Origin: an uncultured Candidatus Saccharibacteria bacterium | GTDB lineage: Bacteria; Patescibacteriota; Minisyncoccia; Phycocordibacterales; UBA918 | Reading direction: 5' to 3' | Assembly: GCA_964608605.1 (NCBI GenBank) | Contig: CAZSOS010000002.1 | Coordinates: 36,601-100,600 of the forward strand | Length of the DNA: 64,000 nt | Shown: piece after piece, positions 1 through 64,000 of the stretch | Layout of the letters: each line of letters begins with the position of its first letter | How positions within the stretch are numbered: the stretch's first letter is position 1 | The notes under the pieces: generated by a model | What the model was told of the DNA's origin: nothing | The model's database searches: none | What the model saw: the letters and a program-made list of their open reading frames with translations, nothing else | Position numbers and translations under genes: made by a program

Positions 1-99
1 GTGGTCGGCCACCTTCTTTTCGCAACCCCGACAAATACGAGAGTCAGGATCATCGATCTTGAAGGTGTCGGGCATTGGCACCATCACACAACGGATCAT
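1..99 (-). CDS. partial ORF; the N-terminal 33 codons are inside the window and the gene continues past the window start. It encodes a small CxxC-containing protein (MIRCVMVPMPDTFKIDDPDSRICRGCEKKVADH...).
   Basis: ATG at 97-99 on the minus strand, preceded by an AGGGGAG SD-like motif (revcomp of 103-110). The frame stays open to position 1. A CxxC motif suggests a zinc ribbon. Confidence 0.3.
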   Translation of the reverse strand, partial: MIRCVMVPMPDTFKIDDPDSRICRGCEKKVADH

Positions 100-144
100 T
101 TCGCTCCCCTTTCAGTTTTCTGGAACAGATGCTACCCGATATAA

Positions 145-1434
145 CTACGCTGTCAACATAGAAGTGACGCGGGTCACGTCCCCCGCCCCCATGACCAGCA
201 CCACGCCGTTTTGATCGGCGCTGTTTTTTATTTCGGCCGCGGCGGCGTTTAGATCGGATACCGTTCGGGCTTTCCCGCCGATAGCTTCAGCCAGCCGCTG
301 GCTCGAGACGCCGCTCTCATTCGGTTCGCGAGCGGCGTAGATCGGCGTCAGTATTACTTCATCCGCCAATGACAAGGCTTTCACGAAATCATCAAAAAGC
401 GCGTGCGTGCGGCTGTACATATGTGGCTGGTATACCAGGGTCAGTTGGCGTTCGGGATACAACTCGCGCGCGCCAGAAATAGTAGCCGCGATTTCGGTCG
501 GGTGGTGACCATAGTCGTCGTAGATCGGTGATCCGTTTATCTCGCCTTTGTATTCGAAGCGGCGCCAGGTGCCGGCAAAATCCGCCAGCGCGGACTTCGC
601 CACCTCGGAAGCAATACCGATCTTAGAGGCGGCGGCCAAGGCCGCCGCCGCGTTCATCCGGTTATGAAGCCCGGGCACTTTCAAGGGAAGGGACAGGTCC
701 AAGGACGGCTTGTAGTCGATGACCTCAACCGAAAGTCCGGCTACCACCGGCGCCACGTTCGGATTAGCGATTTCCGCTATTACAGCTCCCCCATCGCGCA
801 CTTTAAGGGCCAATTCACGGAAAGCCGCCTGCACGTCGGCCAGGTCTTTGTAGTAATCAAGATGCTCAGCCTCCAGGTTGGTGATAATCAGCACATCCGG
901 CTCCAGGTGAAGAAAATCGCGCTTGTATTCGCAGGCCTCGACCACGAAGTATTTACTCTTGCCAGCGCGGTAATTACTCTTCGTCTTGGCCCGCAACGAA
1001 CCCACTATAGCCGACGGATCAAGGCCGGCTTCCTCGAGCACGTCGATCAACATAGCCGTAGTGGTGGTCTTGCCGTGGGTACCGGCGACCGCGATCAGGT
1101 AGTACTGATTAGCTACTAAGCCGAGCGCTTCAAAGTAGTTCATCATCGGCACGCCAAGCGCTTTAGCGGCCACCATCTCCGGATGATCTTGGCTCATGGC
1201 CTCGGTATAGACCACCATGTCGATATCATTGGTGACATTCTCCGGCACCTGTCCGTCAAAGAATTGCACACCTTCGAGTTCCAAAGCATTGGTAATGTCC
1301 GACGGCGCCCGATCGGAACCGGAGACCACCTTCCCCTCATGCAGGAACAAACGGGCCAGCCCCGACATGCCGATGCCACCTACCCCAATCATATGGATCT
1401 GCGCAATATCCCCCAACTCCACCTTATTTGACAT
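145..1434 (-). CDS. murC: UDP-N-acetylmuramate--L-alanine ligase
   Basis: Mur ligase P-loop GTHGKTTTTAML and the N-terminal IHMIGVGGIGMSGLA typical of MurC. The start was chosen at MSNKVEL; the upstream ORF extension is probably spurious. Confidence 0.85.
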   Translation of the reverse strand: MSNKVELGDIAQIHMIGVGGIGMSGLARLFLHEGKVVSGSDRAPSDITNALELEGVQFFDGQVPENVTNDIDMVVYTEAMSQDHPEMVAAKALGVPMMNYFEALGLVANQYYLIAVAGTHGKTTTTAMLIDVLEEAGLDPSAIVGSLRAKTKSNYRAGKSKYFVVEACEYKRDFLHLEPDVLIITNLEAEHLDYYKDLADVQAAFRELALKVRDGGAVIAEIANPNVAPVVAGLSVEVIDYKPSLDLSLPLKVPGLHNRMNAAAALAAASKIGIASEVAKSALADFAGTWRRFEYKGEINGSPIYDDYGHHPTEIAATISGARELYPERQLTLVYQPHMYSRTHALFDDFVKALSLADEVILTPIYAAREPNESGVSSQRLAEAIGGKARTVSDLNAAAAEIKNSADQNGVVLVMGAGDVTRVTSMLTA

Positions 1435-1489
1435 ATAGCATGAAAATACTACTATTTCCGGCGGATTAGAACAAACGGAGGGATCAGCG

Positions 1490-2212
1490 ATGAAATTAGA
1501 GCATCCCATGGGCCTGGCCCACGTTACCCTCTTCGGCCGGGCCGGCTACGCGCTGACTCAGCTGCCGAAGATCAGAACCATCGCCAGGCACCGAGGAGCG
1601 GAAACGATCTTCGTCATCGATCCGCCCCGAGGTCCGGCCAGTCCGGGATTCCACAGAGTGGTCAGCTGGGAGAACGATTATCAGGAACCGTTCACTCAGG
1701 CCGAAGGCGGGGTCCTGTTCCGACCCGGACAAGCCTTGCTCATCCATAGCCGAGATTGTCCCGTCGTGGTCTTGATCAACTGGGCCAACGGCTTGGTGGG
1801 CGCCGTCCATGCCGGACGCGAAGCGCTTATCAAGCGCGGCAGCTCCTGTTGCGAGAACCTGGGCGTGGTAGAAAGGCTGATATCCGTGCTCGGCATAGAC
1901 GATGGTCGGCAGGTACAGGCTTATATCACCGGTGGCATAGGGGCGAAGCATTTCGAACATGGAGATCCCGCCTTCGTGGAGCCATTCGTCCGGCTCTACG
2001 GACCAAGCATGGTCACCGACCAGGACCGGCACACGCTTGATCTTCAGGCGGTCATTACGGCCAAGCTTCACGCTTATGGCATCAGACGGGTGAAGAGCGA
2101 TGGACTCTGCACCTTTACCCACCCGAACCTCGGCAGCGCCCGGGCGGAAGCGGCCGGTATACTGAACAAGCATCAACCCAACTGGATCCTCGTGGTCAAA
2201 GGTTGGAAATAA
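1490..2212 (+). CDS. pgeF: peptidoglycan editing factor / purine nucleoside phosphorylase, YfiH/PgeF (DUF152) family
   Basis: The motifs HSRDCPVVV and GAVHAGREAL match the YfiH/PgeF family. Preferred over the fully overlapping antisense ORF 1496..2233. Confidence 0.65.
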   Translation: MKLEHPMGLAHVTLFGRAGYALTQLPKIRTIARHRGAETIFVIDPPRGPASPGFHRVVSWENDYQEPFTQAEGGVLFRPGQALLIHSRDCPVVVLINWANGLVGAVHAGREALIKRGSSCCENLGVVERLISVLGIDDGRQVQAYITGGIGAKHFEHGDPAFVEPFVRLYGPSMVTDQDRHTLDLQAVITAKLHAYGIRRVKSDGLCTFTHPNLGSARAEAAGILNKHQPNWILVVKGWK

Positions 2213-2245
2213 GCTTCTCGACCGCAGCGACATTTGTCGCTGCGG

Positions 2246-3637
2246 TCATTCTTTTTCCAAATATTTTTTAACCAAGGCTACGAACTGATCGTTGCGGTCA
2301 TATTCGTTCACAAAGAGACCGAAGGAAGCGAAAGCTGGTGAAAAGAGGATGGTGTCGCCGGGTCCGGCTAGACGTACCGCCTCAGCCACAGCCGCCGCTA
2401 AATCAGCAAAGACCGAGACGCCCACCTCTCCACCGTGAAGGAGCGGAATCAATTTATCGGTGCCGGAGCCAGAGAGCAGCATCACGTTCTTGCACTGCTG
2501 ATTGATAGCGTATGCGAGCGGTGCGACATCAATATTTTTATCAGCTCCGCCAGCAATCAAAATCACGTTTTTATTTACCCGTCCGTCAGGGTTAGGGTCT
2601 TTCCCCACCGCCTCAAGGCCGGCGATGGTGGCCTGCGGCGTGGTGGCGTTGTTATCGTTGTAGATCTTCACGCCCTTGTCAGTGGTGGCCAAAAGTTGCA
2701 AGCGGCCTTCGACGCCAGGGAAACTGGCCAGCGCTTCGAAAATCTCCTCGTCCGATAAACCGATGGCGCGGCAGGCGGCCACCGCTAAAGCAGCGTTGAG
2801 CCGATTATGTTCCCCCGGTTGCGATAAGACGGCGTCCTCGGGAATAATGGAACTATCCACCAAGATTACTTCCTGCCCCAACGTTACCTGGCGCCCGGCA
2901 GCAAACTTCTTGGCGCGCTCAAATACTTCTGGCGTGGTTACCAGGACACCACTTTCTTCCTGATTGATGAATATGTTGGCCTTGTCGGCGAAGTAGGCGC
3001 TGGTATCGTTTTTATAGTAATTGAGGTGGTCGTCCATAAAGGTGGTGAAGACGGCCACTTGTGGCGAGATACCGGCCCAACCGAAACCCTGCAGTTGCCA
3101 AGAGTCGAGCTCGAAGACTGCTAGCGAATCTTCTTTTACGTCTTTCAAAAGCTGGAGGTTGGAGACACCGCGCACGTTACCTCCCTTGATGACCGACTCG
3201 CCAGTGGCCGTCTCGATAATATGAGCGATCATGGCGGTGGTAGTCGATTTGCCGCGGGTACCGGTGATACCGATCATCGGAATCCTGGAAAGCTTCGCGA
3301 ACAGCGCCGCGCTTTGCGCCAGCTCGATACCCTTTTCCTGTGCATGGGCCAGATAGGGAGAATCCAGCGGCACGCCAGCCGCCACTAGGATTATATCCCG
3401 CCCTTCAAAATCATCCATCTGGTGTTCACCGAGCGTAAATTTGATATTCGGATATGACTTCAGCTTTTCTAAAGATGAAGTCAGTTGTTCCTCGGTCTTA
3501 AGATCAGTCACGATTAACTCCGCTCCACACTCGGCCAAAAATTGAGCGTCCCCCACCCCACGGCCAAGGAGGCCCAGGCCCATGACCGTGATCTTTTTGC
3601 CTTTAAAATACTCCGAAAAATCCATAAGCGAAATCAC
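2246..3637 (-). CDS. murD: UDP-N-acetylmuramoylalanine--D-glutamate ligase
   Basis: N-terminal KKITVMGLGLLGRGVG Rossmann-like fold and the P-loop GITGTRGKSTTTAMIAHI. Confidence 0.85.
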   Translation of the reverse strand: MISLMDFSEYFKGKKITVMGLGLLGRGVGDAQFLAECGAELIVTDLKTEEQLTSSLEKLKSYPNIKFTLGEHQMDDFEGRDIILVAAGVPLDSPYLAHAQEKGIELAQSAALFAKLSRIPMIGITGTRGKSTTTAMIAHIIETATGESVIKGGNVRGVSNLQLLKDVKEDSLAVFELDSWQLQGFGWAGISPQVAVFTTFMDDHLNYYKNDTSAYFADKANIFINQEESGVLVTTPEVFERAKKFAAGRQVTLGQEVILVDSSIIPEDAVLSQPGEHNRLNAALAVAACRAIGLSDEEIFEALASFPGVEGRLQLLATTDKGVKIYNDNNATTPQATIAGLEAVGKDPNPDGRVNKNVILIAGGADKNIDVAPLAYAINQQCKNVMLLSGSGTDKLIPLLHGGEVGVSVFADLAAAVAEAVRLAGPGDTILFSPAFASFGLFVNEYDRNDQFVALVKKYLEKE

Positions 3638-3645
3638 TATACCAT

Positions 3646-4797
3646 TTATTTTAAGTAGCGTTTTTTCTTGAGTTTCTCCGGCAAGTAGCCCTTTTCATGG
3701 GCAAAGCCGGCCTCCCATTTTTGGCCTTGGCCGTAGCCGAGGTCTTTCATTAGTTTGGTGGGGGCGTTCCGAAGATGGGTAGGGATGGGCAGATTGCCGT
3801 ACTGCTTGATGTCGGCTTGCGCGGCGCGGAGCGCATCGTAGGAACGGCGGTCCTTTTTAGCCTGGGCTAGGTAGGCGACACCATGGGCCAAGTTGATGGC
3901 GCATTCTGGATAACCAATGACCTCGCAGGCCCGAAAGACCTCGTTAGCCACTACCAGGGCGGTGGGCTGGGCCAGACCGATGTCTTCGGAGGCAAAGACG
4001 ACCATACGCCGCGCGATGAATATCGGGTCTTCACCAGCCTCGATCATCCGGGCCAGGTAGTAGATGGCGGCGTCGGCATCAGAAGCCCGCATACTTTTTA
4101 TAAACGCCGAGATGGTGTTGTAGTGCTCCTCGCCCTTCTTGTCGTACCGGAGATGCGTGGACTGAAGCGTGGTTTCAAGCGTCTCGACAGTGATTTTCCC
4201 GTGCAGTTCTTGCGTTTGATCCATCAGGGTCAGCATTTGGCGCGCGTCGCCATTGGCCATCCGCACCAACCAATCCTGGGCCGCCTTCGGTACCTTTAAT
4301 TTCGTCCGCTTCACGATCAGGCGCATATCGTCTTCGGACAGTTCGTTGAGCACGAAGACGCGCGAGCGCGACAAGAGGGCGGAGATAACTTCAAAGCTTG
4401 GGTTTTCGGTGGTAGCACCGATGAGCGTCAGTTCACCCGACTCTACGTACGGCAAGAGAAAATCCTGCTGGGCTTTATTGAAACGATGGATCTCATCCAG
4501 AAACAACACTTTCCGCCGCAAGCTCGGGGTAGCGATGATCTTTCTGATATCTTCCTTGCCAGCCGATACGGCCGAGAGTTCGAACATCTCGGCATCAAGG
4601 GCGCCCGCATAGATCCGCGCTAAGGTGGTCTTCCCTACTCCCGGCGGTCCCCAGAGCACGAAGGAGAAAAGGTGCTTTTTTTCGATGGCTTCGCGGATGG
4701 GCTTCCCCGGGCTCACCAAATGCTCCTGGCCGATAAATTCGTCCAGATTGCGCGGGCGGATACGGGCGGCTAGGGGTTGCATATTAGGACTCATCAT
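3646..4797 (-). CDS. rarA: replication-associated recombination protein A (AAA+ ATPase MgsA/RarA)
   Basis: LWGPPGVGKTTLARIYA Walker A, followed by a RarA-like C-terminal region. Confidence 0.8.
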   Translation of the reverse strand: MMSPNMQPLAARIRPRNLDEFIGQEHLVSPGKPIREAIEKKHLFSFVLWGPPGVGKTTLARIYAGALDAEMFELSAVSAGKEDIRKIIATPSLRRKVLFLDEIHRFNKAQQDFLLPYVESGELTLIGATTENPSFEVISALLSRSRVFVLNELSEDDMRLIVKRTKLKVPKAAQDWLVRMANGDARQMLTLMDQTQELHGKITVETLETTLQSTHLRYDKKGEEHYNTISAFIKSMRASDADAAIYYLARMIEAGEDPIFIARRMVVFASEDIGLAQPTALVVANEVFRACEVIGYPECAINLAHGVAYLAQAKKDRRSYDALRAAQADIKQYGNLPIPTHLRNAPTKLMKDLGYGQGQKWEAGFAHEKGYLPEKLKKKRYLK

Positions 4798-4861
4798 ACC
4801 TAAACCCGGACAAAGGAAAAGCGCCGAGGAGGATCCCCCGGCGCTTCATAGAACTAAACGG

Positions 4862-5185
4862 CTACGCCACCAGGCTGGGCTGGCCCACCGCCCGACCAGG
4901 ATATTTGATGGCGACGGGATAAAAGGCCTTCAGGCCGCGATCCAACGCCGCCTGCTCCTGGACGGAGAAACAAAAACGGCTGGTCTCCAGGACGCAGTAG
5001 ATGGCGCTGTAGAGACCTCCATAGGTAGGTTCCTCCACCTGAACCGTCCCGTGGTGTTCGGACAGGATATCCACCATTTCCCGAATGGACTCACCTTCGG
5101 CTCCCAGGTCGTCCCGGGGCACTTTAGGACAGAGAAACCTGTCGTTCAGCATGAGATCGCCGATCTCCGACAAAGTTACGTTCAT
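4862..5185 (-). CDS. hypothetical protein (107 aa)
   Basis: ORF whose start overlaps the stop of the downstream nucleotidyltransferase gene by 4 nt, suggesting translational coupling. No recognisable motif. Confidence 0.4.
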   Translation of the reverse strand: MNVTLSEIGDLMLNDRFLCPKVPRDDLGAEGESIREMVDILSEHHGTVQVEEPTYGGLYSAIYCVLETSRFCFSVQEQAALDRGLKAFYPVAIKYPGRAVGQPSLVA

Positions 5186-5922
5186 CGCTTCCTCCTTTGC
5201 GCTTGAAGCGCGTCCTCTAGCGAGTTGATGCCGATGGCCTCCTCCGGAGGCATGGGCACGGTATGAACTTCCCTGCCGTCTACGATAGCGATTTCGGTGA
5301 GTTCCGTCAAATAATACTCGCCGGTGGTCTCATTCGGCCGCACGCGGGGCAAAGCCGCCTTCAGCCAGAGGGTATCGAAACAATTGCCGCCCGGAGTCAC
5401 TTCGTTGATGGCTCGTTCGTCCAAAGTGGCGTTCTTGTACTCGACCACGCCGATCACCCGGCCGTTCTCGTCGCGCTTCACCCGGCCGAAGGCCGTGAAA
5501 ACGCCGCGCCAGTCGTCATAGTCGGGCAAATCGACCGAGAACATGGCCATGGTCGGACGCGCGTCCACGAAAGCGGCGCGCATCCGTTCGATACTGGCCG
5601 TGGAGATGAAGGGATTGTCACCATAGAGGACGAGAGTGGGAGTCTCGTCGTCGAGCAACGGCAGCGCCGCCTTGGCGGCCGTGGCGGTGCCGGATAGTTC
5701 CACCTGCTGCGCGTAGCGGTACCGATCGCCCAGTTCGGCCTGAATGAGATCTCCCTGGTGCCCGACCACGATGATCGGCGGCAGAAAGCCCTCGGCCGCC
5801 TCCAGGGCTTCGATGACGTGGCGGATCATCGGCTTGCCTTCGAACGGAAAAAGCGGTTTTGGCAACTCGCTCTTCATCCGGCTTCCCTTGCCGCCGGCAA
5901 GGATAATGGGTTGGATGTTCAT
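5182..5922 (-). CDS. sugar-phosphate nucleotidyltransferase (GlmU N-terminal-like, NTP_transferase fold)
   Basis: The protein begins MNIQPIILAGGKGSRM, the G-rich nucleotide-binding loop. The ORF-track extension to 5991 runs into the tRNA-Ile gene and was rejected. Confidence 0.7.
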   Translation of the reverse strand: MNIQPIILAGGKGSRMKSELPKPLFPFEGKPMIRHVIEALEAAEGFLPPIIVVGHQGDLIQAELGDRYRYAQQVELSGTATAAKAALPLLDDETPTLVLYGDNPFISTASIERMRAAFVDARPTMAMFSVDLPDYDDWRGVFTAFGRVKRDENGRVIGVVEYKNATLDERAINEVTPGGNCFDTLWLKAALPRVRPNETTGEYYLTELTEIAIVDGREVHTVPMPPEEAIGINSLEDALQAQRRKR

Positions 5923-5933
5923 TCTGGTATTTG

Positions 5934-6006
5934 TGCGCGTTCTAGGGTTCGAACCTAGGACCTTTCGAGTATCAGTCGAATGCTCTACCAACTGAGCTAA
6001 ACGCGC
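5934..6006 (-). tRNA. tRNA-Ile (anticodon GAT)
   Basis: Hand-folded cloverleaf: acceptor GCGCGTT/AACGCGC, D-arm GCTC-AGTTGGTA-GAGC, anticodon arm TTCGA-CTGATAC-TCGAA, T-arm CTAGG-TTCGAAC-CCTAG. Confidence 0.8.
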
Positions 6007-6036
6007 GAATGTCGCTCGGCTATACTAGCAGAACGA

Positions 6037-6060
6037 AGGGCTATATTCAACCGCGGGTTT
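6037..6060 (-). promoter_or_regulatory. candidate sigma70-type promoter for tRNA-Ile (TTGAAT, 17-nt spacer, TAGTAT)
   Basis: The reverse complement of 6012-6042 reads TTGAAT, a 17-nt spacer, then TAGTAT, about 11 nt upstream of the tRNA 5' end. Confidence 0.45.
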
Positions 6061-6072
6061 CTGTGGTCGGAA

Positions 6073-6101
6073 TTGAAAAAGCCCGAGTTTTCAGGCATAA
6101 T
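6073..6101 (+). promoter_or_regulatory. candidate sigma70-type promoter for tRNA-Leu (TTGAAA, 17-nt spacer, CATAAT)
   Basis: TTGAAA at 6073-6078 and CATAAT at 6096-6101 with a 17-nt spacer, 8 nt upstream of the tRNA 5' end. Confidence 0.5.
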
Positions 6102-6109
6102 CAGGCGAC

Positions 6110-6196
6110 GCCGAAGTGGTGAAATTGGTATACACGCTACGTTCAGGTCGTAGTGGGGGCAACCCCGTGCTGGTTCAAGTCCAGTCTTCGGCACCA
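6110..6196 (+). tRNA. tRNA-Leu (anticodon CAG), long variable arm, CCA encoded
   Basis: Acceptor GCCGAAG/CTTCGGC, anticodon arm GCTAC-GTTCAGGT-CGTAG reading CAG, variable arm TGGGGGCAACCCCGTG, T-loop GGTTCAAGTCC, then CCA. Confidence 0.8.
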
Positions 6197-6204
6197 AAGA
6201 GAAA

Positions 6205-6231
6205 AACAGCCCTTGCGGGCTGTTTTTCGAT
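6205..6231. terminator. bidirectional intrinsic terminator hairpin (AAAACAGCCC-TTGC-GGGCTGTTTTT)
   Basis: A GC stem flanked by an A-run and a T-run, sitting between the tRNA-Leu end and the convergent gene's stop. Confidence 0.6.
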
Positions 6232-6312
6232 ACTGGTGCGAGGCGGGGCGGTGTATTTCGCTTCCTTTAACCTATCTTCTGTAGGCAGCTTTTTGCGTGT
6301 CTCTCTTCAGTT

Positions 6313-7008
6313 CTATTGCCGGCCGAACAGCATAGTGCCGTCGTCTTCAAGCTCCAGGACCAGCGCCCCGGAACCGGCGAAGAAGAAGCTCTTCACCCCT
6401 TCCAAGGCCGAGGTGAACTCGTGTTCTTGCGAACCTTCGCAATACATCATGGTCGAGGCTAGCGGACCAAAGGCCAACGCGTGATCGTTGACCTCGTAGC
6501 CGCCGAAGAAGCCGTTGCAGTCGGTCGTGCCGTTCACCCGACTCTCATCCGCGTCGAAGGTGATGGTGAAGGCGTCGGTCCGGCGCGGCTCGGTCACGAC
6601 CTCACCGATAGTGGTGGCTTGCCAAACCCAAGTGCCGGCCAACTTCAGGGCGTCGGTCAGGCCGCCGACGTTGCCGGAGAATATCTGCCGGCCATCTTTA
6701 GAAATGGTGACCGCCTCCCCCCGATTCCACAGCTCCAGACCCAGATCATCGTTGACGTAACGGGCTCCGGAAGCGGCGATGGCCAGGTCGAAGGCCAGGC
6801 CATCGTAGCCCAAGCCGTTCAAGACCGCGTGATCATCGCCTTTAAATTCCACCCTCACCGCCTCCCCCGTCTCCGGGCTGGTAAAGGTTATAGCTTCTTC
6901 CGCCATATTGGATCCCCAGGTTCCAGGTCCTTTCAGATAAAGGGCCAAGGATATCAGGGCGACCACTATGACCGCCACCAACAAGATCCATGATAGTTTT
7001 TTATCCAT
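6313..7008 (-). CDS. membrane-anchored MliC-like plus META/HslJ-domain protein
   Basis: N-terminal TM segment MDKKLSWILLVAVIVVALISLAL. The C-terminal part carries the META-domain pattern TTDCNGFFGGY...LAFGPLASTMMYC. The start was chosen at MDKK. Confidence 0.55.
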   Translation of the reverse strand: MDKKLSWILLVAVIVVALISLALYLKGPGTWGSNMAEEAITFTSPETGEAVRVEFKGDDHAVLNGLGYDGLAFDLAIAASGARYVNDDLGLELWNRGEAVTISKDGRQIFSGNVGGLTDALKLAGTWVWQATTIGEVVTEPRRTDAFTITFDADESRVNGTTDCNGFFGGYEVNDHALAFGPLASTMMYCEGSQEHEFTSALEGVKSFFFAGSGALVLELEDDGTMLFGRQ

Positions 7009-7225
7009 AAAATGATCGATGAGTTTAATTATTGATCCGAACTCCGCGTCGAAGGCCCTGACAAAGACAGCGCCATCGACAACTTCTTCGGCATGATTAG
7101 ATACCCCAAACTTCCCCAGCATCAGCGCGACCGACCTCTACCACGCTCGAAGGCATTCGTACTTCCAGTATACACCAGGCTTGATAAGTCGAAGGCGGTC
7201 ATGGGTCCGATGGTATAATGAGCGC

Positions 7226-7585
7226 ATGAACAGCCTTCAAGAGTTGCTCGGGTCGCTGATGACCTTTCTCAATAACGTCATAATTCCTTTCCTCTTCGGA
7301 CTGGCGCTCCTGTTCTTCATCTGGAACGCTTTCCGCTGGCTCATCCTCGGCGGGGCCGAAAAGGACGCCAAGGACAACGCCAAGCGGCTGGCGCTTTATG
7401 GCATCGGAGCTTTCGTGTTCTTGGTGAGCCTTTGGGGCATCGTGAACATGTTCGTGAACGGCTTGGGACTAGGCGGCGTGGATCAGGTAGAGCCGGACTA
7501 CATGTCGAACATGCCCGGCGGGTACGGCAGCGGAGGTGGCGGAGGCAACAACCAATATACCGAACCATTCCGAGGGCCCCGATAA
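7226..7585 (+). CDS. small two-TM membrane protein, TrbC/VirB2-like pilin (putative)
   Basis: Two hydrophobic helices separated by a Lys-rich loop, with a Gly-rich C-terminus. This architecture is common in CPR T4SS pilin-like proteins. The start was chosen at MNSLQ. Confidence 0.4.
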   Translation: MNSLQELLGSLMTFLNNVIIPFLFGLALLFFIWNAFRWLILGGAEKDAKDNAKRLALYGIGAFVFLVSLWGIVNMFVNGLGLGGVDQVEPDYMSNMPGGYGSGGGGGNNQYTEPFRGPR

Positions 7586-7587
7586 CA

Positions 7588-7616
7588 AAAAGCCGGCGCT
7601 ACGCGCCGGCTTTTTG
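7588..7616 (+). terminator. intrinsic terminator (AAAAAGCCGGCGC-TACG-CGCCGGCTTTTTG)
   Basis: Perfect GC hairpin followed by a T-run immediately after the stop codon. Confidence 0.7.
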
Positions 7617-7924
7617 TTATCTGTTTGAAAACTGAATCCGCATCACCAAATAAAACTTTCAGATTTGGATACAGTTGTGCTGGTTGGAGGAATTTTTACG
7701 CAGGAGACGTATATAGACATACGGCGACCAAGTAAAAATTCCGAAACCAGTGCAAATGTGCCAAATCTGGGAGTTTGTATCTTCTTTTGTCCCATCCTTT
7801 AGTTAATCTAGGTCTCTCCCTAGAGTCTCGATACCAGTTAAGGTTTGAGTATCATGACCATTGTGTACTCGATCGAGATACACAATATCGACGTAACCAA
7901 TGATCCGAAGATCACCGATGTCCA

Positions 7925-9385
<1,461 letters not shown>

Positions 9386-9750
9386 ACAGGTTTGGATAGC
9401 TCTTGGCTCTTAGTCGTTAGCTCTTAGAAAACTAAGGGCTAATTGCTAAGCGCTAGATGCTAACTTACCTGGGACCAGCCTACTCTGCGCCTGTACTTTG
9501 CTTGGCACTTCAGCTGATCCACCTAAAGGATGAGACAAAAGAAAGTGCAAACTGTTCTTTTGTCTCGCTACCAATACGGTGGTTGGCCGTATTGGATTTT
9601 CCGGTGCGGCCTTTGCTTCGCAAAGGCCGCACCGATGATGCGTAGAACCGGTTTTGAAACCGGTTCCATTATTCGATTGTCAAACAGCTCTGAGGACCGG
9701 ACCGGAGCGCTTCAAATAAGCCTTTCTCCCTTTCCCCCTCAAGTGGCGCT

Positions 9751-9778
9751 ATTATACAGATAAACAATAAAGATGCAA
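9751..9778 (-). promoter_or_regulatory. candidate 16S rRNA promoter (TTGCAT, 16-nt spacer, TATAAT) with a roughly 360-nt structured leader
   Basis: The reverse complement of 9751-9778 reads TTGCAT-ctttattgtttatctg-TATAAT. Leader hairpins lie at 9600-9680. Confidence 0.5.
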
Positions 9779-9862
9779 GCGGGCACGGTGGGTAAAAAGA
9801 AAGCCCGATGGATCCAATAAGGATTCCACCGGGGCTTGAATTTCGCCATCGATACCGGGAAC

Positions 9863-10204
9863 TTAATTGTTGGTATTGATAGCCACGGCCGAAGAGGCCA
9901 CGTTGACCGTCGCGGTAGCGGCGCTACCGAGGGCACCAAGCCCTCCGGCCACCACCCCGCCCGCGGCCCGGATCAGGTCTCCCCCGATGCCGTTGCCGCC
10001 TACGGCCGTCACGTTCACGCCACCCTTGACGCCGCTCGGAGCGGCGATGGCCGTGAGGCCGGGCGTGTTCATGGTGGCCGGCACGCGAATGGCCTTCAGG
10101 ACCACGCCGCTGCCGAGATTGACATCGGCGACCTGCACGCCATGCGTGCACGCGCCAAGCAGCATGATGCCGCCAAACGCCAGAGCCAGTCGAAACTTAT
10201 GCAT
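9863..10204 (-). CDS. Gly-rich lipoprotein (signal peptide with lipobox LLGAC)
   Basis: MHKFRLALAFGGIMLLGAC... is followed by a Gly/Val/Ala-rich low-complexity segment. The local GC content is very high. Confidence 0.5.
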   Translation of the reverse strand: MHKFRLALAFGGIMLLGACTHGVQVADVNLGSGVVLKAIRVPATMNTPGLTAIAAPSGVKGGVNVTAVGGNGIGGDLIRAAGGVVAGGLGALGSAATATVNVASSAVAINTNN

Positions 10205-10265
10205 CGCACCCTCCTAGTTGATGGGATCTGACGGCGCGGGACATATGTCCCGCGCCGTCAACGGC

Positions 10266-11108
10266 TTACAGGCCGTTGTTGCTCGCGAACGAGCTGGCCG
10301 AACCGGATGCCGAAGCATTGCCGCCGGCCGTCGACGTCGCGTCGGCCGAAACCGTCGAGCCCGTCGAGCCGCTCCACGAACCGGACATGATCCCAGAGAC
10401 GGTGGAGGCGGTAGCGCCTTCGTTCCAGGTATTGCCGTAGGCATTGGCATTACCGACAGTCGCGGCGTCAGCCGAAGCGTTGGAACCAGCCGAGACATTG
10501 GCCCCGGAGGGGCTGATATCCGTGCTGGACCAGACCGTGCCATCAGTCGACGCCGTCGATCTTCCCTGATTAGTGGAGCTCGCGCCCACGCTCGAGGAGG
10601 TATCGCCGGTAGAGACGTTGGTGGCCGACAGGAAACCGCCGCTGTACTGGAACCCGACCGTGCCGTTGCCGCCGCTCTGTGCGAAGGCGTTGCCCGCGCC
10701 GTTGCCGGGCGTGGCCTGACCGTTGTCGGTGCCCGCTGCCGCGCCGGTCGAGGCCAAGAACCCCGAACCGATCGAACTCGTCGAGCCGAGGAACCCGGAG
10801 ATCTGGCCCGAAGACCAGCCGGTCACCTCGTGCATGGCCGAGGAGCCGGCGCTACCGGAATTGCTGCCGGTCGCCTGCGCATCACCATGCGAGAAGCTGC
10901 CACCCCCCGTAGTCCAGCCGCCGGAGGACGAACCCGTCCCCGACCAGCCGGAACCGTTGCCCGTCTGGGTCGTTCCGTTGCTGGAGAAGGCGCCGCCGGC
11001 GCCGGACGAGCCGATCGAAGCCCAGCTGTCGGCCGCGGCCGCGCCACCCAGGAAGAGTGCCAGAGCCACGGCCGACGCGCCCGCCAGCATCGATTTGAAG
11101 AGATGCAT
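10266..11108 (-). CDS. secreted Gly/Ser/Thr/Asn-rich low-complexity protein
   Basis: Signal peptide MHLFKSMLAGASAVALALFLGGAAAADS, then 250 aa of G/S/T/N-rich sequence. Preferred over the antisense Arg-rich ORF 10218..11111. Confidence 0.5.
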   Translation of the reverse strand: MHLFKSMLAGASAVALALFLGGAAAADSWASIGSSGAGGAFSSNGTTQTGNGSGWSGTGSSSGGWTTGGGSFSHGDAQATGSNSGSAGSSAMHEVTGWSSGQISGFLGSTSSIGSGFLASTGAAAGTDNGQATPGNGAGNAFAQSGGNGTVGFQYSGGFLSATNVSTGDTSSSVGASSTNQGRSTASTDGTVWSSTDISPSGANVSAGSNASADAATVGNANAYGNTWNEGATASTVSGIMSGSWSGSTGSTVSADATSTAGGNASASGSASSFASNNGL

Positions 11109-11191
11109 TGAAAGAACCTTTCCGTTCGTTGTTCGAAAACACCGAGGCTTATGCCCCAGTGTTCACAAGTATACACATTTTTGAAAATTTG

Positions 11192-11566
11192 TCAACCCCC
11201 GCAGGCGGTAGCTGAGCCTTTGGAATCTTCCCTTTCTCCCAGGTGTCCTCGGCTATCGAGACACAGGTACCGGCCGGAGGTCATCCGGGTCTCGATGGCG
11301 TAAGAGTTGGCGTCGGCGGCGCAGGCGAATCCGGCCGGCAGACCCACGTCGCGGCAGAGGCCATCGTAGAAGCCGAGCCGTCCGTGATAGGCCTTGGCAC
11401 TGGCCTGAAGGCGCAGTAGGTGCGCCTTGGCCTGCTGGTCCGCGGTGTCCACTTCGGTATTCAGAAGAAACCAGGCCAAAAAGCCCACGCCGACGAGGAT
11501 GACCGCGACCAAAAGTACCTGGATCACCGTCACTAAATTACGATGCACGCGCATATGATGAATCAT
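11192..11566 (-). CDS. membrane-anchored hypothetical protein
   Basis: N-terminal TM segment VIQVLLVAVILVGVGFLAWFLL and several Cys residues in the ectodomain. Confidence 0.4.
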   Translation of the reverse strand: MIHHMRVHRNLVTVIQVLLVAVILVGVGFLAWFLLNTEVDTADQQAKAHLLRLQASAKAYHGRLGFYDGLCRDVGLPAGFACAADANSYAIETRMTSGRYLCLDSRGHLGEREDSKGSATACGG

Positions 11567-11625
11567 AACATTAGTGCCACCAAAGCAGTTAGGTCAGGGC
11601 GAAAGACTCTTGTAAGATATTCGTA

Positions 11626-12321
11626 ATGAAACCAGAAACCATCGTCATGTCGGTCGGCGGATCGCTGATCGTGCCTGACCAAATCGACACCGGCTTTTTA
11701 GCTTCCTTAAAACAATTCATCGAAACGGCGGTCGCCAAGGGCGACCGCCGTTTCGTCATTATTGCTGGCGGCGGCCGGACCGCCCGCCGTTATCAGGACG
11801 CTGCCGACTCGCTCCATCTTCTAAACAAGGAGGACCTCGACTGGATCGGCATCCACGCCACCCGCCTTAATGGCCATCTACTGCGCACCATCTTTAAAGA
11901 CGTGGCCCACCCGACGGTTATCACCAACCCCGACGAAGTCCTCGATGTGCCACACGATGTCAGCGTGATCATCGCTGCCGGTTATCGGCCGGGCGCTTCC
12001 ACCGACCTGAGGGCGATCCAAATAGCTGAGCGGGTGAGCGCTAAAAAAGTCATCAACCTCTCCAATATCGACCACGTTTATACCGCTGACCCGAAGACCG
12101 AACCGAACGCCACGCCGATCGAAGATATCACCTGGAGCGAGTTTCGAAAATTGATCCCGGCCGAGTGGGACCCGGGGCTCTCTTCCCCGTTTGACCCGAT
12201 CGCCGCCCGCGAAGCCTCCGATAAAGAGATCGAGGTAGCCTGCATCAATGGCGACAAGCTCAGTGAGTTGCAGAAATATCTAAATAACGAACCCTTTATC
12301 GGCACACGTATTCATATATAA
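11626..12321 (+). CDS. pyrH: uridylate (UMP) kinase, archaeal-type amino-acid-kinase fold
   Basis: SVGGSLIV, IIAGGGRTARRY, IDHVYTADPKTEPNA and the TD..A..IAE motif match archaeal-type PyrH. Confidence 0.7.
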   Translation: MKPETIVMSVGGSLIVPDQIDTGFLASLKQFIETAVAKGDRRFVIIAGGGRTARRYQDAADSLHLLNKEDLDWIGIHATRLNGHLLRTIFKDVAHPTVITNPDEVLDVPHDVSVIIAAGYRPGASTDLRAIQIAERVSAKKVINLSNIDHVYTADPKTEPNATPIEDITWSEFRKLIPAEWDPGLSSPFDPIAAREASDKEIEVACINGDKLSELQKYLNNEPFIGTRIHI

Positions 12322-12324
12322 AAA

Positions 12325-12358
12325 GAAAACGCGCCGCCACAAAGTGGCGGCGCGCGGA
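12325..12358. terminator. bidirectional terminator hairpin (CGCGCCGCCAC-AAA-GTGGCGGCGCG) between convergent genes
   Basis: An 11-bp GC stem with a flanking A-run and T-run. Confidence 0.6.
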
Positions 12359-12367
12359 AGAAAAGAA

Positions 12368-12802
12368 CTACGACCGAGCCACGAAAGCGTACCCGGCGCC
12401 CACTTTTATGGGGTCATGCCTGGACAAGAATGTCTGCGGATCCTGACCGATCGCCCTACGAGTTCCCCGCTTGATCCAACCATCCTTAGGACCAGCGCCG
12501 TTCGGCTCGAACAGACGCAAGCGAGCGTTCCAGGACTCAATGGTCCCCGGCTCATGACCCTCGTCACGCAAAATCAGTCTTTCCATCTCCTCAACAGAAT
12601 AGACCGCCACCGGCGCCGGTTCGTTCGGATCCCAATCTTCGCGCTCCACCAACCGAGCCGGCTGGCCGGCAGGGGCATCCGTATCCGGTTCGTACCGGCG
12701 AGAACGTTCCGCGAAATACGCCGCGGTATCGGGTTCGTAGCCGTCAGCCAAAAGAGACTGATGCGCTTCTTCGATGGAAACGGTTACCTTATTGCAGTAC
12801 AT
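12368..12802 (-). CDS. hypothetical protein (144 aa)
   Basis: ORF with acidic, Pro-rich composition and no recognisable motif. Confidence 0.35.
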   Translation of the reverse strand: MYCNKVTVSIEEAHQSLLADGYEPDTAAYFAERSRRYEPDTDAPAGQPARLVEREDWDPNEPAPVAVYSVEEMERLILRDEGHEPGTIESWNARLRLFEPNGAGPKDGWIKRGTRRAIGQDPQTFLSRHDPIKVGAGYAFVARS

Positions 12803-12825
12803 CTTTTCCTCCTGCTCTCAGTTTT

Positions 12826-12866
12826 GAAAGAACGATACCGAAACCAAACAAGGCCTCCCGTGAAGG
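12826..12866 (-). terminator. strong hairpin (ACCAAACAAGGCCTCC/GGAGGCCTTGTTTGGT, 16 bp); probable terminator of the upstream kinase gene
   Basis: Perfect 16-bp inverted repeat followed on the minus strand by a T-rich tract. Confidence 0.45.
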
Positions 12867-13144
12867 AGGCCTTGTTTGGTCCGGCGATTTATTTGAACCT
12901 ACCGGATGTTCACAAGACCTCCCCTCCTAAAGAGGAGAAACTGGACCACGAGGATCCATGAGGTCTTAGAACTTAAGGCGTTCATGATTCGAGAGTACTC
13001 CCGCCGCCAGAATGTGTCAACTTAGCCTGTGTATAAATACTATCCACGTATATATCCATATGGAGCTATACGTGGATAGTGGCGGCCAAAAAGAATCCGG
13101 TGTAAAGGCGGGTTCGTTGGCACTTGAGCCAACGAGTAATTTCA

Positions 13145-13699
13145 TCAGCGGCTGAACTTCTCTAAAAACACCTCCACTTCCTTGAAGAGCGCCTCGGTAT
13201 CGTTATCGTTATAGATAGTATGATCGGCCAGCTTCATGACGGCGGCGATATTCTGCTGGTGTGGCTCGGTACCGTGCATTTCCGTCTCCTCCTGCTCCAC
13301 GAACTTCGAAAAGGTCACGTGGTCCAAGGCGCTACCGCGTCCATGGATACGGTCGTAGCGCAGCTTTTGGTCGGCATCGACGGCTAAGAGGAGCGCGGAG
13401 TCGTGCTCGCGCAACGCCTTCACTTCCCCCAAGGTGCGCAAGGACTCGATGATCACGTTACCGCCCTGTTCCTGAGCTTTTTTGAACAGCTCCCGGAACA
13501 CGAAATCGGCACCGTGCTTGGCCCGCAGTCCATTGGCGAAGACGGCCATGGAGTCGCGATCTATCGGCAACCCGGCTTGCTCCATCAGCTCCTGGAATAA
13601 CGCGCGGGCGGAGAGGTGATGAAAACCTTTGGTCTCGACCAAGTACTTCACCACGGTTCCTTTTCCGGCTCCTAACGTGCCCGTTATTCCAATGATCAT
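13145..13699 (-). CDS. P-loop nucleoside-monophosphate kinase family protein (adenylate-kinase/CoaE-like)
   Basis: The Walker A motif GTLGAGKGT resembles the AK signature GxPGxGKGT. A conserved Arg lies in VDADQKLRYDRIHGRG. Confidence 0.45.
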   Translation of the reverse strand: MIIGITGTLGAGKGTVVKYLVETKGFHHLSARALFQELMEQAGLPIDRDSMAVFANGLRAKHGADFVFRELFKKAQEQGGNVIIESLRTLGEVKALREHDSALLLAVDADQKLRYDRIHGRGSALDHVTFSKFVEQEETEMHGTEPHQQNIAAVMKLADHTIYNDNDTEALFKEVEVFLEKFSR

Positions 13700-13704
13700 T
13701 TGCT

Positions 13705-14655
13705 TTAACTTTTTATCGGCTTATGTTTCTGATATTTCTCGATCACCACTAGCATCGGCGCCGCCAAAAGGATGGAAGAGTAGGTACCGGCGACCATGCC
13801 GACGGTCAGGGTGATGGCCAGCTCCTTGGTGGATTCCGGACCCAAGAAGGCCAGAGCGAACAGCATGAAGAGCACAGTCACCGAGGTGTTGACCGATCGG
13901 GTGATGGTCTGCGATAGGCTCCGCCAGACCACGTCGCCGAAAGGTTCGCGGACGCGCTTCTCCTCGTTTAGCTTCAGGTTCTCGCGGATGCGGTCAAAGA
14001 TGACGATGGTGTCGTTAATGGAGATGCCGAGAATGGTCAGCAGGGCCACGATGAATAGCGTTCCCACCTCGGAGCCATAGGCGTGGCCCAGATAGGCGTA
14101 GAGGCCGATCGGAATGATGACGTCGTGCGCCAACGTAACGATAGCTACCAGACCGTACTTCCAGGAAGGCACGTTGCCGCTCTCGGCGCTGCCGCCCACC
14201 CCGCGGAAGGCGATGGCGATATAGATGATGGTCGACAGGATGACCAGCGTGATGGCCCACCAAGCTTTGCGCACCAGCTCGCTGCCGATCGATGGGCCGA
14301 TCGAAGTGTAGCGGGTCTCCTCCAGAGGTCCGAAGGCGGTCAAGGCCTCAAGCAGGCCGGTCTTCTCTTCCGGGGAGAGCACCCGCTGCCGGAGGATGTA
14401 GTCAGAGTCGCCGGTAGGCTGCACCATCACCTCGCCGATGTCGAGCGCCGCCACGCGGGATTCGACCTCGCCGATGGACGGGCGCTCGGTCTCATAATGG
14501 ACCTGCAACAGCGAGCCCCCGGCCAGCTCCACGTTGGGCTTGAGACCCCACATGAACACGGTCAATAGCGACAGCGCCACCAGGACCACCGGAAGGATGA
14601 AGAAATGATTTTGATATTTCTGAAGTTTCATCCCGTTAGAAATTTTAGTTTGCAT
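13705..14655 (-). CDS. secF: protein translocase subunit SecF
   Basis: Six-TM SecF pattern, with a periplasmic domain after TM1 and the C-terminal TM bundle. Confidence 0.8.
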   Translation of the reverse strand: MQTKISNGMKLQKYQNHFFILPVVLVALSLLTVFMWGLKPNVELAGGSLLQVHYETERPSIGEVESRVAALDIGEVMVQPTGDSDYILRQRVLSPEEKTGLLEALTAFGPLEETRYTSIGPSIGSELVRKAWWAITLVILSTIIYIAIAFRGVGGSAESGNVPSWKYGLVAIVTLAHDVIIPIGLYAYLGHAYGSEVGTLFIVALLTILGISINDTIVIFDRIRENLKLNEEKRVREPFGDVVWRSLSQTITRSVNTSVTVLFMLFALAFLGPESTKELAITLTVGMVAGTYSSILLAAPMLVVIEKYQKHKPIKS

Positions 14656-14674
14656 ATCTGAATTATTTTCGGGA

Positions 14675-16081
14675 TTATCGGGTGAATCCGGAACTCATAA
14701 GGAACTTGCCGAGCTTGGTATCGGTGTTGACGGGGATGGCCAAGAGGAGCGTGCGGGAAATGGCGATGGCCGAGATCATCGACACGAAGACGCCGATCAG
14801 AAGCACCAGCGCGAAGCCCTTGATGAGCGCCGTGCCGAACCAGAAAAGGATGATGGCGGCGATGATACTGGTAACGTTGGCGTCGCGGATGGCCAGCCAA
14901 GCGCGGGCGAAGCCCTCTTTGATGGCGTCATTGGATGATTTGCCGGCGCGGATCTCCTCCTTGATGCGCTCGGCGATCAGGATGTTGGCGTCGACGGCCA
15001 TGCCGACCGACAGGATGAGGCCGGCGATGCCGGCGGCGGTCAGAACGACCGGCACGAACTTGAAGAGGGCCAGCATCATGAGTAGATACATGACGAGGGC
15101 CAGGGCGGCGATCAGGCCGGGCAAGCGGTACCAGAAGATCATGAACCCGGCCAAGGCCAGGAAGCCGACCATGCCCGCGAAGACGCCGGCCTCTAGCGCC
15201 TCGGCGCCCAAAGAGGCTCCGATGGACTGGGTGCTGTCGAGATGGATCGGCATCGGCAGCGCGCCGAAGCTCAGGTTCTCGGCCAGGGAGCGGGCCTCTT
15301 GAGGCGTGAAGCCGCCGGAGATGACCGCCTGGCCGCCCGCGATGCGCTCGTTGATGCGCGGACCAGAGATCATCTCACCATCAAGGAAGATGGCCAGCCG
15401 CCGGCCGGTGTTGGCCGCGGTGATCTCCTCGAACAGCCTTGAGCCTTCGTCGTTCCAGGAAATGGCCACCACCGGCTCGTTAGAGAGGCCAGCGCCACTT
15501 CCCTGGCCGGCGAACTGCAGCTGGGCGGTCTTAAGGTAGCGGCCGGTCAGACCGGTCTCCACGTAAGGGTCGATGGTCTCGCCCACCGGAACCACCGTGG
15601 CGCCTTCCGCTCCTTCCAGCTGGATGGCTTCCAGAGCCTGCTGTTTGGCCAGGGCTTCCTCGTCGATGAGTTTGAACTCCAAGAGCGGGGTCTCGCCGAT
15701 CGACTTGATAGCTTCGTCGATGTCGGTCACGCCGGGCAGCTCGACGATGAGACGATGCTCTTCAGCGTCGGACACGGCGCTGCTTTTTTCCACCTGCACG
15801 TTCGGTTCGGAGACGCCGAAGATGTTGACGCGGCGTTCGATCACTTCGCGCAGCACGCTCATGAGCTCGGGCACGTCGGCCGGGTCGACGGCCGAAACGT
15901 CGGCCACGTACACGAGCTGGCTGCCGCCTGAGAGGTCAAGGCCGAGTTTGAACGGGTACTTGCTGTCCTCGTTCACCGTGGTCGAGTAGATGAAGTAGCC
16001 GAGCCCGAAGCCGATAAGCAGGACGATAAGGGCTTTAAAGAGGTTCACGATCATATTGCTGCCGTTAGTGTCTTTTTCCAT
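14675..16081 (-). CDS. secD: protein translocase subunit SecD
   Basis: SecD architecture with a large periplasmic loop and a C-terminal TM bundle, lying immediately upstream of secF. Confidence 0.8.
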   Translation of the reverse strand: MEKDTNGSNMIVNLFKALIVLLIGFGLGYFIYSTTVNEDSKYPFKLGLDLSGGSQLVYVADVSAVDPADVPELMSVLREVIERRVNIFGVSEPNVQVEKSSAVSDAEEHRLIVELPGVTDIDEAIKSIGETPLLEFKLIDEEALAKQQALEAIQLEGAEGATVVPVGETIDPYVETGLTGRYLKTAQLQFAGQGSGAGLSNEPVVAISWNDEGSRLFEEITAANTGRRLAIFLDGEMISGPRINERIAGGQAVISGGFTPQEARSLAENLSFGALPMPIHLDSTQSIGASLGAEALEAGVFAGMVGFLALAGFMIFWYRLPGLIAALALVMYLLMMLALFKFVPVVLTAAGIAGLILSVGMAVDANILIAERIKEEIRAGKSSNDAIKEGFARAWLAIRDANVTSIIAAIILFWFGTALIKGFALVLLIGVFVSMISAIAISRTLLLAIPVNTDTKLGKFLMSSGFTR

Positions 16082-16196
16082 AATTGAGGCCTAATATACT
16101 CCCACACTCACTTTTTTGCTACCCGTCCCGAAGGTATCCTTCTAACGCGACCTAGCAATAAGCGAGAAATATGAACCAAAAACTCTCCGAGCGCCC

Positions 16197-16988
16197 TTAG
16201 GCTGATAGTAGCGCCAGGTTCCGAAGGAGGACGGCGATGGTGATGGGGCCGATGCCGCCGGGGACGGGCGTGAAGAGAGCGCATTTGGAGGCGACCGCCG
16301 GATCGGCGTCACCGCGAAGTTCTCCGCCCGCTTCGCTGGTGCCGGCATCGAAGAGCATGACGCCGTCTTTGATCTTATCGGGAGTGATAAGTCCGGGCAC
16401 GCCAGCACCGGAGATGATGATATCGGCCGCGCGCAGCGACTCATCGGCGTTCGGCGTGCCCTTATCAAGGACGGTGACGGCGGCGCTTTGGGCTTCCGCC
16501 CACAGTGCCGCTGGAGCCCCCACCAAGCGGCCACGGCCGACCACCACCACCTGCTTGCCGGTCCAGTCTATTCCGTGCCTCTTTGAGATCTCGGCGATGG
16601 CCCCGACGACCGGCGGCAGGACGCCGTCGACGCCTCCATGGTAGCCAAGCGCGTCCACGTCCAATTCCGGCGGGATGGCGGCCACCAGTCGATCGGTGTC
16701 GAAATAGGGAGGAAAAGGCAGCTGCACGATGACGCCGTCGCACTGGCCGACCGCCGAGCGGATGACCCGCTCGGCGTCCTCGGTCGTGGCCTCTGGCTCC
16801 AGCTCGACCATCACCAGATCGATGCCGACCTCGGCGGCGCGCCGCTGTTTCAGTTCTAGATATTTCCTGGTCTCCGCGTTCGGCGCGCAAGCGAACACGT
16901 TCAGACACGGGGCCTTACCTCGGCCCGCCAGTCGAGACTTTATATCGGCGTATATCTCGGCCGCGATCTTTTTTCCGTCGACTAACAT
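16197..16988 (-). CDS. folD: bifunctional methylenetetrahydrofolate dehydrogenase / methenyl-THF cyclohydrolase
   Basis: The N-terminal DGKKIA, VVVVGRG..VG.P and other FolD family motifs are present. Confidence 0.8.
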   Translation of the reverse strand: MLVDGKKIAAEIYADIKSRLAGRGKAPCLNVFACAPNAETRKYLELKQRRAAEVGIDLVMVELEPEATTEDAERVIRSAVGQCDGVIVQLPFPPYFDTDRLVAAIPPELDVDALGYHGGVDGVLPPVVGAIAEISKRHGIDWTGKQVVVVGRGRLVGAPAALWAEAQSAAVTVLDKGTPNADESLRAADIIISGAGVPGLITPDKIKDGVMLFDAGTSEAGGELRGDADPAVASKCALFTPVPGGIGPITIAVLLRNLALLSA

Positions 16989-17007
16989 GATCGGTATCCT
17001 AGCACAC

Positions 17008-17919
17008 CTAAGAGACGCCTAGGTGGCGCTTCAGTTCGCTGACGCCAGCTTCGAGCTTGATGGACGATCCCCAGCCCAGCCACTCCTTGGCCCGGCCGAC
17101 ATCGGCCACCGAACGCCGCGGCTCTAGCCGAGGCTCGGCGCGCGTGACCGGACCGCCAATGAGATCAGCCAAGTCCCGCACCGACGTTTCCAGGCCGCTG
17201 CCGATATTCATCACCTCGCCCTTCCCCACCCGCTCGCTTTCGGCGGCCAGGATGTTGGCGCGGGCCACGTCCGCCACGTGCACGTAGTCGCGGGTATTGG
17301 TGCCGTCGCCGGCGATGGTCAAAGGCTGTCCTTGCCGGCGCAACTCCAGGAAGCGTCCGACCACCAGGGCATAGGCACCGCTCGGATCAAAACCCGGTCC
17401 GTAGACATTAAAATAGCGCAATGACACGGTCGGCAGTCCATAGAGCTCCGACCACAGCGCGCACATCTGTTCCCCCATAAGCTTATGCAATCCGTACGGA
17501 CTCTTCGGCGAGGGCGTCATACCCTCTTGAAGCGGCATTTGGTCCTGGTCTCCATACACCGCCGCCGAAGAGGAGAAGACCAGCTTGCGGACACCTGCCT
17601 GTCGCGCCGCCTCCAAGACCGCCAGCGTCCCGTCCACGTTCACGCTGGCCGTCTCCACGGGATGATCGATGGAATCCTGCACCCGCGGCAAGGCGGCTAG
17701 GTGGAACACCGCGTCCACGCCTTTGAACACCTCCGCTCGCGAGACGCTGTCGCGGATATCGAATTCCTCGTAACGCGCTTCTGGGACCAGGCGCGAGTCG
17801 ACGCGACCGGCGGCGAAGTTGTCGATCACGGTCACCTCTGTCCCTTGGTCTAATAGCGCCTTTGCCAGGTTGGAACCGATGAATCCGGCGCCGCCGGTGA
17901 TGATGGCTTTCTTTAACAT
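17008..17919 (-). CDS. NAD-dependent epimerase/dehydratase (UDP-glucose 4-epimerase-like)
   Basis: N-terminal TGGAGFIGSNL Rossmann motif and the YxxxK catalytic motif (SPYGLHK). Confidence 0.75.
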   Translation of the reverse strand: MLKKAIITGGAGFIGSNLAKALLDQGTEVTVIDNFAAGRVDSRLVPEARYEEFDIRDSVSRAEVFKGVDAVFHLAALPRVQDSIDHPVETASVNVDGTLAVLEAARQAGVRKLVFSSSAAVYGDQDQMPLQEGMTPSPKSPYGLHKLMGEQMCALWSELYGLPTVSLRYFNVYGPGFDPSGAYALVVGRFLELRRQGQPLTIAGDGTNTRDYVHVADVARANILAAESERVGKGEVMNIGSGLETSVRDLADLIGGPVTRAEPRLEPRRSVADVGRAKEWLGWGSSIKLEAGVSELKRHLGVS

Positions 17920-17925
17920 ATCTAT

Positions 17926-19278
17926 CTAAGTGCCGCTTCTCATGATCAGGATGCGCAAGGTCTTCAGCGCGATCTCCAAGTCCATGAAGAACGAGCGGCA
18001 GCGCAGGTAATGCAGGTCATAAGACAACTTGGTGGCGGTGCGTTCCATGTCCACTCCCTGCCGAGGCGCGTCGAGATGGCTGATCTGCGCCCAACCGGAA
18101 AGGCCCGGTTTCAGGAAGTGCCGCATGTTGTAGTAAGGGATCTCCTCAGCGTAGGCTGCCGCCAGAGCCGGCATCTCCGGCCGCGGACCGATGAAGGAAA
18201 GGTCGCCGATCAAGACATTCCACAACTGCGGCAACTCATCGAGCCGGGCGCGCCGGAGGAAGCGGCCGACCCGGGTCACCTTAAGCGTGCTCTGGAGCGC
18301 GGCCGCGCCCTTATCCTGCCCGGTCATGGTGCGGAACTTGATGATCCTAAGCGGCTGATTGAACTGGCCCACCCTTTCGGTCCTATAGAAGACCGGACCG
18401 CCGTCTTCGAGCTTGATGGCCAGGATGATGAAAGGATAAGCCAAGAGCGCGGGCAGCAGCAGCACGGCCGCTCCCGCCACGTCCATGATCCGCTTCATCA
18501 CGTCATACACCGGGGTGTTCGACTGAGAGACATGGTCGACGAACCAGTCATAGCGCAGAGACGACATCGGAATGCGATCGAAGGTGTCCTCATAGAGCTT
18601 GTAGAAGTCGATGAAGGTGAATTCGAATTTGAGGAAGGCCAGGTCGAAGATGGCCGGCAGGATGCGCTCGGTATGCTCGCCGCGCGGATTGGCCACGATG
18701 ATCTTCACCCCTTCGCGGTCGATCAACTCCAGGAGCTTCTGCTCAAAGTCTGGTGTGTGGACAATGGCCCGTTCGTCGATAATCCTTACAAATGAATAGT
18801 TGTAACGGTCGTTGTTGTTGATCTCGTCAGCCAATTCGATAGCTTCTTCGCCGTCAGCGATCAGAAGGGCCTTGTGGAGCGTCTTTGGGGAGAAGAAGTT
18901 GAAGAAATAGAGCCGCCAAGCGGTGATGAGCCCAATCGAGACGACCAGGTAGATGGCCAAGTTGGTCTTCGGCGCGATGCCGAAAGGAATGGTGGCGAAC
19001 AAGATAGCCGCCAGCACGATGTTGGCGATCTGGGTGTTGATGATGCGCGACAGGAGCGTGTTCTTGAGGAGCACCGTGTGCTTGTCGTATAAACCGGCGA
19101 TGTAGAAGACCAGGAGCCAGAGCGAGGACAGCAACAGGAAAGGACCAAAATGAGCATTAAGCCTTTCAGCTGATGGCCACTCGAGATAACGCACCAACAG
19201 GGTCAGCCACAGCGCCAGCGTGAAGCAGACCACGTCGCCCAATATCAGTATGAATAATTCCCGTGTCCTTTCACCCAT
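17926..19278 (-). CDS. polyprenyl-phosphate sugar phosphotransferase (bacterial sugar transferase, WbaP/CpsE-like)
   Basis: N-terminal TM helices and the C-terminal catalytic domain with DELPQLWNVLIGDLSFIGPRP. The start was chosen at MGERTREL. Confidence 0.75.
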   Translation of the reverse strand: MGERTRELFILILGDVVCFTLALWLTLLVRYLEWPSAERLNAHFGPFLLLSSLWLLVFYIAGLYDKHTVLLKNTLLSRIINTQIANIVLAAILFATIPFGIAPKTNLAIYLVVSIGLITAWRLYFFNFFSPKTLHKALLIADGEEAIELADEINNNDRYNYSFVRIIDERAIVHTPDFEQKLLELIDREGVKIIVANPRGEHTERILPAIFDLAFLKFEFTFIDFYKLYEDTFDRIPMSSLRYDWFVDHVSQSNTPVYDVMKRIMDVAGAAVLLLPALLAYPFIILAIKLEDGGPVFYRTERVGQFNQPLRIIKFRTMTGQDKGAAALQSTLKVTRVGRFLRRARLDELPQLWNVLIGDLSFIGPRPEMPALAAAYAEEIPYYNMRHFLKPGLSGWAQISHLDAPRQGVDMERTATKLSYDLHYLRCRSFFMDLEIALKTLRILIMRSGT

Positions 19279-19461
19279 ATATTTATTTACAGTATCCCTA
19301 AAGTATAGCAAAACCGGGAAAGAGAAAAGACCGGCGCGCACGCGCGCCGGTCTTTTCTCTACTTATTTATCTTTTCATTATAGCACATTTTATATAAAAA
19401 TACAAGTGTCGGTCAAACAGCCTGCCAGGGTTATCATTGAACGATGATTAACTATCGAGTC

Positions 19462-19482
19462 TATACTAGTCAGACTAGTATA
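19462..19482. repeat. REP-like 21-bp palindrome TATACTAGTCAGACTAGTATA (copy 1)
   Basis: Perfect palindrome of the same consensus as the copies flanking the RAYT gene at 32.1-33.1 kb. Confidence 0.8.
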
Positions 19483-19653
19483 AAGAAGGTTTTATATCTG
19501 ATCACCAAGTCAAATTGGGGTGAGAAGCTCCGGGGGAGCTTCGCAAGACTCATTGAGATATTTTTGGAGTGCGGAGCTTGCGAACAAAAATATCCAATGA
19601 GTGGACAGCTTCTGTAAGAAGGGGCGCAGCTCCGCATCAATTACTCTCCTGTT

Positions 19654-20820
19654 ATGTTTCTTATAAACTCTATGGATAAACCTTCGATAAAGCATAAAAA
19701 AGTACTTTACTTAATTACGAAGAGTAATTGGGGCGGGGCTCAAAGATACGTCTATGACTTAGCGACCGGACTGCCTAAAGACGAGTTTGAGGCCGTGGTG
19801 GCGCTTGGAGGCGACGGGCCTTTGGCAACCAAACTACAAGAGGCCGGGATCCGCGTCATCTTCATCCCTTCCCTACAGCGCGATATCTCGCTGGCTAAAG
19901 AAGCCCGCTCGTTCTTCGAGCTCTGGCGCATCATCCGCGCCGAAAAGCCGGAGGTGCTACATATCAACAGTTCTAAAGCTGGGGCTTTGGGGACTTTGAT
20001 CGGCCGTCTGGCTCGCGTGCCTCAGATCGTCTTCACGGCCCACGGCTGGGCCTTTAACGAAGACCGTCCAAAGTTACAGAAGCTTATACTAAAGAAGATC
20101 CACTGGATGACCGTGTTACTCTCGCACACCACCATCGCCGTCTCACGCGAAGTGAAGCGGCAGATGAATTGGCCGTTCGCGGAGCGCAAGATGGAAGTGA
20201 TTCATAATGGCCGGGCGATAGATCATCTAAAGAGCCGCGAAGCGGCTCGGACGGAGTTAATCACTCATGAGCCTGGATTGCGCCCATACCAAAACGACTT
20301 CTGGTCCCTGACCATCGCCGAGCTGCATCCAGTAAAGCGCCATCAAGCTACTATCGGCGTCATTAAAAAAATAGTTGACGAAGGTGAGGTGATCCGTCAC
20401 CTAATTATCGGCGGCGGCGAGGAGGAACAAAAACTAAGATCTTTAGTATCTAAACTCGATCTGGAAGATAATGTCTTTCTACTTGGGGCCATACCCGAAG
20501 CCGCGGACTTTCTAGCCGCAGCTGACACCTTTATTCTGCCGTCTCTCTCTGAAGCGATGCCGTACGCCATCATCGAAGCCCTGATCGCCGAAGTACCGAC
20601 CATCGCCACCGCTGTCGGCGGCATTCCCGAAGTGATCGAGAACGGTATCAGCGGCCTCCTCGCTCCCCCACTTGATGACGAGGCTTTGCATGCCGCCCTG
20701 AAACGATTAATGAATGATATCGATCTGCGCGCTCGCCTCCAGGCCGGAGCCCGCGAGCGCCAAAGAGATTTCACCCCGGAAAAGATGCTAGAGAAAACCC
20801 TTGATCTCTATCGCGCCTGA
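19654..20820 (+). CDS. glycosyltransferase family 4
   Basis: LITKSNWGGAQRYVYDL and the C-terminal EAMPYAIIEALIAEVPTIATAVGGIPEVI (GT4 E-x7-E region). The start could instead be 19672. Confidence 0.75.
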   Translation: MFLINSMDKPSIKHKKVLYLITKSNWGGAQRYVYDLATGLPKDEFEAVVALGGDGPLATKLQEAGIRVIFIPSLQRDISLAKEARSFFELWRIIRAEKPEVLHINSSKAGALGTLIGRLARVPQIVFTAHGWAFNEDRPKLQKLILKKIHWMTVLLSHTTIAVSREVKRQMNWPFAERKMEVIHNGRAIDHLKSREAARTELITHEPGLRPYQNDFWSLTIAELHPVKRHQATIGVIKKIVDEGEVIRHLIIGGGEEEQKLRSLVSKLDLEDNVFLLGAIPEAADFLAAADTFILPSLSEAMPYAIIEALIAEVPTIATAVGGIPEVIENGISGLLAPPLDDEALHAALKRLMNDIDLRARLQAGARERQRDFTPEKMLEKTLDLYRA

Positions 20821-20886
20821 TATCACAAAGAAGCTAGCCGAGTAACGCTTATGATATCGTCAATGATATCATAAGCGTTACTTCTT

Positions 20887-22020
20887 CTATCCGCCCAAGA
20901 TAATGTCGCCAGTCTGATAGCGGGCCATGGTATAGCGACTCATGGCCATGACGACGCCGAGCGCCATGAACTCCACCAGCAAGTGCGTGCCCCCATAGCT
21001 CATGAAAGGAATAGTGAGGCCGGTGACCGGCATCAGGCCGATGTTCATGCCCACATGGACGGTGAAGTGCGCCACGATGAACAAGGCCACGCCCGCCGTG
21101 AACAGGCGTTCGAAATTGGTGGCGCCATGGAGAGAGAGCCGAATCAGTCGCCAGACCACGACCCCGAAGAGCGCGAAGAGGACCGCCGCGCCCACCAGTC
21201 CCCACTCCTCGGCGAAAGCGGCGAAGATGAAGTCGGTCTCGTGTTCCGGCAAGAACTCCATCTTGGACTGCGTGCCGTAACCGACTCCCTTCCCCCACAC
21301 CTGGCCGGAACCGACCGCGATGATGGATTGATAGACGTTGTAGCCCGCGCCTTGAATGTCGGCTAGGGGATCGATAAAAGTAGTGATGCGATCCTTCTGA
21401 TAAGGCAGCAGGACAAAACTCCACATGATGGTGAAGACGATCGCGCCGACGCTAAACACGAACAGCAAGTGCCGCAGGCGAATACCGGCAATAAGGACCA
21501 TCCCGAACCAGATGGCGAAGATGATCAGGGCCGATCCGAAGTCCGGCTGAACGAAGACCAGTCCGAAGACCAGAAAGGTATAAAGGCCGGAGATGAGGAT
21601 GTGCTTGAAATCGCCGATCATCTCATGTCGCTTGGAGAAATACTTGGCCAGAACGGCGACCAATATCAGCTTGGCGAATTCCGCCGGCTGGAAGGAGAAG
21701 AAACCCAGGTCGAAGCGGCTCTGAGCGCCAAGCGTCACCTCGCCGATCAGCAAAACCAAGCCCAACAGGAAGACCGTTACCAGATAGACGATGAAAGTGG
21801 TGTGACCGCTTCTAAGGAAACGATAGTCGGGCACCATGGCCGCCACCATCACCACGGCGGCGACGCCGATCCACACGATCTGGCGGTCGAAAAAGCCGCT
21901 GTCTCCATGGAAGGTGTACATCGTCGAAAGCCCGAGGAGCGATAGCGTCAACGCCGCCCCGAAAAGCCAAGGATCGAAACCGGAGAAGATGTTGCGGAGA
22001 AAAGACATGGGATCGAACAC
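20887..22020 (-). CDS. ftsW: SEDS-family peptidoglycan glycosyltransferase FtsW/RodA
   Basis: Ten-TM SEDS pattern with conserved motifs such as TDFIFA and GYG. Confidence 0.8.
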   Translation of the reverse strand: MFDPMSFLRNIFSGFDPWLFGAALTLSLLGLSTMYTFHGDSGFFDRQIVWIGVAAVVMVAAMVPDYRFLRSGHTTFIVYLVTVFLLGLVLLIGEVTLGAQSRFDLGFFSFQPAEFAKLILVAVLAKYFSKRHEMIGDFKHILISGLYTFLVFGLVFVQPDFGSALIIFAIWFGMVLIAGIRLRHLLFVFSVGAIVFTIMWSFVLLPYQKDRITTFIDPLADIQGAGYNVYQSIIAVGSGQVWGKGVGYGTQSKMEFLPEHETDFIFAAFAEEWGLVGAAVLFALFGVVVWRLIRLSLHGATNFERLFTAGVALFIVAHFTVHVGMNIGLMPVTGLTIPFMSYGGTHLLVEFMALGVVMAMSRYTMARYQTGDIILGG

Positions 22021-22067
22021 TGTTGATAACCTCTCTATCCTTTGAGTCGGAATACTATACTGAAATC

Positions 22068-22322
22068 ATGGACAATGACCTGCGGCTAGACGACCAGACA
22101 TACGCGCGCTCGACCAGATCCATTCCGAAGAAAGTTTCTGACACTACCCTCACAGGGTACCTAATTTCTTGGGGGGTTGCAAAAGATGCCGGCCAGGCCC
22201 GCTGGATCCTGATCGCAATTCTAGTGATGTTATTGGCCGTATTTTCGATCTCCATCAAGTCGACGCTGCCGACCGCCGATGATGGACCCGGGCCTTTGCC
22301 CAATACTTATGAAAGGATCTAA
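22068..22322 (+). CDS. small single-TM hypothetical protein upstream of the pilin gene
   Basis: ORF with a central TM segment WILIAILVMLLAVFSI. The start is uncertain. Confidence 0.3.
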   Translation: MDNDLRLDDQTYARSTRSIPKKVSDTTLTGYLISWGVAKDAGQARWILIAILVMLLAVFSISIKSTLPTADDGPGPLPNTYERI

Positions 22323-22815
22323 AGGCTTCACCTTGATCGAACTCCTGGTGGTCATCGCTATCATCGGCACGCTCGCCAGCGTGGTCCTGGCCAGTCTCAA
22401 CAACGCGAGGATGAAGGCCAACGACGCCAAAAGATTGGCCGAGATGAGGCAGGTCATGGTGGCACTGGAATCTTATTATTATGACCGAGGCTCTTACCCG
22501 GCTTCGGATGTGGATGGCTGCGGTGGCTGGGACGTCGGCAACGCCGATCGCCGCTTCATATCAGGAGGATTGGGCGCGGCCATGCCGGACCCGCCCGAGG
22601 ACACGGCTTTTTCGGGAGATTGTTCCGGATATTTTTACTACCGATACTTAGCCGGGAGTTCGGGATGCGACATCAACCGCGGCGCTTTTTACGTACTGGG
22701 AATAAGAGACCTGGAGTCCTCGGGCAGACCTCACTCCGGCAGTCCAGGCTGGGCCTGTCCGGAGCGGAATTGGCAAGCGGAGTTTGACTGGGTGGTCGGA
22801 AAATTCGAGAAATGA
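22309..22815 (+). CDS. type IV pilin / pseudopilin (prepilin with G|FTLIELLVV signal)
   Basis: MKGSKGFTLIELLVVIAIIGTLASV is a class III signal peptide with the prepilin peptidase site. Confidence 0.8.
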   Translation: MKGSKGFTLIELLVVIAIIGTLASVVLASLNNARMKANDAKRLAEMRQVMVALESYYYDRGSYPASDVDGCGGWDVGNADRRFISGGLGAAMPDPPEDTAFSGDCSGYFYYRYLAGSSGCDINRGAFYVLGIRDLESSGRPHSGSPGWACPERNWQAEFDWVVGKFEK

Positions 22816-22839
22816 CCTGACCGAGATCGGCGGCGGCGA

Positions 22840-24255
22840 TCACCGCAAAGGCACGAAGCCCGAAGTCGACTTAGGGACTATATCGATGACGGCCGGGCCC
22901 TGCTCGCAGATGGCGGAAGTGATGGTCTGGTAGATGCGATCGACGTCCCCGGCGGAGATAGCCTGAAAACCCTGAGCGGGAGCGGAAGCGACGGCGGACA
23001 CGAATTCCATCTTGACGCTATCACCCAGGCCGATGGCGTAGATATTGGTGCCGGAATCCTTGGCGGCGAGCGCCTCCTCGAGAGCGAAGGTTTCGGCCTC
23101 CTCGGTAGTACCGGGAGCGGTCGCCAGACCATCGGTCAAGACCACCATCACCTTGCGGGCGTTTTCGTTGTGGCGCGCTGATTGGAGCTCGGCGGCGGCG
23201 GCCTTGATGCCCTCACCGGTATTGGTGTAGCTTGAGGCCGGACTAGGAGGAATGACGATGCCGGAGACCGCTGTAGCGGCCGCCGCCGCGTCACCGGATA
23301 GCTCTCGCGCCAAGGAAGCGGCGGTGGCGAACGTAACCACGCCCGCCTTGTCATTGGCACCCAGGCGATTAATAAATCTAGCCGCGGCTTCTTTGACGGC
23401 TGTCAAAGGCTGAGGCGGGTCGACAGCATCGTCATCCATGCTGCCGGAGACGTCGATCACTACCACCACGTCGGTCGGTACTTCGCAGCTTCGCAGGGTC
23501 GGCGCGATCGGCTCGGGCCAAGTGAAGAAAAGACTGCTGTCGCTCCGGGGAGCGAAGTTATCGACGAAAGTGCGCGAAGCCGCCAAAGCGGTGCCTTCGG
23601 AATCAAACACCGTCGCCACCACCTCCACCTCCCGCACCTCTTCGAGGTTGTTGTTGCGCAGGGTAGCATCAAGACGCGGCCGGCTATCGGTGCTCTGGAG
23701 CTCGCGGCCGACCACGCTAAATTGCTCGCGGCCGATGGTGGCCGGCTGCCACACTTCGACCGGCTCTATGTCCAGGAAAGTGCGGGTCGGGGTCCGGCGG
23801 CCAGTATCGATGCGTCCCTCGAATATGGGGTAAAGGCCATCAGGAGGCAATATAGTGGTGCCTGAGACCTCTTTGATGATCCCCGCCTCATCCAGTAACG
23901 TGAACTTATACTTGACGGACGGAGACGCCGCCTCGCGGTTGGTGTTCTCTACGTAGGCCACGGCGTTATAGAGGCCGTCGGTGATCTTGAAAGCGCGAGA
24001 CCATTTCACCGTCGGCTGCTGCACGCTGTAGGCGCAGATGCGCACGCAGTCGCCGCCGCAGTCCATACCGGCCTCGCCGCCGTTTTGTTTACCGTCAAAA
24101 CAGTTTGGTGGTTGGTAAAAGTTGGCGTAGTAGATCCACCCGCCGATCAAGAGAAAGAACACGGCGAAGCCGGTGAAGTATTGCGCTCGCCGCCAAAAGG
24201 CCCAGGCTGCTGTGGTTCGCATGTGGGAAATTGTATCATGACCGATATATACCAA
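22840..24255 (-). CDS. von Willebrand factor A (VWA) domain membrane-anchored protein
   Basis: N-terminal TM segment. The VWA motif reads VVVIDVSGSMDDD...VVTFA...VMVVLTDG (a MIDAS-like DxSxS). Confidence 0.7.
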   Translation of the reverse strand: MVYIGHDTISHMRTTAAWAFWRRAQYFTGFAVFFLLIGGWIYYANFYQPPNCFDGKQNGGEAGMDCGGDCVRICAYSVQQPTVKWSRAFKITDGLYNAVAYVENTNREAASPSVKYKFTLLDEAGIIKEVSGTTILPPDGLYPIFEGRIDTGRRTPTRTFLDIEPVEVWQPATIGREQFSVVGRELQSTDSRPRLDATLRNNNLEEVREVEVVATVFDSEGTALAASRTFVDNFAPRSDSSLFFTWPEPIAPTLRSCEVPTDVVVVIDVSGSMDDDAVDPPQPLTAVKEAAARFINRLGANDKAGVVTFATAASLARELSGDAAAAATAVSGIVIPPSPASSYTNTGEGIKAAAAELQSARHNENARKVMVVLTDGLATAPGTTEEAETFALEEALAAKDSGTNIYAIGLGDSVKMEFVSAVASAPAQGFQAISAGDVDRIYQTITSAICEQGPAVIDIVPKSTSGFVPLR

Positions 24256-24261
24256 AGCCCC

Positions 24262-24297
24262 GTGACCGAAAGGTCACGGGGCTTTGGTTGCCTGGAG
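24262..24297. terminator. hairpin terminator downstream of the 5S rRNA (CCAAAGCCCCGTGACC-GAAA-GGTCACGGGGCTTTGG)
   Basis: 16-bp stem with a GAAA loop. Confidence 0.6.
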
Positions 24298-24309
24298 AGT
24301 ATTAAAATC

Positions 24310-24430
24310 TTGAAGTTGGCGCCTACCTACTCTGCCCCAATTAAGGAGTACCATCGGCGATGGAGGGCTTAACTGCCGTGTTCGGAATGAGAACGGGTGT
24401 ACCCCCTCCGCTAAAGCACCAACTTCAAAA
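24310..24430 (-). rRNA. rrf: 5S ribosomal RNA
   Basis: The reverse complement contains CCGTTCTCATTCCGAACACGGCAGTTAAGC...GCCGATGGTACT...GGGCAGAGTAGGTAGGCGCC, with helix I pairing TTGAAGTTGGTGC/GCGCCAACTTCAA. Confidence 0.8.
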
Positions 24431-24504
24431 CTTCAATATTCGATTTTCAATCTGTACTTGACCAACTTGGATATTCTGAAGCGTAGCCATTTCCAAGAAA
24501 TGGC

Positions 24505-24580
24505 TGGCTGGGGCGGAAGGAGTCGAACCAACACCTGAGGGATAGTACCCTCCGTTCTAACCGTTAAACTAAGCCCCAGC
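24505..24580 (-). tRNA. tRNA-like gene with a non-canonical anticodon loop (apparently 6 nt) and U-U pairs in the T-stem; possible pseudo-tRNA
   Basis: Hand fold gives a good acceptor stem, a D-arm and the T-loop TTCGACT, but the anticodon stem GAGGG/CCCTC encloses only 6 nt (TACTAT). The isotype cannot be assigned by hand. Confidence 0.35.
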
Positions 24581-24602
24581 AAAAGAACTTGAAACAAATT
24601 AT

Positions 24603-24680
24603 TGGTCGGAGCAACGGGATTTGAACCCGTGACCCCTGGCTACCCGAGCCTAGTGCGCTACCAGGCTGCGCTACACTCCG
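24603..24680 (-). tRNA. tRNA-Pro-like (D-arm identical to tRNA-Pro, loop CTCGGGT reading CGG), anticodon stem irregular
   Basis: Acceptor CGGAGTG/TGCTCCG plus A and CCA, D-arm GCGC-AGCCTGGTA-GCGC, T-arm ACGGG-TTCAAAT-CCCGT. The anticodon region CTAGG-CTCGGGT-AGCCA does not pair canonically. Confidence 0.5.
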
Positions 24681-24996
24681 ACCTAGAGTAGGTGATATTT
24701 TTATCTTCCTACTCAAAACCAGTTCCCCGCTGGTTTATTGTTCGCAGTCTAATTAAGACCGCTTCAGAATATCCAAGCTTGTCCCGTACCAAGACGAATG
24801 TCTTTGGTACGGGATATTTCGCACATCTTCTTACCAGGTTCACACTTCACCCAAAATCGTACAGCGATATCCAGCATTCCTTGCAGGAAATACGTCCGAT
24901 TAGTACTTCTCGGCTCAACGTATTACTACGCTTACACCTAAAGCCTATCAACCTAATCATCTCTTAGGGGACTTCATGATACCTAATCTCAGAGTT

Positions 24997-25029
<33 letters not shown>

Positions 25030-25171
25030 ATTCCCGACATAGCTACTGGGCAGTGCCGCTGGCGCGACAGCCCACAGACCAGAGGTCAGTTCATCCCGGT
25101 CCTCTCGTACTAGGGACAAATCTCTTCAAGTATCGACGCCTGCAGTAGATAGGAGACCAACCTGTCTCACG

Positions 25172-25530
25172 CAATAGTAGCTGATTAGCTTTTAGCACTT
25201 AGCTATTAGCCATTCAACGCCATCATTACTGACGGGATCGGACTGTAACTTAGCCGGTTCTCGGCTTCCGATATTCAGTCTCTACAAGTGCACGAGTAAA
25301 CTTTTTTGCCAGTTTTACTCTGCTTCTCTCGGTATTGCCCGCAACATTACTTGTTAGGGTTTTACCGATTTTAATCGGATCATATCACTGATATTCCTAT
25401 CAGTGACCGCCGTGTAGGTTGGTTCTTTTCTTTGTTCATAAACGAAAAGTAAAAACAATTCTTCGAAGGGGTTTAGACTGCTGAATTTCCCTTAGCCAAG
25501 AGCTAAGTGCTAATAACTAAGAGCTATTCA
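25172..25530 (-). mobile_element. 359-nt ORF-less insertion in 23S between GGGTTTAGACCGT and CGTGAGACAGG (E. coli ~2593, the I-CreI/I-CeuI homing site); group I intron candidate with TTAGC-repeat inverted ends
   Basis: Exon sequence is continuous across the insertion. The insertion ends are TTAGC-rich inverted repeats at 25178-25210 and 25497-25527. Confidence 0.55.
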
Positions 25531-26187
25531 ACGGTCTAAACCCAGCTCGCGTATCTTTTTAATTGGCGAACAGCCAAACCCTTGGGACCTGCTCCAGCCC
25601 CAGGATAAGATGAGCCGACATCGAGGTGCCGAACCGTGCCGTCGCTTTGGACGCTTGGGCACGACTAGCCTGTTATCCCCAGGGTAACTTTTATCGGGTA
25701 ATCTCCGGCGGCATCTAACGCCAACCATCGGTTCACTATGCTCCGCTTTCGCGTCTGTTCGGCATCTACGCCTTACAGTCAAGCCAACTTTTGCCATTGC
25801 ACTATCGGCACGGTTTCCATTCGCGCCTAGTTGACCTTGAGACCCCTCCGTTACATTTTGGGAGGGTAGCGCCCCACTAAAACTGCCTGCCACTCACTGT
25901 CCCCGCCGCGTTTGACGCGACGGGTTAGAAACTGCCCAATTTAAGATAGGTATTTCACTGACGACTCCACGGTACCCGAAAGCCCGCTTCAAAGTCTCCC
26001 TACTATGCTACGCATAAATCAAACAGCCCCAATAAGAAGCTACAGTAAAGCTCCTGGGGTCTCTTCGTCTAACTGCAGGTAGGCTGCATCTTCACAGCCA
26101 TTGTATTTTCACCGAGCAGGTCCTTGAGACAGTTTCCCAGTCGTTACGCCATTCGTGCACGTCGGAACTTACCCGACAAGGAATTGC

Positions 26188-26420
26188 GCTCTATAATTCC
26201 TTCTTTAATGTAGATACCCGCGTATCTACGTACACAATAGGACTCTATCTTCACCCTCTTATATACTAGTCAGACTAGTATAAAGGTGGGGTGTGCAACA
26301 TTTGGTCTCTTGTTGGTTGCAATTGGAAATACTAATGATTACTCACTAGTAAGGTAACTATGGCTCGGGCTGTTTAACTCTACAATCGTTCTAATCCGTA
26401 GAGCACACTTCCGAAGAAAC
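26188..26420 (-). mobile_element. ~233-nt ORF-less insertion in 23S between GGTAGAGCGC and (G)CAATTCCTTGTCGGG (E. coli ~1917 intron site); carries an internal REP-like palindrome
   Basis: Flanking exon sequence aligns to AACTATAACGGTCCTAAGGTAGCG|AAATTCCTTGTCGGG. Palindrome TATACTAGTCAGACTAGTATA lies at 26262-26282. A 7-nt direct repeat AGAGCGC sits at the junctions. Confidence 0.5.
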
Positions 26421-26647
26421 GCGCTCTACCTTAGAACGATTATAGTTATCGCTGACATTGACGGGGGCTTACACAGTCCAGCACCCAGCACCACTCTCAC
26501 AAACTTTGTTTGTGAAGATGGTGCTGGGCACCGCCCGTGCTTAACCTTCCCGCATTGGTCAGGCGTCACCCTCTATACATGGACTTACGTCTTCGCAGAG
26601 AGCTGTGTTTTTGTTAAACAGTCGCCAGGAAATCTTTCGCTGCGGCC

Positions 26648-26836
26648 GAGCGCATCACGCTACGCGCGATGACTAAATTCAAAATTGAAAAGTCAAAATG
26701 CAAAATTACAATGCAAAGTTCAAAATTTCGCTACGAACTCTATGAGTACGTGACGTAATTTTTACTTTTTATTTGTACTTTTGATTTTTGAGATTTTCCT
26801 TTTCAATTTAGCATCACATGCAATGTGATGCGCTCG
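26648..26836 (-). repeat. AT-rich IVS-like expansion in the 23S helix-63 region (copy A of a duplicated AT-rich element)
   Basis: Inserted between the complementary arms GAGCGCATCAC and GTGATGCGCTC. Contains a 47-nt segment (26689-26735) identical to 27405-27451. Confidence 0.6.
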
Positions 26837-27374
26837 GCAGGCCTTATCCCGAAGTTACGGCCGCTTTTTTGCCGAGTTCCTTAAGGACCCCTCACTCGTT
26901 CGCCTTGGTCTTCTCGACCCTACCACCTGTGTCGGTTTGCGGTACGGAACCACTATGCTTAACCCAAACGAAGTTTTTCTCGGAAGCGTGCTCCTTACAT
27001 TTCCTTGGCCGTAGCCGCAGATTCAGACTCTACTCGGATGATATCGCGCGGATTTGCCTACGCGACGTCCTCATAGCTCCAGCACCAATCCAATAAGATG
27101 CTGTAAGTACAACGCTCCGTCCCTCCATAGGAACATAGCAGTGTGCAGGAATATTAACCTGCTCTCCATCGCCTCCGGCGTTCGCCATCGGCTTAGGACC
27201 GACTAACCCTTCGCTGATCACCATCGCGAAGGAAACCTCGGTATTTCGGCGGACGGGGTTCTCACCCGTCTTGCGGTTACTTGTGCCGGCATTCTCACTT
27301 CGCATCGCTCCAGGTAGGGTCTCCCCCACCATTCATCGCAGATACGAACGCTCTCCTACCACTCAACGCACCTC

Positions 27375-27525
27375 ACAAAAGTTCGTTGCTAAAATAAAAA
27401 TGTAAAAGTCAAAATGCAAAATTACAATGCAAAGTTCAAAATTTCGCTACGTGCTATCCTGCGCGTTGCGTGATTTTGATTTTTGAGATTTCAATTTTCA
27501 ATTTAGCATCTCACCTCTGTGAGAT
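27375..27525 (-). repeat. AT-rich IVS-like expansion in 23S helix 45 (copy B)
   Basis: Inserted in the helix-45 stem CAGCGCATCTCAC/GTGAGGTGCGTTG, the site of the classical enterobacterial and Coxiella IVS. Shares the 47-nt repeat and the GATTTTTGAGATTT motif with copy A. Confidence 0.6.
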
Positions 27526-27615
27526 GCGCTGAATCCGCAGTTTCGGTAATATGCTTGAGCCCCGATCATCTTCGGCGCAAGGACTCTCGACCAGTGAGCT
27601 GTTACGCTTTCTTTA

Positions 27616-27650
<35 letters not shown>

Positions 27651-28210
27651 TAGAGAATCCTCACCTCCTCCAGATGCACTGAGCATATATTTAGGGACCT
27701 TAACTGGCGATCTGGGCTGTTCCCCTTTTGACCAATGGAGCTTCTCCCCCATAGTCTAACTGCCGAGCTATAATCTCTGGTATTCGGAGTTTGATAGGAA
27801 CAACGAGCTTTCGCCCTGTTTGTTCCTTCCAGTGCTCTACCCCCAGAGGGACCACTCGACGCCAACCCAAAAGCTGTTTCGGAGAGAACCAGCTATTACG
27901 GAAATCGATTAGCTTTTCACTCCTTACCACAAGTCATCCGATGGTTTTGTACGGCCAACCGGTTCGGGCCTCCACGAGGTTTTACCCTCGCTTCACCCTG
28001 CTCATGGCAAGCTCTTCCCGCTTCGGGTCGTACCCCAACTCCATATTCGCGCTATTCACGCTCGCTTTCACTGCGCCTCCGCGGGTTTTCCGCTTAGACA
28101 AGGAATTAAGGTACACTCGCCGGCTCATTCTTCAATAGGCACGCCGCAACCCCGAAAGGCCGCGACTCCTTGTAAGTGTATGGTTTCAGATCTATTTCAC
28201 TCCCCTCTCC

Positions 28211-28256
<46 letters not shown>

Positions 28257-28554
28257 TTAAAAGATATTTAGCCTTACCAGTTAGTGCTGGCAGATTCATC
28301 CGAGCTATTCATGTCTCGAACTACTCAGGAACAAGATCAACGGAGTCATATACATTTCAAATACGGGACTATTACCCACTGGGGTCGAGCTTCCCAACTC
28401 GTTCTTCTATATATATGTTTTGTAACTCCGCGCAACTAAATGCGGACCTTGCCCTACAACCCCGTAAATATTGCTATCAACGGTTTGGGCTATTCCCGTT
28501 TCGCTCGCCGCTACTAAGGGAATCGCGAGAACCTTCTTCCTGGTTTCAATGGCC

Positions 28555-28878
28555 CCAGCACCACTTTTTGGTTTCAATGGATTTGAGACGACTCACATCT
28601 TTTCAATAATTCTTGTTTGCCGCGACCATGTTGTTTAAGTCGCTGCTCACGCTTGTCCGCATCGTCTTTAGAACGGTATGCTTCTGCGTATATCAAGATC
28701 CATTTCCCTGATGTTCTGTGCGTAGACTTATTGCGTGAGCTATTATGCTCGCTAAGTCGTCGCCTCAAATCATTGGTTCTTCCAATGTAGATATCTCTAG
28801 TATCACTGTGTTGTATCACATAGACACTGTACATAATCCACATTGTATCAAAACCAAAAAGTGGTGCTGGGTAGTTTT
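28555..28878 (-). mobile_element. IVS-like element in 23S domain I (E. coli ~210) bounded by 21-bp perfect inverted repeats CCCAGCACCACTTTTTGGTTT; encodes a GIY-YIG protein
   Basis: Inverted repeats at 28555-28575 and 28858-28878. The flanking rRNA aligns to GAAAAGAAA...GATTCCC..AGTAGCGGCGAGCGAA. Confidence 0.65.
28574..28843 (-). CDS. GIY-YIG nuclease superfamily protein (89 aa) encoded inside the 23S rRNA gene
   Basis: YSVYVIQHSDTRDIYIGRTNDLRRRLSEHN carries the GIY...YIG motifs with conserved Arg and Glu. Confidence 0.6.
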   Translation of the reverse strand: MWIMYSVYVIQHSDTRDIYIGRTNDLRRRLSEHNSSRNKSTHRTSGKWILIYAEAYRSKDDADKREQRLKQHGRGKQELLKRCESSQIH

Positions 28879-29150
28879 AACCAGAAAGAAAGTTCCGTAT
28901 ATTGCTTTCTTTTCCTCTCGGTACTGAGATGTTTCACTTCCCGAGGTGTGCTCTCGCATAACGCGAGTTTCCGACGTAATCGGAAGGGTTTCCCCATTCG
29001 GAGATCTCCGGATCGAAGGTTGATTGTCACCTCCCCGAAGCTTATCGCAGACATTCTACGTCCTTCATCGCTCTTTTAAGCCAAGGCATCCACCATACAC
29101 CCTTACATTCCTGCAAGGAATGCTGTACACCGCTGTACGATTCTGATCAT

Positions 29151-29172
29151 CTAGTTTTCTGGTTGACTAGTG
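29151..29172. repeat. CTAGTTTTCTGGTTGACTAGT motif (member of a dispersed short motif family)
   Basis: Related copies lie at 35425-35461, 41905-41927 and 42531-42561. Confidence 0.5.
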
Positions 29173-29618
29173 TTCTGGCAAAACCAGAACACTATCTAAC
29201 TAGTCCACAAGATAACCAGTATTGAGTGTCGTGCGCGCACTTACGCGCGCACTGTGTGTTTTGTTGTCTGCCGGGGACGAAAAGACCTCCTTGCGGATGT
29301 TCTTTAACCCGGCAGACATACCTGCCGAACGAATTTGGCAAAGCCAAATTCGTTCGTACCTCCGGCCGTCGAAAGCCGGAGGATTTACCCAGCACCTATA
29401 CATAGGTGCTGGGTTTAAGAAGATATGCAGTTGTCAAACAACATTATCTCCGTGGAAATTTGGCCTAAAAAAACCGCGTTGCCGCGGCACAAATCGCTAG
29501 GCGACTTGATACCGCTACGATTTCTTAAAGGTGATTACCATAGATAATGAGCGATATATTACACTATATGAAAAATAACGCAAGGCCTGTCTCTGGATAG
29601 GTTCCGGGGCCAGGAAAA

Positions 29619-29652
29619 AGGGCCGGAAAGCTTCGCTTTCCGGCCCTTTTTC
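29619..29652. terminator. bidirectional terminator (AAAAAGGGCCGGAAAGC-TTCG-CTTTCCGGCCCTTTTT)
   Basis: Perfect 13-bp hairpin flanked by an A-run and a T-run, directly after the stop of the 29660..30283 gene. Confidence 0.65.
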
Positions 29653-29659
29653 TTAGCCT

Positions 29660-30283
29660 TTACCGTTTGATCTCATTCCGGATATCCAGACGATCCACGA
29701 TGATCTGATGCGGGTAGTCGAATACGTCCCGGGTCAACTTGTCGTACATGCCGACCCGGTACTTGAGCTCCTCGGAAGTGAAGACGGCATAGCGGATCTC
29801 GATGCCGCACTCCGCCTCCATGGATCTGATGGCATTCTCGATCTTCGATTCAAAGACCTTCTTGGTCGCCAAAAGCACGTCGAGTCTCTGCTCGAACTCG
29901 CGCAGAAAGACGCCGGCGATGCAGACGAAGTCGATGGGCCCGGCCTTGCGCAGGTGCTTCAAAAGCGTCTTGCCGTTTATCGGCGCCGTGTCAAAGAGGA
30001 AGGTCTGCAGCGCCTGGAGCTCATCGAAGTCCTTGTTGAGCATGTACGCCTGTACCCGCGAACGCTTGGAGCGGCCCTCGAGCTGCTGATACACCTGCTT
30101 GCTGCGGATGATGTCGGCGCGTTCGAGCGCGTTCATCTCGGTGCGGGCGGTGCGCCTGACCAGCTTGGCGCGACGACTAATATCGTCGAAGGTGAACTCC
30201 TTGGACGGATTAAAGAGAAAAAAGCGAAGCAATTTCACTCGAGCCGGACTGCCAAACAGGATCGATAGCGGATCAGAAGCCAT
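29660..30283 (-). CDS. hypothetical protein (207 aa), possible N-terminal winged-helix domain
   Basis: Clean ORF with its own terminator. No diagnostic motif recognised. Confidence 0.4.
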   Translation of the reverse strand: MASDPLSILFGSPARVKLLRFFLFNPSKEFTFDDISRRAKLVRRTARTEMNALERADIIRSKQVYQQLEGRSKRSRVQAYMLNKDFDELQALQTFLFDTAPINGKTLLKHLRKAGPIDFVCIAGVFLREFEQRLDVLLATKKVFESKIENAIRSMEAECGIEIRYAVFTSEELKYRVGMYDKLTRDVFDYPHQIIVDRLDIRNEIKR

Positions 30284-30354
30284 AGCGGAATAAGGGGATT
30301 ATAGCACGAAACGCCGCGGGCCTTCGGCCCGCGGCGTTTCGTGCTAGAAACGTA

Positions 30355-30786
30355 TTATTTCAACGTAACCTTAGCTCCAGCTTCCTCAAGCTTAGCTTTG
30401 AGAGCCTCAGCATCTTCCTTCTTCATGCCCTCCTTCACGACGGATGGAGCGGCATCAACCATATCCTTCGCCTCCTTAAGGCCGAGGTTCAAGACCTCCT
30501 TGACCACCTTAATGACGGCGATCTTCTGCGCGCCAGCGTCAGAGAGCTCGACAGTGAACTCATCCTTCTCCTCGGCGGCAGCGCCACCCTGGGCCGGGCC
30601 AGCTACGGCGACGGCCTGAGCCGAAACACCGAAGTGCTTCTCCAGGACCTTCACGAGCGCGTGCAATTCGAGCACGCTCATCTTCTCCACCTTCTCGACG
30701 AGTTCCTTGAACTCGGCCGGAACCTCCGCCTTGACCTCCTCGGCCGCGACGGTGGTCTCCTCCACCTTGTTTACTTCTTCAGACAT
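30355..30786 (-). CDS. rplL: 50S ribosomal protein L7/L12
   Basis: [21 protein letters not shown], an Ala/Glu-rich hinge and the C-terminal [24 protein letters not shown]... Confidence 0.9.
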
Positions 30787-30898
30787 ATTTGTGAATTTTT
30801 AATTTCCAATTTTTAATTTTGAATCAATGTTGAATTAACCAATTTTGAAACATTCACTCATTCGAATTTGATTCGAAATTCGTAATTCAAAATTCGAC

Positions 30899-31387
30899 CT
30901 ATGCGGACTTCTTCTCAGCCAGAGCATTCAACGCCACGGCCAATCCCTGGATCGGGCTGTTCAAGACATTGACGAACATGCCGCGAAGCACCTGCAGTGA
31001 CGGGATCGAAGCGATCTCGGTCATCTCCTCGCGGGTCTTGAAGACTCCCTCGAAGACGCCGCCGACGATGGCGATGTTTTCCTTGTACTTCTCGGCGAAG
31101 TCCTTGACGTTCTGTGCCGGAGCGATGGCGTCCTCGGAATACGCGACGGCGATCTCGCCATCGAGTTCGGGCATGGAGCCTTCGAAAGCCTCGCCGAAAG
31201 CGCGCTTCATCAGGGTCTTCTTGGCCACGAAGTAGCCTACTCCTTGTTCGCGCAAAGCCGCGCGCATGGCCACGGTATCATTGGCCGGCACTCCCTTGAA
31301 GGAAACGAAAACGAGGGACTTCGAAGAGTCCTTCACCTCCTCCAGCTTGCGGAGAATGTCCTGCTTCTTTGCTTTTGTAATTGCCAT
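30899..31387 (-). CDS. rplJ: 50S ribosomal protein L10
   Basis: L10 family pattern (KKQDILRKLEE..., VGYFVAKKTLMKRA). Immediately upstream of rplL. Confidence 0.85.
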   Translation of the reverse strand: MAITKAKKQDILRKLEEVKDSSKSLVFVSFKGVPANDTVAMRAALREQGVGYFVAKKTLMKRAFGEAFEGSMPELDGEIAVAYSEDAIAPAQNVKDFAEKYKENIAIVGGVFEGVFKTREEMTEIASIPSLQVLRGMFVNVLNSPIQGLAVALNALAEKKSA

Positions 31388-31480
31388 TTATTTAGCTTTT
31401 AGTCCTTAGCTTCCAGCTCTTAGCAGAGTTTTGCCTCCGGCAAAACAAAAGCTAAGTGCTAATAACTAAGTGCTAGATAA
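31388..31480. repeat. TTAGC/CTAAG-rich inverted-repeat element around a central hairpin (family member)
   Basis: AGCTTTTAGTCCTTAGCTTCCAGCTCTTAGC ... AAAAGCTAAGTGCTAATAACTAAGTGCTAG. A 22-nt stretch is identical to 25501-25522. Confidence 0.5.
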
Positions 31481-31788
31481 TAAACAGGCCCAGAGAAACG
31501 CGAACTCGCGTTTTCATAGGCTTCGACCCCACACTCACGCAAAGAGAGAAATGGACCTCGGCCGGCGAACCAAGCGGTTCTTTATCCTCTAGCCTTTACG
31601 CCAGCGGACCGACTGTCATGAGCCTGTTACTCGTAATCTATCAGATTATGCGAAAAAGGCAATGTCGGCTATAATCGTGCAGCTAGAGCGAATCGGGGTG
31701 TACCTTCGCCCAGCTGACGCTGAGGCTCGGTTCAACCCTCGCTCGAAGCTTAGATAGAAAAGTAAACTTTTCTATCTACCTTCTCACT

Positions 31789-31830
31789 CGGGGTGTAGCA
31801 TAGTGGTAGTGTGCACGCATGCTGGGATAA
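31789..31830 (+). pseudogene. truncated tRNA 5' half (acceptor 5' strand, D-arm and 5' anticodon stem), a tandem partial duplicate of the downstream tRNA-Pro
   Basis: CGGGGTG-TA-GCAT-AGTGGTA-GTGT-G-CACGC-ATG... parallels the 5' half of the tRNA at 31841 but lacks the 3' half. Confidence 0.45.
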
Positions 31831-31840
31831 AAACCAAGGT

Positions 31841-31913
31841 CGGGGTATCGTATAGTGGTAGTATGCACGCATGGGGTGCGTGTAGCGTCGGTTCGATTCC
31901 GGCTACCCCGACC
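31841..31913 (+). tRNA. tRNA-Pro (anticodon GGG)
   Basis: Acceptor CGGGGTA/TACCCCG, D-arm GTAT-AGTGGTA-GTAT, anticodon arm CACGC-ATGGGGT-GCGTG, T-arm GTCGG-TTCGATT-CCGGC. The acceptor stem is extended a further 8 bp by the flanks AAAAACCAAGGT/ACCTTGGTTTTT. Confidence 0.7.
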
Positions 31914-32074
31914 TTGGTTTTTATCGACAGTCCGGGGGACTGTCGATGTGGTCCGGGTTCGTCTGCCTACGGCAGCGGTCCACTTACTGGATATTTTGTT
32001 CCAAGTATTCACAAAATATCTCAATGAGTCTTGCAAAGCGCCACTAGCGCTTCTCACCCGGCTCCCCGACAATT

Positions 32075-32118
32075 TATACCAGTCAGACTAGTATATTTAT
32101 ACTAGTCTGACTGGTATT
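32075..32118. repeat. REP-like palindrome doublet (TATACCAGTCAGACTAGTATA then TATACTAGTCTGACTGGTATA) at the 3' end of the RAYT gene
   Basis: Two adjacent 21-bp palindromes in opposite polarity, a BIME-like arrangement. Confidence 0.8.
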
Positions 32119-32806
32119 ATTCTAAAACCTTCTCTCCTTGCACCCATTTTCCTCCCAAAATCACGTCCTTTGAATAATCTTTAAAAGATTGTGGGGTGAA
32201 GATATTGAATAATAAATTGTTATTATTCAAAATCGGAGATCCTTTCCTGACACCCGAGTAATCGCCCAAACTGGAGAAATTATAATCTTTGGCCCAACTC
32301 CAAGCTTTTTCAAAATCTTCTATAGCCGATCTCAATCCTCCATCCGGGTAAAGTTCGAATGTGTTCTTCACCATGACATAAGCGGCTACGTATCTTAAAT
32401 ACTCATCTTCAACGATCGTTTTAGATCGGAACGCTCCTTGGAACAGACTCCCCCGCTCTTCATATTTTTCATTCGAGTGATTGGTCATACTCTGGCCCAA
32501 CCTTTGCATAAAGAGGCTCACACCACCTTCGGATATCTCCTGAATCAATAAATGAAAGTGGTTAGGCATCAATGTGTACCCTAAAACCTCTACCAGAGGT
32601 TCCCTGTCGGGCCAACTCGACGGACGACTGAATACATGACGATGATCTTCATAAATCCAGTTTTTACTGAAGTGCTTGTCATTCAAAAGAAACAGCATCC
32701 TCAAAAAGCGCCACCGGTCACTTTCGTCACGAACTATGTTAAGTCCTCGTGCGCCTCGTTTGACAATGTGCAAGTATGAACCGACCGAATATGGTTCCAC
32801 CCTCAT
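32117..32806 (-). CDS. REP-associated tyrosine transposase (RAYT) / IS200-like HuH-Y1 transposase
   Basis: The HuH motif in LGYTLMPNHFHLLIQE and a catalytic-Tyr region (EYLRYVAAYVMVKN) fit the Y1 transposase fold. The gene is flanked on both sides by REP-like palindromes. Confidence 0.7.
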   Translation of the reverse strand: MRVEPYSVGSYLHIVKRGARGLNIVRDESDRWRFLRMLFLLNDKHFSKNWIYEDHRHVFSRPSSWPDREPLVEVLGYTLMPNHFHLLIQEISEGGVSLFMQRLGQSMTNHSNEKYEERGSLFQGAFRSKTIVEDEYLRYVAAYVMVKNTFELYPDGGLRSAIEDFEKAWSWAKDYNFSSLGDYSGVRKGSPILNNNNLLFNIFTPQSFKDYSKDVILGGKWVQGEKVLE

Positions 32807-32815
32807 AAACCTACT

Positions 32816-32836
32816 ATATACCAGTCTGACTAGTAT
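32816..32836. repeat. REP-like palindrome TATACCAGTCTGACTAGTATA immediately upstream of the RAYT start
   Basis: Same 21-bp consensus as the other copies. Confidence 0.8.
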
Positions 32837-32974
32837 ATATTTATTGTTTTGTTGATAGCTTTCACCTAGCCTGTGGCGCCGACGATGAGGACGATGAAGA
32901 GGCCGACAGTGATGACGATAAGGAAACTGAAGAGGAATTTGTAGAAAGTTGAGTTGAACATGAGTTTGATTATA

Positions 32975-33003
32975 ACAAACCCCGCGGCCATAGGCCGCGG
33001 GGT
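32975..33003. terminator. hairpin AACCCCGCGGCC-ATA-GGCCGCGGGGTT (terminator of the surface-protein gene)
   Basis: 12-bp GC stem flanked by T-rich sequence. Confidence 0.55.
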
Positions 33004-33011
33004 TTGTTGTT

Positions 33012-33055
33012 TATACCAGTCTGACTAGCATAAATATACTAGTCTGACTGGTATA
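33012..33055. repeat. REP-like palindrome doublet (TATACCAGTCTGACTAGCATA then TATACTAGTCTGACTGGTATA)
   Basis: Second BIME-like doublet, about 200 bp upstream of the RAYT gene. Confidence 0.75.
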
Positions 33056-33151
33056 GAAAAAAGAAAAGGTGGGAAACAAAAAGCCCGCCGCGGTTAGGCG
33101 GGGGCTTTTTGTTGATCTACTCACTCAAGCGAGCGGTAATTCACGCAATGA

Positions 33152-35083
33152 TTACTGAACGATAATTACAGTACCAGTGGTGAAGTCGCTAGCAGGGGTA
33201 AGGTTGATCGCGGTCTGGTTAGCAACTGCGTTAGCAGCATCACCGAAGTCGAAGCTGTTAGCAATAGCCTTGTATGCACCTGCAGAAGCTCCGATGCCCA
33301 TGGTTACGGTGTAGGTGACACGCTTGGTCTCACCATCGTAGATCACATAGTCACCACCGGCAGTCTTAGTCGCGTTGGACGTAAGAGTAGCGGTAGAGGA
33401 AGCAGTAGCAGCAGTATCAACTGCACCAGCAGCAGTCAAGATGTCGTAATCAACAACACCAGAAGTGGAAGCGAAGTAGAAATCGTCTCCATCAGCGGTT
33501 ACGTCGATCACGAACTTGAACTCACCGTACTGACGAGAACTGTTGTTGACAGTAGTCGAGAGCAGGTTAGCAGTGGTGGAATCGATAGCAGCGAAGAGGC
33601 CGTCGCCACGGAAGGTCTGAGCGTTACCGACAGCAGAACCAGAGATGGTCTGAACAGTATCGCCGTTGTTGTCTTCAATGGTAACAGCGTTGTAGCTAGC
33701 AGTGATCGAAGAACCAACGAAGGTGTTCTTGTTCATGCGAGCCACGAGCTTGTAGGTCTCGGTATCATCCTGATCTACATACTCTTCGTCATCGAGAGCG
33801 AAGGTAAGAACGCCACGTGAAGAAGTGGTAGCCACAACATCGCTGTTGTCAGCAGTCTCGATCACGGTAGAGCCCTTCATGAAGCGGAACTCGGAAGCCA
33901 TATCGCTCAAGAGAACGCCAGAAGTAGCGATAACGAAGCTGATCTGGTCGAAGCTCATGTCGGTACCTTCAGCCTTGATGCGGAACTCGAGAAGAGTTAC
34001 CAGGTCACCAGAGTTGGTGGTAGATACCTTGACAGCCTGCTGATTAGGGTTGGAAGGACTCAACGAAATGCGAGCCTTAACCTCACCAGAGGAAGCGAGC
34101 TTGATGACGTATACACCAGTGTTGGTGATGACATCGCCCTCAGAGATGATAGCGCCCTGAGCATCCACATAGCGGAAGTTGGTAGCGCTGATATCCCAGT
34201 TCTTGTTCTGGTCAGCAGTGTCGATGGTGGTGCGAGCGTGAGCCACTACGTAGAAGGTATTGCGGTCATCCTCGCGAACGATAGCGCCATTGAGGGCTAC
34301 AGTCTTAGAGTACTTGCCAGCAGAATCACGAGTGAAGTCATCAGCATCCACGGTAGCGACGGTCTTGCCCTCCATCACTACATCGAAGGAATCGAAGTAG
34401 CGCTCGAGGCGGTTGGAACCGTTACCCTTGTACTCAAGAGAGATCTTGAGGTTGGTAACTTCAACGTCAGAACCGTCAGCCTCGATGCGGAAGCCGAGAA
34501 CGTTCTCAGAGTCACCGGTAGCAACCTCATCCTCTACGTCAGAGGTGTAGCTGTTAACGGTGATGGAACCAGCTCCGCCCTGAAGGGCGCCGGTAGAACC
34601 GCCAGTGTTGCCACCGGTAGAACCACCCTTGCAAAGAGCGTTGGCCTTAGCCATCGAAGCCGGACCGAAGTAACCAGTAGGGCTGGTCAAACCGGACGGT
34701 ACGAGGATGTCAGCGCTGTACTTGGTCTGGAACTTAGACACGGCAGCGGCAGTAGCCGGACCGTAGAAAGAAGTCTCCATGCCGGCAGAACCAGCACCAG
34801 ATACCGCTACGATGGTAGCAGAATCGCTGTTAAGGAACTTCTGCAAAGCCATCACGTCAGCGCCGGTGGAACCCTGTCCAAGAGCGCGGGTGAAGGTGGT
34901 GCAGCTGGTGGCAGTACCGGTACCAGAAAGCTGGGCCTGGAGCTGATTCACCAAAGCGATGAGCTGTTCAAGGCTCATGTTGGAAACGTTCTGAGCCTGA
35001 GCCGGAGCCGCAAGCGTGAACGCCATAGCAACTGCCACGAAAGCTACGGAGAGCTTCGCAACAATGTTGTTGGTTATAGTCAT
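33152..35083 (-). CDS. large secreted surface protein: signal peptide, peptidoglycan-binding domain (PG_binding_1-like), then a Thr/Ser/Asp-rich beta-rich region
   Basis: Signal peptide MTITNNIVAKLSVAFVAVAMAFTLAAPAQA. LGQGSTGADVMALQKFLNSD...YGPATAAAVSKFQTKYS is the PGBD signature. The start could instead be 35134. Confidence 0.6.
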   Translation of the reverse strand: MTITNNIVAKLSVAFVAVAMAFTLAAPAQAQNVSNMSLEQLIALVNQLQAQLSGTGTATSCTTFTRALGQGSTGADVMALQKFLNSDSATIVAVSGAGSAGMETSFYGPATAAAVSKFQTKYSADILVPSGLTSPTGYFGPASMAKANALCKGGSTGGNTGGSTGALQGGAGSITVNSYTSDVEDEVATGDSENVLGFRIEADGSDVEVTNLKISLEYKGNGSNRLERYFDSFDVVMEGKTVATVDADDFTRDSAGKYSKTVALNGAIVREDDRNTFYVVAHARTTIDTADQNKNWDISATNFRYVDAQGAIISEGDVITNTGVYVIKLASSGEVKARISLSPSNPNQQAVKVSTTNSGDLVTLLEFRIKAEGTDMSFDQISFVIATSGVLLSDMASEFRFMKGSTVIETADNSDVVATTSSRGVLTFALDDEEYVDQDDTETYKLVARMNKNTFVGSSITASYNAVTIEDNNGDTVQTISGSAVGNAQTFRGDGLFAAIDSTTANLLSTTVNNSSRQYGEFKFVIDVTADGDDFYFASTSGVVDYDILTAAGAVDTAATASSTATLTSNATKTAGGDYVIYDGETKRVTYTVTMGIGASAGAYKAIANSFDFGDAANAVANQTAINLTPASDFTTGTVIIVQ

Positions 35084-35151
35084 AATAAGACTTAATAAGT
35101 TGTTACATGTCCGACGGACGAGTCCGTGGGCCATGGGTTAACTAATACTAG

Positions 35152-35171
35152 TAATATGAATTAATTCATAT
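35152..35171. promoter_or_regulatory. perfect 20-bp AT palindrome AATATGAATTAATTCATATT directly upstream of the surface-protein gene (candidate operator)
   Basis: Exact palindrome in a promoter-proximal position. Further perfect GC palindromes lie at 35212-35229 and 35241-35267. Confidence 0.35.
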
Positions 35172-35917
35172 TAACAATTCGGGAGTTAAAACCGAATTGA
35201 GAATATGCCAGCCGCGCATCGCGATGCGCGTCCGGCAGACTGGAGCCGCGGCCTTCGGCCGCGGCTCCAAGTTGCCAGACACGATCACGACAGTATTCGA
35301 CACCGAGGGATAAACCCTGCGCGATCCGGTGATAAGGGGGGACCGAATTTCTATCTGATTGCGACCGAACCCGGGAGCCATGAAGGCCCGGGCAAGCGGA
35401 AAAAGGAAGTCGGGAATGGTTTGCTTGGTTGACTAGTAACTGGTTTCTGACCAGAAAACTAGACAACCAGTGAACTAGAAGAGATATTCAATTTTCAAAC
35501 AACACCCGTGCGAGCCAGCTAATAAAAAAGCGTGCTACAGCACATCGCACATAAGTATACACAGAGCCCTGAGGCTTAAGCGGATCTGATGTGGAAAACC
35601 ATACCAAGTTACGTTAATCGTGCCTAAAAGGCAAGCAGTGAAGCGGGTTTCCTTGTCGGAAACGACATCGAAAAACTCCTTGGATATCTAGTGATTAAGA
35701 CGAGAGATGGACCGAGCTCTTACTATGGAAGTTTGATTAAGGAATAGATAATGATGAGTGTCAAAGAGACGAATCTGGCACCATGACCGAAGTCGTCTCA
35801 TATAAAATCGACCGGTTCTTGATATCCATCCGGGGCGCGAAGCTGACCTTTAGCAAGAAGCATTAAAGGACAGAAACAATAGCGAGCGATAAAAGACAAT
35901 GGGCTTCCCTTCCCCAG

Positions 35918-36622
35918 CTATACCAAAGAATATTTCGACCAACGACGCTCACCCTGTCTTTTAACGATATTGTCCCCTATCATGGCGTTTAGTTCACGTT
36001 GGATGGTCTTTGAGCTGACATCGGTAATTATGTCCGATATGTCCTTTATAGTCGCCTCCCCTTTAGCCCTCAGCACGACCTTGACGCGTTCGCGCCGATC
36101 GCTGGCTTCGTCGCCAGCAGCCGAAGACGCCGCGACGCGATCGGCGGCGACCGCCCGAGGACGGTCGGCCTTAGGGGCCTCGGGAGCGGCGACGGCCACC
36201 TTGTAATCGAGGTCATCGAAAGCGCTGGTCCGGACCAGGTATTTGTTCAGTCCACGGAGCACTCCGTCGACCTCCACGGCCAGGACGTGGAGGACCTCCG
36301 GGGAGATAAGGCCCACGGTGGCCGCCACCCGGAGCTTGCTGTCGAGCACGATGAGAGAATGGGCCGCCTCGCGCAGAGAGTCTTCGGCCAGATGGGCGCG
36401 CATCTCCAAAGTGCGCAGGATCTTGTCATGGACCGCTCGGGCCGCGACCAGGATGTCCTCTAGCATGGCCTCTGACTTTTTGTCTGTCTCCAGGCTATTG
36501 GAGACATAAAAGATCACCGAGACTATCTTCTCTGTCTTTTTAAAAATATATTTATAATAGGCTTCATCTTGGACAAGACGCTTGGTCGACTCAGTGGCCT
36601 TTATGATGTCTCTTGTGTCCAT
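35918..36622 (-). CDS. hypothetical protein with a C-terminal winged-helix-like DNA-binding domain
   Basis: A C-terminal wHTH is predicted from RVKVVLRAKGEATIKDISDIITDVSSKTIQRELNAMIGDNIVKRQGERRWSKYSL. Confidence 0.4.
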   Translation of the reverse strand: MDTRDIIKATESTKRLVQDEAYYKYIFKKTEKIVSVIFYVSNSLETDKKSEAMLEDILVAARAVHDKILRTLEMRAHLAEDSLREAAHSLIVLDSKLRVAATVGLISPEVLHVLAVEVDGVLRGLNKYLVRTSAFDDLDYKVAVAAPEAPKADRPRAVAADRVAASSAAGDEASDRRERVKVVLRAKGEATIKDISDIITDVSSKTIQRELNAMIGDNIVKRQGERRWSKYSLV

Positions 36623-36763
36623 AATAGTGTCTCTTTATCTGTCTTATAGGTGTATCGGACAGTGTTAGGGACAGTATACTGATGGGTGGCTAGTTGTCTA
36701 GTTGGCTGGTTGTCTGGTCTCCTGGTTTACTGGTTTCTTGTTGGTCATAGTAATCTAGTAGTG

Positions 36764-37126
36764 ATGGGCACCTACCATGATCTTGAGGTATATAAGCGCT
36801 CCTACAAACTAGCGTTGGAAACACATTCGTTGGCATCCTCATTACCGAAGGAATTGAAATTCGATCTAGCAGATCAGATCAGACGCGCCTCCAGATCGAT
36901 ACCGTCTAACATCGCTGAGGGATACGGGCGTAATAAATCAAGGAAGGATACCGCTAATTTTATTAGAAACGCCTTGGGTTCTAATGATGAGATGTTGTTT
37001 AACCTAAGATTTATCTCAGACGCAAGTTTAGCGGATAGAGCCACGTGCCAGGCTCTTTGCAGAGAGTACGAAATTTGCGGAAAACAAATGAACAAGCTTC
37101 TGCAGCAGCTGAACAAGTCTAACTAA
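36764..37126 (+). CDS. four-helix-bundle protein of the '23S rRNA intervening-sequence protein' family, located outside any rRNA gene
   Basis: The family signature is YHDLEVYKRSYKLALETH...LPKELKFDLADQIRRASRSIPSNIAEGYGR...FIRNALGS..E. The start was chosen at MGTYHDL. Flanked by CTAGTTG/CTGGTT-rich imperfect inverted repeats. Confidence 0.65.
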   Translation: MGTYHDLEVYKRSYKLALETHSLASSLPKELKFDLADQIRRASRSIPSNIAEGYGRNKSRKDTANFIRNALGSNDEMLFNLRFISDASLADRATCQALCREYEICGKQMNKLLQQLNKSN

Positions 37127-37207
37127 CAAGTCAACCAGACAACAAGTAGACCAGTTCGTGATATCATTTAGGGATAGTTATGAATTTTTTGGGAAGCTTT
37201 TTCGTGT

Positions 37208-39370
37208 ATGGCGAGGCGTAAGAAACAAGTGGTAGAGGAGAAGCGATCGTTCTTCGACGATCTCTCGCCGCACACCAAGCAGGCTATCGGAGCGGTGGCT
37301 TTCGCCGTCCTCGGCGTCTACTTCTTGCTGGCGCTCATAAACGTCTCGGGCGTGGCCGGAGAGGTGACTAAGGACGTGCTCATATATATATTCGGCAGCG
37401 GCGCGTACCTGGCGCCACTAGTCTGCGCCTTTTACGTCTACGCCCTGTTGCGGCCGCGCGAGGACGAGCGCGTCAGCCTGTCTAAGGTCATCGGTATCGC
37501 GCTCATCTTCACTTCGCTCTTGGGAGCGCTCAGTCTCTACGAGGCCGACCTCGGCGGACATCTGGGATATTACCTACAGTACCCGCTCTCACTGCTTTTC
37601 GGTCCAATCATGGCCGGAGTGGTGTTCGGAGCCACGACGCTGGCCGGCGTGTTCCTGACCTTCAATATCGGTTTCCAGAAGCCGAAGCGAGAAAAGGCCG
37701 ACGAGGGAATGCTGGCGGACGAGATCGACCTGCCGCTCATCACCGGCGGAGGCGACGATAACGACGAGCCGGCCGAGACGGAAGCGAAGGCCGAGGAGAA
37801 GCCGGCGAAGATCAAGATCAGCGAACGCCTGGGCATCACCCCGGGAGACAACTTCACCATATCGGCTTTCGAAGGACCGTACGACCCGCCGCCTTTGTCG
37901 CTACTATCGAAGGATAAGGGCAAATCGAAGAGCGGCGACGTGAAGGCCAACGCTAACATCATCAAGCGCACCCTGAAGAACTTCAACATCGAGGTGGAGA
38001 TGGACGAGGTATCGATCGGCCCATCGGTGACCCGCTTCGCCTTAAAGCCGGCCGAAGGCGTGCGCATCTCGAAGATCGTGGGACTACAGAACAACCTGGA
38101 GCTGGCCCTGGCCGCCAGCCCGATCCGCATCGAAGCGCCGATCCCGGGCAAGTCGCTGGTCGGCATCGAGGTGCCGAACACGCAGAAGGCCACGGTCGGC
38201 CTGGCCTCGCTCTTGGGTTCAGCCGAATACGCCGATTCGCCGAAGCCTTTACTGGTAGCGCTGGGCCGCGATATCACGGGTATCCCGCACTTCGCCAACG
38301 TGGCTAAGATGCCGCACGCCTTGATCGCCGGTACCACTGGCTCGGGTAAGTCGGTAACGATCCACACGCTCATCACCTCACTGCTGTTCCGCAACTCTCC
38401 CGAACAGCTCAGGTTCATCATGGTGGACCCGAAGCGGGTGGAACTCACTCTCTATAACGGCATCCCGCACCTCTTGACCCCGGTCATCACCGACGCCAAG
38501 AAAGCGATCCTATCCTTGAAGTGGGCCATCAAGGAGATGGAAAGACGTTACGACATCCTGCAGGCTGAAAGGGTGCGCGACGTGGGATCGTATCATGAAA
38601 AGGTGTACAAGCCGGCCAAAGCGGAATTCGTGAAGAAGGGTTCCCGCGACGAAGATCGAGAGGGACTGCCGGAGCCGATGCCGTACATCCTCATATTCAT
38701 CGACGAGCTGGCCGACCTGATGTCTAGCTATCCGCGGGAACTCGAGGCTTCGATCGTGCGTCTGGCGCAGATGAGCCGCGCCATCGGCATCCACCTGGTG
38801 CTCTCGACCCAGCGGCCTTCGGTGAACGTCATCACCGGCCTCATCAAAGCCAACGTGCCTTCCCGCGTGGCTTTGCAGGTGGCTTCCCAGATCGACTCCC
38901 GCACCATCTTGGACCAGATCGGCGCCGAGAAGCTTCTCGGCCAAGGCGACATGCTCTTCCTATCCGGAGAATTGGCCAAGCCGATACGCCTGCAGTCGGC
39001 CTACATATCGGAGGAAGAACTGCACGGGGTCGTGGACTATCTGAAGAGCCAGGGCGGCGGACACGACCTGGATTCGATCGATCTCGATAACGTCGGCGGC
39101 ACCGGTGCCGAGAGCGCCTTCGGTTCGATGGGAGGAGACGATGACGACGACCTCTTCGAGGAGGCCAAACAGGCGGTGGTGGAGGCCGGTAAGGCCTCGA
39201 CCTCCTACCTGCAGCGCAAACTCCGCATCGGCTACTCACGCGCGGCGCGGCTGATGGACATTCTCGAAGAACGCGGCGTCATCGGACCGCAGGACGGCTC
39301 GAAACCGCGAGAGATCCTGGCCGGACCAGGGGAAGGCGGGGACGATGGCGATAGCGACGCGCGCTTTTAA
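37208..39370 (+). CDS. ftsK: DNA translocase FtsK/SpoIIIE
   Basis: N-terminal TM helices, an acidic linker, a motor domain with GTTGSGKSV and the C-terminal gamma wHTH (YLQRKLRIGYSRAARLMD). Confidence 0.85.
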   Translation: MARRKKQVVEEKRSFFDDLSPHTKQAIGAVAFAVLGVYFLLALINVSGVAGEVTKDVLIYIFGSGAYLAPLVCAFYVYALLRPREDERVSLSKVIGIALIFTSLLGALSLYEADLGGHLGYYLQYPLSLLFGPIMAGVVFGATTLAGVFLTFNIGFQKPKREKADEGMLADEIDLPLITGGGDDNDEPAETEAKAEEKPAKIKISERLGITPGDNFTISAFEGPYDPPPLSLLSKDKGKSKSGDVKANANIIKRTLKNFNIEVEMDEVSIGPSVTRFALKPAEGVRISKIVGLQNNLELALAASPIRIEAPIPGKSLVGIEVPNTQKATVGLASLLGSAEYADSPKPLLVALGRDITGIPHFANVAKMPHALIAGTTGSGKSVTIHTLITSLLFRNSPEQLRFIMVDPKRVELTLYNGIPHLLTPVITDAKKAILSLKWAIKEMERRYDILQAERVRDVGSYHEKVYKPAKAEFVKKGSRDEDREGLPEPMPYILIFIDELADLMSSYPRELEASIVRLAQMSRAIGIHLVLSTQRPSVNVITGLIKANVPSRVALQVASQIDSRTILDQIGAEKLLGQGDMLFLSGELAKPIRLQSAYISEEELHGVVDYLKSQGGGHDLDSIDLDNVGGTGAESAFGSMGGDDDDDLFEEAKQAVVEAGKASTSYLQRKLRIGYSRAARLMDILEERGVIGPQDGSKPREILAGPGEGGDDGDSDARF

Positions 39371-39384
39371 GAAAGAACGAATCC

Positions 39385-39807
39385 ATGAGACCGATAAAGA
39401 CCAGGACCTTCATACTGCCGACCATCCTTAGATACGCGCTATTCGCGATACTGCTTAGCGGCGGTGTCTGGTACGCCTTCTGGCAAGGAAGACATCTGAT
39501 CGCCGGACCGGGAGTGGCTATCACCGAAGAACCGGACATGGTGGAGAACAGCCGAGTGGTATTCGTCCGTGGCGTGGCCGAAAACGCCACGGCGCTGTAC
39601 CTAAACGGCCGCCCGATAGTGACGGACCAAAGCGGGGCCTTCGCCGAGGGCGTGGTGCTGGAGAACGGCTACTCGGTCATCAGCATAGACGCCAGGGACC
39701 GCTACGGCCGACGGGTCCACTGGGAGAAACCGGTGGTCTTCGTGGCCAAGGACGAGGTAGAGACCGCCTGGCTACCCTTGGGGTATAATGAGGGGGTAAG
39801 ACGATAA
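39385..39807 (+). CDS. membrane-anchored hypothetical protein
   Basis: N-terminal TM segment [24 protein letters not shown]. Confidence 0.4.
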
Positions 39808-39823
39808 TCCTAAATTCCCTATC

Positions 39824-40897
<1,074 letters not shown>

Positions 40898-40902
40898 GAG
40901 AT

Positions 40903-40938
40903 AAAAATAAGCGGGTGCCTTTGGCACCCGCTTATTTT
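40903..40938. terminator. bidirectional terminator (AAAATAAGCGGGTGCC-TTT-GGCACCCGCTTATTTTT)
   Basis: Perfect hairpin with an A-run and a T-run between convergent genes. Confidence 0.65.
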
Positions 40939-40945
40939 TATATAC

Positions 40946-41275
40946 CTAAACCCATTCGGCTCGGTTGGCGATGTGCACGAAACGGCGGTCGCGGAAGAGA
41001 CGCCAGATCAAAGACGCGACCGTGACGATGATGATAGCCAGCCAAACAATGGTGAGAGTTCCGGTATTCAAGAGCGCGCCGAGGAAAAACTGCAGCACCT
41101 CCCCCACCTTCACTTGCATCAAATTGGCCAGGACATCGGGTACCGAGACCACGCGCGACAGGGCGAACAAACTGATCAGCAGCAACGCCGCGTGCAAGAA
41201 GACGGGGTGAGTAACCTGGCGCAGGAAAAAAGCGTAGTAGACGCGGCGCATGATCTTTTTACTTAGCTCGGCCAT
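40946..41275 (-). CDS. membrane protein downstream of the ECF sigma factor (possible anti-sigma factor)
   Basis: Three hydrophobic segments. The position immediately 3' of the sigma gene suggests co-transcription. Confidence 0.35.
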   Translation of the reverse strand: MAELSKKIMRRVYYAFFLRQVTHPVFLHAALLLISLFALSRVVSVPDVLANLMQVKVGEVLQFFLGALLNTGTLTIVWLAIIIVTVASLIWRLFRDRRFVHIANRAEWV

Positions 41276-41308
41276 ATATCGATTATAACTTGGATAAAAG
41301 TCGAAACG

Positions 41309-41887
41309 TTACGACCGGTCGGCCGCGATCCTTCTAAAAACGGCCTTGGCGCGATGGATCCTAGCTTTAACGGTGCCCACCTCTTCCCCGTTCTTCTCGG
41401 CTATGTCTTGCTGGGTCCAGCGCTCTAGATAGAACAGTCTGAGGACTTCGGCCAAGTGTCCGGGCATGGACGCCAATAATCGCTCCACTAAGTCTCGGTC
41501 TTGATCAAAAGCGGCAGGCAAACTTTCGTCCTTGATGAACTGTTCGAACTCGGGATCGATGACCGTGAATCGCTGGCCCTCTTTTAGCAACTTTTGATAG
41601 CGCGTGAAGGCGGTATTCATCAGGATACGGTAGGCCCAGGAGGAAAACGAGGCGCCCTCCTGAGGCTGGAATCGATCGGCGTTGATATAGATCTTCGTGA
41701 ACGCATCTTGAACCACCTCTTCAGCATCCTCCGGCCGATGCACGATGCCTCTGGCCTTACGCAGAAAAGCCTCCTGGTAACGCTCTAAAAGCACGGCAAA
41801 AAGCCAAGGTTCCGAGCGCGAGCGCTGCAGCACGACCTCATCGCTTAATTCCTGAGCCTGTTCCTTGGATGGAAAACCGAGCATCAT
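41309..41887 (-). CDS. RNA polymerase sigma factor, ECF (sigma-70 group 4) family
   Basis: Region 2 EEVVQDAFTKIYINADRF and region 4 LAEVLRLFYLERWTQQDIAEKNGEEVGTVKARIHRAKAVFR. Confidence 0.75.
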   Translation of the reverse strand: MMLGFPSKEQAQELSDEVVLQRSRSEPWLFAVLLERYQEAFLRKARGIVHRPEDAEEVVQDAFTKIYINADRFQPQEGASFSSWAYRILMNTAFTRYQKLLKEGQRFTVIDPEFEQFIKDESLPAAFDQDRDLVERLLASMPGHLAEVLRLFYLERWTQQDIAEKNGEEVGTVKARIHRAKAVFRRIAADRS

Positions 41888-41956
41888 CTTGTTTGCTAGT
41901 TTACCAGTTTTCTGGTTAACTAGTGGACCAACACACCAGCTAACCAGCCAACTAGT

Positions 41957-42532
41957 ATGTCCGTCCTATCATATAACGAGATCCTCCCCAAGAAAGTTAT
42001 CATCTTCAACGACGAGCCGTACGTGGTGGTCTCTAGCCACGTCTTCCGCAAGCAGCAGCGCAAGCCGGTCAACGTCACCAAACTCAAGAACCTGAAATCC
42101 GGACGCGTGGTGGAATACTCCTTCCACCAGAACGAGAACGCCGAAGAGGCCGATATGGAGAAGAAGTCGATCACCTTCATTTACGAACAGAAGGGTGAGT
42201 ACTGGTTCCATGAAGTCGGCGATAAAGGACAGCGCTTCGCGCTCGCGGCCGATCTGATCGGTCCGGCGGCCAAATTCATGAAGGCCAATACCGACGTCGA
42301 GGCTTTGGTCTTTGACGAGGAGATAATCGGCGTGACCGTGCCGATCAAGGTGGAACTGAAGGTCAAGGAAGCGATGCCGGCCGTTAAGGGCAACACTTCT
42401 TCGGGCGCGCAGAAAGAGGTGACTCTCGAAACCGGCGCGACCATCATGGTGCCGATGTTCATCGGCGAAGGTGATGTCATTTCTATCAATACTGAGAGCG
42501 GCACCTATTCCGAGCGGATGGAGAAGGCCTAA
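41957..42532 (+). CDS. efp: elongation factor P
   Basis: KOW-like N-terminal domain, KLKNLKSGRVVEYSF and the three-domain EF-P length. Confidence 0.8.
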   Translation: MSVLSYNEILPKKVIIFNDEPYVVVSSHVFRKQQRKPVNVTKLKNLKSGRVVEYSFHQNENAEEADMEKKSITFIYEQKGEYWFHEVGDKGQRFALAADLIGPAAKFMKANTDVEALVFDEEIIGVTVPIKVELKVKEAMPAVKGNTSSGAQKEVTLETGATIMVPMFIGEGDVISINTESGTYSERMEKA

Positions 42533-42562
42533 CTAGTTTTCTGGTTTCCTAGTAGCTAGTTA

Positions 42563-42600
42563 CCCGGAAAAGATAAAGCCGGGCGCGAAGCGCCCGGCTT
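42563..42600. terminator. bidirectional terminator (AAAGCCGGGCGC-GAAG-CGCCCGGCTTTTTGG)
   Basis: GC hairpin with a T-run. Confidence 0.6.
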
Positions 42601-42605
42601 TTTGG

Positions 42606-42833
42606 TCACTGGAATAGATCGACGAATCGATAGACCAGCTGTACCGAGGATGGCGTCTCCTTCAGTTGGGAATGCACCACAGCCAGAACCCAAACCACCA
42701 GCAGTAGCAGCGCTATGACCACCATGATAGCCTCGCGCGCTTCACCGATATCGTCGGGCCTTGGATCGAACGGCGGGATAAACGGCTGGTGTTCGTCCTC
42801 ATTCGTCCGCCACCAGTCGTAGTTGTCGTTCAT
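42606..42833 (-). CDS. small membrane protein (75 aa)
   Basis: Single TM segment AIMVVIALLLLVVWVLAVV with an acidic Trp/Pro-rich N-terminus. Confidence 0.35.
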   Translation of the reverse strand: MNDNYDWWRTNEDEHQPFIPPFDPRPDDIGEAREAIMVVIALLLLVVWVLAVVHSQLKETPSSVQLVYRFVDLFQ

Positions 42834-42881
42834 ATCACTCCTCCCTCACGTATGAACCTCTGACTGTAGCTTGACGCCTTT

Positions 42882-42925
42882 TGCGCCAAAAGTAAAGCAC
42901 GGCCGGGCATTCGCCCGGCCGTGCT
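42882..42925 (-). terminator. terminator hairpin after rpsR (AAAGTAAAGCACGGCCGGGC-ATT-CGCCCGGCCGTGCTTTACTTT)
   Basis: 20-bp perfect stem. Confidence 0.6.
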
Positions 42926-42938
42926 TTACTTTCAGATC

Positions 42939-43145
42939 CTAATGGCTGACGTACGGCATCAGGGCCATAAAGCGCGCGCGCTTGATGGCTTTGGCCAGAT
43001 CGCGTTGAGCGCTGGCCTTGAAGCCGGTGCGCTTGCGAGACAGGATGCGAGCGTGAGGATTCACCTGAGCGCCAAGCTTGGTGATGTCCTTGTAGTCTAT
43101 GTGGTTTTGTGTTGAATCTTTCCGTTCAGTGTTTTTGTTTTCGTT
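42939..43145 (-). CDS. rpsR: 30S ribosomal protein S18
   Basis: YKDITKLGAQVNPHARILSRKRTGFKASAQRDLAKAIKRARFMALMPYV is the S18 signature. The start was chosen at MNENKN; the longer ORF start at 43211 lies in an AT-rich repeat. Confidence 0.8.
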   Translation of the reverse strand, partial: NENKNTERKDSTQNHIDYKDITKLGAQVNPHARILSRKRTGFKASAQRDLAKAIKRARFMALMPYVSH

Positions 43146-43283
43146 CATATATTGGTTATTGGTATCGGCTACTCGCAAATTTTGAATTACTAATTTTGAA
43201 TTTTGATTCAATTTTTAATGTTTAAATTTTGAAACATTAGCTAATTCAACATTGATTCGAAATTTGAAATTCATCATTCGAAA

Positions 43284-43730
43284 TTAGAAGGGTATATCAT
43301 CGGGATTTATTTCTTCTTCAGGGTAGTCAGGTAGCTTAGGCGCGTTCGGAGTGTTGGCGGCATTGGAAGCGGAAACGGTATTGTCTCCGCCACCAGTACC
43401 CCGGCCGCCGTCGGCGCCGAACTGGAAGTTGTCAGCCACGATCTCGGTGCGATAGCGCTTCACGCCATCCTGCTCCCAGGAACGGGTCTGCATGCGGCCC
43501 TCGATGTACACTGGCCGGCCCTTCTTGAGCCACTGCCCCATGACGTCGGCCAATTTGCCGAAAGCCACGACATCGTGGAATTCGGTCTGCTCCTGTTTCT
43601 TGCCGTCCTTATCGGTATAGGTGCGGTTGGTGGCGACAGCGAACGAACAGACCGCTTGGCCGCTCGGAAGCGCTCTCTTCTCGGGATCACGGGTCAGGTT
43701 GCCGTAGATGATGGCCTTGTTGATGTACAT
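43284..43730 (-). CDS. ssb: single-stranded DNA-binding protein
   Basis: OB-fold core, a Gly-rich linker and the acidic C-terminal tip DDIPF. Confidence 0.85.
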   Translation of the reverse strand: MYINKAIIYGNLTRDPEKRALPSGQAVCSFAVATNRTYTDKDGKKQEQTEFHDVVAFGKLADVMGQWLKKGRPVYIEGRMQTRSWEQDGVKRYRTEIVADNFQFGADGGRGTGGGDNTVSASNAANTPNAPKLPDYPEEEINPDDIPF

Positions 43731-43775
43731 AAGCTAGGTTTTTAGGGTGAAGGACTTGGTAAGACTTGTCCCCTA

Positions 43776-44309
43776 TTATACCTCTTTTTCTTCGGTCGCG
43801 GACTCCTCCTTGGCCTCCTCGGTCGGGGCGGCCTCGGCCACCACCTCTGACTCCTCGTAGTTGGTGACCTGCTTCAGGTCGCGGATGGCGTCATGGAAGC
43901 GGAACGGATTCTCCTCTTCGACACGAGTGAGCTTGACCAGGAGGTGGCGCAAGATGGCCGCGTTAGCATCAACCTCAGCGTTGAGGGTCACCGCGCTCGC
44001 CGGCGCCGCCTTAAAACGGACCCAGCCGAAGTAGGCCGAGCGGAACTTCCGATTCTTGCCTTCGATGTGTTTCTCGATCTCGTAGGCCAGTTCGAAACGC
44101 TCAGGCGCTTCTTCGCCGACGATCTCACCGCCGGCCTTATCGATAGTGTCTTTGATCTTTAGAAAGACCTCTGCTACTTCCCCTTCGGCGATCGTTGGAA
44201 GTACGTGGAAAGCGAGCTCGTAGCTCTGGACATCCTTTTCGTCCAGCTCCGCGTTCTCGACTTCGACCGCCGGCATGTTGTTTTCTACCATTATGTTGTT
44301 TTTAGACAC
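43776..44309 (-). CDS. rpsF: 30S ribosomal protein S6 with an acidic C-terminal extension
   Basis: YELAFHVLPT...RSAYFGWVRFKA aligns to S6. The gene order rpsF-ssb-rpsR is conserved. The exact start is uncertain. Confidence 0.65.
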   Translation of the reverse strand: MSKNNIMVENNMPAVEVENAELDEKDVQSYELAFHVLPTIAEGEVAEVFLKIKDTIDKAGGEIVGEEAPERFELAYEIEKHIEGKNRKFRSAYFGWVRFKAAPASAVTLNAEVDANAAILRHLLVKLTRVEEENPFRFHDAIRDLKQVTNYEESEVVAEAAPTEEAKEESATEEKEV

Positions 44310-44419
44310 CTGGCCGCGAGGCCAGATATCAACTTATAACGGCGCTACCGTACCACGGATTCATAACAAATTCAACAGGGTAGACCTTTTTGTCGGGGCC
44401 GATATGTTAAAATTCGAAC

Positions 44420-45322
44420 ATGGAAACCAATCTCCGGAATATCCTGACCATCATGCTCGCAGTGGCCGCCCTGGGAAGCGGCGCCTTCTTCTGGTGGCAG
44501 AGCACCCAGCATAAGGAGACGGTAGCAACGCTTAATCAGCGTCTCGAAGCCCAAGGCGAAGAGCTGGCCCTCAAAGAGAACGTCATCACCGAGCTGTCCG
44601 ACCGCCTGCAGATGACCAGCCAGGAGCTATCTGACACCGAAGACCGGCTGCGCGACGAGAAGGACCGCAACGACGAGTTCGAGGACCGGATCAACGACCT
44701 GGCCGGCACGGTGTCGGACCTCGACAAGCTTTCGAAGACCGATAAGGAACTGCTGCAGAAATATTCCAAGGTCTACTTCCTCAACGAACACTACGTTCCG
44801 GAAGCGCTCTCGGAGATCGACAACGAGTGGAAGTACTCCGAGTCCCGCACCCACCAGCTCCACAGCAAGGTCATGCCCTTCTTCGAAAGAATGCTGAAAG
44901 CGGCCAAACGCGATGGTATCGATCTTTGGGTCACTTCGAGCTACCGCTCGTTCTACGACCAGGCTTCGCTCAAGGGAGCCTACACCGTCACTTACGGCTC
45001 AGGCGCCAACGCCTTCTCGGCCGACCAAGGATTCTCGGAGCACCAACTCGGCACGGCCATCGACTTCACCACCGCTAACATGAACGGCGCTTTAACGAAC
45101 GCTTTCGCCGCCACCGAAGCTTTCAAGTGGCTCCAGAAGAACGCCCACAAATACGGCTTCACCCTCTCCTACCCGGAAGGCAACCAGTACTACGTTTATG
45201 AACCGTGGCACTGGCGCTTCGTCGGCGTCGAGCTGGCCACCGACCTCCATCGCGACGACGCCCACTTCTATGACTGGGAGCAACGCACGATCGATCAGTA
45301 TCTCCTCAATATCTTTGACTGA
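44420..45322 (+). CDS. D-alanyl-D-alanine carboxypeptidase, VanY / peptidase M15B family, membrane-anchored with a coiled-coil
   Basis: SEHQLGTAIDF...EPWHWRFVG contains the zinc ligands of the M15B fold. There is an N-terminal TM segment. Confidence 0.7.
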   Translation: METNLRNILTIMLAVAALGSGAFFWWQSTQHKETVATLNQRLEAQGEELALKENVITELSDRLQMTSQELSDTEDRLRDEKDRNDEFEDRINDLAGTVSDLDKLSKTDKELLQKYSKVYFLNEHYVPEALSEIDNEWKYSESRTHQLHSKVMPFFERMLKAAKRDGIDLWVTSSYRSFYDQASLKGAYTVTYGSGANAFSADQGFSEHQLGTAIDFTTANMNGALTNAFAATEAFKWLQKNAHKYGFTLSYPEGNQYYVYEPWHWRFVGVELATDLHRDDAHFYDWEQRTIDQYLLNIFD

Positions 45323-45366
45323 CGCTAAAGCCCGCGGCCACAAGGCCGCGGGCTTTGAAGAATGAT

Positions 45367-45480
45367 TCATTCGCGTCCGGTAATATCGTCCGCGTGCCGC
45401 TTCACTATCCCGCGCCACAGCACGTAGCCGAGGACGGCGATGACGACGGCGAAGATCAGGACCATGACCAGATAATCCAT
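45367..45480 (-). CDS. unannotated 37-aa hydrophobic peptide (MDYLVMVLIFAVVIAVLGYVLWRGIVKRHADDITGRE)
   Basis: GGAG SD 6 nt upstream of the ATG and a single TM helix. Not in the ORF track because it is shorter than 60 aa. Confidence 0.4.
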   Translation of the reverse strand: MDYLVMVLIFAVVIAVLGYVLWRGIVKRHADDITGRE

Positions 45481-45493
45481 CTCAATCTCCTTT

Positions 45494-45574
45494 TCAGGTC
45501 GGGAACCAGAAGGCCATCAGTACCAGGCTCAAGATCGGGATGGCTATTTCAGCCGCTATCAGAGTCTCGAACAT
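45494..45574 (-). CDS. unannotated 26-aa hydrophobic peptide (MFETLIAAEIAIPILSLVLMAFWFPT)
   Basis: Strong GGAGGTG SD 5 nt upstream of the ATG. Arranged in tandem with the 37-aa peptide. Confidence 0.4.
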   Translation of the reverse strand: MFETLIAAEIAIPILSLVLMAFWFPT

Positions 45575-45607
45575 CCAAACACCTCCATGTCTGAACGGTA
45601 AATTACC

Positions 45608-46474
45608 CTAAATATCCAATTTGTACAGAGCCGCGGCGTTGGCCACGAGCTGCCTCCTCACCCCCTCCTCGTCCTCCCCGCGGATCTCCGCGATCTTCTT
45701 ATAGACCTCCTTTACCATCCACGGTTCGCACCGCTGACCGCGATACGGTACCGGCGCCACGTACGGGCAGTCGGTCTCGGCATGAATCATGTCCAAAGGC
45801 GCGTTCCTGACCACTTCCTCGTAATCTTTGGCGAAGGTGATGACGCCGGTAAACGACACCGAAAAATCGATATCGAAGAATCTCTTGGCCTGCTCCCAAT
45901 TACCGGCATAGAAATGCACGTTGCCCGGAACCTTGGCGTGGGCTTTCAATATCTCATAAGTGTCGTCGTAGACGTTGCCGACCCCCGCGGAGGCCTTGGC
46001 CGAAGCGCTGTTCCCTTTGGCGTCCCGCGTATGGATCATGAGAGGCAAACCAAGTTCGTTAGCCAATTCGATCTGCGCGATAAAGGCTCTCTCTTGCACC
46101 GCTTTAGTGTCGCTTTCCAGACGATAGTAGTCCAAGCCGCACTCACCGATCGCCACCACCTTCTTACTCCCGGCCAGTTCGCGATAATAAGCAGCGTCGA
46201 ATTCTTCCCCTCTCGAGGTGAACCCTTTCATGTTGGCGCCGAGTTCCTGTTCGTCGTGATATGAAGCGGAGGTGTGGACCGGATGCAGACCGACGATGGC
46301 GAAGCAGTGGTCGGCCTCCATCGCTAATTCCACCGCCCGACGACTGGTGTCGGCCTGGGTACCGACGTTGATCATCGCTACTTCCTCCGCTTGGCAACGC
46401 TCCATCACCGCTTTCGTGTCATCCTGGAAAGCGTTGATGTTCACGTGGGCGTGGGTGTCGATATACCGATACAT
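45608..46474 (-). CDS. tatD: TatD-family metal-dependent hydrolase/DNase
   Basis: IDTHAHVN start and the conserved His/Glu/Asp pattern of the TatD TIM-barrel. Confidence 0.8.
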   Translation of the reverse strand: MYRYIDTHAHVNINAFQDDTKAVMERCQAEEVAMINVGTQADTSRRAVELAMEADHCFAIVGLHPVHTSASYHDEQELGANMKGFTSRGEEFDAAYYRELAGSKKVVAIGECGLDYYRLESDTKAVQERAFIAQIELANELGLPLMIHTRDAKGNSASAKASAGVGNVYDDTYEILKAHAKVPGNVHFYAGNWEQAKRFFDIDFSVSFTGVITFAKDYEEVVRNAPLDMIHAETDCPYVAPVPYRGQRCEPWMVKEVYKKIAEIRGEDEEGVRRQLVANAAALYKLDI

Positions 46475-46498
46475 TGCCGGTACGATAACACAAAACGG

Positions 46499-46987
46499 CT
46501 ATTTTTTGCGGAAGACCATCGTGCCGAAGTCGCGATCCAGCTTGAGGTAAAGAGTGCTACCGCTGACATGGTAGGAGTTCACTAGCGTCAGCTGCTCGGC
46601 GTAGATCGACTCCATCGAACCGGCGCAGAACATCTTGGTGGAAGCGAGGGCGCCGAATCGAAGCGAGTTGTCCGTGCTAAGCAGATAACTGCCCATCAGG
46701 CTGTTACAGTCGGTGGTGCTGGAGACGCGCTTCTCTTCGACGATCAGCGACAGCACGAAGGAGCCGTCCTTGGGCTCCACCACCGAGCCGTCGGCCCGTT
46801 CCGTACGCTCCCACACCCAAGCCACCCCTTCGACGCTTACCTTCTCGCCGAATCCGACCTTGGCGACCCATTCACGGGCGGTCGCGTCGCCCGAAGCATA
46901 GAGCATGCACCAAGCGGCGCCGCCGAACACGATCGCGCCGATCAGCAGTAACGCGGCGGCTGAGATCCCTTTTTTCTTTTTACTCAT
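46499..46987 (-). CDS. META/HslJ-domain protein with an N-terminal TM anchor
   Basis: TTDCNSLMGSY...LRFGALASTKMFC META signature. Paralogous to the C-terminal half of the 6313..7008 protein. Confidence 0.55.
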   Translation of the reverse strand: MSKKKKGISAAALLLIGAIVFGGAAWCMLYASGDATAREWVAKVGFGEKVSVEGVAWVWERTERADGSVVEPKDGSFVLSLIVEEKRVSSTTDCNSLMGSYLLSTDNSLRFGALASTKMFCAGSMESIYAEQLTLVNSYHVSGSTLYLKLDRDFGTMVFRKK

Positions 46988-47001
46988 GACAAGACAAATT
47001 G

Positions 47002-47320
47002 TTAGTTCTTATCCCCGACCTTGCACTTATGGTCATAATATCCCTCGAAGTAACCTTCCTCGTGTCCATCCTGACGCACGAACATGTAGATCGGGTAAGC
47101 GAACACGATCAGACCGACCAGATCGAATAGCGGGCTACGGGCCATGAGGACGATGGCCACGCCTATCAGGGCGATGACCAGCAAGATGGGCATGTCGGCA
47201 CCGCGCGAGTTCTCCATCAGCTTCTCGTAGCTCGAGCGCAGCTCGGAAAACTCCTCTTCGGTGACTTCGCGAAGCCGGCGGGCGTGCTTCTTGATGTTGT
47301 CTTTGGTTACCTTTTTCATA
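47002..47320 (-). CDS. small two-TM membrane protein
   Basis: Hydrophobic segments ILLVIALIGVAIVLMA and LVGLIVFAYPIYMFV. Confidence 0.4.
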
Positions 47321-47403
47321 GATATTGCTATTTCAAACGGCCCGCGATACCCGCGCAAAGCAGGGGCTCTAGTTTATAAAACGTCACGCGAGCACGGGTC
47401 GGA

Positions 47404-47499
47404 TCATTTACGCAAGAAGACGTACCAGATGATCAGCGCCAGTATCAACCCTCCGCCCAATAACCAAGATATGGCATAGGCTCCGAGAAATTCCAACAT
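47404..47499 (-). CDS. possible 31-aa hydrophobic peptide (MLEFLGAYAISWLLGGGLILALIIWYVFLRK)
   Basis: ORF with a single TM helix. No clear SD. Confidence 0.2.
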   Translation of the reverse strand: MLEFLGAYAISWLLGGGLILALIIWYVFLRK

Positions 47500-47722
47500 A
47501 TGATGTGGTTTTAAACTTTATAATTAATGAATACCCCTTCTACTCGTTAATCTTACCGCGGCTCTGCCCCATCGACCCGGACTATCCCCAGCTAATAATC
47601 GAAGAGGCCGATGCCTTCCAATATCACCTGCGGTCCCATTTGATAGTTTTAAGGAAATAAAAGCCCGCGGCCTACGGCCGCGGGCTTCTTGTTCGACTGT
47701 CAAAAATATTCTGTGAACAGTG

Positions 47723-49165
47723 CTATTCCGGTAGCCTGGAAAAAAGATTTTCTGGTTTTTTGTTAGCCAAAATAGCTTCTTTAATGATGATGTTGGTCTT
47801 GGGCATGATGGGATTCAGCAGTCGGCCGATGACATATAGTTCCCTTAGAAGCTCACGGATCAAGGTCTTGGCTTTTTCCGGCTCGGTCTTCACGAGCTTA
47901 AAGGGCGCCTCGGCGGTGATGCGTTCGTCGAGTTCTCCCACCTTTTTCCAGATATGATCGCAAGCGGCCTGAAGGTTGAACGCGTCGAGCGCCTGTCGAT
48001 AATCAGGATCAAGCTCCGCCATCGTTGGCTTCTCAATCGGAGCCTCAAGATGCGTCTCGGCCATCTTGGTGATGCGGGCCACCAGGTTGCCGAGGCCATT
48101 CACCAGTCCGGCCGTATACCACTCGTCCATCTTCTCGAAGGTAACGTCAGAGTCATCGAAGGGGTGCACGTGGCGCGACAGGAGGTAGCGCGTGGCCTCG
48201 GTGCCGTAGCGAGTCACTAGATCGTAAGGGCTGATGACGTTGCCGAGCGACTTGGACATCTTCTGTCCGCCGGAATTGATGAAGCCGTGATAGACCACGC
48301 TGTCAGTAGCCTTCACGTCCGCGCTTTTTAGCATCGCCTGCCACATGATCGACTGGAAGCGCACTTGGTCCTTGCCGGCCAATTGCACCACCTCTCCTTC
48401 CGTCCAAAACTTCTTGAAGTTCCCATTTTTATCTTCCGGCCATCCCAGCGTGGAGATGTAGTTAGTAAGAGCGTCGAACCAAACGTACATGACCTGGTCT
48501 TCGTCGTCGGGAACATCCACACCCCAGTTAAGTCGGGCGCGTTCGCGGGAAATGGAGAAGTCTTCCAGGCCACCCTCAACGAACTTAACCGCCTCTTCTC
48601 GTCGCCACTCCGGCAGGATCACCCCCGGCTTTGCCAGATATTCCTTCAAGTAATCCTGGTATTTGGACAAGGCGAAGAAGTAATTCTCTTCCTCCACGAT
48701 CTGCGGTTCCATGTTGGGATGATTCGGACAGCGACCGTCGACCAGGTCGCTGTCGCGCAGGAACATCTCATCACCCACGCAATATAATCCCTGGTATTTC
48801 TTTTTATAGATATCGCCATTCTCGAGGCACTTCCGCCAGATGGCCTGCGCGGCCGCTTTATGTCCCGCGTCGGTGGTGCGGATGAAGTTGTCGAAAGACA
48901 GGTCAAGCGCGGCCCCGAGCTTTTTGAATTCACCCGCGAAATGATCGACGTAGGCTTGCCGATCCTGACCTTTCTCATCGGCCTTTTCAGCGATCTTCTG
49001 GCCGTGCTCGTCGGTACCGGTATTGAAGAAGACCTCATGACCCATTAAGCGCCAATAGCGAGCCAAAACGTCACCAGCTACCACTTCGGAAGCAAAGCCG
49101 ATGTGCGGATCGGCGTTCACGTACGGCAGCGTGGTGGTGAGATATCGAGGTCCCTTGTCAGACAT
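47723..49165 (-). CDS. metG: methionyl-tRNA synthetase (short form)
   Basis: PYVNADPHIGFA (HIGH-class) and KMSKSLGN motifs. Confidence 0.85.
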   Translation of the reverse strand: MSDKGPRYLTTTLPYVNADPHIGFASEVVAGDVLARYWRLMGHEVFFNTGTDEHGQKIAEKADEKGQDRQAYVDHFAGEFKKLGAALDLSFDNFIRTTDAGHKAAAQAIWRKCLENGDIYKKKYQGLYCVGDEMFLRDSDLVDGRCPNHPNMEPQIVEEENYFFALSKYQDYLKEYLAKPGVILPEWRREEAVKFVEGGLEDFSISRERARLNWGVDVPDDEDQVMYVWFDALTNYISTLGWPEDKNGNFKKFWTEGEVVQLAGKDQVRFQSIMWQAMLKSADVKATDSVVYHGFINSGGQKMSKSLGNVISPYDLVTRYGTEATRYLLSRHVHPFDDSDVTFEKMDEWYTAGLVNGLGNLVARITKMAETHLEAPIEKPTMAELDPDYRQALDAFNLQAACDHIWKKVGELDERITAEAPFKLVKTEPEKAKTLIRELLRELYVIGRLLNPIMPKTNIIIKEAILANKKPENLFSRLPE

Positions 49166-49228
49166 AATAAGCAAGAATAGCACCGATTTTGGGTAAAAAA
49201 AAGCGGGCGGCGCTAACGCGCCGCCCCT

Positions 49229-49669
49229 TCATCCTGGCAACATCAATCCCAGTTTCTCGCCTACCAGATAAGCGCGACGAGGCGTGCCGCGCTGTAGCAT
49301 GCGGATGTACGATCCTAAACAGCTTTCAGCCGGAGTGTAGTTGCTGACGGGTATATCGTAATCACGGGACAACGCCGTCCTGATGACCTCGCGGGCGTAA
49401 ACGCTTGAACCTCGCCCGGCCACCCATACCTTTCGTACTGATCGGAAAGACCGTTTGTGTATATGCGAGAAGATGTGATCGAAGCGAAAACCCTTATCGA
49501 TCGCCTGATCTAGTACCTCGTAATTCAGCGAGGAAAAGATGGCGGTCACTTGGCTGTCGATCACCAAAGAATTGATCTTCTTGAACTCTTCGGTGTTCAA
49601 CACGTCTACCTGTTCCTTGCCGGGCACATATAAAACGTAGACCAGCGGCGTTCTTGGTTTCAATTCCAC
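49229..49669 (-). CDS. hypothetical protein (146 aa)
   Basis: Clean ORF between terminators. No motif recognised. Confidence 0.35.
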   Translation of the reverse strand: MELKPRTPLVYVLYVPGKEQVDVLNTEEFKKINSLVIDSQVTAIFSSLNYEVLDQAIDKGFRFDHIFSHIHKRSFRSVRKVWVAGRGSSVYAREVIRTALSRDYDIPVSNYTPAESCLGSYIRMLQRGTPRRAYLVGEKLGLMLPG

Positions 49670-49709
49670 TTTTCCCTCCCCTTAGGAACTCCTGGAAGGT
49701 AAGTTTGGG

Positions 49710-51083
49710 CTAACGCAAAGCGTCTGTCAACTCACCGATGGCCACGCGTTTCTGTTCCCCAGTATCGCGGTCGCGGACGGTAACGGTGTCCAGAAGTTCG
49801 GGATTTTCGCCCAGAGTGTCGAAGTCGACGACGACGCAGTATGGCGTGCCGATCTCGTCCTGACGGCGGTAGCGCTTGCCGATGTTGCCGTTATCATCGA
49901 AGGCCACGTTGCCGAATTCCTTTTTGAGCATGGCGTATACTTCCCTAGCCTTCTCCACTAGTTCCGGCTTGTTCTTTAGAAGCGGCGAGACGGCCACGCG
50001 GTACGGCGCCAAATGGACCGGGAACTTCAAATAAGTGCGGGTCTCGCCTCCCATTTCATCTTCAACGTATGCCTCAGACAAGACAGCTACTATGGCGCGG
50101 CCCAAACCAAAAGAAGGTTCCAGGACGTGCGGGATAAAGCGGGTACCATCTGGCTCGATATATTCGAGGGAAGCGCCGCTGGCGTTCATGTGGCTCTTCA
50201 GATCATGATCGGTGCGATAAGCAAAACCGGAAAGCTCGCTGAATCCTTTGCCTGGATAGTCGTATTCGAAGTCGATGGTGCGCTTTGAATAATGAGCCAG
50301 GTCGTTCTCCGGAACCTCGAGTTCACGCACATGCTCGCGCTTCAGGCCGAGACGATCGAACCACTTCCAGATGGTCTCGCGCCACTCTTCGAAGCGTTCT
50401 TTCCATTCTGATTCCTTCACGAAGTATTCGATCTCCATCTGCTCGAACTCACGCACCCGGAAAAGAAAATCTCGCGGCGCGATCTCGTTGCGAAATGCTT
50501 TGCCTACCTGGGCGATACCAAAGGGCATCTTCGGACTCATGGTGTCCACCACGTTCTTGAAGTTGACGAAAATGCCTTGAGCGGTCTCCGGTCGCAGATA
50601 TGATCTCATGGCGCCTTCGGCGCCCACCTGCGTCTCGAACATCAAGTTGAATTGCCGCGCCTCTGACAAAGGATTGCCTTTTGGGCTTTTGATACCCTTG
50701 ACTTTGATCAGGTCATTTATGGCTGCGAGCGACAAGCCGTCAGCGTCGATACCGTTGTCTTTGAGCAGATGATCGGCGCGGTAGCGATCGTTGGTCTTCA
50801 GGTCCTCCACTATCGGATCGGCGAAACCGGCCCCGGTGTGGCCACTGGCCTCCCAGACCTTTTCATTCATCAATATCGAGGCGTTGAGTCCGTACATGTC
50901 CTCGCGGTCGGTCACGAACATCTTCCACCACTCGCGCAGGATATTCTCCCGCAGCATCACTCCCAAAGGTCCGTAATCATAGGCGCCGGCGAACCCGCCG
51001 TATATCTCCGATCCCGGGAACACGAAACCCTTTCGCTTCGCCAGCGACACGATCTTCTCCATCTTATTCTCAGTATCTGCCAT
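49710..51083 (-). CDS. glyS: glycyl-tRNA synthetase (alpha2, archaeal/eukaryotic-type class II)
   Basis: Class II motifs and the length and pattern of a dimeric GlyRS (FNLMFETQ..., RNEIAPRDFLFRVREFEQMEIEYF). Confidence 0.8.
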   Translation of the reverse strand: MADTENKMEKIVSLAKRKGFVFPGSEIYGGFAGAYDYGPLGVMLRENILREWWKMFVTDREDMYGLNASILMNEKVWEASGHTGAGFADPIVEDLKTNDRYRADHLLKDNGIDADGLSLAAINDLIKVKGIKSPKGNPLSEARQFNLMFETQVGAEGAMRSYLRPETAQGIFVNFKNVVDTMSPKMPFGIAQVGKAFRNEIAPRDFLFRVREFEQMEIEYFVKESEWKERFEEWRETIWKWFDRLGLKREHVRELEVPENDLAHYSKRTIDFEYDYPGKGFSELSGFAYRTDHDLKSHMNASGASLEYIEPDGTRFIPHVLEPSFGLGRAIVAVLSEAYVEDEMGGETRTYLKFPVHLAPYRVAVSPLLKNKPELVEKAREVYAMLKKEFGNVAFDDNGNIGKRYRRQDEIGTPYCVVVDFDTLGENPELLDTVTVRDRDTGEQKRVAIGELTDALR

Positions 51084-51101
51084 GCTGAATGTAAAAGTTA
51101 A

Positions 51102-53000
51102 CTAATTCTGCACCACGCCGCTGTTGCGCTGGCCGGAGAGCTCGGCCGTCACGGCTCCCACCGAATGCCGCAGGGTCGAGCCGGTGAAGTTGTCCTGGCT
51201 CCTAAGAGCCGCCGTCTCCACCAATGTAGGTGTTCTACCAACAAGCGACGAACTTGGCAAGAAGTTCACCTTGAAGGTGCCGGAAACCTCGCCGCCAGCG
51301 TTCACGCTCCCGGCTCGCCACTCCACGGTCCTGGTCGAGGGGTTGTAGCTCCAAGCGCCGGCACCGGCCGTCTCTCCCGCCCATTCCACGTAAGAAGGCA
51401 AGGTAGCCGTGACCACCGCTCCGGAGATGCTGTTGGCGGAGTTGACCACCTTCCAGCGGAGGTCGTAGGTCGTGGTCTGTCCCACCTTCGGCGGGACCGA
51501 ACCGGAGGCGGCACCGAGCAATTCCGCCACCAGGGTCGGACGGCTCTCGACCCGGATGACGCGCTTGATCGTGCCCGCGATCCGCTCGCGAGCGCTGTTC
51601 TCGGAAAGGCGACGCGCCGAGGCTGAGACATCGAGAGTTACCTGTGGCGTCTCCAAGCCCACGGCTTCGGGACGGATGCTGAAGGAAAGGTTGGCCGAGG
51701 AGCCAGGATTGATGCGGCGCAGCCCCGAGACCGAGGCCACGTCGAAACGAACGGTATTGGTATTGGAATCATAATAGCCGTTATTCACCCGCACGCCCCC
51801 GTCGGACAGCGCGTTGCCGCCGAGTTTCACCTCGATCAGTCCGTCAAAGACGGCGGTGTCCAAGGTATTACGGATCTCTAAGGAGACGGTGGCCTGCCCG
51901 TCGGGTCCAAGACTGACTGTCTCGTCGGAGCGGTTATCGACCAGCACTTTGACCGCCAAAAACGGATCTTCAAGAGTGAACTCGGTGTCACCGACCGCCA
52001 GTACCGAAGCCAGGCTGCTTTGATCACGCTGATCGGCCACTCCGGCCGTGAAGCGCATCACGTATTTCTCGGTCTTGGTTCCCACCACTACGCCAGTAAC
52101 CTCGATGGTGGCGCTGCCCTCAGGCTGAAGCTCGGGAATGGACCAGACGTTGCGGCCGCTCTGCGGTGATGGCGTGGAGCGGGTGAAGTCGAAGCCGGCG
52201 GGATACTCGGCCCGCACCATGAGATTGCTGATGGGGGTCGGCGAGTTGGAAGTGAGAGTGAGCCGCACCGTAGTCTCCTGTCCGGATGATATGGTCTTCT
52301 CGGCGTCGACCTTCAAGACGACCGGGGCGCTGCCGATCTTGAAACGATGCGGGGCGGCCTCTTTGTAGAAAGTGGCGCTCGATCCGGCCACCCGGTACTC
52401 CACCGAAACCCGAATGGAAGCTTCCTGGTTCTCCTCGCCGAAGACGCGGGCGCGGAGCGGCACGTTCCTGGTCTCCCCCGGCGCGATACCGGCCGTGATC
52501 GGTATGCGTTCGGAGTAGAGCTCCTTGTCCTGGCCGTCGGCCGAGCGGGTGCCCGAAGGATATTCCACCACCACCGTGGCGAATTCGATAGCCACGCTAT
52601 TTTGGTTGGTGATACCGACCTGTAGCGACAGCGCTTCCCCGCCGCCGGCCGTGAACGGCCCAGTGACGCCGACCGCGATGTTGGAGCCGGACACGGTGTT
52701 GCGGCCCAGCATGATATAGAGGCTAGACACCAGTATGGATAGTATGAAGAAAGACAGCCCGATGATGATCATGATCATCCGGAACTTGCGGCCGCTACCC
52801 CGACCTTCGGCGGCGAAGGATTCTTCGGTCGGAGGCACTGGCGGAGGTGGTGGGGGCGCGGCCGGCGGCCGCGCCCCCATTTCATCCACCACCTTCGTCT
52901 CCCGGAGAGTGGAACGACGGTATGGTCTTTGGGTTTCGCCGCGCGCGTAAAGCCGTTCGCGCAAATTGTTCATCTGTTCGTGAGAGCGCTTGTCCGCCAT
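51102..53000 (-). CDS. large membrane-anchored surface protein with a Pro-rich N-terminal region and repeated beta-sandwich-like ectodomain
   Basis: PPAAPPPPPPVPP linker, TM segment MIMIIIGLSFFILSILVSSLYIM, then about 550 aa of Thr/Val/Ser-rich beta sequence. Confidence 0.45.
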   Translation of the reverse strand: MADKRSHEQMNNLRERLYARGETQRPYRRSTLRETKVVDEMGARPPAAPPPPPPVPPTEESFAAEGRGSGRKFRMIMIIIGLSFFILSILVSSLYIMLGRNTVSGSNIAVGVTGPFTAGGGEALSLQVGITNQNSVAIEFATVVVEYPSGTRSADGQDKELYSERIPITAGIAPGETRNVPLRARVFGEENQEASIRVSVEYRVAGSSATFYKEAAPHRFKIGSAPVVLKVDAEKTISSGQETTVRLTLTSNSPTPISNLMVRAEYPAGFDFTRSTPSPQSGRNVWSIPELQPEGSATIEVTGVVVGTKTEKYVMRFTAGVADQRDQSSLASVLAVGDTEFTLEDPFLAVKVLVDNRSDETVSLGPDGQATVSLEIRNTLDTAVFDGLIEVKLGGNALSDGGVRVNNGYYDSNTNTVRFDVASVSGLRRINPGSSANLSFSIRPEAVGLETPQVTLDVSASARRLSENSARERIAGTIKRVIRVESRPTLVAELLGAASGSVPPKVGQTTTYDLRWKVVNSANSISGAVVTATLPSYVEWAGETAGAGAWSYNPSTRTVEWRAGSVNAGGEVSGTFKVNFLPSSSLVGRTPTLVETAALRSQDNFTGSTLRHSVGAVTAELSGQRNSGVVQN

Positions 53001-53047
53001 CGTCAAATTGTAAAATTTAAATCTCAAAATGTAAAATGACATTGGCG

Positions 53048-53079
53048 GCAATTTCCCTTCGGGAAATTGCCGCCATCTT
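53048..53079 (-). terminator. terminator hairpin (GGCGGCAATTTCCC-TTC-GGGAAATTGCCGCC) after the recO-like gene
   Basis: Perfect 14-bp stem embedded in an AT-rich element. Confidence 0.6.
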
Positions 53080-53105
53080 TCATTTTAAGATTCGACCTTT
53101 AACTT

Positions 53106-53672
53106 TTACAGGTGGCTGGCCTGCTTGGCCTTATCGATCGATACCAGAGCTTCGGGAGGCAGGGATGGCAAGGTCCACCACTCGGGATCCGCCAGATAGG
53201 CCGAGAATCTCTGCGGTGAAGCGATATAGCCCAGACGGTCGAGGAAGCGCAGCGAGAATACCGAGAGAAAGTCGCTACTTGAAAGTCCTTCCTCGGAAGA
53301 CATCGTGAGTGCCGTCTTCACGTCATCGAACACCGCTTCGTGCGCCACTTCCCCATGGACGAATTGCCGCACCAGCTTCACGATGACGCTGACGCGGTGG
53401 CGGGCTTCCTTGGTATCGCAGGCCGAGAAGAAGTTCCGCTCTCCCTCGGCGCTGCCGATCTTCCAGCCGCCCTTCCCCTTGATGAGAGACACCCGGATGA
53501 AGGAAAAATCCTGGAGCGCGAAGCGCTGCCGCGAACGCTCCTCGCGCACGCTCTTGGCAGAGGCCCACAACATCCCCGCCTCCCGCGTGAAAAGCAAGAA
53601 GGATTTGTCGGAAGTGTTATTCGCCCGCGAGCCGCAGACGATCGCCTCGGTGGTATAGGTTTTATAGGACAC
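53106..53672 (-). CDS. recO: putative DNA repair protein RecO (short form)
   Basis: N-terminal OB-fold-like region (AIVCGSR...SFLLFTREAGMLWASAKSVREERSRQRFALQDFSFIRVSL) resembling RecO. Weak. Confidence 0.4.
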   Translation of the reverse strand: MSYKTYTTEAIVCGSRANNTSDKSFLLFTREAGMLWASAKSVREERSRQRFALQDFSFIRVSLIKGKGGWKIGSAEGERNFFSACDTKEARHRVSVIVKLVRQFVHGEVAHEAVFDDVKTALTMSSEEGLSSSDFLSVFSLRFLDRLGYIASPQRFSAYLADPEWWTLPSLPPEALVSIDKAKQASHL

Positions 53673-53760
53673 GATGTATAGGGTACAGGGTTTAGGGTGT
53701 AGGGTCTAGTAGAAAAAGCGGAAGCAAACTCGCACCCTTCCTACCGACTAAACGACTCGA

Positions 53761-56700
53761 TTACAAAACCTTCAGCTCCACGGTGAAGGAGTGGTCGCCG
53801 GCTTTTATTTCAATACCGGAAGCATCGCCGAATTCTATGGAGTCGGTGCCAGTGACGCGCCGGATCTCGGCTTCGAAAGCTTTGATGATCGATTCGCCAG
53901 CATCAGAGGTCTGGACCTTGAGGGCGATGCGATCGCCAGGCTCCAGACCTTCGGCCTTGCGCCGCTCCTGTACCGCGCGGATGAATTCACGGGCGTCGCC
54001 TTCGGCCTTAAGTTCCGGAGTGATAGTCGTATCCAACACTGCCCGTTCTATCTGATCGGCCGCGCAAACTATTTCCTTCACATTTATCTCATCTGCAACT
54101 ACGGCGGCATACTCATCCTCCAGCTCGATGTTGATGGTGAGCTTCGGCAGCGGCTGACGCACTTTCACGTTCGCTTTAGTACGGGCTTCGAGGGCCAAGG
54201 TAACGAACTCGCGGACCAAACTCATTTCACCCAGGACTACCGGGTCGACTTCACGCACCTCCGGCCAATTTGATAGATGCACGCTTTCCTCTCCACCCTC
54301 GCCTTTCACCTTGCTCCAAAGGTAGTCAGCGTAAAAAGGCATCGAAGGGGCCATTACCTGTGCCAGCGTTTTCAACACATAGCGCAAAGTGGCCAGCGCG
54401 AGTTTCCTATCCGCCACGTCCTCTCCTTTTAGGCGGTCACGCGAACGGCGCAAGTACCACACCGACAAATCATCAATGAAGTCTGTTATCGGTCGAGTCG
54501 CCTTATCAAGCTCGTAGTTCTTGAAGCCTTCGGTGGATTCGTTTATCAACTGATGCAGGCGCGCCAGAATCCAGCGGTCGAGTACATTTTTCGAATCAGC
54601 ACTCGCTTCCGTGCCATCAGCGAACATTTCGTACATCTGAAGCACATTATGCAGACGGCCCAGGTTCTTGCGCATCTGTTCGGTCACTTCCTTTTCGGAG
54701 AAGTTAAGGTCCTCGGCCCGCATGATTGGCGCGGAAAGTAAGTAGTATCGCACAGCGTCGGCCCCCACCCGATCGACCAATTCCATCGGATCGGGATAGT
54801 TCTTCAGGGATTTCGACATCTTCTTGCCGTCCTCGGCCAATACCAAACCGTTCACGATCACGTTCTTGTAAGGCGAGTGTCCAAAGAGCGCTGTGCCGAG
54901 CACGATAAGCGAATAGAACCAGCCGCGGGTCTGGTCTAAACCTTCAGCGATAAAATCAGCGGGAAAACAGTTGCTAAAATTTTCTTTATTCTCGAACGGA
55001 TAATGATGCTGGCCGTACGGCATCGAGCCGGACTCGAACCAGCAGTCGAAGACGTCCTTCACTCGCTCTAAGCGGATACCATTCTCATCGAACACCTCGT
55101 AGTCATCGATATACGGCCGGTGGTAGTCAAGTTCATAGAAGTCGTTGTGTGGCAATTTAGTGAACTCCAGTGTTAGCAATTGGCCCGGAGTAGTACTTTC
55201 TTCCGCGATCTGCCGCGAAGCGGCATCATCGGCGCCGATCGCCACCATGCGCAGATTCTTGAGGCCAATAGCGTGCGTGACTACCAAGACCTTTTCATCG
55301 TTTACGTTAGCTTCCACTTCATACAAGAATTCTCCGAACCGCTTCTTGGAGTCCTTCTGACTCTCGCCTCCTTCTGGTACGGCCGTGAACCAATCCGGAG
55401 ATGACTCCTCGAAAGCCCGATACTCGCCGTCCGGCTGGTCGCTGAACACGCCGAATTTATATTCCCCTAAACGCTCGTCGGTAATGACCGCTTCATCGGG
55501 CAAGCCTAATTCCTTGGCCACTATCCGCGCGGTTTCGAGACAACGCTTAAATGGCGAGCTATATATCTTAGTGATACCTTCACCGGCAAGCTTCAAAGCC
55601 GCCTCTAATGACTGCTCTTTACCCTTCTCGGTCAAAGCGTATTCCTTTGAGTTATCGGAAGAGAATATCCCGGCCACGTTATGCTCGGCCTCGCCATGAC
55701 GCAACGCGAAGTACGTATTGCCGCTCTTTTTGCCATGAGCGGTTAAGTCAGTGAGTGAACCGAATACTTTGTATTCCTTAGTTTCCGGATTGCGCCAGAT
55801 CGGCAGGGGCGCGCCCCAGTAGCGCTGGCGGCTGATGGCCCAGTCGCGCGCGCCTTCGAGCCACTTGCCAAAACGGTTAGCACCCACGTGTTCCGGTACC
55901 CACTTCACTTTATTGTTCTCGGCCACTAACTTGTCTTTCAAGTCGGTGACTCGCACAAACCACGAAGTGGTGGCGTAGTTAAGGAGCGGCGTGTCGCAGC
56001 GCCAGCAGTGCGGATAACTGTGGGTGATGTTTTCTTTTCGGAAAAGTACGCCTTTGGCACTCAAAGCCCGAACCACTTCGATATCGGCATCGAGGTGCGT
56101 GATCTCGGCGTCATCGTCGTCTTTCGGCTTCACCAGACGGCACTCGAAGTCGGAAATAAAGTCCATGAACTTACCTTCCTGGTCGACGTGGTGCGCGATC
56201 GGGATGTTATGTTCCTGCGCCAATTTCATATCGTCCTCGCCGTAGGCCGGAGCCAGATGCACCGCGCCCGTACCTTCGGTACCCACTTCTACATAATCAG
56301 CATGATAGATCTTCCAGGCCTGCCCGAATGATTCGTTCAGGCGGGTGTTCTCCTTCTTCTCCACTGCCCGGTCCTTCCAGTAGTCGAAAGGCGGGTTATA
56401 TGAGCGACCAACTAGCTTGGCACCTTTGAACTCTTCAACGATTTCGTACTCTTCGGTGGCCAATTGCGCGATCCTCTCTTTAGCGAGTACGACGAATTCG
56501 TCACCCACTTTTACCTTGGCGTAAACCACATCCTGGTGAACCGCGGCGGCGAAGTTGCCCGGCAGCGTCCAGGGGGTGGTGGTCCAGACCAGGAGCGAAG
56601 TGTTCTCCTCGTCAGTAAGCGGTAGCTTCACCGTCACCGCGATATCCTTGATGTCCTTGTAGCCTTGATTGACCTCAAAGTTCGATAGCGTGGTGCCACA

Positions 56701-57285
56701 GCGCGGACACAGATGCATGGTCTTGAAGCCCTCATAGACCAGGCCTTTTTTATTAAGCTCGCTGAAGACCCACCAAACGCTTTCGGTATAGGTGGCGTCC
56801 ATGGTGCGATAGTCATTCTCCATATCGGCCCAGCGACCCAGGCGAGGGATGATGCGCTTCCAATCGTCGCGATACTCCAAGACCGCCTCGCGGGCTGCTT
56901 CGTTGAAGTTCTTGACGCCGTACTCCTCGATATCCCGCTTAGTCGCGAGCCCGAGTTTCTTCTCGATCAGGTTCTCAAGCGGCAAGCCGTGACAATCCCA
57001 GCCCCACTTGCGGGCCACGCGGTAGCCATTCATGGTCCAGAATCTAGGAATGGCGTCCTTGATGGTGCCAGCTAGTATGTGTCCGTAGTGCGGGAGTCCG
57101 GTGGCGAATGGCGGACCGTCATAGAAGACGTAGTCGCCGTTCGGGGCTTCCTTCTCTACCGATCTATTGAAAATATCGCGCTCCTCCCAGAAGGCTTGGA
57201 TCGCCTCCTCGCGAAGCGCCACGTCGCTCTTCTCCGGGGCAGGCTTCGCCTGCCCCGTTTCTTTATGCAAATCTCTTTTCTTCAT
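53761..57285 (-). CDS. ileS: isoleucyl-tRNA synthetase with an in-frame ~200-aa histidine-phosphatase (PGAM-like) domain insertion
   Basis: PHYGH, the CP1 editing domain and KMSKSLKNY are present. Between WRNPETKEYKVFGSLTDL and LDYHRPYIDDY lies a block with the FALRHGEAEHN and VVTHAIGL motifs (roughly aa 517-715). Confidence 0.85.
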   Translation of the reverse strand: MKKRDLHKETGQAKPAPEKSDVALREEAIQAFWEERDIFNRSVEKEAPNGDYVFYDGPPFATGLPHYGHILAGTIKDAIPRFWTMNGYRVARKWGWDCHGLPLENLIEKKLGLATKRDIEEYGVKNFNEAAREAVLEYRDDWKRIIPRLGRWADMENDYRTMDATYTESVWWVFSELNKKGLVYEGFKTMHLCPRCGTTLSNFEVNQGYKDIKDIAVTVKLPLTDEENTSLLVWTTTPWTLPGNFAAAVHQDVVYAKVKVGDEFVVLAKERIAQLATEEYEIVEEFKGAKLVGRSYNPPFDYWKDRAVEKKENTRLNESFGQAWKIYHADYVEVGTEGTGAVHLAPAYGEDDMKLAQEHNIPIAHHVDQEGKFMDFISDFECRLVKPKDDDDAEITHLDADIEVVRALSAKGVLFRKENITHSYPHCWRCDTPLLNYATTSWFVRVTDLKDKLVAENNKVKWVPEHVGANRFGKWLEGARDWAISRQRYWGAPLPIWRNPETKEYKVFGSLTDLTAHGKKSGNTYFALRHGEAEHNVAGIFSSDNSKEYALTEKGKEQSLEAALKLAGEGITKIYSSPFKRCLETARIVAKELGLPDEAVITDERLGEYKFGVFSDQPDGEYRAFEESSPDWFTAVPEGGESQKDSKKRFGEFLYEVEANVNDEKVLVVTHAIGLKNLRMVAIGADDAASRQIAEESTTPGQLLTLEFTKLPHNDFYELDYHRPYIDDYEVFDENGIRLERVKDVFDCWFESGSMPYGQHHYPFENKENFSNCFPADFIAEGLDQTRGWFYSLIVLGTALFGHSPYKNVIVNGLVLAEDGKKMSKSLKNYPDPMELVDRVGADAVRYYLLSAPIMRAEDLNFSEKEVTEQMRKNLGRLHNVLQMYEMFADGTEASADSKNVLDRWILARLHQLINESTEGFKNYELDKATRPITDFIDDLSVWYLRRSRDRLKGEDVADRKLALATLRYVLKTLAQVMAPSMPFYADYLWSKVKGEGGEESVHLSNWPEVREVDPVVLGEMSLVREFVTLALEARTKANVKVRQPLPKLTINIELEDEYAAVVADEINVKEIVCAADQIERAVLDTTITPELKAEGDAREFIRAVQERRKAEGLEPGDRIALKVQTSDAGESIIKAFEAEIRRVTGTDSIEFGDASGIEIKAGDHSFTVELKVL

Positions 57286-57464
57286 GGTGGGCTTGGTGAA
57301 TCAGACCAATATGGCTAAAGCCATACAGCCTTCGCTCGCTCGGTCATGAATGAAACTGCTCTTCGTTTCGTCTCATTCACGACACTCGCTCGCTTGGCTG
57401 TAATGACGCGGATATCAGCCGCGTTTATTGATACTACCATCGACAAATCGAAAAAGAAACCGCC

Positions 57465-57740
57465 TCAGCTTGGCTGAGGCGGTGGTCCTAAATTGACGAT
57501 GATGGTGGGCAGGCTCGGTTCGGCGATCGGAGCTTCCGGATCGTCTTTCAGCGATCCCCGCTCCGGCTGCTTATGGCCGCGACGGGCGATCAGCTTCCGT
57601 TTCCGGCCTTTGTGGATCAACACCGCTTCCACCTCACCATACTGACCCACCCAATCCCGGATATCCGAGAAGGTCGTACCCGAAGTGATCATCAGAGTAT
57701 GGCCGCGATCCCGGCAATAAATGACGCTGTCGATTCGCAT
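57465..57740 (-). CDS. hypothetical protein (91 aa)
   Basis: ORF downstream of ileS. No motif recognised. Confidence 0.3.
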   Translation of the reverse strand: MRIDSVIYCRDRGHTLMITSGTTFSDIRDWVGQYGEVEAVLIHKGRKRKLIARRGHKQPERGSLKDDPEAPIAEPSLPTIIVNLGPPPQPS

Positions 57741-57845
57741 CGGAACCCTCCTAAAGGAACTGCCGACTATAACTACACTAATTCCGGGAAACTTTCAATG
57801 GCCAAAAAAGAAAACGGCGGCCAGAGCCGCCGGATTCCCCTTATA

Positions 57846-58004
57846 TTATAGATGACGCTTGGCGCCGAAGTACCAGCGATTGATCGCAATCATGCCCAGA
57901 CCGATGATGATGCCGGCGATGCCGACGGAACCGACGGTCGACGCGATGCTAAAACCGATATTCACCGTTGTCATGTCTTCCTCCCAGGCCAACCTGGGAA
58001 TCAT
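57846..58004 (-). CDS. small membrane protein (~52 aa) whose start overlaps the stop of the upstream gene
   Basis: The start MIPRLAW overlaps the Tag-Ogt stop by 4 nt. TM segment IASTVGSVGIAGIIIGLGMIAI. Confidence 0.3.
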   Translation of the reverse strand: MIPRLAWEEDMTTVNIGFSIASTVGSVGIAGIIIGLGMIAINRWYFGAKRHL

Positions 58005-58756
58005 GCTATCACCCCTTCCCGCTTTAGAATAGCCGCCTTGCTGCGTCCGCGAAGCCCATTGTAGCCACCCAGTCCAGAACGGGCGACCACCCGATGGCAC
58101 GGGACGCCCTTGTCCTGGTTCTGTTTCATCAAAGCGCCGACGGCCCGAGCGGCGCGAGGATTACCGGCGTGCTTGGCCACTTCCCCATAGGTCATGGTCT
58201 GCCCCTTAGGGATAGCTTTAACGATCGCCAATACTTTGGCTTTGAAGATATCTTTGTTCACGGGACAAAGTTTATCATGCGGACTCGGTAAGTGACCGAT
58301 GCTCTGTAGAAATTCCTTCAAGACTTCTCCACCGATGAATTTGAAACCCTGTTGTTTAAAGTGCTTTACTTGCTCCTTTTCGATTAAAGCCGACCATTCA
58401 GTCTTTGCTAACCAAGCCGTGAACGAGCCGTGTTCTTTTTGAATACCTTTGATGACCTTGGCGTTATGGATGACCGCCTCGATCTTGAGCCGGTTGCGCA
58501 CGATACCGGCGTCCTGCAAGAGTCTCTCCACATCACGCTTTCCAAATCGCGCCACTTTCTCTACCTCAAAATTCTTGAAAGCTTTATTAAAAGCCGCGCG
58601 TTTCTTCAGCATCAACTCCCACGACAAACCGGCCTGATTGATCTCTAGTGCCAACCTTTCCAAAAGTACGTTATCATCCGTTACCGGAAAACCATATTCC
58701 TTGGCGTGGTAATGCTTATGAATCGGGTTGCCTGGAGCGAATTTGCAATACGACAT
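58001..58756 (-). CDS. fusion protein: DNA-3-methyladenine glycosylase I (Tag) N-terminal domain plus methylated-DNA-protein-cysteine methyltransferase (Ogt/MGMT) C-terminal domain
   Basis: The N-terminal part aligns to Tag (YCKFAPGNPIHKHYHAKEYGFPV, AGLSWELMLKKRAAF). The C-terminal part carries the MGMT active site VPCHRVV within MTYGEVAKHAGNPRAARAVG. Confidence 0.65.
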   Translation of the reverse strand: MSYCKFAPGNPIHKHYHAKEYGFPVTDDNVLLERLALEINQAGLSWELMLKKRAAFNKAFKNFEVEKVARFGKRDVERLLQDAGIVRNRLKIEAVIHNAKVIKGIQKEHGSFTAWLAKTEWSALIEKEQVKHFKQQGFKFIGGEVLKEFLQSIGHLPSPHDKLCPVNKDIFKAKVLAIVKAIPKGQTMTYGEVAKHAGNPRAARAVGALMKQNQDKGVPCHRVVARSGLGGYNGLRGRSKAAILKREGVIA

Positions 58757-58757
58757 T

Positions 58758-59111
58758 TTAATTTTTGGACTGAGCGGAATGATAAAAGTATCTACAGAGT
58801 CCTTGCTCATTCAGTTCTATTAGATAAGCGCCCGCAGATTCTTTTTCGAAATGTGAAAAATACCACCTGACTCCATATCTCTTTCGTTCAGAGTCCATCG
58901 AAAAAATTTCATAAGTCAGTTGCATATTTTGCAACGGCAAAATTTCTTCCCACGCCTTCCTCAAATCCACGCCCTTACTTAGTCTCTCAAACGGAGTTTC
59001 CCAATACTCAACGTCATCAGTAAAAAGGTTGAAAACTTGGTCAATGTCTTTCGTCAGCCAAGCTGACTTGAATTTCTCCATCCAATCCTGAATATCTTTT
59101 GTGTGTTCCAT
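58758..59111 (-). CDS. NTF2/SnoaL-like fold hypothetical protein
   Basis: Size and the alpha+beta pattern (WMEKFKSAW..., YEIFSMD...RYGVRWYF). The start was chosen at MEHTKD. Confidence 0.35.
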   Translation of the reverse strand: MEHTKDIQDWMEKFKSAWLTKDIDQVFNLFTDDVEYWETPFERLSKGVDLRKAWEEILPLQNMQLTYEIFSMDSERKRYGVRWYFSHFEKESAGAYLIELNEQGLCRYFYHSAQSKN

Positions 59112-59113
59112 AC

Positions 59114-60829
59114 TCACATCTTCTCCGGTGCTTTGATGGCGAGGAGCCAGAGGCCACTCTTGAGGGTCTGCTTCACCGCTGAGGCGAGGAGGCATTTGTA
59201 CGGCGCGTGCGGGTCGGACGGATCGGCAATCTTTTCGTTACCATAGAAAGAGTTGAAGCTGGCCGCTAGCTCCGTGAGGAAAGTGGCCACCTGATGCGGC
59301 TCCCGCGTTTCAAAGGCCTCTTCCACTACTTCGGGAAAACGATAGAGAATTTTCTCGACCGCAAAAGCTTCAGCCGGGACATTTTCAGCTTTTACTTCAC
59401 TAGCTACTCCAGCATTCCGGGCCTTCTCTAACACGGAAGCGATACGCGCGTGGGTGTACTGGAGATACGGACCGGAAGCGCCTTCAAACGACAATGCCTG
59501 GGTTTTGTCGAAGATAGAATCCTGATAAATACTGCCCTTGAGGGTCGCGTACTTGATAGCCGCGATGGCGATATCGCGCGCCGACTCTTCGTCGGCCTCC
59601 CGACCAGACTCAGTCACCTTTTCTTTGGCGGCTTCAGTGATCTCATCGATAAAGTCTTTAGCAGCGATCACGTCGCCGGTCCGCGACGACATCTTGCCGG
59701 TCGAAAGTCGCACCATGCCATGCCCGATATGTTCGGTCTTCTCTGCCAGATCGGGATAGACAAAGCTCATGGCTTTGAGGAGCACCTTGAAGTATTCGTT
59801 TATCTCCTTGGCGGTGGAGATGACCGAGTGGTCGTACTTCACGTACTCATCTTTTAGCTTGGCTAGCGCCAACTCTTTGGCCTCATAGGTGGGGAGACCT
59901 TGTGAGTTTAGAAACACTCGTGAATGCAAACCATACTCTTCGCCCTTAAACACTCGCGCGCCATCGCTCTCGGGAAATACTTCGGGATTATTCAACACCA
60001 ACTCCTTCCCCACCGGCGCGGCCTCGCTTTCGAAGAAGTAGTGGTCGAACTTGGTGTCGACCATGGCGTAGATGGTCTCAAAGTAATCGAGGGATACTTG
60101 GCGACCCCGGTCGTAGAGCGCGTTTATCTCAGCGTCACTCCGTTCATAGACAGCTTTGTTAATGACTTTGATCTCAGCCTTGGCCTCCTCATTATCCTTA
60201 TTGGCCGTGGCACCCAGAGCGTAGGCCTTGCCTAAATCTTTGGCAGTAAATTCATCAGCGGCAGAAATACCGAGCTGTTGCATGCCATAGATAGCGCAAG
60301 CCACATGAAGACCGACGTCTCCTTGATAGTTCACCCGACGCACGTCCGCCCCTTGGGCCATAAATAGGCGAGCGATCGATTCGCCGACGGCATTGGTGAA
60401 CAGGTGTCCGATATGAAATTCCTTGAAGGGATTCGGGTCGGTGTACTCGACCAATACCACCTTGTCTTTCCAATGGTCGTTACTCCCCCACTCATCACCT
60501 TCCTGGACGGCACGGGCGGTTTCCGCGGCGAAGAAATCGCGAGAGAGATGGAAGTTGATGAAGCCGGGACCGGCGATATCGACACGATCGACGTATTCGA
60601 TCTGACCTTCGAGTTTGGCGACGATATCTTCGGCTAGTTGTCGTGGATTTTGCCCGGCGGCTTTAGCCAGTACCATGGCGACATTGGTAGCATAGTCACC
60701 ATGAGACAAATCGCCCGGATGCTCCACGGCAACCTGCCCGACTAATTCATTCAGGCGGGAATCCGCGCTCGGCAAACCCAGCTCGTTCACCACCTCTTCG
60801 ATCGCCGTCCTGATAACTTCTCGCATAGA
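59114..60829 (-). CDS. argS: arginyl-tRNA synthetase
   Basis: Class I HIGH-like HIGH motif (FHIGHLF), the anticodon-binding domain, and the C-terminal ...GLWLLAIKAPEKM. The start was chosen at MREVIRTA; the 105-aa upstream ORF extension is Arg-rich GC noise. Confidence 0.85.
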   Translation of the reverse strand, partial: SMREVIRTAIEEVVNELGLPSADSRLNELVGQVAVEHPGDLSHGDYATNVAMVLAKAAGQNPRQLAEDIVAKLEGQIEYVDRVDIAGPGFINFHLSRDFFAAETARAVQEGDEWGSNDHWKDKVVLVEYTDPNPFKEFHIGHLFTNAVGESIARLFMAQGADVRRVNYQGDVGLHVACAIYGMQQLGISAADEFTAKDLGKAYALGATANKDNEEAKAEIKVINKAVYERSDAEINALYDRGRQVSLDYFETIYAMVDTKFDHYFFESEAAPVGKELVLNNPEVFPESDGARVFKGEEYGLHSRVFLNSQGLPTYEAKELALAKLKDEYVKYDHSVISTAKEINEYFKVLLKAMSFVYPDLAEKTEHIGHGMVRLSTGKMSSRTGDVIAAKDFIDEITEAAKEKVTESGREADEESARDIAIAAIKYATLKGSIYQDSIFDKTQALSFEGASGPYLQYTHARIASVLEKARNAGVASEVKAENVPAEAFAVEKILYRFPEVVEEAFETREPHQVATFLTELAASFNSFYGNEKIADPSDPHAPYKCLLASAVKQTLKSGLWLLAIKAPEKM

Positions 60830-60882
60830 TACGGGAAACAATAACAAAAAAGCGGGGTGCTCGCCATCGGCGAGCACCCCTT

Positions 60883-61248
60883 TCATTTGGGCCAAATGAC
60901 CAAGTACACCCGGCCGGAACCGCGCCACCATTCGATGGCGTCGCATTCGTACGACTGCCCGATCTGACAGAGAACGCGCATCAAGCGCGGGATGAACAGA
61001 TCGGACCAGCCGCACTCGCCGCGTTGCTGGAACGGAACGAGGTGAAAGATCTCCGCCACGGCCGCGCCATACAGCACGCCGGCCCAATAGACCTCGCTGG
61101 CCGCCCTTTCCGAAGCACAGACCGGCAAGTTGACCACTTCCCAATCTTCGTAGGCCGATCCCGAGTCTCTCACTCCTACCGCGCCCGCGGAAGCGGGAGC
61201 GAACACCAGCAAAAGCAGAATCATCAGCACCCTTCTCACTGCCGGCAT
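60883..61248 (-). CDS. secreted Cys-containing hypothetical protein
   Basis: Signal peptide MPAVRRVLMILLLLVFAPASAGA. Confidence 0.35.
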   Translation of the reverse strand: MPAVRRVLMILLLLVFAPASAGAVGVRDSGSAYEDWEVVNLPVCASERAASEVYWAGVLYGAAVAEIFHLVPFQQRGECGWSDLFIPRLMRVLCQIGQSYECDAIEWWRGSGRVYLVIWPK

Positions 61249-61590
61249 GTCAGCCTCCTCTATTTCGCCTGCGACATAGCATATACCTGCGCTGGGAAAA
61301 GACAAACAAAAAGGCGCTCGTTAAGAACGAGCGCCCGACGCAAGCACAACGAACTGGCTACCTGACGATCTTCCGCTTCGGGTATCGGGACTCGACCGTC
61401 ACGCCGGAACAGTTCCGGCCGGCCGAGAATCCTTCCCCCGACCTCGGAGTCTCCTCGAGACGTTTTGGCGACGAATGCCTCACGCCTCCGTTGTGGAACT
61501 TGATGTGCTCCTTCGTTTTCCAATTCTGTCTTGCAACTGCATTCCCTCCTCAAAGGACCTTACCTTCCCATTATAGCACATAATGGCAAA

Positions 61591-62691
61591 TTAATCAACT
61601 CTGGTCACCAGGTCCTCCGGTTGGCGCGAGCTGTCGATCTTGAACTTCTCCCGGCCCAAGACCTGCCCCCGGGCGGTCTCTACCGTACACCGCCAGGTGC
61701 CGTCGCGGAAGCTGCCGATCTGCGAGTAGCCGCGGTAGCCATCATCGCGGCCACCGAAGATCGGATAGTGCACCCGGGCGTGCGTCACCCAGTCCTTGCT
61801 GGCCTCGTCGTAGTATTCCCAGTGATGGTAGATCTCGACGTTCAAGCGGGTGGGCGTGAAGACGCGGGTGAAACAGAAGACGTTCCCTCCCGGCGTGGGA
61901 TGGAAAGCCGTGTCCGACCGCTTCCAGAACTGCCACCAATCGCCGTCCTCGAACGAAAGCTGATACTGGCCGTTCTCGAAGCGCACCACTGAGTGGTAGA
62001 TGCCGATATCCTTGATCGAGAGCGGGATGGGGGGGATGATGTTGAGGAAATAGAGGAAGTTGAGGGCGGCGAAGATGCTGCCGATCGAAAAGATAATGGC
62101 GCGCGTCTGGAGAGCCAGGAAATTCGGAATGACCAGCTTGAGGCTCCAGAGGAGCGCGTACATTACGAGCAGCGCCGCCAGGCCGCTGCCGACGAAGACC
62201 CACGCCCCCATGTAGCCGAGAAAGGTCGGGACCACCAGGACCACGTACGAGAAAAGCCCGATGAAGAACATGGAGAGCGTCAGCACCAATCGTCCCGCCT
62301 TGTCGCTCACGGTCTCGTTGAGGTAGATGAGGGCGGCGATAAGAAGGAGGAAGGGCCAACTGTCGATCAAGGAAGCGCTGCGGCCATAGAAGATGAGCAT
62401 GCCGGACATGAGGCCGCCGAAGGCGTACTGCATCAAGAGCGGCGCGTAAGTGCGGACATAGGGCAATATGCGCTCCGGCAAGCGGCCGGCCACCGAAGCG
62501 TAGAGGAAGAAGATGGAGAACATCGCCAAGAGGACATAGAGAAAAAGTATCAGGTTATCAAAGAGGCTATCGACCTTGTTGAGGAGCATCAGGTCGGTCA
62601 AAAAACCCGCCACGAAGGCGATGGTGAGCCAGTGGCGTTTCAAGTGGTGCGCCGGTCGGGAATTCACTAGGGCCTTGAGGCGGGCGTTCAT
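61591..62691 (-). CDS. polytopic membrane protein with a C-terminal soluble domain (DUF2914-like)
   Basis: About 8 TM segments, then a Trp/Tyr/His-rich C-terminal domain (IYHHWEYYDEASKDW). Confidence 0.45.
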   Translation of the reverse strand: MNARLKALVNSRPAHHLKRHWLTIAFVAGFLTDLMLLNKVDSLFDNLILFLYVLLAMFSIFFLYASVAGRLPERILPYVRTYAPLLMQYAFGGLMSGMLIFYGRSASLIDSWPFLLLIAALIYLNETVSDKAGRLVLTLSMFFIGLFSYVVLVVPTFLGYMGAWVFVGSGLAALLVMYALLWSLKLVIPNFLALQTRAIIFSIGSIFAALNFLYFLNIIPPIPLSIKDIGIYHSVVRFENGQYQLSFEDGDWWQFWKRSDTAFHPTPGGNVFCFTRVFTPTRLNVEIYHHWEYYDEASKDWVTHARVHYPIFGGRDDGYRGYSQIGSFRDGTWRCTVETARGQVLGREKFKIDSSRQPEDLVTRVD

Positions 62692-62766
62692 GACGCTAAT
62701 TGTATACCACCGTCCCAAAAGAAAAAGGCCGCGCAAAGCGCGGCCTTTCGCGATGGACGACCCGAC

Positions 62767-63129
62767 TCAGCTTCGCAGGGAAAGCGACTCGGGTTCGAAC
62801 GCGTCGACGCAGAAATTGGCCAGTTCGTAAGCGGTCGGCAGTTCCTGGCTGACGTTTCGATGAGCCCTGTAGGTCACTTCAGGTTCGACCGACAGATCCT
62901 CTTCTTCATCCTTACCGTAGACGATTATCGACAGATCGACCCATTCCACCGGGCCGGACGTGACGATACCGACCATCACATATCGGTCAGGCAGATAGTC
63001 GATAACGACGCAACGACAGCTGCCATGCCATCTCATCCCGTTCGGGTCCAAGAACGTGAATCTTCCACCGGCTTGCTCGAAATTTTTTCGAGCCACCCTT
63101 AGTATCTTGCGCAAGAGAAAATCCTCCAT
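62767..63129 (-). CDS. hypothetical protein (120 aa)
   Basis: Clean ORF. No motif recognised. Confidence 0.3.
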   Translation of the reverse strand: MEDFLLRKILRVARKNFEQAGGRFTFLDPNGMRWHGSCRCVVIDYLPDRYVMVGIVTSGPVEWVDLSIIVYGKDEEEDLSVEPEVTYRAHRNVSQELPTAYELANFCVDAFEPESLSLRS

Positions 63130-63178
63130 CTTTACTGCCTGTCCAAGATGGTAACGGATAGACTACATCTGTCAACAA

Positions 63179-64000
63179 CTAGACAAACGTCTCCGGTACC
63201 GGGAATTTGAGACACAACCCCTCTACCTCGGCGCGGAAGCTTCGCTTCCGCGCCTCATCACCTTTGCTCCGCAGCGTCTCTATCATGATCTCCGCCACCC
63301 GCGTCGCCTCCCCTTCTTTCATATTACGAGTGGTCATGGCCGGCGTACCGAAGCGAATACCGGACGGGTCCATGGCCGTGCGCGTCTCATCAGCGATCAT
63401 GTTCTTATTCAGCGTAATACCCACTTCATCCAGTACCGTCTCCGCTTCCTTGCCAGTCACACCGAGAGAACCAAAGACATCGGCCAGAATGAGGTGATTG
63501 GAGGTGCCGCCGCCCAGCATGCGGATTCCCTCGCGGACCAAGACCGCTTCCATGGCTTTGGCATTCTTTAATATCTGAGCCGTGTATTCCTTAAACGCGG
63601 GAGTCAGGGCTTCACCGAAAGCTATCGCCTTGGCGGCCACCACGTTCATATGCGGCCCGCCCTGAAGGCCCGGGAAGACGGCCTTGTCGATTCGCTTCGC
63701 GATCTCTTCGCTCTCGCGCGTGAGGATCATGCCGCCGCGCGGGCCGCGCAGCGTCTTGTGGGTGGTAGTGGTAATGACATCAAAGCCATCATCAAACGGG
63801 TTCCGGGCCGCCCCGCCGGCGATCAGGCCGGCGATATGGGCCATGTCGGCCACGGTATACGCACCGACTTCCCTGGCGATGGCCACGAACTTGGCGTAAT
63901 CGAGCTCGCGGCTATAGGCCGAGAAGCCGGCCAGGATGATCTTCGGTTTTTCGCGCAAAGCTACTTCACGCAGTTCATCGTAGTCGATCTCACCGGTATC
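63179..64000 (-). CDS. glyA: serine hydroxymethyltransferase (3' part; the gene continues beyond the window end)
   Basis: TTTTHKTLRGPRGG (the PLP-lysine region) and a C-terminal SHMT pattern. The ORF is open to the window end. Confidence 0.8.
   Translation of the reverse strand, partial: DTGEIDYDELREVALREKPKIILAGFSAYSRELDYAKFVAIAREVGAYTVADMAHIAGLIAGGAARNPFDDGFDVITTTTHKTLRGPRGGMILTRESEEIAKRIDKAVFPGLQGGPHMNVVAAKAIAFGEALTPAFKEYTAQILKNAKAMEAVLVREGIRMLGGGTSNHLILADVFGSLGVTGKEAETVLDEVGITLNKNMIADETRTAMDPSGIRFGTPAMTTRNMKEGEATRVAEIMIETLRSKGDEARKRSFRAEVEGLCLKFPVPETFV

Follow-up and report, generated by a model that had tools for sequence, protein, structure and literature searches.

Three-hairpin repeats of about 100 nucleotides in CPR bacteria: probably a new family of small mobile DNA elements

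As shown in Table 1, a structured repeat of about 100 nt occurs twice in the window, which is the whole 64,000-nt stretch of Candidatus Saccharibacteria DNA analysed here. The repeat is one member, called type 1, of a superfamily of elements, and the family has not been catalogued previously. I propose that it is probably a new family of mobile DNA elements that are small (about 95-105 nt) and non-autonomous. This interpretation is drawn from the nesting of copies inside other copies, empty syntenic sites, exact breakpoints, unrelated neighbours, Watson-Crick stems, and tandem arrays. From 5′ to 3′, the element consists of hairpin A, the motif CNGTNC, hairpin B, the motif CTTGC, hairpin C, and a terminal TCAC.

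The initial annotation had pointed to a conserved module in two copies, and this was confirmed by the 22-mer AAAATATCTCAATGAGTCTTGC, which occurs exactly twice in the window, at 19543-19564 on the minus strand and at 32013-32034 on the plus strand, against an expectation of zero in 100 shuffles. A repeat finder recovered the pair as an inverted match of 47 nt with 87% identity. However, the limits given to the module (about 45 nt) were too narrow and partly misplaced. An alignment of the two copies with 21 homologues revealed that the similarity continues upstream of the annotated region, giving an element of about 100 nt (95-103 nt in the window) with two additional hairpins. These are a long hairpin, ACTCATTGGATATTT...AAATATC-T-CAATGAGT, and a short hairpin with a TAC loop. 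At the other side, the stretch 19484-19519 had been wrongly counted as part of the module; it is a 5′-end remnant of the neighbouring glycosyltransferase gene (GT4). With all filters off, the covariance model R1 found exactly two matches in the window, which are copies 1 and 2. The two copies are oppositely oriented although the GC skew is monotonic. Copy 1 is located upstream of GT4, 31 nt from its start codon, in the antisense orientation. When folded as single-stranded DNA, copy 1 has a z-score of -7.9 and copy 2 of -4.9.

Table 1. Positions of the two element copies, their parts, and the adjoining displaced gene ends in the window
Feature	Position	Strand	Remarks
Element copy 1, complete, 103 nt	19520-19622	-	Covariance model R1: 102.9 bits, E 2.9e-20, model positions 1-108
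Copy 1 hairpin A	19609-19622	-	CCTTC 19618-19622, loop TTACA 19613-19617, GAAG "guide" 19609-19612
Copy 1 junction motif CTGTCC	19603-19608	-	Near-invariant in type-1 copies; CNGTNC in sister subfamilies
Copy 1 hairpin B with bulged T	19548-19602	-	ACTCATTGGATATTTTTG / loop / CAAAAATATC-T-CAATGAGT
Copy 1 junction motif CTTGC	19543-19547	-	Invariant in alignments A4 and A5; common to all subfamilies
Copy 1 hairpin C, GAAGCTCC-CCC-GGAGCTTC	19524-19542	-	Pairs covary
Copy 1 3′ terminus TCAC	19520-19523	-	Exact breakpoint, between TCA and C, relative to the ancestral GT4 sequence
GT4 original 5′-end remnant (ATG...KKVLYLITKSNWG)	19444-19520	+	DNA-level similarity to the orthologue in locus L081
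Element copy 2, complete, 95 nt	31963-32057	+	Covariance model R1: 81.8 bits, E 1e-15
Copy 2 hairpin A, CTGCC-TAC-GGCAG	31963-31975	+	
Copy 2 junction motif CGGTCC	31976-31981	+	
Copy 2 hairpin B	31982-32029	+	
Copy 2 junction motif CTTGC	32030-32034	+	
Copy 2 hairpin C	32035-32053	+	
Copy 2 3′ terminus TCAC	32054-32057	+	
tRNA-Pro 3′-end displaced duplicate, CCGGCTCCCCGAC	32058-32070	+	Abuts the TCAC of copy 2

Every copy adopts the same three-hairpin fold. A structural alignment was curated by hand, with the loops padded with N to survive MAFFT, and covered 19 and then 42 unique copies. In the 42-copy alignment, 96.1% of the cells are paired, compared with 81.7% after shuffling and 36-49% with the partners slid, and 13 pairs have changed on both sides. 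The initial view that the structure is a real feature and not a chance similarity was thus borne out, and reading and folding of both window copies supported the observation that the internal hairpin (hairpin C) differs between them yet stays paired. Hairpin A is a stem of 4-5 bp closed by (Y)TAC(R). Across the 42 copies its TAC loop is invariant, 97% of its cells are paired, and both-side changes were found in all five pairs. The outer arm of this hairpin is placed at the 5′ edge of the element or immediately beyond it, and its inner arm complements the adjoining DNA. Hairpin B is about 15 bp in length with a conserved bulge, and its sequence is near-invariant in the 42 copies; compensatory variants were found in L050 and L068 (ACTTATTG/CAATAAGT) and in L076 and L016 (ACCTTTTG/CAAAAGGT). 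Hairpin C is variable, 7-9 bp, with both-side changes in seven of its nine pairs. The invariant unpaired parts are the TAC loop, CTGTCC (CNGTNC elsewhere), the bulged base in hairpin B, CTTGC, and the terminal TCAC. Common to the sister subfamilies are only TTACA, CNGTNC, CTTGC, and TCAC, and their B stems covary in both the outer and the inner stem, with ACCTTTTG/CAAAAGGT, AGGTTGTC/GCAACCT, and GGATAAAAT/ATTTTATC as examples. The loop of hairpin B tolerates inserts; its length ranges between 5 and 24 nt, and the differences in length are not multiples of three. The small ORFs that overlap both copies are therefore non-coding artefacts, as had been assumed from the outset.

The base pairs themselves suggest that the hairpins work as DNA. 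Among the hairpin A pairs, 164 are Watson-Crick, one is G·T, and two are A·C; the corresponding numbers for hairpin C are 279, one, and nine. In structured RNAs, G·U pairs are normally in clear excess over A·C pairs on the transcribed strand. Since the stems are almost purely Watson-Crick without a G·U excess and both strands of the element fold equally well as single-stranded DNA, the hairpins may function as DNA structures, probably when the DNA is single-stranded. Intrastrand template switching, which corrects palindromes, is a mutational process in other systems and could be the source of part of the apparent covariation. Three further structural features were considered and discarded. An apparent closing helix of the whole element (P1) in L018, L019, L012, and copy 2 turned out to be a host hairpin or a tRNA T-arm region at the insertion point; just 5′ of copy 2, at about 31949-31961, the sequence GGTCCGGGTTCGT resembles a tRNA T-arm region. 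A pseudoknot between GCAAG in the B-loop and CTTGC fits only about half of the copies, and when the guide was compared by eye with the lower part of the hairpin C stem, the matches did not exceed chance level.

How widely is the element distributed? An exact scan with the invariant 21-mer, using one genome per species, found 21 loci, and every named record among them is a CPR/Patescibacteria MAG. The hosts comprise Saccharibacteria, Paceibacteria, Nomura-, Zambryskii-, and Taylorbacteria, and Minisyncoccia, and several of the MAGs hold two or three copies. A degenerate 5′ half-site retrieved 59 further stretches from metagenomes, mostly with a full element; L022, L032, L036, and L052 are apparently chance matches to this pattern. 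The R1 covariance model gave 92 matches across the 413 kb of collected loci. These many loci clearly contradict the possibility, raised initially, that only the two window copies exist and that the hairpin is not conserved elsewhere. A core of about 30 nt is essentially invariant across several CPR classes. No match was obtained in viral contigs scanned with a 19-mer or in phage and plasmid collections searched with BLAST. In Rfam, no family, whether riboswitch, ribozyme, sRNA, IS605-orfB, HEARO, or other, matched over hairpin A or B, either at the gathering threshold or at E values up to 10; the sole overlaps are two weak matches at chance level that touch hairpin C in copy 2. A literature search found no previous description of the element. 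Within these searches, the element is found solely in CPR/Patescibacteria or in unnamed or metagenome records. The divergence among the copies of a single genome is as large as that between them and copies of other classes, so that there is no sign of a recent burst. The window itself is CPR-like, with an unlinked 16S gene, extra sequence in its 23S gene, and proteins whose nearest named relatives are from Kaiser-, Nomura-, and Paceibacteria.

The neighbours of the element are unrelated housekeeping genes, such as def/fmt, ftsA/ftsZ, parB, relA, tyrS, and the genes for HU, KhpA, tRNAs, and 5S rRNA. The nearest ORFs lie on the same strand as the element in 45 cases and on the opposite strand in 51 cases (27 versus 19 when counted by loci). 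Neither a σ70-like promoter upstream nor an intrinsic terminator downstream was found at either window copy. A role of the element itself as a promoter or terminator was rejected, as there is no consensus and the variable loop length disrupts the spacing of -35 and -10 boxes. Clustering of all ORFs of the loci revealed no transposase, integrase, or reverse transcriptase recurring near the copies; the clusters reflect only housekeeping synteny (ftsA/ftsZ, VWA/FtsW, surface proteins, and a sigma factor). An autonomous, ORF-carrying long version of the element was not found in about 470 kb.

Evidence for mobility comes from copies lying inside other copies. In L051, L067, and L075, a type-3 element lies inside the hairpin C loop of a type-1 element. 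A type-1 element occupies the B-loop of a type-2 element in L027, while in L033 the 5′ linker of a type-3 element is split by a type-1 element. In L057 and L080, type-1 elements lie within the B-loop of a further hairpin element. In these nested cases, removal of the segment from YTAC to TCAC restores the usual sequence of the host to within one base, and the inserts are oriented like their host element. The insertion targets are loops of other hairpins, including sister elements and at least one terminator, and gene ends. The junctions of both nested and gene insertions are clean, the deviation being 0-2 nt; terminal inverted repeats and target duplications are absent.

Occupied and empty versions of the same site were also found. 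The order of genes for an epimerase, a sugar transferase, GT4, FtsW, and VWA is kept in L082-L084, and L081 has the GT4-FtsW-VWA part only. Upstream of GT4, the spacer measures 95-116 nt in L081, L083, and L084, versus 312 nt in the window, and in these three loci it contains neither the element nor a REP palindrome. Conversely, the 58 nt that separate the 5S gene from the VWA gene in the window are empty, while this spacer contains one or two elements in L029, L042, L048, L061, L064, and L071. The flanks of L074 are alike, with no 5S gene detected on its short contig. Tandem arrays of element, spacer, and element were found in L054, L064, L071, and L074.

The 3′ end of the element coincides with an exact breakpoint in GT4, a tRNA-Cys-like gene (L018), a tRNA gene of L026, a 5S-like fragment, and tRNA-Pro. 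The GT4 remnant beside copy 1 is interrupted by a REP palindrome (19462-19482) and broken at the 3′ end of the copy, and the N-terminal peptide of GT4 is re-encoded at 19696-19733 with different AT-rich codons. Where a copy adjoins a gene, the layout in the orientation of the element is an intact gene, a segment X of 49-74 nt, the element, and a duplicate of the gene segment at the breakpoint. In L018, the gene is an antisense tRNA, read as tRNA-Cys, with a perfect duplicate of 52 nt; L026 and L020 have another antisense tRNA with a duplicate of 31 nt. The duplicate beside copy 2 matches CCGGCTACCCCGAC at 31899-31912, within the tRNA-Pro gene (31841-31913), and the shared sequence is CCGGCT(A)CCCCGAC. 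Further cases are the 5S set (GCCAACATTAAGT...) and copy 1 with the GT4 N-terminus. The last 12-35 nt of X is like the gene sequence just 5′ of the breakpoint. Thus, the element lies cleanly within a truncated pseudo-copy beside the intact copy, which is located on the 5′ side of the element in five of five independent cases. About 60-115 nt of host sequence is duplicated as a unit. If a circle of the element and about 100 nt of its 3′ flank were integrated by homologous recombination, exactly this layout would result. Alternatively, the layout may have arisen by tandem duplication followed by loss.

Hairpin A spans the 5′ boundary, and two kinds of observation bear on its origin. In the nested cases, the outer arm was already present in the normal sequence of the host, as if the target had been chosen because it pairs with the inner "guide" arm. 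Where the element adjoins a gene, the 3-5 nt beside YTAC differ from the intact gene and complement the guide instead; for example, GAAC was changed to TTCC in L018 and AAAC to CTTC in L026. The two sets contradict each other as to whether the outer arm comes from the target: it does in the nested cases, and in the gene cases it is a rewritten arm. In L064, tandem type-2 and type-1 elements have the same hairpin A and the same duplicated flank, and orthologous loci of a Saccharibacteria set show compensated differences (CTCC/GGAG versus TTCC/GGAA). Thus, hairpin A belongs to the junction as such, and it may be selected, templated, or corrected. In L051 and L067, but not in L075, an unrelated insert of about 75 nt is located exactly at the TAC of the hairpin A loop. 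This insert marks the loop as a recombination point.

Among known mobile elements, those of the IS200/IS605 group with their non-autonomous derivatives (PATEs), for example IS608, come closest in their logic. The initial annotation had suggested that the module is an extended transposon end of this kind, and the suggestion holds in part. The element behaves like mobile DNA, has hairpins near both ends, and lacks terminal inverted repeats and target duplications. Further likenesses are the bulged base in the main hairpin, a short guide-like stretch beside a hairpin that pairs at the left junction, and a fixed insertion orientation, apparently into single-stranded loops. In IS608, cleavage occurs at TTAC outside the left end and TCAA inside the right end (PMC3201880), to which TTAC in the 5′ hairpin loop and TCAC at the 3′ end of the present element are similar. 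Each IS608 end has a subterminal imperfect palindrome, both are bound by the same TnpA, and 4-nt guides 5′ of the end hairpins pair with the sites, a change of the left guide retargeting the insertion (PMC3201880). On the other hand, the module is not an extended end but a complete small element by itself, and several defining features of the group are missing. The TTAC lies in the loop of a covarying hairpin, seemingly within the insert, and a fixed target tetranucleotide is apparently lacking. TTAC or CTAC is always found at the left boundary, inside the insert in four of five nested cases, and the flanks 5′ of it vary (CTTC, TTCC, CTCC, CCGC, and others). The guide is separated from hairpin B by the 6 nt of CTGTCC, so the guide-flank helix is 6 nt from hairpin B, and at the right end 2 bp of TG/CA flank hairpin C. 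The left and right hairpins are dissimilar, B being invariant and about 15 bp, C variable and 7-9 bp. Integration into the lagging-strand template is described for IS200/IS605 (PMC5027513, PMC6006769); by the proxy of gene direction (the 45 versus 51 ORFs and 27 versus 19 loci given above), the element shows no such orientation bias. A search of about 470 kb gave no cognate tnpA or tnpB sharing the ends of the element, and the Y1 genes that were found are flanked by other palindromes. The element thus resembles IS200/IS605 in the way it works, and it is not filed as a member because matching hairpins, an orientation bias, and a cognate tnpA were not found and a fixed external target is not evident.

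Three other kinds of known element were compared. In group I introns, the 5′ flank pairs with an internal guide sequence to form P1. The present element is similar in that its 5′ flank and a guide a few bases inside form a boundary hairpin and that peripheral loops tolerate inserts. It differs in having no catalytic core, no U·G at the junction, no Rfam match, and strict Watson-Crick pairing, and its length is about half or less of that of the smallest known group I introns. MITEs such as Correia, RUP, BOX, and ERIC carry inverted repeats at their ends and are flanked by short duplications of the target, which DDE transposases produce. Like them, the element is small, non-coding, multi-copy, intergenic, and sometimes nested or co-transcribed with neighbours, but a DDE-type MITE was rejected, as the ends, (arm)YTAC... 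and ...TCAC, are not inverted repeats and no short duplication exists. In integron attC sites, the R″ and R′ core sites, RYYYAAC and GTTRRRY, bracket a hairpin; neither sequence is present among the invariant columns of the alignment.

Do the elements act as RNA rather than DNA? They could be stand-alone structured small RNAs or a new self-cleaving ribozyme, with a catalytic or protein-binding junction core and the helices as a scaffold. The conserved nucleotides are at helix junctions and the helices covary, hairpin B is invariant across CPR classes, and hairpin A pairs the flank with an internal guide in a P1-like manner; as Rfam has no match, the RNA would be new. Nevertheless, this explanation is unlikely, because G·U is nearly absent and A·C is no rarer than G·T, copies lie within copies and within pseudo-gene fragments, both strands fold equally, and there is no orientation preference relative to genes and no promoter or terminator signal. 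The small-RNA option of the initial annotation therefore found no positive support in promoter or terminator consensus, orientation bias, G·U enrichment, or Rfam. An RNA-mediated retroelement resembling introns or SINEs, which would be transcribed, pair its guide with the target as in reverse splicing, and be copied to DNA, is highly improbable. It would account for the pairing of the 5′ flank alone, with a guide near the 5′ end, and for insertions in single-stranded loops with the orientation of the host element. The cargo accepted by the hairpin B loop would also suit it, since cargo-tolerant loops are typical of ribozyme introns. Against it, a length of about 100 nt is too small, as every known self-splicing intron is far larger; moreover, the copies have no reverse transcriptase associated with them, pairing in the stems is strictly Watson-Crick, and Rfam gave no group I or II match. 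The position of copy 1 upstream of the GT4 start and the small ORFs over both copies could indicate a cis-regulatory leader, a riboswitch, or a small-protein coding sequence. The chance of this is close to nil, and the context analysis effectively refutes it. The neighbours are unrelated, in all orientations, so neither position nor orientation is constant and the neighbouring gene set is incoherent; the loop steps are not multiples of three, and the variation is compensatory, not synonymous. In short, unrelated neighbours, mixed orientations, and the lack of promoters and terminators exclude a leader or riboswitch and leave a stand-alone RNA gene unsupported. All RNA-based readings taken together are still rather improbable.

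The remaining alternative concerns the REP palindromes, to which the module had been described as attached. A REP palindrome is indeed located 11-30 nt past the 3′ end of both window copies. The palindrome, TATACYAGTCWGACTRGYATA, occurs at 19462, 26262, 32075/32098, 32817, and 33012/33035, the second of these being in the insertion of the 23S gene. This 23S gene has about 1.3 kb of extra sequence, and the 16S gene of the window is unlinked. The ORF at 32117-32806 on the minus strand, 59 nt past copy 2, is bracketed by REPs and encodes a Y1_Tnp protein. Thus the module could be a part of a composite, BIME-like REP unit handled by this RAYT-like transposase, and homologous Y1 genes exist in the element-bearing loci L066 and L080. 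REP/RAYT (TnpA-REP) systems are established (PMC3337134, PMC8266576), and a real one coexists with the element in the window. Like REPs and REPINs, the elements are short extragenic hairpin repeats, intergenic, dispersed, and presumably acted on in trans. However, REPs are single palindromes of 20-40 nt, genome-specific and clustered round the RAYT gene, whereas the element has three different hairpins in about 100 nt, is near-identical across CPR classes, and does not flank RAYT genes. No REP of the window type adjoins the element in the other genomes read, and the window REPs flank the Y1 gene. The Y1 genes of L066 and L080 are 4.6-5 kb from the element and are flanked by long palindromes of their own; the three flanking palindromes of the RAYT-like genes in the window, L066, and L080 all differ, and none is the element. 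Since the Y1 homologues have their own palindromes far from the element, REP and RAYT make up a separate system, and the extension of it to the element is distinctly unlikely. The simplest reading of the REPs near the window copies, of which there are just two, is a shared preference for permissive sites.

Mobile DNA therefore remains the preferred interpretation. An enzyme acting in trans may recognise hairpin B and the junction motifs and may cut at the hairpin A loop and after TCAC, a logic that resembles IS200/IS605. Some observations speak against mobility. Hairpin B is invariant where A and C differ, which also fits purifying selection on a host function, and no recurrent enzyme, autonomous version, burst, or strand bias by gene direction was found. 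A more far-reaching version, which I consider speculative and rather unlikely, is that these are CPR-wide mobile elements of about 100 nt that choose or mark their site by a guide pairing of 4-5 nt and are moved in trans by an HUH-like or other enzyme, perhaps as circles of about 200 nt with a homology arm from a host gene. In that case they would be a minimal, naturally reprogrammable insertion system and would reveal how elements can pass from one naturally competent, ultra-small bacterium to another.

A large part of bacterial diversity belongs to the CPR/Patescibacteria, and their mobile DNA and non-coding elements are little known. The element can serve as a lineage marker even if it is nothing more than selfish DNA, and in metagenome-assembled CPR genomes it is likely to cause assembly breaks and the mis-annotation of small ORFs. 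Should the boundary hairpin really reflect targeting by a guide, an undiscovered enzyme whose choice of site is programmable would be indicated. The element recurs in rRNA and tRNA neighbourhoods and within duplicated or repaired gene ends, and it therefore marks a process reshaping these tiny genomes.

It was found that the junction motifs TTACA, CNGTNC, CTTGC, and TCAC are common to the sister subfamilies and type 1, the subfamily to which the window copies of the three-hairpin element belong, while the B stems differ. The B hairpin reaches at least 130 nt in some of the sister-subfamily copies, and such copies often share loci with type 1, in tandem or nested. A second repeated hairpin module (...TCAC-AGTCACTAAGTATATTTG-TTCG...-CAAATCTACTAAGTG-CTYGC...) lies 5′ of the type-1 copies in L051, L027, L075, L057, and L080, which are among the loci compared with the window. 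The loop of this module is the site of type-1 insertions, and its final hairpin and hairpin A of the following element coincide. A unique insert of ~75 nt (TTGAAC...GTTCAA...CTTGCATAC) was found in L051 (~7684-7757) and in another compared locus, L067 (~258-331), placed precisely at TAC in the loop of hairpin A, with a 3-nt TAC ambiguity at its junctions. L075 (~1985-1997) is without the insert and is otherwise identical to these two loci.

The REP/RAYT system of the window, with its short palindromic repeats and Y1 transposase gene, lies at 32075-33058 and also at 19462-19482 and 26262-26282. The Y1 genes of the compared loci L066 and L080 are homologous to that of the window, and each has its own long palindromes flanking it. 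One REP is contained in the insertion of the 23S rRNA gene. Within this extra sequence, ~1.3 kb over the model, 26673-26735 is directly repeated at 27389-27451 and 26779-26818 at 27474-27513, and Pfam recognises no ORF there.

In the tRNA-Pro gene at 31841-31913, the acceptor stem is lengthened by a perfect 22-nt inverted repeat (31826-31847 / 31904-31925), and the 5′ half of the tRNA is partially copied at ~31800-31828. ARAGORN called 24505-24578 as tRNA-Ser with the anticodon ACT, an unusual call. The two occurrences of the ~110-nt AT-rich repeat score as a direct repeat (79%) and also as an inverted one (71%); short units related to them occur at 26675-26699. The short CTAGTTTTCTGGTTGACTAGT motif has clustered copies plus a 38-nt inverted pair (36698-36735 / 41918-41955).

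Features of the window and sister-subfamily copies in the compared loci
Feature	Position	Strand	Remark
16S rRNA gene	7925-9384	-	unlinked to 23S, ~15 kb apart
Ancestral GT4 5′ fragment	19444-19520		stops at element
New AT-rich GT4 start	from 19654 onwards
tRNA-Pro(GGG), two genes	24603-24680; 31841-31913
23S rRNA gene	24879-29116	-	4238 nt vs 2925-nt model
Y1_Tnp ORF	32117-32806	-	REP singlets and doublets (TATACYAGTCWGACTRGYATA) on both sides
AT-rich repeat, ~110 nt	30794-30905; 43174-43285		AATTTTGAATTAC...-like units
CTAGTTTTCTGGTTGACTAGT and variants, repeated	29151-29171; 36690-36735; 41888-41955; 42533-42553
Sister-subfamily copies	L019 577-672; L066 7230-7328; L069 889-1067; L045 1689-1848; L064 824-924; L076 7020-7137; L016 6103-6195

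Beside copy 1 of the element, the GT4 glycosyltransferase gene has two versions of its 5′ end within 19444-19733. The ancestral fragment contains an in-frame REP insertion of 24 nt. KKVLYLITKSNWG is encoded again in the new start with other codons (19696-19733), and the 31 nt separating the element from the new ATG resemble a remnant of the following codons (GAQ...). It looks like the gene end was replaced or repaired following insertion.

Follow-up and report, generated by a model that had tools for sequence, protein, structure and literature searches.

The window analysed here, a stretch of 64,000 nucleotides, carries a single 23S rRNA gene. The Rfam model for bacterial LSU rRNA matches the minus strand at positions 24879–29116 over the full model with 2293 bits, and the gene is approximately 1300 nt longer than the model. 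The additional sequence is distributed over inserts at six places, one of which contains a GIY-YIG open reading frame (ORF). The gene order (23S, tRNA, 5S, and a gene for a VWA-domain protein) matches that of the MAG "Patescibacteria group bacterium UBA6201". This is the closest genome that we identified; it gave the sole GTDB-representative match to the flanking VWA-domain protein, with 78% identity.

One of the inserts, at positions 25172–25530, measures 359 nt, and both its coordinates and its lack of an ORF, as given in an initial annotation of the window, were confirmed. No ORF of more than 35 aa was found in the insert on either strand, save for a spurious frame that runs through the upstream exon; the longest ORF within the 359 nt is 34 aa. 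On the rRNA strand, the junctions read ...GGGUUUAGACCGU / UGAAUAGCUC...CUACUAUUG / CGUGAGACAGG, and in a wider context ...GCUGGGUUUAGACCGU / UGAAUAGCUC ... CUACUAUUG / CGUGAGACAGGUUGG. The last base of the 5′ exon is U, and the last base of the insert is G. Counting on GGGUUUAGAACGU / CGUGAGACAG with A2602 as the anchor, the insertion point falls between U2593 and C2594 in E. coli numbering. Position 2593 belongs to helix 93, beside the peptidyl-transferase ring, and not to the A loop; the original description of an "A-loop/PTC-proximal junction" was wrong as to the loop. The same annotation called 2593 an "I-CreI/I-CeuI homing site", of which the I-CreI part stands, as the I-CeuI site lies near position 1923. 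The features of the insert are collected in Table 1.

Table 1. Features of the insert and of the adjoining exons. Positions are those of the window.
Feature	Position	Strand	Remarks
Whole intron, 359 nt	25172–25530	−	Begins with U (25530) and ends with omega-G (25172); boundaries common to 50 distinct homologues
5′ exon GGGUUUAGACCGU (about 2581–2593), bound by the intron	25531–25543	−	Pair counts
L1 hairpin capping P1	25482–25530	−	UGAAU/AUUCA stem with the 5′ TTAGC heptamers inside
Exon-binding segment GCA-GUCUAAACCC, complementary to exon 2581–2593	25469–25481	−	Covaries with the exon
Variable linker/hairpin between exon-binding segment and guide	25415–25468	−	Length and sequence vary across the family
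Internal guide sequence CACGGCGG	25407–25414	−	Adjoins P2 on the 5′ side; invariant in the family
P2 hairpin UCACUGAUA-GGAA-UAUCAGUGA, GNRA loop	25385–25406	−	Compensatory changes at all nine pairs
P3 5′ strand UCCGAU	25374–25379	−	6/6 pairs compensatory; 98.7% paired
P4-P5-P6 domain: P4 UCGGUA/UACCGA, P5 CCC/GGG, P6 and extension P6a	25286–25368	−	RF00028 alignment
P7 5′ strand G-A(bulge)-GACUG	25276–25282	−	Pairs with 25240–25245; six pairs formed in 50/50
P3 3′ strand AUCGGA	25267–25272	−	50-homologue alignment
P8 hairpin AGCCG-AGAAC-CGGCU	25252–25266	−	5/5 pairs compensatory
J8/7 (AAGUUA) and P7 3′ strand CAGUCC	25240–25251	−	50-homologue alignment
J7/9 with P9.0 5′ strand (GAUC), then P9 hairpin CCGUCA-GUAA-UGAUGG, GNRA loop	25220–25239	−
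P9.1-position hairpin	25180–25218	−	Base GUUGA/UCAGC around the 3′ heptamer array
3′ tail UACUAUUG: P9.0 3′ strand and omega-G	25172–25179	−
Start of the 3′ exon, CGUG	25168–25171	−	P10 partner of the guide

The group I scan suggested in the initial annotation returned a match to RF00028 at 25219–25466 on the minus strand, covering the full length of the model with 31 bits (E=1e-5), which is below the gathering score of 50. When the 411-nt region was searched alone (Rfam), this match was lost and only chance miRNA-like matches to the hairpins were returned; searching wider stretches restored it. Because the score is weak, relatives of the insert were collected as further support. We built the group I model of the window intron manually and then mapped it onto an alignment of 50 sequences. 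The initial annotation had regarded the absence of any group I core as decisive against an intron; the core found is complete and covaries across the 50 homologues. Every core helix is intact in the window intron (the P3–P7 pseudoknot, P4–P6, P8, and P9), including the P7/P3 pairing that had been proposed as a check (Table 1). The J6/7–P7 motif GUAGAGACU agrees with the RF00028 consensus in this region. The 5′ strand of P7 and the 3′ strand of P3 are separated by only three nucleotides (AAU), and L2 and L9 are both GNRA tetraloops. The architecture of the window intron has no P2.1, P5abc, or P7.1/7.2. Judged by architecture, its compact layout resembles the IC3 (Azoarcus/tRNA-intron) type. P7 would be the expected guanosine-binding helix, and the arrangement of its bulged base is consistent with a G site.

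The homologues were collected with a pattern of 23 nt from the P5–P4–P6–P7 core (GGGCAATACCGAG N18-48 AGAGACTGAA), which yielded 77 metagenome loci. Complete introns at the same site were present in 64 of these loci (50 distinct). They measure 251–514 nt, and an endonuclease gene would not fit in any of them. All 50 share a 5′ exon ending in ...ACCGU, a terminal intron G, and the 3′ exon CGUGAGAC, which reads CGUAAGAC in one lineage. The 23S gene of UBA6201 has a 388-nt intron at the identical site. The relative with the most similar 23S (called L028 here; exons 96–98% identical) has an intron of 304 nt with 86% identity in the core. Across the alignment, the 69 modelled pairs are 95.2% paired, and this value falls to 30–41% when the partners are slid by 1–3 columns. 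Compensatory double changes occur at 36 of the 69 pairs against a shuffle mean of 25.9, and none of 500 shuffles reached the observed values for pairing or covariation.

Nearly all pairs of P2, P3, P8, and P9 covary; in P9, these are five of the six pairs, and the helix is 99.3% paired. P4, P5, and P7 are invariant, an invariance that for the 3′ strands of P4 and P5 and the 5′ strand of P7 is partly built in by the search pattern, while the partner strands lie outside it. P4, P5, and P6 are 100% paired. P7 reads G-A(bulge)-GACUG / CAGUCC in all 50 homologues, and ACAGUCC is invariant in the family though it lies outside the search pattern. One pair of P6 is A–U in the window intron and in L028, and G–C in the others. 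In the family register, P9.0 shows covariation (AUC/GAU, AUG/CAU, UUC/GAA, and UCC/GGA). The register of P9.0 in the window intron is one base off that of the family, and on the alignment it is paired in 58% as against 89% for the family register. The initial annotation had offered a choice between a degenerate intron and a different kind of element; the full core and its covariation in 50 homologues bear out the intron and speak against both degeneracy and a different element.

An eight-nucleotide sequence directly before P2 is complementary to both exons. Its 3′ half (GCGG) pairs with the 5′ exon CCGU as P1 in 49–50 of the 50 homologues, with a U2593·G wobble in every one. Its 5′ half (CACG) pairs with the 3′ exon CGUG as P10, again in 49–50 of the 50, and a fifth P10 pair can be formed in 38. 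In the lineage in which the exon reads CGUA, the guide motif reads UACG, which amounts to one compensatory A–U pair in P10. The exon bases at 2593 are invariant, and covariation of P1 and P10 is for this reason impossible at this site. Introns of the same core class at other sites provide a comparison. At a second 23S site (CCUCGAU/.../GUCGGC), the bases before P2 are GUCG, matching the exon CGAU. In protein genes, the exon ACCCU occurs with GGGGG before P2 and the exon ACGGU with GGCCG. The proposed assignment of P1 and P10 rests on complementarity, on position, and on these homologues at other sites. As judged from the sequence, CACGGCGG is the classical P10/P1 guide arrangement that would read both exons.

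The intron contacts the 5′ exon at a second place. The guide takes CCGU (25534–25531), and the exon-binding segment takes the bases upstream. The resulting hairpin of 10–13 bp is found in all L2593 members and extends into the first bases of the intron. Exon and segment covary at two positions (CG in 41 and UA in 9; AU in 25 and GC in 25), with zero mismatches at either. The long hairpin of exon GGGUUUAGACCGU with GCAGUCUAAACCC was considered as the catalytic P1 and rejected. The splice-site U2593 is opposite A in 42 of the 50 homologues and opposite G only in the window intron, in UBA6201, and in two others; C2591 is mismatched in 29 of the 50. An adjoining P10 partner is also lacking. As U2593 in the window intron does face G in this hairpin, a P1 formed by the exon-binding hairpin itself is a rival to the guide, and the less likely of the two.

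From these features, we infer that the intron splices and that strand displacement takes place at the 5′ splice site. The exon-binding hairpin (2581–2593) would hold the exon and probably presents the splice-site region, and the guide would displace a deliberately weak stretch of 3–4 nt to form the catalytic P1. In the first step, the guide CACGGCGG would pair with the exon CCGU and set U2593 in a U·G wobble. Exogenous guanosine, bound by P7, would then attack after U2593. The omega-G (25172), placed by P9.0, would move into the G site in the third step. In the last step, the guide would hold the 3′ exon CGUG in P10, and ligation of the exons would restore helix 93.

A rival reading is an rRNA pseudogene, a 23S copy without function whose intron is decaying and can no longer splice. 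In its favour, the gene has approximately 1300 nt of inserts at six places, the GIY-YIG ORF included, and the RF00028 score is under the gathering threshold. However, the exons match the LSU model from one end to the other at the high score given above, the gene order is conserved in the relative UBA6201, and all of the core helices are intact. In addition, CPR genomes usually have one 23S gene, which often contains many inserts, according to excerpts of a survey (Tsurumaki et al. 2024; PMC11270868). A pseudogene thus appears extremely improbable. We estimate the probability at roughly 85% that L2593 is occupied here by a compact group I intron that lacks an ORF, is functional and self-splicing, and resides in a Patescibacteria/CPR-like host.

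The two ends of the intron carry tandem heptamers that contain the TTAGC motif. The 5′ array consists of the units UAGCUCU, UAGUUAU, UAGCACU, UAGCUCU, and UGGCUAA and lies within the L1 hairpin, which has a local fold of −19.2 kcal/mol. The 3′ array (GGCUAAU, AGCUAAG, UGCUAAA, AGCUAAU) lies within the hairpin at the P9.1 position, with a local fold of −16.1 kcal/mol; TRF detected it as a period-7 array at 25178–25214. The base of the P9.1 hairpin, GUUGA/UCAGC, together with the following UAC, is common to the introns of three other loci (L031, L018, and L033). The initial annotation had noted that the TTAGC repeats at the ends recur elsewhere in the window, and this proved correct. The pattern TTAGCNNTTAGC occurs 19 times in the window, where 2.9 occurrences would be expected, and no shuffle reached 19. 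The hits cluster in the intron, at 9397–9463, and at 31392–31480, and 20 contiguous nucleotides of the 5′ array recur unchanged at 31451–31470.

The initial annotation had also described the ends as inverted repeats. The arrays do not define the element; they are peripheral and lie inside the intron: L028 has neither of them, with the same core, a short L1, and a short tail without the P9.1 hairpin, and UBA6201 has the L1 array only, with a different P9.1 hairpin. A MITE or transposon with terminal inverted repeats was considered and rejected, since the arrays lie within the insert, no target sequence is duplicated, and array-free homologues exist. A search of the 78 fetched loci for TTAGC arrays found none. 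The arrays are dispensable for the fold of the intron, because one relative lacks both, another has only one, and each array folds locally.

The arms at 25185–25210 and 25495–25520 are 85% complementary over 26 nt, and the arrays could therefore pair with each other, forming an L1–P9.1 helix of about 24–26 bp that would act as a clamp and tie the helix of the 5′ splice site to the 3′ tail. In a variant of this proposal, the arms would close the excised intron into a panhandle, which would prevent reverse splicing or attract RNase III. The arm–arm duplex has an energy of −30.4 kcal/mol (26-nt arms), and the whole L1 against the whole tail −39.5 kcal/mol. The two local hairpins, however, are about as stable as the arm–arm duplex, and pairing the arms in a nested fold costs 14 kcal/mol relative to the canonical fold. 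The helix would, moreover, be pseudoknotted with both P1 and P10. Pairing is possible at 24 of the 26 positions, and the whole L1 against the tail gives z=−6.5 relative to shuffled tails; yet two oppositely oriented arrays of one unit are largely complementary by default, and only four of the six variable positions match. With no more than 4+4 bp in P1 and P10, an additional tether would be plausible.

The relatives point in both directions. In L018, TTAGC-type arrays are present at both positions and are mutually complementary (−41.3 kcal/mol, z=−6.4), and the arrangement thus recurs in an intron whose host 23S is only 86–89% identical to that of the window and whose core is only 61% identical. 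Against this, it is missing in L028 and only half present in UBA6201, and the other nine long-tailed members have no comparable complementarity. Eight of these are no stronger than z=−0.9; the ninth, UBA6201, gives z=−2.3, a strength matched by 4 of 200 shuffles. On balance, we consider a pairing between the arrays distinctly unlikely.

The arrays are best explained as lineage-specific additions at two sites exposed to solvent, the P1 cap and the hairpin at the P9.1 position, built from a repeat family whose hairpins occur all over the genome. The simplest account of their mutual complementarity is that both hairpins are made of the same heptamer unit. The arrays would then be neutral to the intron, although the complementary pair in L018 does not fit easily with strict neutrality. 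In addition, the window intron is a mosaic, in which the 5′ part is nearest to UBA6201, the core to L028, and the tail to L018. Given L018 and this mosaic, a selected L1–P9.1 pairing or an exchange of modules between introns can be envisaged, though we hold either to be improbable. Also unlikely is the idea that the arrays were co-opted as a swappable RNA "velcro", in which a clamp of about 25 bp offsets the minimal 4+4-bp P1/P10. If this were true, the recurrence in L018 and the mosaic in the window would reflect selection and the exchange of modules.

Heptamer hairpins are also found in intergenic sequence, just upstream of the 16S gene, and in two inserts of the same 23S gene. [quoted passage not shown] The L1931 intron of this 23S gene carries a different repeat in its P8 loop, a 21-nt palindrome with seven copies in the window. 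The simplest account is that repeats of the host settle in tolerant loops of introns and rRNA.

RNase III-processed intervening sequences (IVSs) of 23S genes have no ribozyme core and are not religated. The insert at 2593 could itself be such an IVS, with the two arms forming the processing stem, excision occurring without ligation, and the 23S rRNA ending up in fragments. It shares with 23S IVSs the additional hairpin-forming sequence and the long complementary arms near its ends, and two heptamer-hairpin inserts do occupy classical IVS-type positions in the same gene. Unlike an IVS, the insert contains a complete group I core, and its location is helix 93; the covarying core, the guide, the U/omega-G boundaries, and P9.0 would all be left unexplained, as would the array-free homologues at the same site. 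The arrays begin 5–10 nt inside the insert, and cleavage of an IVS would thus leave foreign bases in helix 93 near the catalytic centre. We judge this explanation to be highly improbable and retain the group I intron.

The heptamers themselves have counterparts in other bacteria. The STRR of cyanobacteria are tandem heptanucleotide repeats. In Beggiatoaceae, tandem heptanucleotide repeats of the unit TAACTGA have been described (PMC4679880). The arrays in the window resemble both in their seven-base units, in their short tandem arrays, and in being scattered mainly in non-coding DNA. They differ from both in host group and unit sequence and in occurring as inverted pairs that form long hairpins, also in rRNA inserts and intron loops. 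A search of the full-text literature found no description of heptamer repeats of this kind in Patescibacteria.

Thermophilic cyanobacteria provided the first bacterial L2593 introns to be described; these all have LAGLIDADG genes, measure about 745 nt, and contain P7.1/P7.2 (PMC1995217). LAGLIDADG introns known at this site include the Chlamydomonas intron Cr.LSU (I-CreI) and those of Synechococcus C1/C9 and Thermosynechococcus elongatus (PMC1995217). The window intron has the identical insertion point after U2593 and is a group I intron too. It differs from them in its length of 359 nt and in having neither an ORF nor P7.1/P7.2, and to judge from its predicted structure it probably belongs to a different structural subgroup. 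The IC3 introns reside in bacterial tRNA genes (Azoarcus tRNA-Ile, cyanobacterial tRNA-Leu). With these the window intron shares the compact core, the guide followed by P2 with a GNRA loop, the GNRA loop of P9, and the presence of P9.0. Unlike them, it is located in an rRNA gene, and it has a structured L1 of about 116 nt with a second exon-binding segment.

The closest similarity is to introns of the CPR. In excerpts of the survey by Tsurumaki et al. 2024 (PMC11270868), inserts are reported in 82% of CPR 23S genes, 222 ORF-less group I introns are counted in these genes, and the recurrent group I sites include 1931, 2593, and 2657. LAGLIDADG introns, which the initial annotation had named as the known occupants of 2593, are therefore an incomplete list, since ORF-less introns are recurrent at this site in the survey. 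The excerpts further confine GIY-YIG ORFs to non-intron-like inserts and describe short IVS-type inserts at classical positions (PMC11270868). Two earlier findings are also cited there: CPR rRNA inserts are removed from transcripts, and Brown et al. 2015 were the first to report CPR 23S genes with ORF-less group I introns. As excerpted, the survey used E-value thresholds rather than the gathering score and sorted the inserts only by Rfam hits and ORF content (PMC11270868); its supplement holds nothing on 2593 or UBA6201. The window intron agrees with the CPR introns of these excerpts in gene, position, group I type, and lack of an ORF, and probably in host group (its closest genome is a Patescibacteria MAG). 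The same 23S gene also has the L1931 intron, a non-intron-like GIY-YIG insert, and IVS-type inserts, all of which are described there. As every type of insert in the window 23S fits the catalogue of the survey, we regard the intron as a further member of a known CPR type. ORF-less group I introns at 2593 of the CPR are already published, and for its host group the window intron is nothing unusual. The excerpted text of the survey mentions neither the guide motif nor the exon-binding hairpin nor the hairpins formed by the heptamer arrays (PMC11270868).

What the present analysis adds lies at the level of the family, in which 50 homologues give a structure supported by covariation, an invariant 8-nt guide, and a second exon-binding hairpin. 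The window also shows short host repeats, the heptamer hairpins and the 21-nt palindrome, preferentially in tolerant loops. On a further reading that we consider unlikely, the exon-binding hairpin and the 8-nt guide together would provide about 17–20 nt of target recognition, which could allow a site-specific spread by reverse splicing that is independent of an endonuclease. The weak hairpin at the splice site, together with the guide, offers a natural case for studying the selection of a very short P1 in a structured rRNA precursor. The family is also suited to the study of how introns persist at one site without an endonuclease.

The 23S gene that carries the L2593 intron contains a second ORF-less insert at site L1931. 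The upstream exon ends in CUAAGGU, the insert runs from AGAGCG to UUAUAG, and the downstream exon resumes with AGCGCAAUUCC. When the insert was compared with RF00028, the Rfam group I intron model, it scored 24 bits (gathering score, 50 bits), and the model's P4-P6 portion was deleted in its entirety. Only CAAC separates the 5' strand of P3 from J6/7, and no equivalent of P4-P6 was found when we searched the insert for one. The long exon-binding hairpin is present, as it is in the L2593 intron. The insert is kept in four related organisms, with homologues in UBA6201, the closest genome (L001, about 5692-5925), and at loci L022 and L065. A group I-like intron with no P4-P6 would be unusual.

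A 21-nt palindrome, TATACTAGTCTGACTAGTATA, occurs seven times in the window against an expectation of zero, and the L1931 intron holds one copy in its P8 loop. This loop copy is shared with UBA6201 but is absent from the L022 and L065 homologues.

Table. Inserts, repeats and other features of the window
Feature	Position	Strand	Remarks
L1931 insert	about 26192-26428	minus	237 nt
23S domain I insert	28553-28872	minus	ORF 28588-28837
Small perfect hairpin insert in 23S	26484-26528		no ORF; arm motif CCCAGCACCA
Long A/T-rich heptamer-repeat hairpin in 23S	27364-27531	minus	helix 45
Long A/T-rich heptamer-repeat hairpin in 23S	26647-26836	minus	helix 63 region
Palindrome TATACTAGTCTGACTAGTATA	19462, 26262, 32075, 32098, 32817, 33012, 33035
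Intergenic heptamer hairpins	9397-9463, 30794-30897, 31392-31480, 43178-43289, and others
META-domain ORF	6313-7122		between 16S and tRNA-Ile

The core of the L2593 intron class was also identified at other targets (loci L008, L069 and L070, and L024, L045, L055, L064 and L068). A core with identical P4-P7 motifs lies at a second 23S site, about position 2500, between CCUCGAU and GUCGGCUC. The same class is found inside GC-rich protein-coding genes, where an ORF comes after the core. Because one core class occurs in both settings, the sequences point to a single spreading ribozyme lineage that would occupy several targets. In the 23S of UBA6201, the sarcin-ricin loop (near 2657) is interrupted by an additional insert about 778 nt long (L001 7037-7815), with a group I match of 28.7 bits; the window 23S lacks it.

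The domain I insert measures 320 nt by the gap in UBA6201 and about 375 nt when the Rfam model is the reference. Its ORF, for a GIY-YIG protein of 83 aa (Pfam PF01541, E=8e-19), is enclosed by a hairpin whose arms start with CCCAGCACCAC. This agrees with part of a 2024 survey of CPR rRNA gene inserts, which places GIY-YIG ORFs in non-intron-like inserts (PMC11270868). The small perfect hairpin shares its arm motif with the GIY-YIG insert and may be an empty version of that element. UBA6201 has neither.

The rRNA genes are split (relevant stretches, 5933-9384 and 24314-24879), with 15 kb between 16S and 23S. The 23S-5S gap holds two weak tRNA-like genes, one of which reads as Ser with anticodon ACT. 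Long intergenic hairpins in the window consist of inverted heptamer-repeat arrays of several unit families, with one of them 13 nt upstream of the 5' end of the 16S. Our literature searches found no description of such inverted heptamer-array hairpins for Patescibacteria. The two heptamer hairpins within the 23S are built from AAATTCA and AAAATGC units, and UBA6201 lacks both. They resemble RNase III-type intervening sequences; if that is what they are, the 23S of this organism would be fragmented.

Follow-up and report, generated by a model that had tools for sequence, protein, structure and literature searches.

The 64-kb stretch of DNA analysed here (the window) contains a 23S rRNA gene on the minus strand, 24879–29116, which is 4238 nt long, compared with 2925 nt for the model. 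An insert in this gene contains a REP palindrome. The locus raises the question of whether REP hairpins can move into an intron of an essential rRNA gene or whether the insert is itself a REP-related mobile unit directed at a conserved rRNA site; an earlier note on this DNA had put forward both readings.

Position and limits of the insert

According to a global alignment to E. coli rrlH, a 237-nt insert (26191–26427, minus strand) is located directly after E. coli U1931. The insertion site is L1931. The earlier note had named L1917, which is wrong according to both the rrlH alignment and a numbering by hand from the modified positions ψ1911, ψ1915, ψ1917 and m5U1939; this numbering agrees with L1931. 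In the established structure of the ribosome, H69 and H71 flank the L1931 site at the subunit interface. The exon end and the intron are as follows:

26428–26441, minus strand: end of the 5′ exon, E. coli 1918–1931, AAUCGUUCUAAGGU (rrlH alignment); its first 10 nt are segment a, which pairs with intron strand a′, and its last 4 nt (AGGU) are segment b, which pairs with the guide sequence
26191–26427, minus strand: intron (rrlH alignment; match to Rfam Intron_gpI; match to covariance model R1, described below)

Read as RNA, the two junctions are ...CUAAGGU/AGAGCGCG...AAUUAUAG/AGCGCAAUUCC, where slashes mark the splice sites. The last nucleotide of the 5′ exon is U; the intron, which is 237 nt long and contains no ORF, ends in G (ωG at 26191), giving GGU/AGAG...AUAG/AGCG. 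The exons joined at these limits, GGU/AGCGCAAUUCC, reproduce the exon sequence of the closest CPR relatives among the matches listed (L020, L053 and L070). A shift of the limits by +1 is ruled out because the first intron nucleotide would have to equal the exon A and most relatives begin with U; a shift by −1 is excluded because the last intron nucleotide (G) differs from the last exon nucleotide (U). Among the matches listed, the 23S exons of the window are most similar to those of a Saccharibacteria MAG (87.6%), followed by other CPR loci; a CPR bacterium is accordingly the most likely host. The large insert reported earlier does interrupt the 23S gene, but its limits have been moved and its length is 237 nt (26191–26427) rather than 233 nt; the 233-nt limits would keep four surplus bases in the mature rRNA.

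Copies of the heptamer AGAGCGC (plus strand: GCGCTCT) are present at 26421–26427 and 26186–26192, so the earlier observation of a 7-nt direct repeat at the two ends holds as far as the sequence is concerned; it is not a target-site duplication. The copies are asymmetric about the junctions: one comprises intron nucleotides 1–7 and the other the last two intron nucleotides and the first five exon nucleotides. Among 68 relatives, resemblance between the two heptamers is a trend in one subfamily only, of which the window is the extreme case. A target-site duplication was dropped as an explanation, since the repeat includes intron nucleotides 1–7 and reflects a mere subfamily trend. Mimicry of P10 was also dropped, given that the trend is confined to the subfamily and that the proper P10 adjoins the guide sequence.

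A family of small introns at L1931

One genome per species was scanned for any insert ending in G before A1932, which yielded at least 120 loci. Most of these are ordinary L1931 group I introns of 250–790 nt; at least five are small inserts (178–254 nt) like that of the window, all in CPR hosts (a Saccharibacteria MAG, a Nomurabacteria MAG, two Paceibacterota MAGs and a Kaiserbacteria MAG). A scan of metagenomes with a pattern derived from the shared core supplied further members. After removal of duplicates, the genome and metagenome scans together gave at least 68 distinct small L1931 introns, 178–262 nt in length, which constitute alignment A1; the members with a named host (5/5) all belong to CPR bacteria. 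Since the search patterns partly prescribed P7, J8/7 and the terminal G, the invariance of these elements is not independent evidence; the metagenome pattern also biases the family towards one P7/J8/7 sequence.

Covariance model R1, which spans the intron from the guide sequence to the 3′ end, was built from 48 relatives, with the window and its nearest relative (L230) left out. It matches the window at 26188–26360 (minus strand) over its full length, model positions 1–124, with a score of 83.3 bits and an E-value of 1.6e-18; the sole other match in the 64-kb window has 12 bits. The insert of the window belongs to this family of reduced L1931 introns.

Secondary structure and covariation

The structural elements of the intron and of its 3′ junction are listed below in RNA order:

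26400–26427, minus strand: hairpin H5, the first 28 intron nucleotides, 12 bp with a UUCG loop (sequence, MFE fold and RNAalifold)
26384–26397, minus strand: strand c, GGAU (26394–26397), followed by strand a′, UAGAACGAUU (26384–26393)
26352–26358, minus strand: internal guide sequence GUU-ACCU, forming P1 with exon AGGU and P10 with 3′-exon AGC
26331–26350, minus strand: hairpin P2, 8 bp with a GUAA tetraloop (MFE fold)
26325–26328, minus strand: strand c′, UUCC, the partner of c (family covariation)
26294–26321, minus strand: P3, UGCAAC (26316–26321) with GUUGCA (26294–26299), enclosing only CAACAAGAGACCAAAU
26305–26309, minus strand: 5′ strand of P7, within CAACAAGAGACCAAAU, the P3 loop
26252–26293, minus strand: P8, a proximal stem CACCC/GGGUG and a distal extension made by the REP (MFE fold)
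26240–26251, minus strand: J8/7 (AAGAUAGA) and the 3′ strand of P7 (GUCC), which fit the Rfam group I consensus AAGAUAUAGUC
26210–26229, minus strand: hairpin P9, 8 bp with a GCGG loop, present in the closest subfamily only
26188–26194, minus strand: 3′ end, comprising the 3′ strand of P9.0 (AUA, 26192–26194; partner UAU, 26237–26239), ωG (26191) and 3′-exon AGC, the partner in P10

Across the 68 sequences of A1, the nine-helix structure pairs 94.9% of cells, compared with 34–42% when the 3′ partners are slid by 1–3 columns. Changes on both sides are found at 32 of 48 pairs, and the observed values were reached in 0 of 500 shuffles. RNAalifold, run independently, recovers a–a′, H5, P2, P3, P8, P9.0 and P10. 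The distal parts of variable hairpins are misaligned by MAFFT, which lowers the apparent pairing of H5; this hairpin shows covariation at 6/6 tested pairs. The family structure accounts for the whole 237-nt intron except the 21-nt REP.

The 5′ splice site is contacted by two intron strands. Strand a′ is complementary in ten pairs to exon positions 1918–1927, which form the 3′ strand of helix 69. In the 68 sequences a–a′ is 97.8% paired, and four of its pairs change on both sides in step with the H69 sequence of the host; the exon-binding strand and helix 69 occur in the combinations AAUCGUUC/GAACGAUU, AACGGUCC/GGACUGUU and AACCGUCC/GGACGGUU. The second contact is made by the guide sequence, whose ACCU pairs with exon AGGU (P1) in 68/68 sequences; UACCU is invariant in all 68. 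P10 is formed by G(C/U)U with the first three nucleotides of the 3′ exon, AGC, and was predicted by RNAalifold unprompted (columns 211–213 with 414–416). With the exon sequences fixed, covariation is impossible in P1 and P10. This arrangement of the guide sequence (P1 with P10) is the classic one of group I introns, and the segment is homologous to GUUGCCU in relatives that have P4–P6.

Helix c–c′, consisting of four pairs that cross a–a′, is 95.6% paired with three compensatory pairs; its variants across the family include GGAC/GUCC, GGAU/AUCC, UGAC/GUCA and GAAC/GUUC. The window's own c–c′ has just three good pairs. An early model of P1, in which the splice-site U stood opposite the GG of ACGGA, was dropped since those bases covary with the downstream strand of c–c′. 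As traced on paper, a–a′, P1, P2 and c–c′ could close into a four-way junction.

In the remainder of the intron, compensatory change is seen at 7/7 tested pairs of P2, which has a GNRA cap in the family, and at 6/6 pairs of P3, which is 98.5% paired. P7 is present as GAC/GUC plus a G–C pair, and the proximal pairs of P8 covary across the family. J8/7 AAGAUAGA is invariant in the family, yet the search pattern had fixed it. In L230, L146, L200 and L137 the P9 sequences differ and the pairing of the stem is kept. P9.0, which directly precedes the terminal G, comprises three pairs, 100% paired and all compensatory; a C–ωG pair was also predicted by RNAalifold.

Absence of P4–P6 and of the splice-site wobble pair

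P4–P6 is regarded as one half of the catalytic core of group I introns, and the U·G wobble as the universal mark of the 5′ splice site. The small L1931 introns have neither. Just 8 nt separate the 5′ strand of P3 from P7, and the P4–P6 domain is absent; in the Rfam alignment, the 81 model positions of this domain are replaced by 1 nt. The sole variable stretch of the intron, between a′ and the guide sequence, measures 25–26 nt in the window and in the smallest members, which is too short to house the domain. The base opposite the splice-site U is A in 68/68 sequences (columns 14/214), making a U–A pair instead of a U·G wobble. Since both features are missing, self-splicing may be weak or need help.

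The Rfam model Intron_gpI (RF00028) matches the window with 24.1 bits over 26219–26386, the gathering threshold being 50; the alignment covers P3, P7, P8 and J8/7. In four other members of the family no match to this model was found at E ≤ 0.1. Several larger relatives share the 5′ part of the small introns: L029, L044, L019 and L061 possess the same 5′ hairpin, exon-binding strand, P2 and c–c′ along with a normal P4–P6 and, often, a LAGLIDADG-type ORF, and L234 also has the same 5′ domain with a normal P4–P6. Because of these shared parts, the small family looks like a deletion derivative of a lineage bearing P4–P6.

In two introns from metagenome contigs, L234 (625 nt) and L168 (301 nt), a U–A splice-site pair (guide UACCU) is combined with an intact P4–P6. 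They may be intermediates linking canonical introns to the reduced family. As these two introns have U–A plus P4–P6, loss of the wobble does not simply follow from loss of P4–P6, and the idea that both features were lost jointly is weakened.

Judged by its sequence, the insert is an element of group I descent, most probably with group I chemistry, that lacks two defining structural features and scores below the curated threshold.

Proposed splicing and its alternatives

In the proposed mechanism, the 7-nt guide G(C/U)U-ACCU would contact both exons, forming P1 with the final four nucleotides of the 5′ exon and P10 with the initial three of the 3′ exon. Ten further 5′-exon nucleotides, which make up the 3′ strand of helix 69, would be held by the second intron strand. 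The guanosine-binding core would consist of P3, P7, P8 and J8/7, and the 3′ splice site would be set by P9.0 and the terminal G. Two guanosine-initiated transesterifications, carried out by the intron alone or with a helper, would then remove the intron and ligate the exons. Excision by group I chemistry is somewhat favoured by the sequence data.

Compensatory change is dense in the exon-binding strand, P3 and P9.0, which indicates that group I-type recognition of the two splice sites is still under selection. The invariance of the guide sequence and of the terminal G, the latter partly fixed by the search pattern, also points to continuing selection. CPR genomes often have a single rRNA operon (PMC11270868). 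The intron is probably excised and the exons ligated, because a 237-nt insert retained at the subunit interface would be hard to tolerate, the rRNA operon often being the only one.

Splicing that needs no helper can be suggested tentatively. A slightly less likely course, and on balance a doubtful one, is that the same intron depends on a helper, either a protein scaffold or maturase or a P4–P6 supplied in trans by another group I intron. Such dependence would fit the absence of P4–P6 and the U–A splice-site pair; engineered introns without P4–P6 keep only weak activity, and proteins such as CYT-18 stand in for missing RNA scaffolds. A potential donor is at hand in the window, where the same 23S gene has a second group I-like insert at L2593. 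Against such a donor, the 3190-nt 23S gene that houses the L053 member of the family (207 nt) shows no second group I match. As this member is the only group I-like element there, a general helper cannot be a sister intron of the same rRNA. The analysis brought up no candidate for a helper protein either.

It is improbable that the insert is a decayed, unspliced intron, either retained in the rRNA or excised by RNase so as to leave a fragmented 23S in the manner of an IVS. The L1931 intron of Simkania is reportedly kept in the rRNA. The Rfam score of the window intron below threshold, the lost core domain and the lost wobble pair would suit decay; a–a′ and H5 form a long, near-continuous duplex that could be a substrate of RNase III, and IVS-like inserts occur elsewhere in the same gene. 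However, the compensatory change in P9.0, the exon-binding strand and P3 is dense across the 68 sequences, which is expected only with splice-site recognition of the group I type. In addition, the insert lacks the pairing between its two ends that is typical of an IVS, and a retained 237-nt insert between H69 and H71 is unlikely to be tolerated.

The REP palindrome and the RAYT-like gene

The palindrome TATACTAGTCAGACTAGTATA and its close variants occur at seven places in the 64-kb window, compared with 0 expected from shuffles. The copies and the associated gene are:

19462–19482, 26262–26282, 32075, 32098, 32817–32837, 33012 and 33035: REP copies (repeat search of the window)
26262–26282, unstranded: REP copy TATACTAGTCAGACTAGTATA of the intron, at the tip of P8
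32117–32806, minus strand: RAYT-like HUH/Tyr transposase gene, 229 aa (Pfam Y1_Tnp, 29.9 bits, cut-off 23)

Two pairs of copies are inverted doublets (32075–32118 and 33012–33055), and several copies lie in promoter-like intergenic spacers. The copy in the intron is identical (21/21) to that at 19462–19482, and AAG follows both. The RAYT-like ORF is flanked by the doublet 32075–32118 and the copy 32817–32837, and is located 5.7 kb from the intron. Its motifs are HFHLL (HUH) and AAYVMVKN (Tyr); the best NCBIfam match is REP_Tyr_transpos, with 29.3 bits, under the cut-off of 80. Look-ups of identical proteins gave no record for this ORF or for the ribosomal protein L10 of the window.

It is very unlikely that the palindrome is not a mobile REP, being instead a protein-binding operator or a P8 hairpin that has become similar by convergence. 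The core GTC-N-GAC resembles GntR-type operator half-sites, and the position of several copies in promoter-like spacers would suit an operator. An operator has, however, no evident role within an rRNA intron. Inverted doublets flanking an HUH/Tyr transposase-like ORF are the classic RAYT layout, and the 21/21 match to the copy at 19462 extends to the AAG that follows both; as to convergence, the P8 of relatives has an unrelated GNRA cap. The GntR-type operator, considered at an earlier stage, was set aside in favour of REP/RAYT after the Pfam Y1_Tnp match.

Within a census limited to 64 kb, the sequence evidence indicates that the palindrome is a genuine REP, probably of a RAYT-type system in the same genome. 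The earlier designation of the palindrome at 26262–26282 as a REP is thereby borne out by the seven loci in the window and by the RAYT-like gene flanked by copies. The window thus also provides an instance of a REP/RAYT-like system in an apparent CPR genome, with inverted doublets around a gene for a 229-aa HUH/Tyr transposase-like protein. No RAYT literature tied to CPR bacteria or to rRNA introns was found in open-access text.

The REP copy in P8

In the MFE fold the REP makes the distal half of P8, and R1 treats it as an insertion in the P8 loop. The nearest relative of the window intron among the matches listed, L230, comes from a metagenome contig of 14.5 kb showing synteny with the window; the rRNA exons of the two are about 92% identical and the flanking genes 66–69%. 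The L230 intron has 220 nt and is otherwise the same, differing essentially only at the tip of P8 and in P9. P8 reads CACCU-UUAUACUAGUCUGACUAGUAUAUA-AGAGGGUG in the window and CACCU-AGCAAU-AGAGGGUG, with a GNRA loop, in L230; elsewhere in the subfamily, P8 is likewise closed by AGCAAU or AGUAAU. The REP was found in 0 of the 240 loci fetched, and the palindrome is absent from all relatives, at least 67 introns. The proximal pairs of P8, which are conserved in the family, are unaffected by the REP.

The presence of the same intron with a GNRA loop in L230 argues that the intron is not derived from the REP and that the REP entered at the tip of P8. The simplest reading of these sequences is that this entry was recent and took place in the window's lineage only; for the direction of the event, the evidence is one close relative together with the family consensus. 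The 21-nt REP would have taken the place of the GNRA loop in this lineage alone. As it would only lengthen a peripheral hairpin, it should be neutral for splicing.

The converse idea, that the insert itself is a REP-related mobile unit aimed at a conserved rRNA site and IStron-like in spirit, would draw on the REP inside the insert, the RAYT-like gene 5.7 kb away and the 7-nt repeat at the junctions, but it can hardly be correct, as the same intron occurs without a REP in 67 relatives, the closest of them differs essentially only at the P8 tip and P9, the REP makes up 21 of 237 nt, the insert has no transposase or TnpB gene and the heptamer, being intron nucleotides 1–7 and a subfamily trend, is not a target duplication.

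Of the two readings in the earlier note, the insertion of REP hairpins into an rRNA intron is supported: the element is repeated, it lies at the tip of P8, L230 has a GNRA loop there and R1 sees a loop insertion. The reading of the insert as a REP-related unit is refuted by the palindrome-free relatives, at least 67 in number, and by its absence from the 240 loci. The same note had allowed for a canonical small group I intron with the palindrome in a peripheral loop; the location of the palindrome agrees with this, but an intron that lacks P4–P6 and falls under the Rfam threshold is not of the canonical kind. Taken together, the insert is very probably a reduced, ORF-less L1931 intron of group I descent whose P8 was entered by a REP; both the identity and the direction of the event are included in this assessment.

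In another member of the family, at L076:2857–3132 (Paceibacterota MAG), P8 is a perfect 17-bp palindrome, UCCCGGAUCGUUCUUAU-AAA-AUAAGAACGAUCCGGGA. It might be another hairpin element that has landed in P8. No repeat of this palindrome was found within its 8-kb locus.

Other features of the rRNA locus

The 23S gene contains several further inserts, all on the minus strand. One of 359 nt (25172–25530) follows E. coli position 2593, the I-CreI-type site. It shows a sub-threshold Rfam group I match of 31 bits at 25219–25466 in a wide scan, and no group I match in a narrow Rfam scan. Two IVS-like inserts are located at 27372–27523 (after E. coli 1174) and 26626–26834 (within 1710–1769). They have about 100 nt of AT-rich sequence in common, GCTAAATTGAAAA...TCTCAAAAATCAAAA...CGTAGCGAAATTTTGAACTTTGCATTGTAATTTTGCATTTTGACTTTT, and it seems from this shared sequence that the same element entered two different helices. 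A 375-nt insert is located near the 5′ end of the gene, at approximately 28527–28901 (Rfam model position about 228).

Two tRNA-like genes are found between 23S and 5S (24505–24680), one for tRNA-Pro(GGG) and one for an odd ‘tRNA-Ser’ whose anticodon is ACT. Another tRNA-Pro(GGG), different from the first, is located 7 kb away (31841–31913). The 16S gene (7925–9384) is unlinked from the 23S and 5S genes.

Significance and comparison with known systems

A conserved family lacking P4–P6 and the U·G pair would give ribozyme research a natural minimal system and permit a direct test of why these two features are needed. Some of the CPR rRNA inserts that Rfam-based surveys left unclassified would be accounted for as well. 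A REP in an rRNA intron would mean that RAYT-driven hairpins can enter the gene of an essential RNA by way of a safe peripheral intron loop, and a REP/RAYT-like system is documented in a CPR genome. A broader proposal, put forward tentatively from the sequences, is that the family represents a natural and widespread class of group I introns that would splice without P4–P6 and U·G, with an extended exon-binding strand and a four-helix junction (a–a′, P1, P2 and c–c′) placing the substrate; members of about 180 nt would be the smallest known self-splicing introns, and the class would tolerate a REP in P8.

The minimal catalytic domain P3–P9 of the T4 td intron is an engineered ribozyme without P4–P6, with weak activity under forcing conditions. 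In such engineered ribozymes, P1/P2, P3, P7, P8 and P9 remain, as in the small L1931 introns. The engineered forms are laboratory deletions, whereas the small L1931 family is natural, conserved and widespread. No description of a natural intron family without P4–P6 was found in open-access full text.

Additional 23S sequence in a bacterium with several other rRNA inserts is a trait shared with the IVSs removed by RNase III. IVSs replace the loops of helices 9, 25, 45 and similar ones and form one long stem from both ends. The insert of the window, by contrast, is located in a conserved single-stranded joint, its 5′ end folds as H5 and its 3′ end pairs in P9.0.

IStrons combine a group I intron with a transposon of the IS200/IS605 family, and the window likewise joins a group I-type intron with a product of the HUH/Y1 transposase world. 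Unlike IStrons, the window intron has no tnpA, tnpB or ORF; only a 21-nt hairpin is involved, and it is absent from relatives. The REP/RAYT (REPIN) systems of Proteobacteria also feature an imperfect palindrome of about 21 nt, intergenic singlets and inverted doublets, and a flanked HUH/Tyr (IS200-like) transposase gene, to which the RAYT-like gene of the window would correspond. The system of the window differs in its CPR host, in its distant protein (29 bits against the NCBIfam cut-off of 80) and in the presence of one copy in a 23S intron. No description of REP/RAYT in CPR bacteria or inside an rRNA intron was found in open-access text.

The closest known systems are the canonical introns of the same site. 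Group I introns are already known at L1931 from Thermotoga, Simkania, cyanobacteria and CPR bacteria (PMC1995217, PMC11270868). A survey of CPR bacteria classified inserts by Rfam at E ≤ 1e-5 and left about 55% of the 23S inserts unclassified; it makes no mention of introns without P4–P6 (PMC11270868). The canonical L1931 introns, such as the I-ShaI intron (PMC11270868; PMC1995217), share with the small family the site after U1931 and the place of the guide sequence (GUUGCCU versus GUUACCU). They also share the AGUAAU loop of P2, the P3/P7 pseudoknot, P8, J8/7 AAGAUAGAGUCC, P9.0 and the terminal G; some of them (L044, L019, L029, L061 and L234) have, in addition, the 5′ hairpin and the strand pairing with helix 69. 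The small family differs from them in having no P4–P6 (8 nt between P3 and P7), no ORF and no U·G pair, which is replaced by U–A, as well as in its length of 178–262 nt and its Rfam scores under the threshold.

Follow-up and report, generated by a model that had tools for sequence, protein, structure and literature searches.

The origin of the intervening sequences (IVSs) of bacterial rRNA genes and the role of the PF05635 protein have been questions since the early 1990s. Classical IVSs of 23S rRNA genes, such as those of Salmonella, Leptospira, Coxiella and Campylobacter, are located at the tips of peripheral helices (helices 9, 25 and 45), with helix 45 (H45) as a canonical site. Their terminal inverted repeats form a long stem, their GC content is below that of the host, their presence is sporadic among relatives, and a PF05635 gene (encoding IVP, or S23p) is associated with them. 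The IVS in H45 of Coxiella has a 28-bp terminal-inverted-repeat stem, is excised by RNase III, and carries heptameric repeats directly upstream of the IVP (S23p) start codon (PMC4990558). That IVSs are remnants of transposition, or mobile elements with an ORF for their mobility, are hypotheses still cited as untested (PMC4990558).

We analyzed a 64-kb stretch of DNA (hereafter, the window) whose 23S rRNA gene has hairpin inserts at the tips of H45 and helix 63 (H63), both containing the same AT-rich element. The inserts share with classical IVSs the position at a peripheral helix tip, the terminal inverted repeats forming a long stem, the low GC content and the sporadic distribution among relatives. 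The family to which the element belongs is likewise associated with PF05635 genes, and its heptameric repeats adjoin the start codon of IVP, which is also the case in Coxiella (PMC4990558). Unlike in classical IVSs, one gene carries the same element in two different helices, H63 does not belong to the sites usually cited, which PMC4990558 gives as helices 9, 25 and 45, and near-identical arms are found at many non-rRNA sites of other genomes, protein-coding genes included. The Coxiella ORF is in the sense orientation, whereas the IVP stub in the window is antisense to the rRNA.

[quoted passage not shown] 2024, PMC11270868). Based on that part, the window resembles the surveyed genes in its CPR host and its many 23S inserts, in group-I-like inserts at 1931 and 2593, in a GIY-YIG ORF within a non-intron insert, and in short inserts (<200 nt) at known IVS sites without ORF or intron features. 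Unlike the present analysis, the same part of the survey reports no insert families that recur at several insertion sites or outside rRNA, and no heptad arms flanking IVP genes.

Several dispersed repeats are also comparable. MITEs and Rickettsia palindromic elements (RPEs) are, like the family described here, short, ORF-less, AT-rich and dispersed, with inverted-repeat arms and longer relatives that carry a gene, and RPEs have in-frame copies within real protein genes, as do relatives of the window element elsewhere (in PolX, GT2 and TsaE). In contrast to these elements, the window copies have no visible target-site duplication, the IVP encoded by the long form is not known to be a transposase, the coding-region copies of the family are single arms rather than whole palindromes, and its copy number per genome appears to be low. 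REP elements, which RAYT/IS200-like Y1 transposases mobilize, are hairpin-forming repeats without target-site duplications, as is the window element, but they are 20–40 nt long, GC-rich and numerous. A Y1_Tnp (PF01797) gene is present in the window (32117–32806); it is syntenic in relatives without the element, thus nothing ties it to the hairpins. The transposons in the 23S genes of Nostoc PCC 7120 and Deinococcus radiodurans are, as in the window, inverted-repeat elements in a 23S gene, and they have further copies in the genome, for which the window offers one weak, diverged intergenic member; however, they are 1–1.5-kb insertion sequences with a transposase in one of several rRNA operons (PMC2672173), whereas the window has ~130-nt ORF-less hairpins in what is apparently the only 23S gene.

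Hairpin inserts at two helix tips

The 23S rRNA gene is encoded on the minus strand (24879–29116) and is the only one in the 64-kb window. It is 4238 nt long against a 2925-position model (Rfam RF02541, 2293 bits, full length), and an insert map against E. coli rrlH revealed at least five large inserts. Because of the strand of the gene, the strings given in the preliminary description are partly reverse complements. A protein adjoining the 23S locus matches Kaiserbacteria/Paceibacteria, and judging from sequence the host is a Kaiserbacteria-like Patescibacteria (CPR) bacterium. The heptamer repeats and the L1931/L2593 inserts had raised the possibility of a cyanobacterial origin, which was discarded in view of this protein match and of matches of the arm core in Patescibacteria MAGs.

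The H45 insert (27373–27521, minus strand, 149 nt) is in place of the tip tetraloop of helix 45, at cmscan model position 1218 (approximately E. coli 1174). The H63 insert (26657–26824, minus strand, 168 nt) is in place of the tip loop of helix 63, at model position ~1764 (approximately E. coli 1710–1750), where cmscan aligned GCCGAGCGCAUCAC, 168 inserted nucleotides and GAUGCGCUCGGC against a 12-bp consensus hairpin. These model positions agree with the helices named in the preliminary description. Both inserts thus take the place of the loop at the end of a peripheral helix while the base of the helix is kept, and complementary termini form an extended stem. Fold prediction, proposed earlier as a check, gave a long hairpin for each insert (H63, MFE −85.2 kcal/mol, z = −10.2; H45, MFE −70.7 kcal/mol, z = −8.9), with basal duplexes longer than 20 bp. 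Both strands folded about equally, so the fold does not indicate which of them is selected.

Other structured RNAs and arrays were considered and set aside. The H45 and H63 inserts had no Rfam intron match at the gathering threshold and their fold is a simple hairpin, which is inconsistent with a group I or group II intron; weak RF00028 matches were obtained for two other 23S inserts, in a permissive E-value scan outside whose range the H45 and H63 inserts lie. TIGR-Tas arrays were dismissed given that the elements in the window are single hairpins and not tandem arrays.

The hairpins may be retained in the mature ribosome as expansion segments, comparable to ES27L, which H63 bears in eukaryotes; both tips are peripheral, and nothing in the sequence forces cleavage. 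We nevertheless regard retention as unlikely, as basal duplexes of >20 bp are typical RNase III substrates, and presence or absence in close relatives (see below) speaks against a structural role. The rRNA inserts of CPR bacteria were, moreover, reportedly found by Brown et al. in 2015 to be absent from transcripts. Classical IVSs in H45 are excised (PMC4990558). As in those IVSs, we infer that the hairpins would be transcribed in the pre-23S rRNA and discarded once RNase III had cut the long basal duplexes, which would leave the mature 23S rRNA as pieces held together within the ribosome.

One AT-rich element in both inserts

Inside each insert lies a copy of the same AT-rich hairpin element, given here on the plus strand, i.e., in the sense of the IVP-gene stub and antisense to the rRNA. 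Copy A (H63; 26673–26811) reads CTAAATT...CAATTTAG and copy B (H45; 27389–27506) reads CTAAAAT...CAATTTAG, and both were recovered by the arm profile (nhmmer E = 3e-13 and 1.6e-12, respectively). A 47-nt core had been described as identical between 26689–26735 and 27405–27451; it has zero mismatches, was matched in 0 of 100 shuffles, and has no third exact site anywhere in the 64-kb window. Blastn delimits a 48-nt identical block (26688–26735 in copy A and 27404–27451 in copy B, plus strand), which in copy B includes ATGCAAAATTACAATGCAAAGTTCAAA, encoding MQNYNAKFK, and matches the N-terminal 20 aa of the IVP P0121 (tblastn). The similarity reaches further than described before. Repeat D1 (63 nt, 94% identity) pairs 26673–26735 with 27389–27451, and repeat D2 (40 nt, 90% identity) pairs 26779–26818 with 27474–27513, with GATTTTTGAGATTT found in the window at 26783 and 27478 only. 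D1 is complementary to D2 (I2: 84% over 37 nt), thus the two repeats form the arms of a single hairpin, and both arms are common to copies A and B. The elements are indeed AT-rich, but the GC contents given earlier (~25% in a 60% gene) need revision, with 27% in copy A, 30% in copy B and 52% in the rRNA core (48% including inserts; 55% in the whole window).

Copies A and B are mutual closest relatives and have unique bases in common beyond the family consensus, in line with the earlier view of one element in two helices. Their inverted arms (~40–60 nt, CTAAATT.../...AATTTAG) resemble the terminal inverted repeats of MITEs. By inspection, no direct repeat indicative of a target-site duplication was detected at the flanks of either copy (GATGA/CTAAA...TTTAG/CATCAC and CGTTG/CTAAA...TTTAG/CATCTC), and no transposase was found for the element. 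The term MITE is therefore used as an analogy and not as a demonstrated membership. We know of no enzyme that moves such hairpins.

The identity between the copies is uneven, with 48 nt perfectly conserved beside 15 nt with 4 mismatches, and with unrelated loops. This pattern fits gene conversion or constraint in cis at least as well as simple duplication. In the case of conversion, the element would have entered one helix once and then been transferred to the other by ectopic conversion, the two IVS stems of the gene being already in place. The perfect 48-nt tract is bordered by diverged arms and unrelated loops, as expected for such an event, and no target-site duplication is present. In addition, the similarity on the RNA 5′ side continues beyond the element into the flank (AGCGCAUCNCA..UGNGAUGC followed by UAAAUUG). 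The H63 flank is ancestral, since relative L064 shares it, and in H45 the local hairpin is missing from relatives. On the other hand, copies A and B have different loops and a different outer arm, which is not expected from a single conversion of the whole element, and the family is clearly dispersed elsewhere, which indicates that some transfer mechanism exists. We consider conversion a possible, though not the likely, route; it concerns the second copy only and is compatible with our main reading, namely that the inserts are derivatives of a mobile-like hairpin element.

We also considered a functional element in cis, for instance a small RNA or a promoter in antisense orientation, instead of selfish DNA. 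The left arm is conserved even where no ORF is present, and a sigma-70-like motif (TTGAAA-N16-TACAAT, 10/12 positions) is located on the plus strand at 26685–26712. Such promoter-like matches are not in excess, however (2 versus 1.4 expected from shuffles), and the −35 box is weaker in copy B. Promoter spacers are not normally kept identical across genomes, and members of the family are found in both orientations, some of them within coding regions. A functional cis element is thus very improbable, and we retain the reading of the inserts as derivatives of a hairpin element.

Helix tips in syntenic relatives

To compare the sites, syntenic relatives were defined by the gene order rplJ-rplL-207aa-23S-tRNA-5S-VWA-FtsW. 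In L070 both tips are empty, with the H63 site reading CCTGCCTTTGCACC-TTCG-GGTGTTAAAGGC. The H45 tip is also empty in L072, L073 and L074, and the empty H45 sites of relatives read GGATT..CTTTC-TTCG-GAAAG..GTGG. Unrelated cargo of 110–330 nt is present in L062, L064 and L073. The arm profile of the AT-rich element had no match in ~150 kb of the relatives' DNA, the small ORFs inside their inserts matched no Pfam family, and no IVP gene was found at the H45 or H63 sites of the relatives examined. Presence of the inserts is hence sporadic among close relatives, in which the sites are empty or hold differing cargo, and the two tips are variable insertion hot spots rather than ancient expansion segments.

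Relatives share parts of the basal stems of the inserts. In H63, the basal frame consists of 26812–26824 (minus strand, RNA 5′ side), part of the local hairpin CAUCACAUUGCAUGUGAUG, and of 26657–26672 (minus strand, RNA 3′ side) in the UCAUCGCGCGUAGCGUGAUG region; both are common to L064, which does not have the AT-rich element. In H45, the 5′ side of the frame is 27507–27521 (minus strand; CUCACAGAGGUGAGAUG), of which CACAGAGG is also found in the H45 inserts of L062 and L064, and the 3′ side is 27373–27388 (minus strand; CAACGAACUUUUGUGA), with partial homology to CCUCUGUGAAGUG of relatives. Overall, the basal stems common to relatives are CACAGAGG/CCTCTGTG for H45 and CATCACATTGCATGTGATG ... 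GCGTAGCGTGATG for H63. The complementary arms flanking each copy, previously taken as those of the rRNA helix, are therefore only partly so, and some belong to a basal stem left from an earlier IVS and present in relatives as well. The finding of other cargo within similar stems indicates that the AT-rich element is nested in, or has replaced the interior of, pre-existing IVSs.

Could the inserts instead be ancient expansion segments that were inherited vertically and homogenized within the gene? In favor of this, both sites are occupied in some relatives, by inserts with related basal stems. But empty sites are found in L070, L072, L073 and L074, the inserts of relatives have unrelated interiors, the arm recurs in dozens of non-rRNA contexts of other genomes, and the elements have 27–30% GC in a genome of 55%. 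This origin is extremely unlikely. The preliminary description had named homologous but diverged expansions in related taxa as the observation that would point to it, and the relatives' inserts proved to be unrelated inside or absent.

A dispersed hairpin family and its IVP genes

We searched for the arm core in other genomes. A 25-mer core was detected in 2 other GTDB Patescibacteria species, and a 21-mer core at 58 metagenome loci, 8 of which are unrelated chance matches (leaving ~50); the 21-mer had no match in viral contigs. In 45 distinct arms the conservation reaches beyond the 21-mer (~50 nt), and in most loci a complementary right arm lies 5–60 nt downstream of the left arm. The hairpins of the family do not lend themselves to covariation analysis, as their heptad arms can pair in more than one register and vary in length through indels. 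The element is AT-rich throughout, with host contigs ranging from 33% to 51% GC. Most copies are intergenic hairpins and some are single arms in frame within genes, including arms inside the Pfam domain alignments of PolX, GT2 and TsaE in other genomes (the window has none of this kind). No other family locus is in rRNA, as evaluated using Rfam and blastn with the 23S and 16S of the window and the E. coli 23S, and an rRNA location is thus unusual for this subfamily. The claim of a mobile, MITE-like IVS is accordingly upheld in part: a family dispersed at non-rRNA sites of Patescibacteria and empty tips in close relatives favor mobility, whereas neither a target-site duplication nor a transposase was found and the target helices were not naive.

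The family is linked to IVP genes. An ORF beginning in the arm motif matched PF05635 (locus L002, E = 7.5e-21), and in five cases two arms flank a PF05635 gene (L018, L030, L085 and, twice, L075). Four of these five arm-flanked IVPs belong to the IVP subfamily of the window, in which the conserved N-terminal motif, MQN[HY]N[SA]KFKS, is specified by arm sequence; this motif or a close variant starts ~100 of the 120 closest IVP homologues. Copy A aligns with residues 6–26 of the IVP P0121 (81% identity, E = 1.5e-5; tblastn). The match of the window copies ends at residue 26, leaving a 5′ stub of 13–20 codons antisense to the rRNA, and tblastn found no intact IVP gene in the 64-kb window. The copies themselves thus do not encode the PF05635 IVP (S23p) that some IVSs carry, though they have the element ends in common with IVP-carrying elements elsewhere.

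Given these observations, we consider it likely that both inserts derive from hairpin elements that carried IVP, as MITE-like forms without the ORF, and that they are nested in older IVSs and probably removed by RNase III. Both would be classical-type bacterial IVSs, i.e., extra stem-loops in place of the tip loops of H45 and H63, each with one AT-rich hairpin element (~120–140 nt, arms of ~50 nt composed of AAAxxCA heptads) as its interior. Full-length members carry the IVP gene between the arms; its start codon and initial 9–10 codons fall within the left arm, and of this gene the window copies retain only the 5′ stub (MQNYNAKFK...), antisense to the rRNA. The copies may have landed in older IVSs at both tips or replaced their cargo, these tips presumably being places in a single-copy rRNA gene that tolerate extra sequence. 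Copies A and B probably come from one ORF-less ancestor in this lineage, by intragenomic transposition or ectopic conversion.

It is also conceivable that two full-length IVP-encoding IVSs occupied H45 and H63 and that each decayed in place to an ORF-less stub. Both copies retain the IVP 5′ stub, the Coxiella IVP ORF is reported to be in reductive evolution (PMC4990558), and IVP ORFs are found in CPR rRNA inserts according to the available part of the survey (PMC11270868). The breakpoint and the following 10 nt (TTTCGCTACG) are, however, the same in both copies, which is unexpected from independent deletions; the orientation of the stub is opposite to that of the rRNA; and no IVP gene is present at either helix in the relatives examined. 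We therefore judge decay in place quite improbable and prefer descent of both copies from an element that was already without the ORF. Deletion of the gene from IVP elements may have given rise to the hairpins, or arms that already existed may have acquired IVP genes.

A broader reading, which we put forward tentatively, is that IVP genes with heptad inverted arms constitute a mobile hairpin family of Patescibacteria, whose ORF-less forms colonize rRNA tips, intergenic DNA and protein loops. Classical IVSs would then be the rRNA-resident subset, and IVP a factor for mobility, maintenance or arm binding. If true, this would answer the 1993 question of what IVSs and their ORF are; if the link to IVP is incidental, the locus is still a clean case of cargo turnover in IVSs, with two tips of one single-copy rRNA gene affected. 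The same hairpin is found in two rRNA helices and in intergenic DNA and coding regions of many CPR genomes, and its full-length, IVP-carrying versions connect the classical IVSs of rRNA to a repeat family that is dispersed and apparently mobile. An arm that encodes the N-terminus of an IVP subfamily makes this a concrete family in which mobility, recognition of the arms by IVP and processing by RNase III can be tested. It also identifies some of the "uncharacterised short insertions", which are common in CPR 23S genes according to the available part of the survey (PMC11270868).

Some further observations were made on the family. Two look-ups of identical IVP proteins, intended to reveal differing contexts as a sign of mobility, returned one genomic context each; they thus informed on the architecture of the arms but not on mobility. 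The PF05635 link was absent from the preliminary description. IVP is a four-helix-bundle protein and a relative of Avd of diversity-generating retroelements. Within the window, the arm profile detected the two copies in the 23S gene and one weak intergenic copy, a diverged third member outside rRNA (53004–53110; nhmmer E = 0.034). In this member AT-rich heptad arms surround a GC-rich perfect core hairpin, and the predicted fold has −48.9 kcal/mol (z = −7.6).

The hairpin element within the 23S rRNA gene

A full-length bacterial 23S rRNA gene was identified with Rfam on the minus strand (24879-29116; 4238 nt vs a model of 2925 positions), i.e., the strand opposite to that read in the preliminary description, which leaves the underlying observation unaffected. 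The 5S gene lies at 24314-24423, and the 16S gene (7925-9384) is unlinked, ~15 kb from the 23S-5S region. ARAGORN predicted two tRNAs in the 23S-5S spacer (24505-24680): a tRNA-Pro(GGG), conserved at this position in the relatives L062, L064, and L073, and an odd second one, called Ser, with the anticodon ACT. Immediately upstream of the 23S gene, the protein encoded at 29660-30283 had its best named matches in Candidatus Kaiserbacteria, Paceibacterota, and Nomurabacteria (75-80% identity), and shared up to 92% identity with unnamed metagenome proteins. These matches identify the host as a Kaiserbacteria-like bacterium within the Patescibacteria (CPR). A single rRNA operon is the usual state in CPR bacteria, and inserts are common in their 23S genes (82% of 348 genes; PMC11270868).

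The 47-mer previously reported at 26689-26735 and 27405-27451 was exact at both positions (0 mismatches), with no further site in the 64 kb, and was matched in 0 of 100 shuffles. The repeat is thus real, but its extent had been understated: the identical block by blastn is 48 nt, and the sequence shared by the copies comprises two arms, D1 (63 nt, 94% identity) and D2 (40 nt, 90% identity). D1 is complementary to D2, and the repeated unit is therefore a two-armed hairpin, found in the same orientation at 23S helices H63 (copy A, 26673-26811) and H45 (copy B, 27389-27506). The inter-arm loops of the two copies are unrelated (43 nt vs 22 nt), and in copy B one of the arms is missing 20 nt. The elements are AT-rich as described (27% and 30% GC), but the 60% GC attributed to the gene was too high, given 52% for the rRNA core (55% for the window).

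The cmscan alignment bore out the placement at the two helix tips. The first insert (27373-27521, 149 nt) is in the loop of a hairpin at model positions 1206-1227, ~E. coli 1174, corresponding to helix 45, the classical intervening sequence (IVS) site. The second (26657-26824, 168 nt) is in the loop of a 12-bp hairpin at model ~1752-1777, ~E. coli 1710-1750, corresponding to helix 63. Both were bounded against the empty sites of relatives. As rRNA-sense RNA, each insert folds into a single long hairpin (H45, -70.7 kcal/mol, z = -8.9; H63, -85.2 kcal/mol, z = -10.2), and the opposite strand of both folds about equally well.

Insert turnover at the two helix tips

The loci of relatives were fetched via the conserved synteny rplJ-rplL-207aa-23S-tRNA-5S-VWA-FtsW. 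Their 23S genes are complete or span both tips in L062, L064, L070, and L073, are partial but reach H45 in L072 and L074, and are represented by the 5' end only in L066, L069, and L071 (including the site of a GIY-YIG insert) and by the first 124 nt only in L068. Both tips are empty in L070 (H45, GGATTTGTACTTTC-TTCG-GAAAGTATAAGTGG; H63, CCTGCCTTTGCACC-TTCG-GGTGTTAAAGGC), and the H45 tip is also empty in L073 and in L072 and L074, in which H63 is outside coverage. Unrelated inserts occupy the H63 tip of L073 (~307 nt, with a 70-aa sense ORF at L073 6717-6929) and both tips of L062 (H45, ~301 nt; H63, ~308 nt, with a 64-aa sense ORF at L062 13568-13762) and L064 (H45, ~326 nt, with an 88-aa sense ORF at L065 12740-13006; H63, ~113 nt). 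None of these small rRNA-sense ORFs (64, 70, and 88 aa) matched a Pfam family.

Despite the unrelated interiors, the insert bases are related to those of the window. At H45, the inserts of L062 and L064 start with ..CACTTCACAGAGG and end with CCTCTGTGAAGTG.. (..CATCTCACAGAGG and ..TTTTGTGAGGTG.. in the window), and at H63, two small flanking hairpins (CATCACATTGCATGTGATG; CATC..GCGTAGCGTGATG) are common to L064 and the window, whereas the hairpin between them differs. The related bases, together with the variable presence and cargo, show both tips to be insertion hot spots varying in presence/absence, at which older IVS "frames" are retained while the cargo turns over. The preliminary description had considered homologous, diverged expansions in relatives as the sign of an ancient expansion segment. 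The relatives' sites are empty or unrelated inside, so the inserts are not expansion segments of ancient descent that have diverged slowly. At H45 and H63 alike, the AT-rich hairpin is a new arrival.

A dispersed family associated with IVP genes

Among 185,579 genomes searched, a core 25-mer had matches in two other species representatives, both Patescibacteria MAGs. A core 21-mer matched 58 metagenome loci, eight of which are unrelated coding sequences; in the other ~50, conservation extends beyond the 21-mer in both directions. Their arm consensus, AAtTcAAAAttcAAAAaTCAAAATGCAAAATTACAATGCAAAATTcAAAAtT, is ~50 nt long and built of heptad units, and in most loci a complementary T-rich arm follows the first within 5-60 nt. 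The resulting hairpins measure 90-135 nt, and their loops vary. The hairpins are often intergenic, the GC content of the host contigs spans 33% to 51%, and no rRNA was found in the family loci. In some loci, a single arm lies in-frame within a real protein, in the part aligned by Pfam to a PolX thumb domain (L042), a family-2 glycosyltransferase (GT2; L022), or TsaE (L043). The CPR contigs with translated, in-frame single arms are L042, L022/L050, L043, L048, L015, and L040, and ProRS is probably among the proteins concerned; in L040, a putative secreted protein takes its start codon and N-terminus from the arm.

The arm profile detected three sites only in the window, i.e., copies A and B in the 23S gene (E ~1e-13) and a weak match at 53004-53110 (E = 0.034), and had zero matches over ~150 kb of relatives' DNA. 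At 53004-53110, AT-rich heptad arms enclose a perfect, GC-rich core hairpin (z = -7.6); this intergenic hairpin probably represents a diverged family member located outside rRNA.

In L002, the motif forms the 5' end of an ORF matching PF05635 (23S_rRNA_IVP, hereafter IVP; E = 7.5e-21). IVP genes lie exactly between left and right heptad arms in L018, L030, and L085, and twice in L075; the start codon is inside the left arm in L018, L030, and L085, and the stop codon inside the right arm in L030. The two L075 genes (698-1057 and 2501-2863), 1.4 kb apart, belong to different subfamilies and each have their own heptad inverted arms (AAATAAC-type and AAAGTCA-type), the one outside the window-type subfamily having different heptad arms. 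A database search at E < 1e-5 recovered 2350 relatives of the window-type subfamily. Among the 120 closest of these, the named matches were Roizmanbacteria, Amesbacteria, and unclassified Patescibacteria, and ~100 have MQN[HY]N[SA]KFKS, or a closely similar sequence, at the N-terminus. The plus-strand reading of the window 48-mer is K-V-K-M-Q-N-Y-N-A-K-F-K, and tblastn matched IVP residues 6-26 at both copies, where the stub is antisense to the rRNA, with no match past them and no intact IVP gene in the 64-kb window. With only the stub matched, the copies are ORF-less relatives of IVP-carrying hairpin elements. The same 10 nt (TTTCGCTACG) follow the stub in both, so copies A and B descend from a single ancestor that was ORF-less beforehand.

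Possible route of copying, known IVSs, and other inserts

[quoted passage not shown] Such functional fragmentation after IVS removal is documented in Salmonella, Leptospira, and Coxiella (PMC4990558). An insertion would likely persist only where the extra sequence is harmless, which for a single-copy rRNA gene means existing IVSs at helix tips; this tolerance would explain one element in two helices.

No target-site duplication is visible at the element copies, and IVP is not known as a transposase. A 229-aa ORF 5 kb away (32117-32806, minus) encodes a Y1 transposase domain of the IS200 type (PF01797, E = 6.5e-7; HFHLLI motif). Its synteny in L064, L071, and L074 makes a domesticated or RAYT-like gene more likely than an active IS, and relatives sharing it lack the element. 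The second copy may have arisen by ectopic conversion, a route compatible with the uneven identity pattern between the copies and the similarity extending into the flank.

The inserts work like classical 23S IVSs and in most tested features are such. [quoted passage not shown] The window inserts likewise belong to the "uncharacterised short insertions" reported from CPR rRNA genes (PMC11270868). In the literature searched, we found no description of a gene with the same IVS element in two of its helices, of H63 as an IVS site, of IVS arms shared with many non-rRNA, even coding, sites, or of an arm encoding the conserved IVP N-terminus. The Rickettsia palindromic element is a good analogy. [quoted passage not shown]

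Other inserts were observed in the 23S gene. A ~330-nt insert in the 5' domain (28554-28881, model ~228) contains an rRNA-sense ORF (28574-28843, minus) whose 89-aa product is a GIY-YIG protein (PF01541, E = 1e-18). A perfect inverted repeat of 21 nt (28554-74 / 28851-71) delimits the insert, which eight relatives lack (L062, L064, L066, L069, L070, L072-L074), and L071 has a different insert at its site. Two ORF-less inserts (26191-26427 and 25172-25530), at E. coli 1931 and 2593, matched RF00028 below threshold (E = 1.2e-3 and 1e-5, respectively); both positions are known group I intron sites of CPR 23S genes (PMC11270868). In L064/L065, a LAGLIDADG ORF lies within the 3' half of the 23S gene, beside an extra ~800-nt stretch without a window counterpart. 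An extra hairpin (CCCAGCACCA...TGGTGCTGGG) at 26484-26528, near E. coli 1870, replaces the short tetraloop hairpin of relatives. Its stem and the inverted repeat bounding the GIY-YIG insert share an 11-mer; chance alone would produce ~2 such pairs in 4.2 kb, and the sharing may therefore mean nothing.

Two mutually similar AT-rich elements (30787-30898 and 43144-43301), rich in AATTTTGAA-type motifs, had no significant similarity to the 23S element. The former fills the rplJ-rplL spacer (112 nt here vs 20-37 nt in most relatives and 73 nt in L073), and the latter has a good fold on the plus strand only (z = -3.9).
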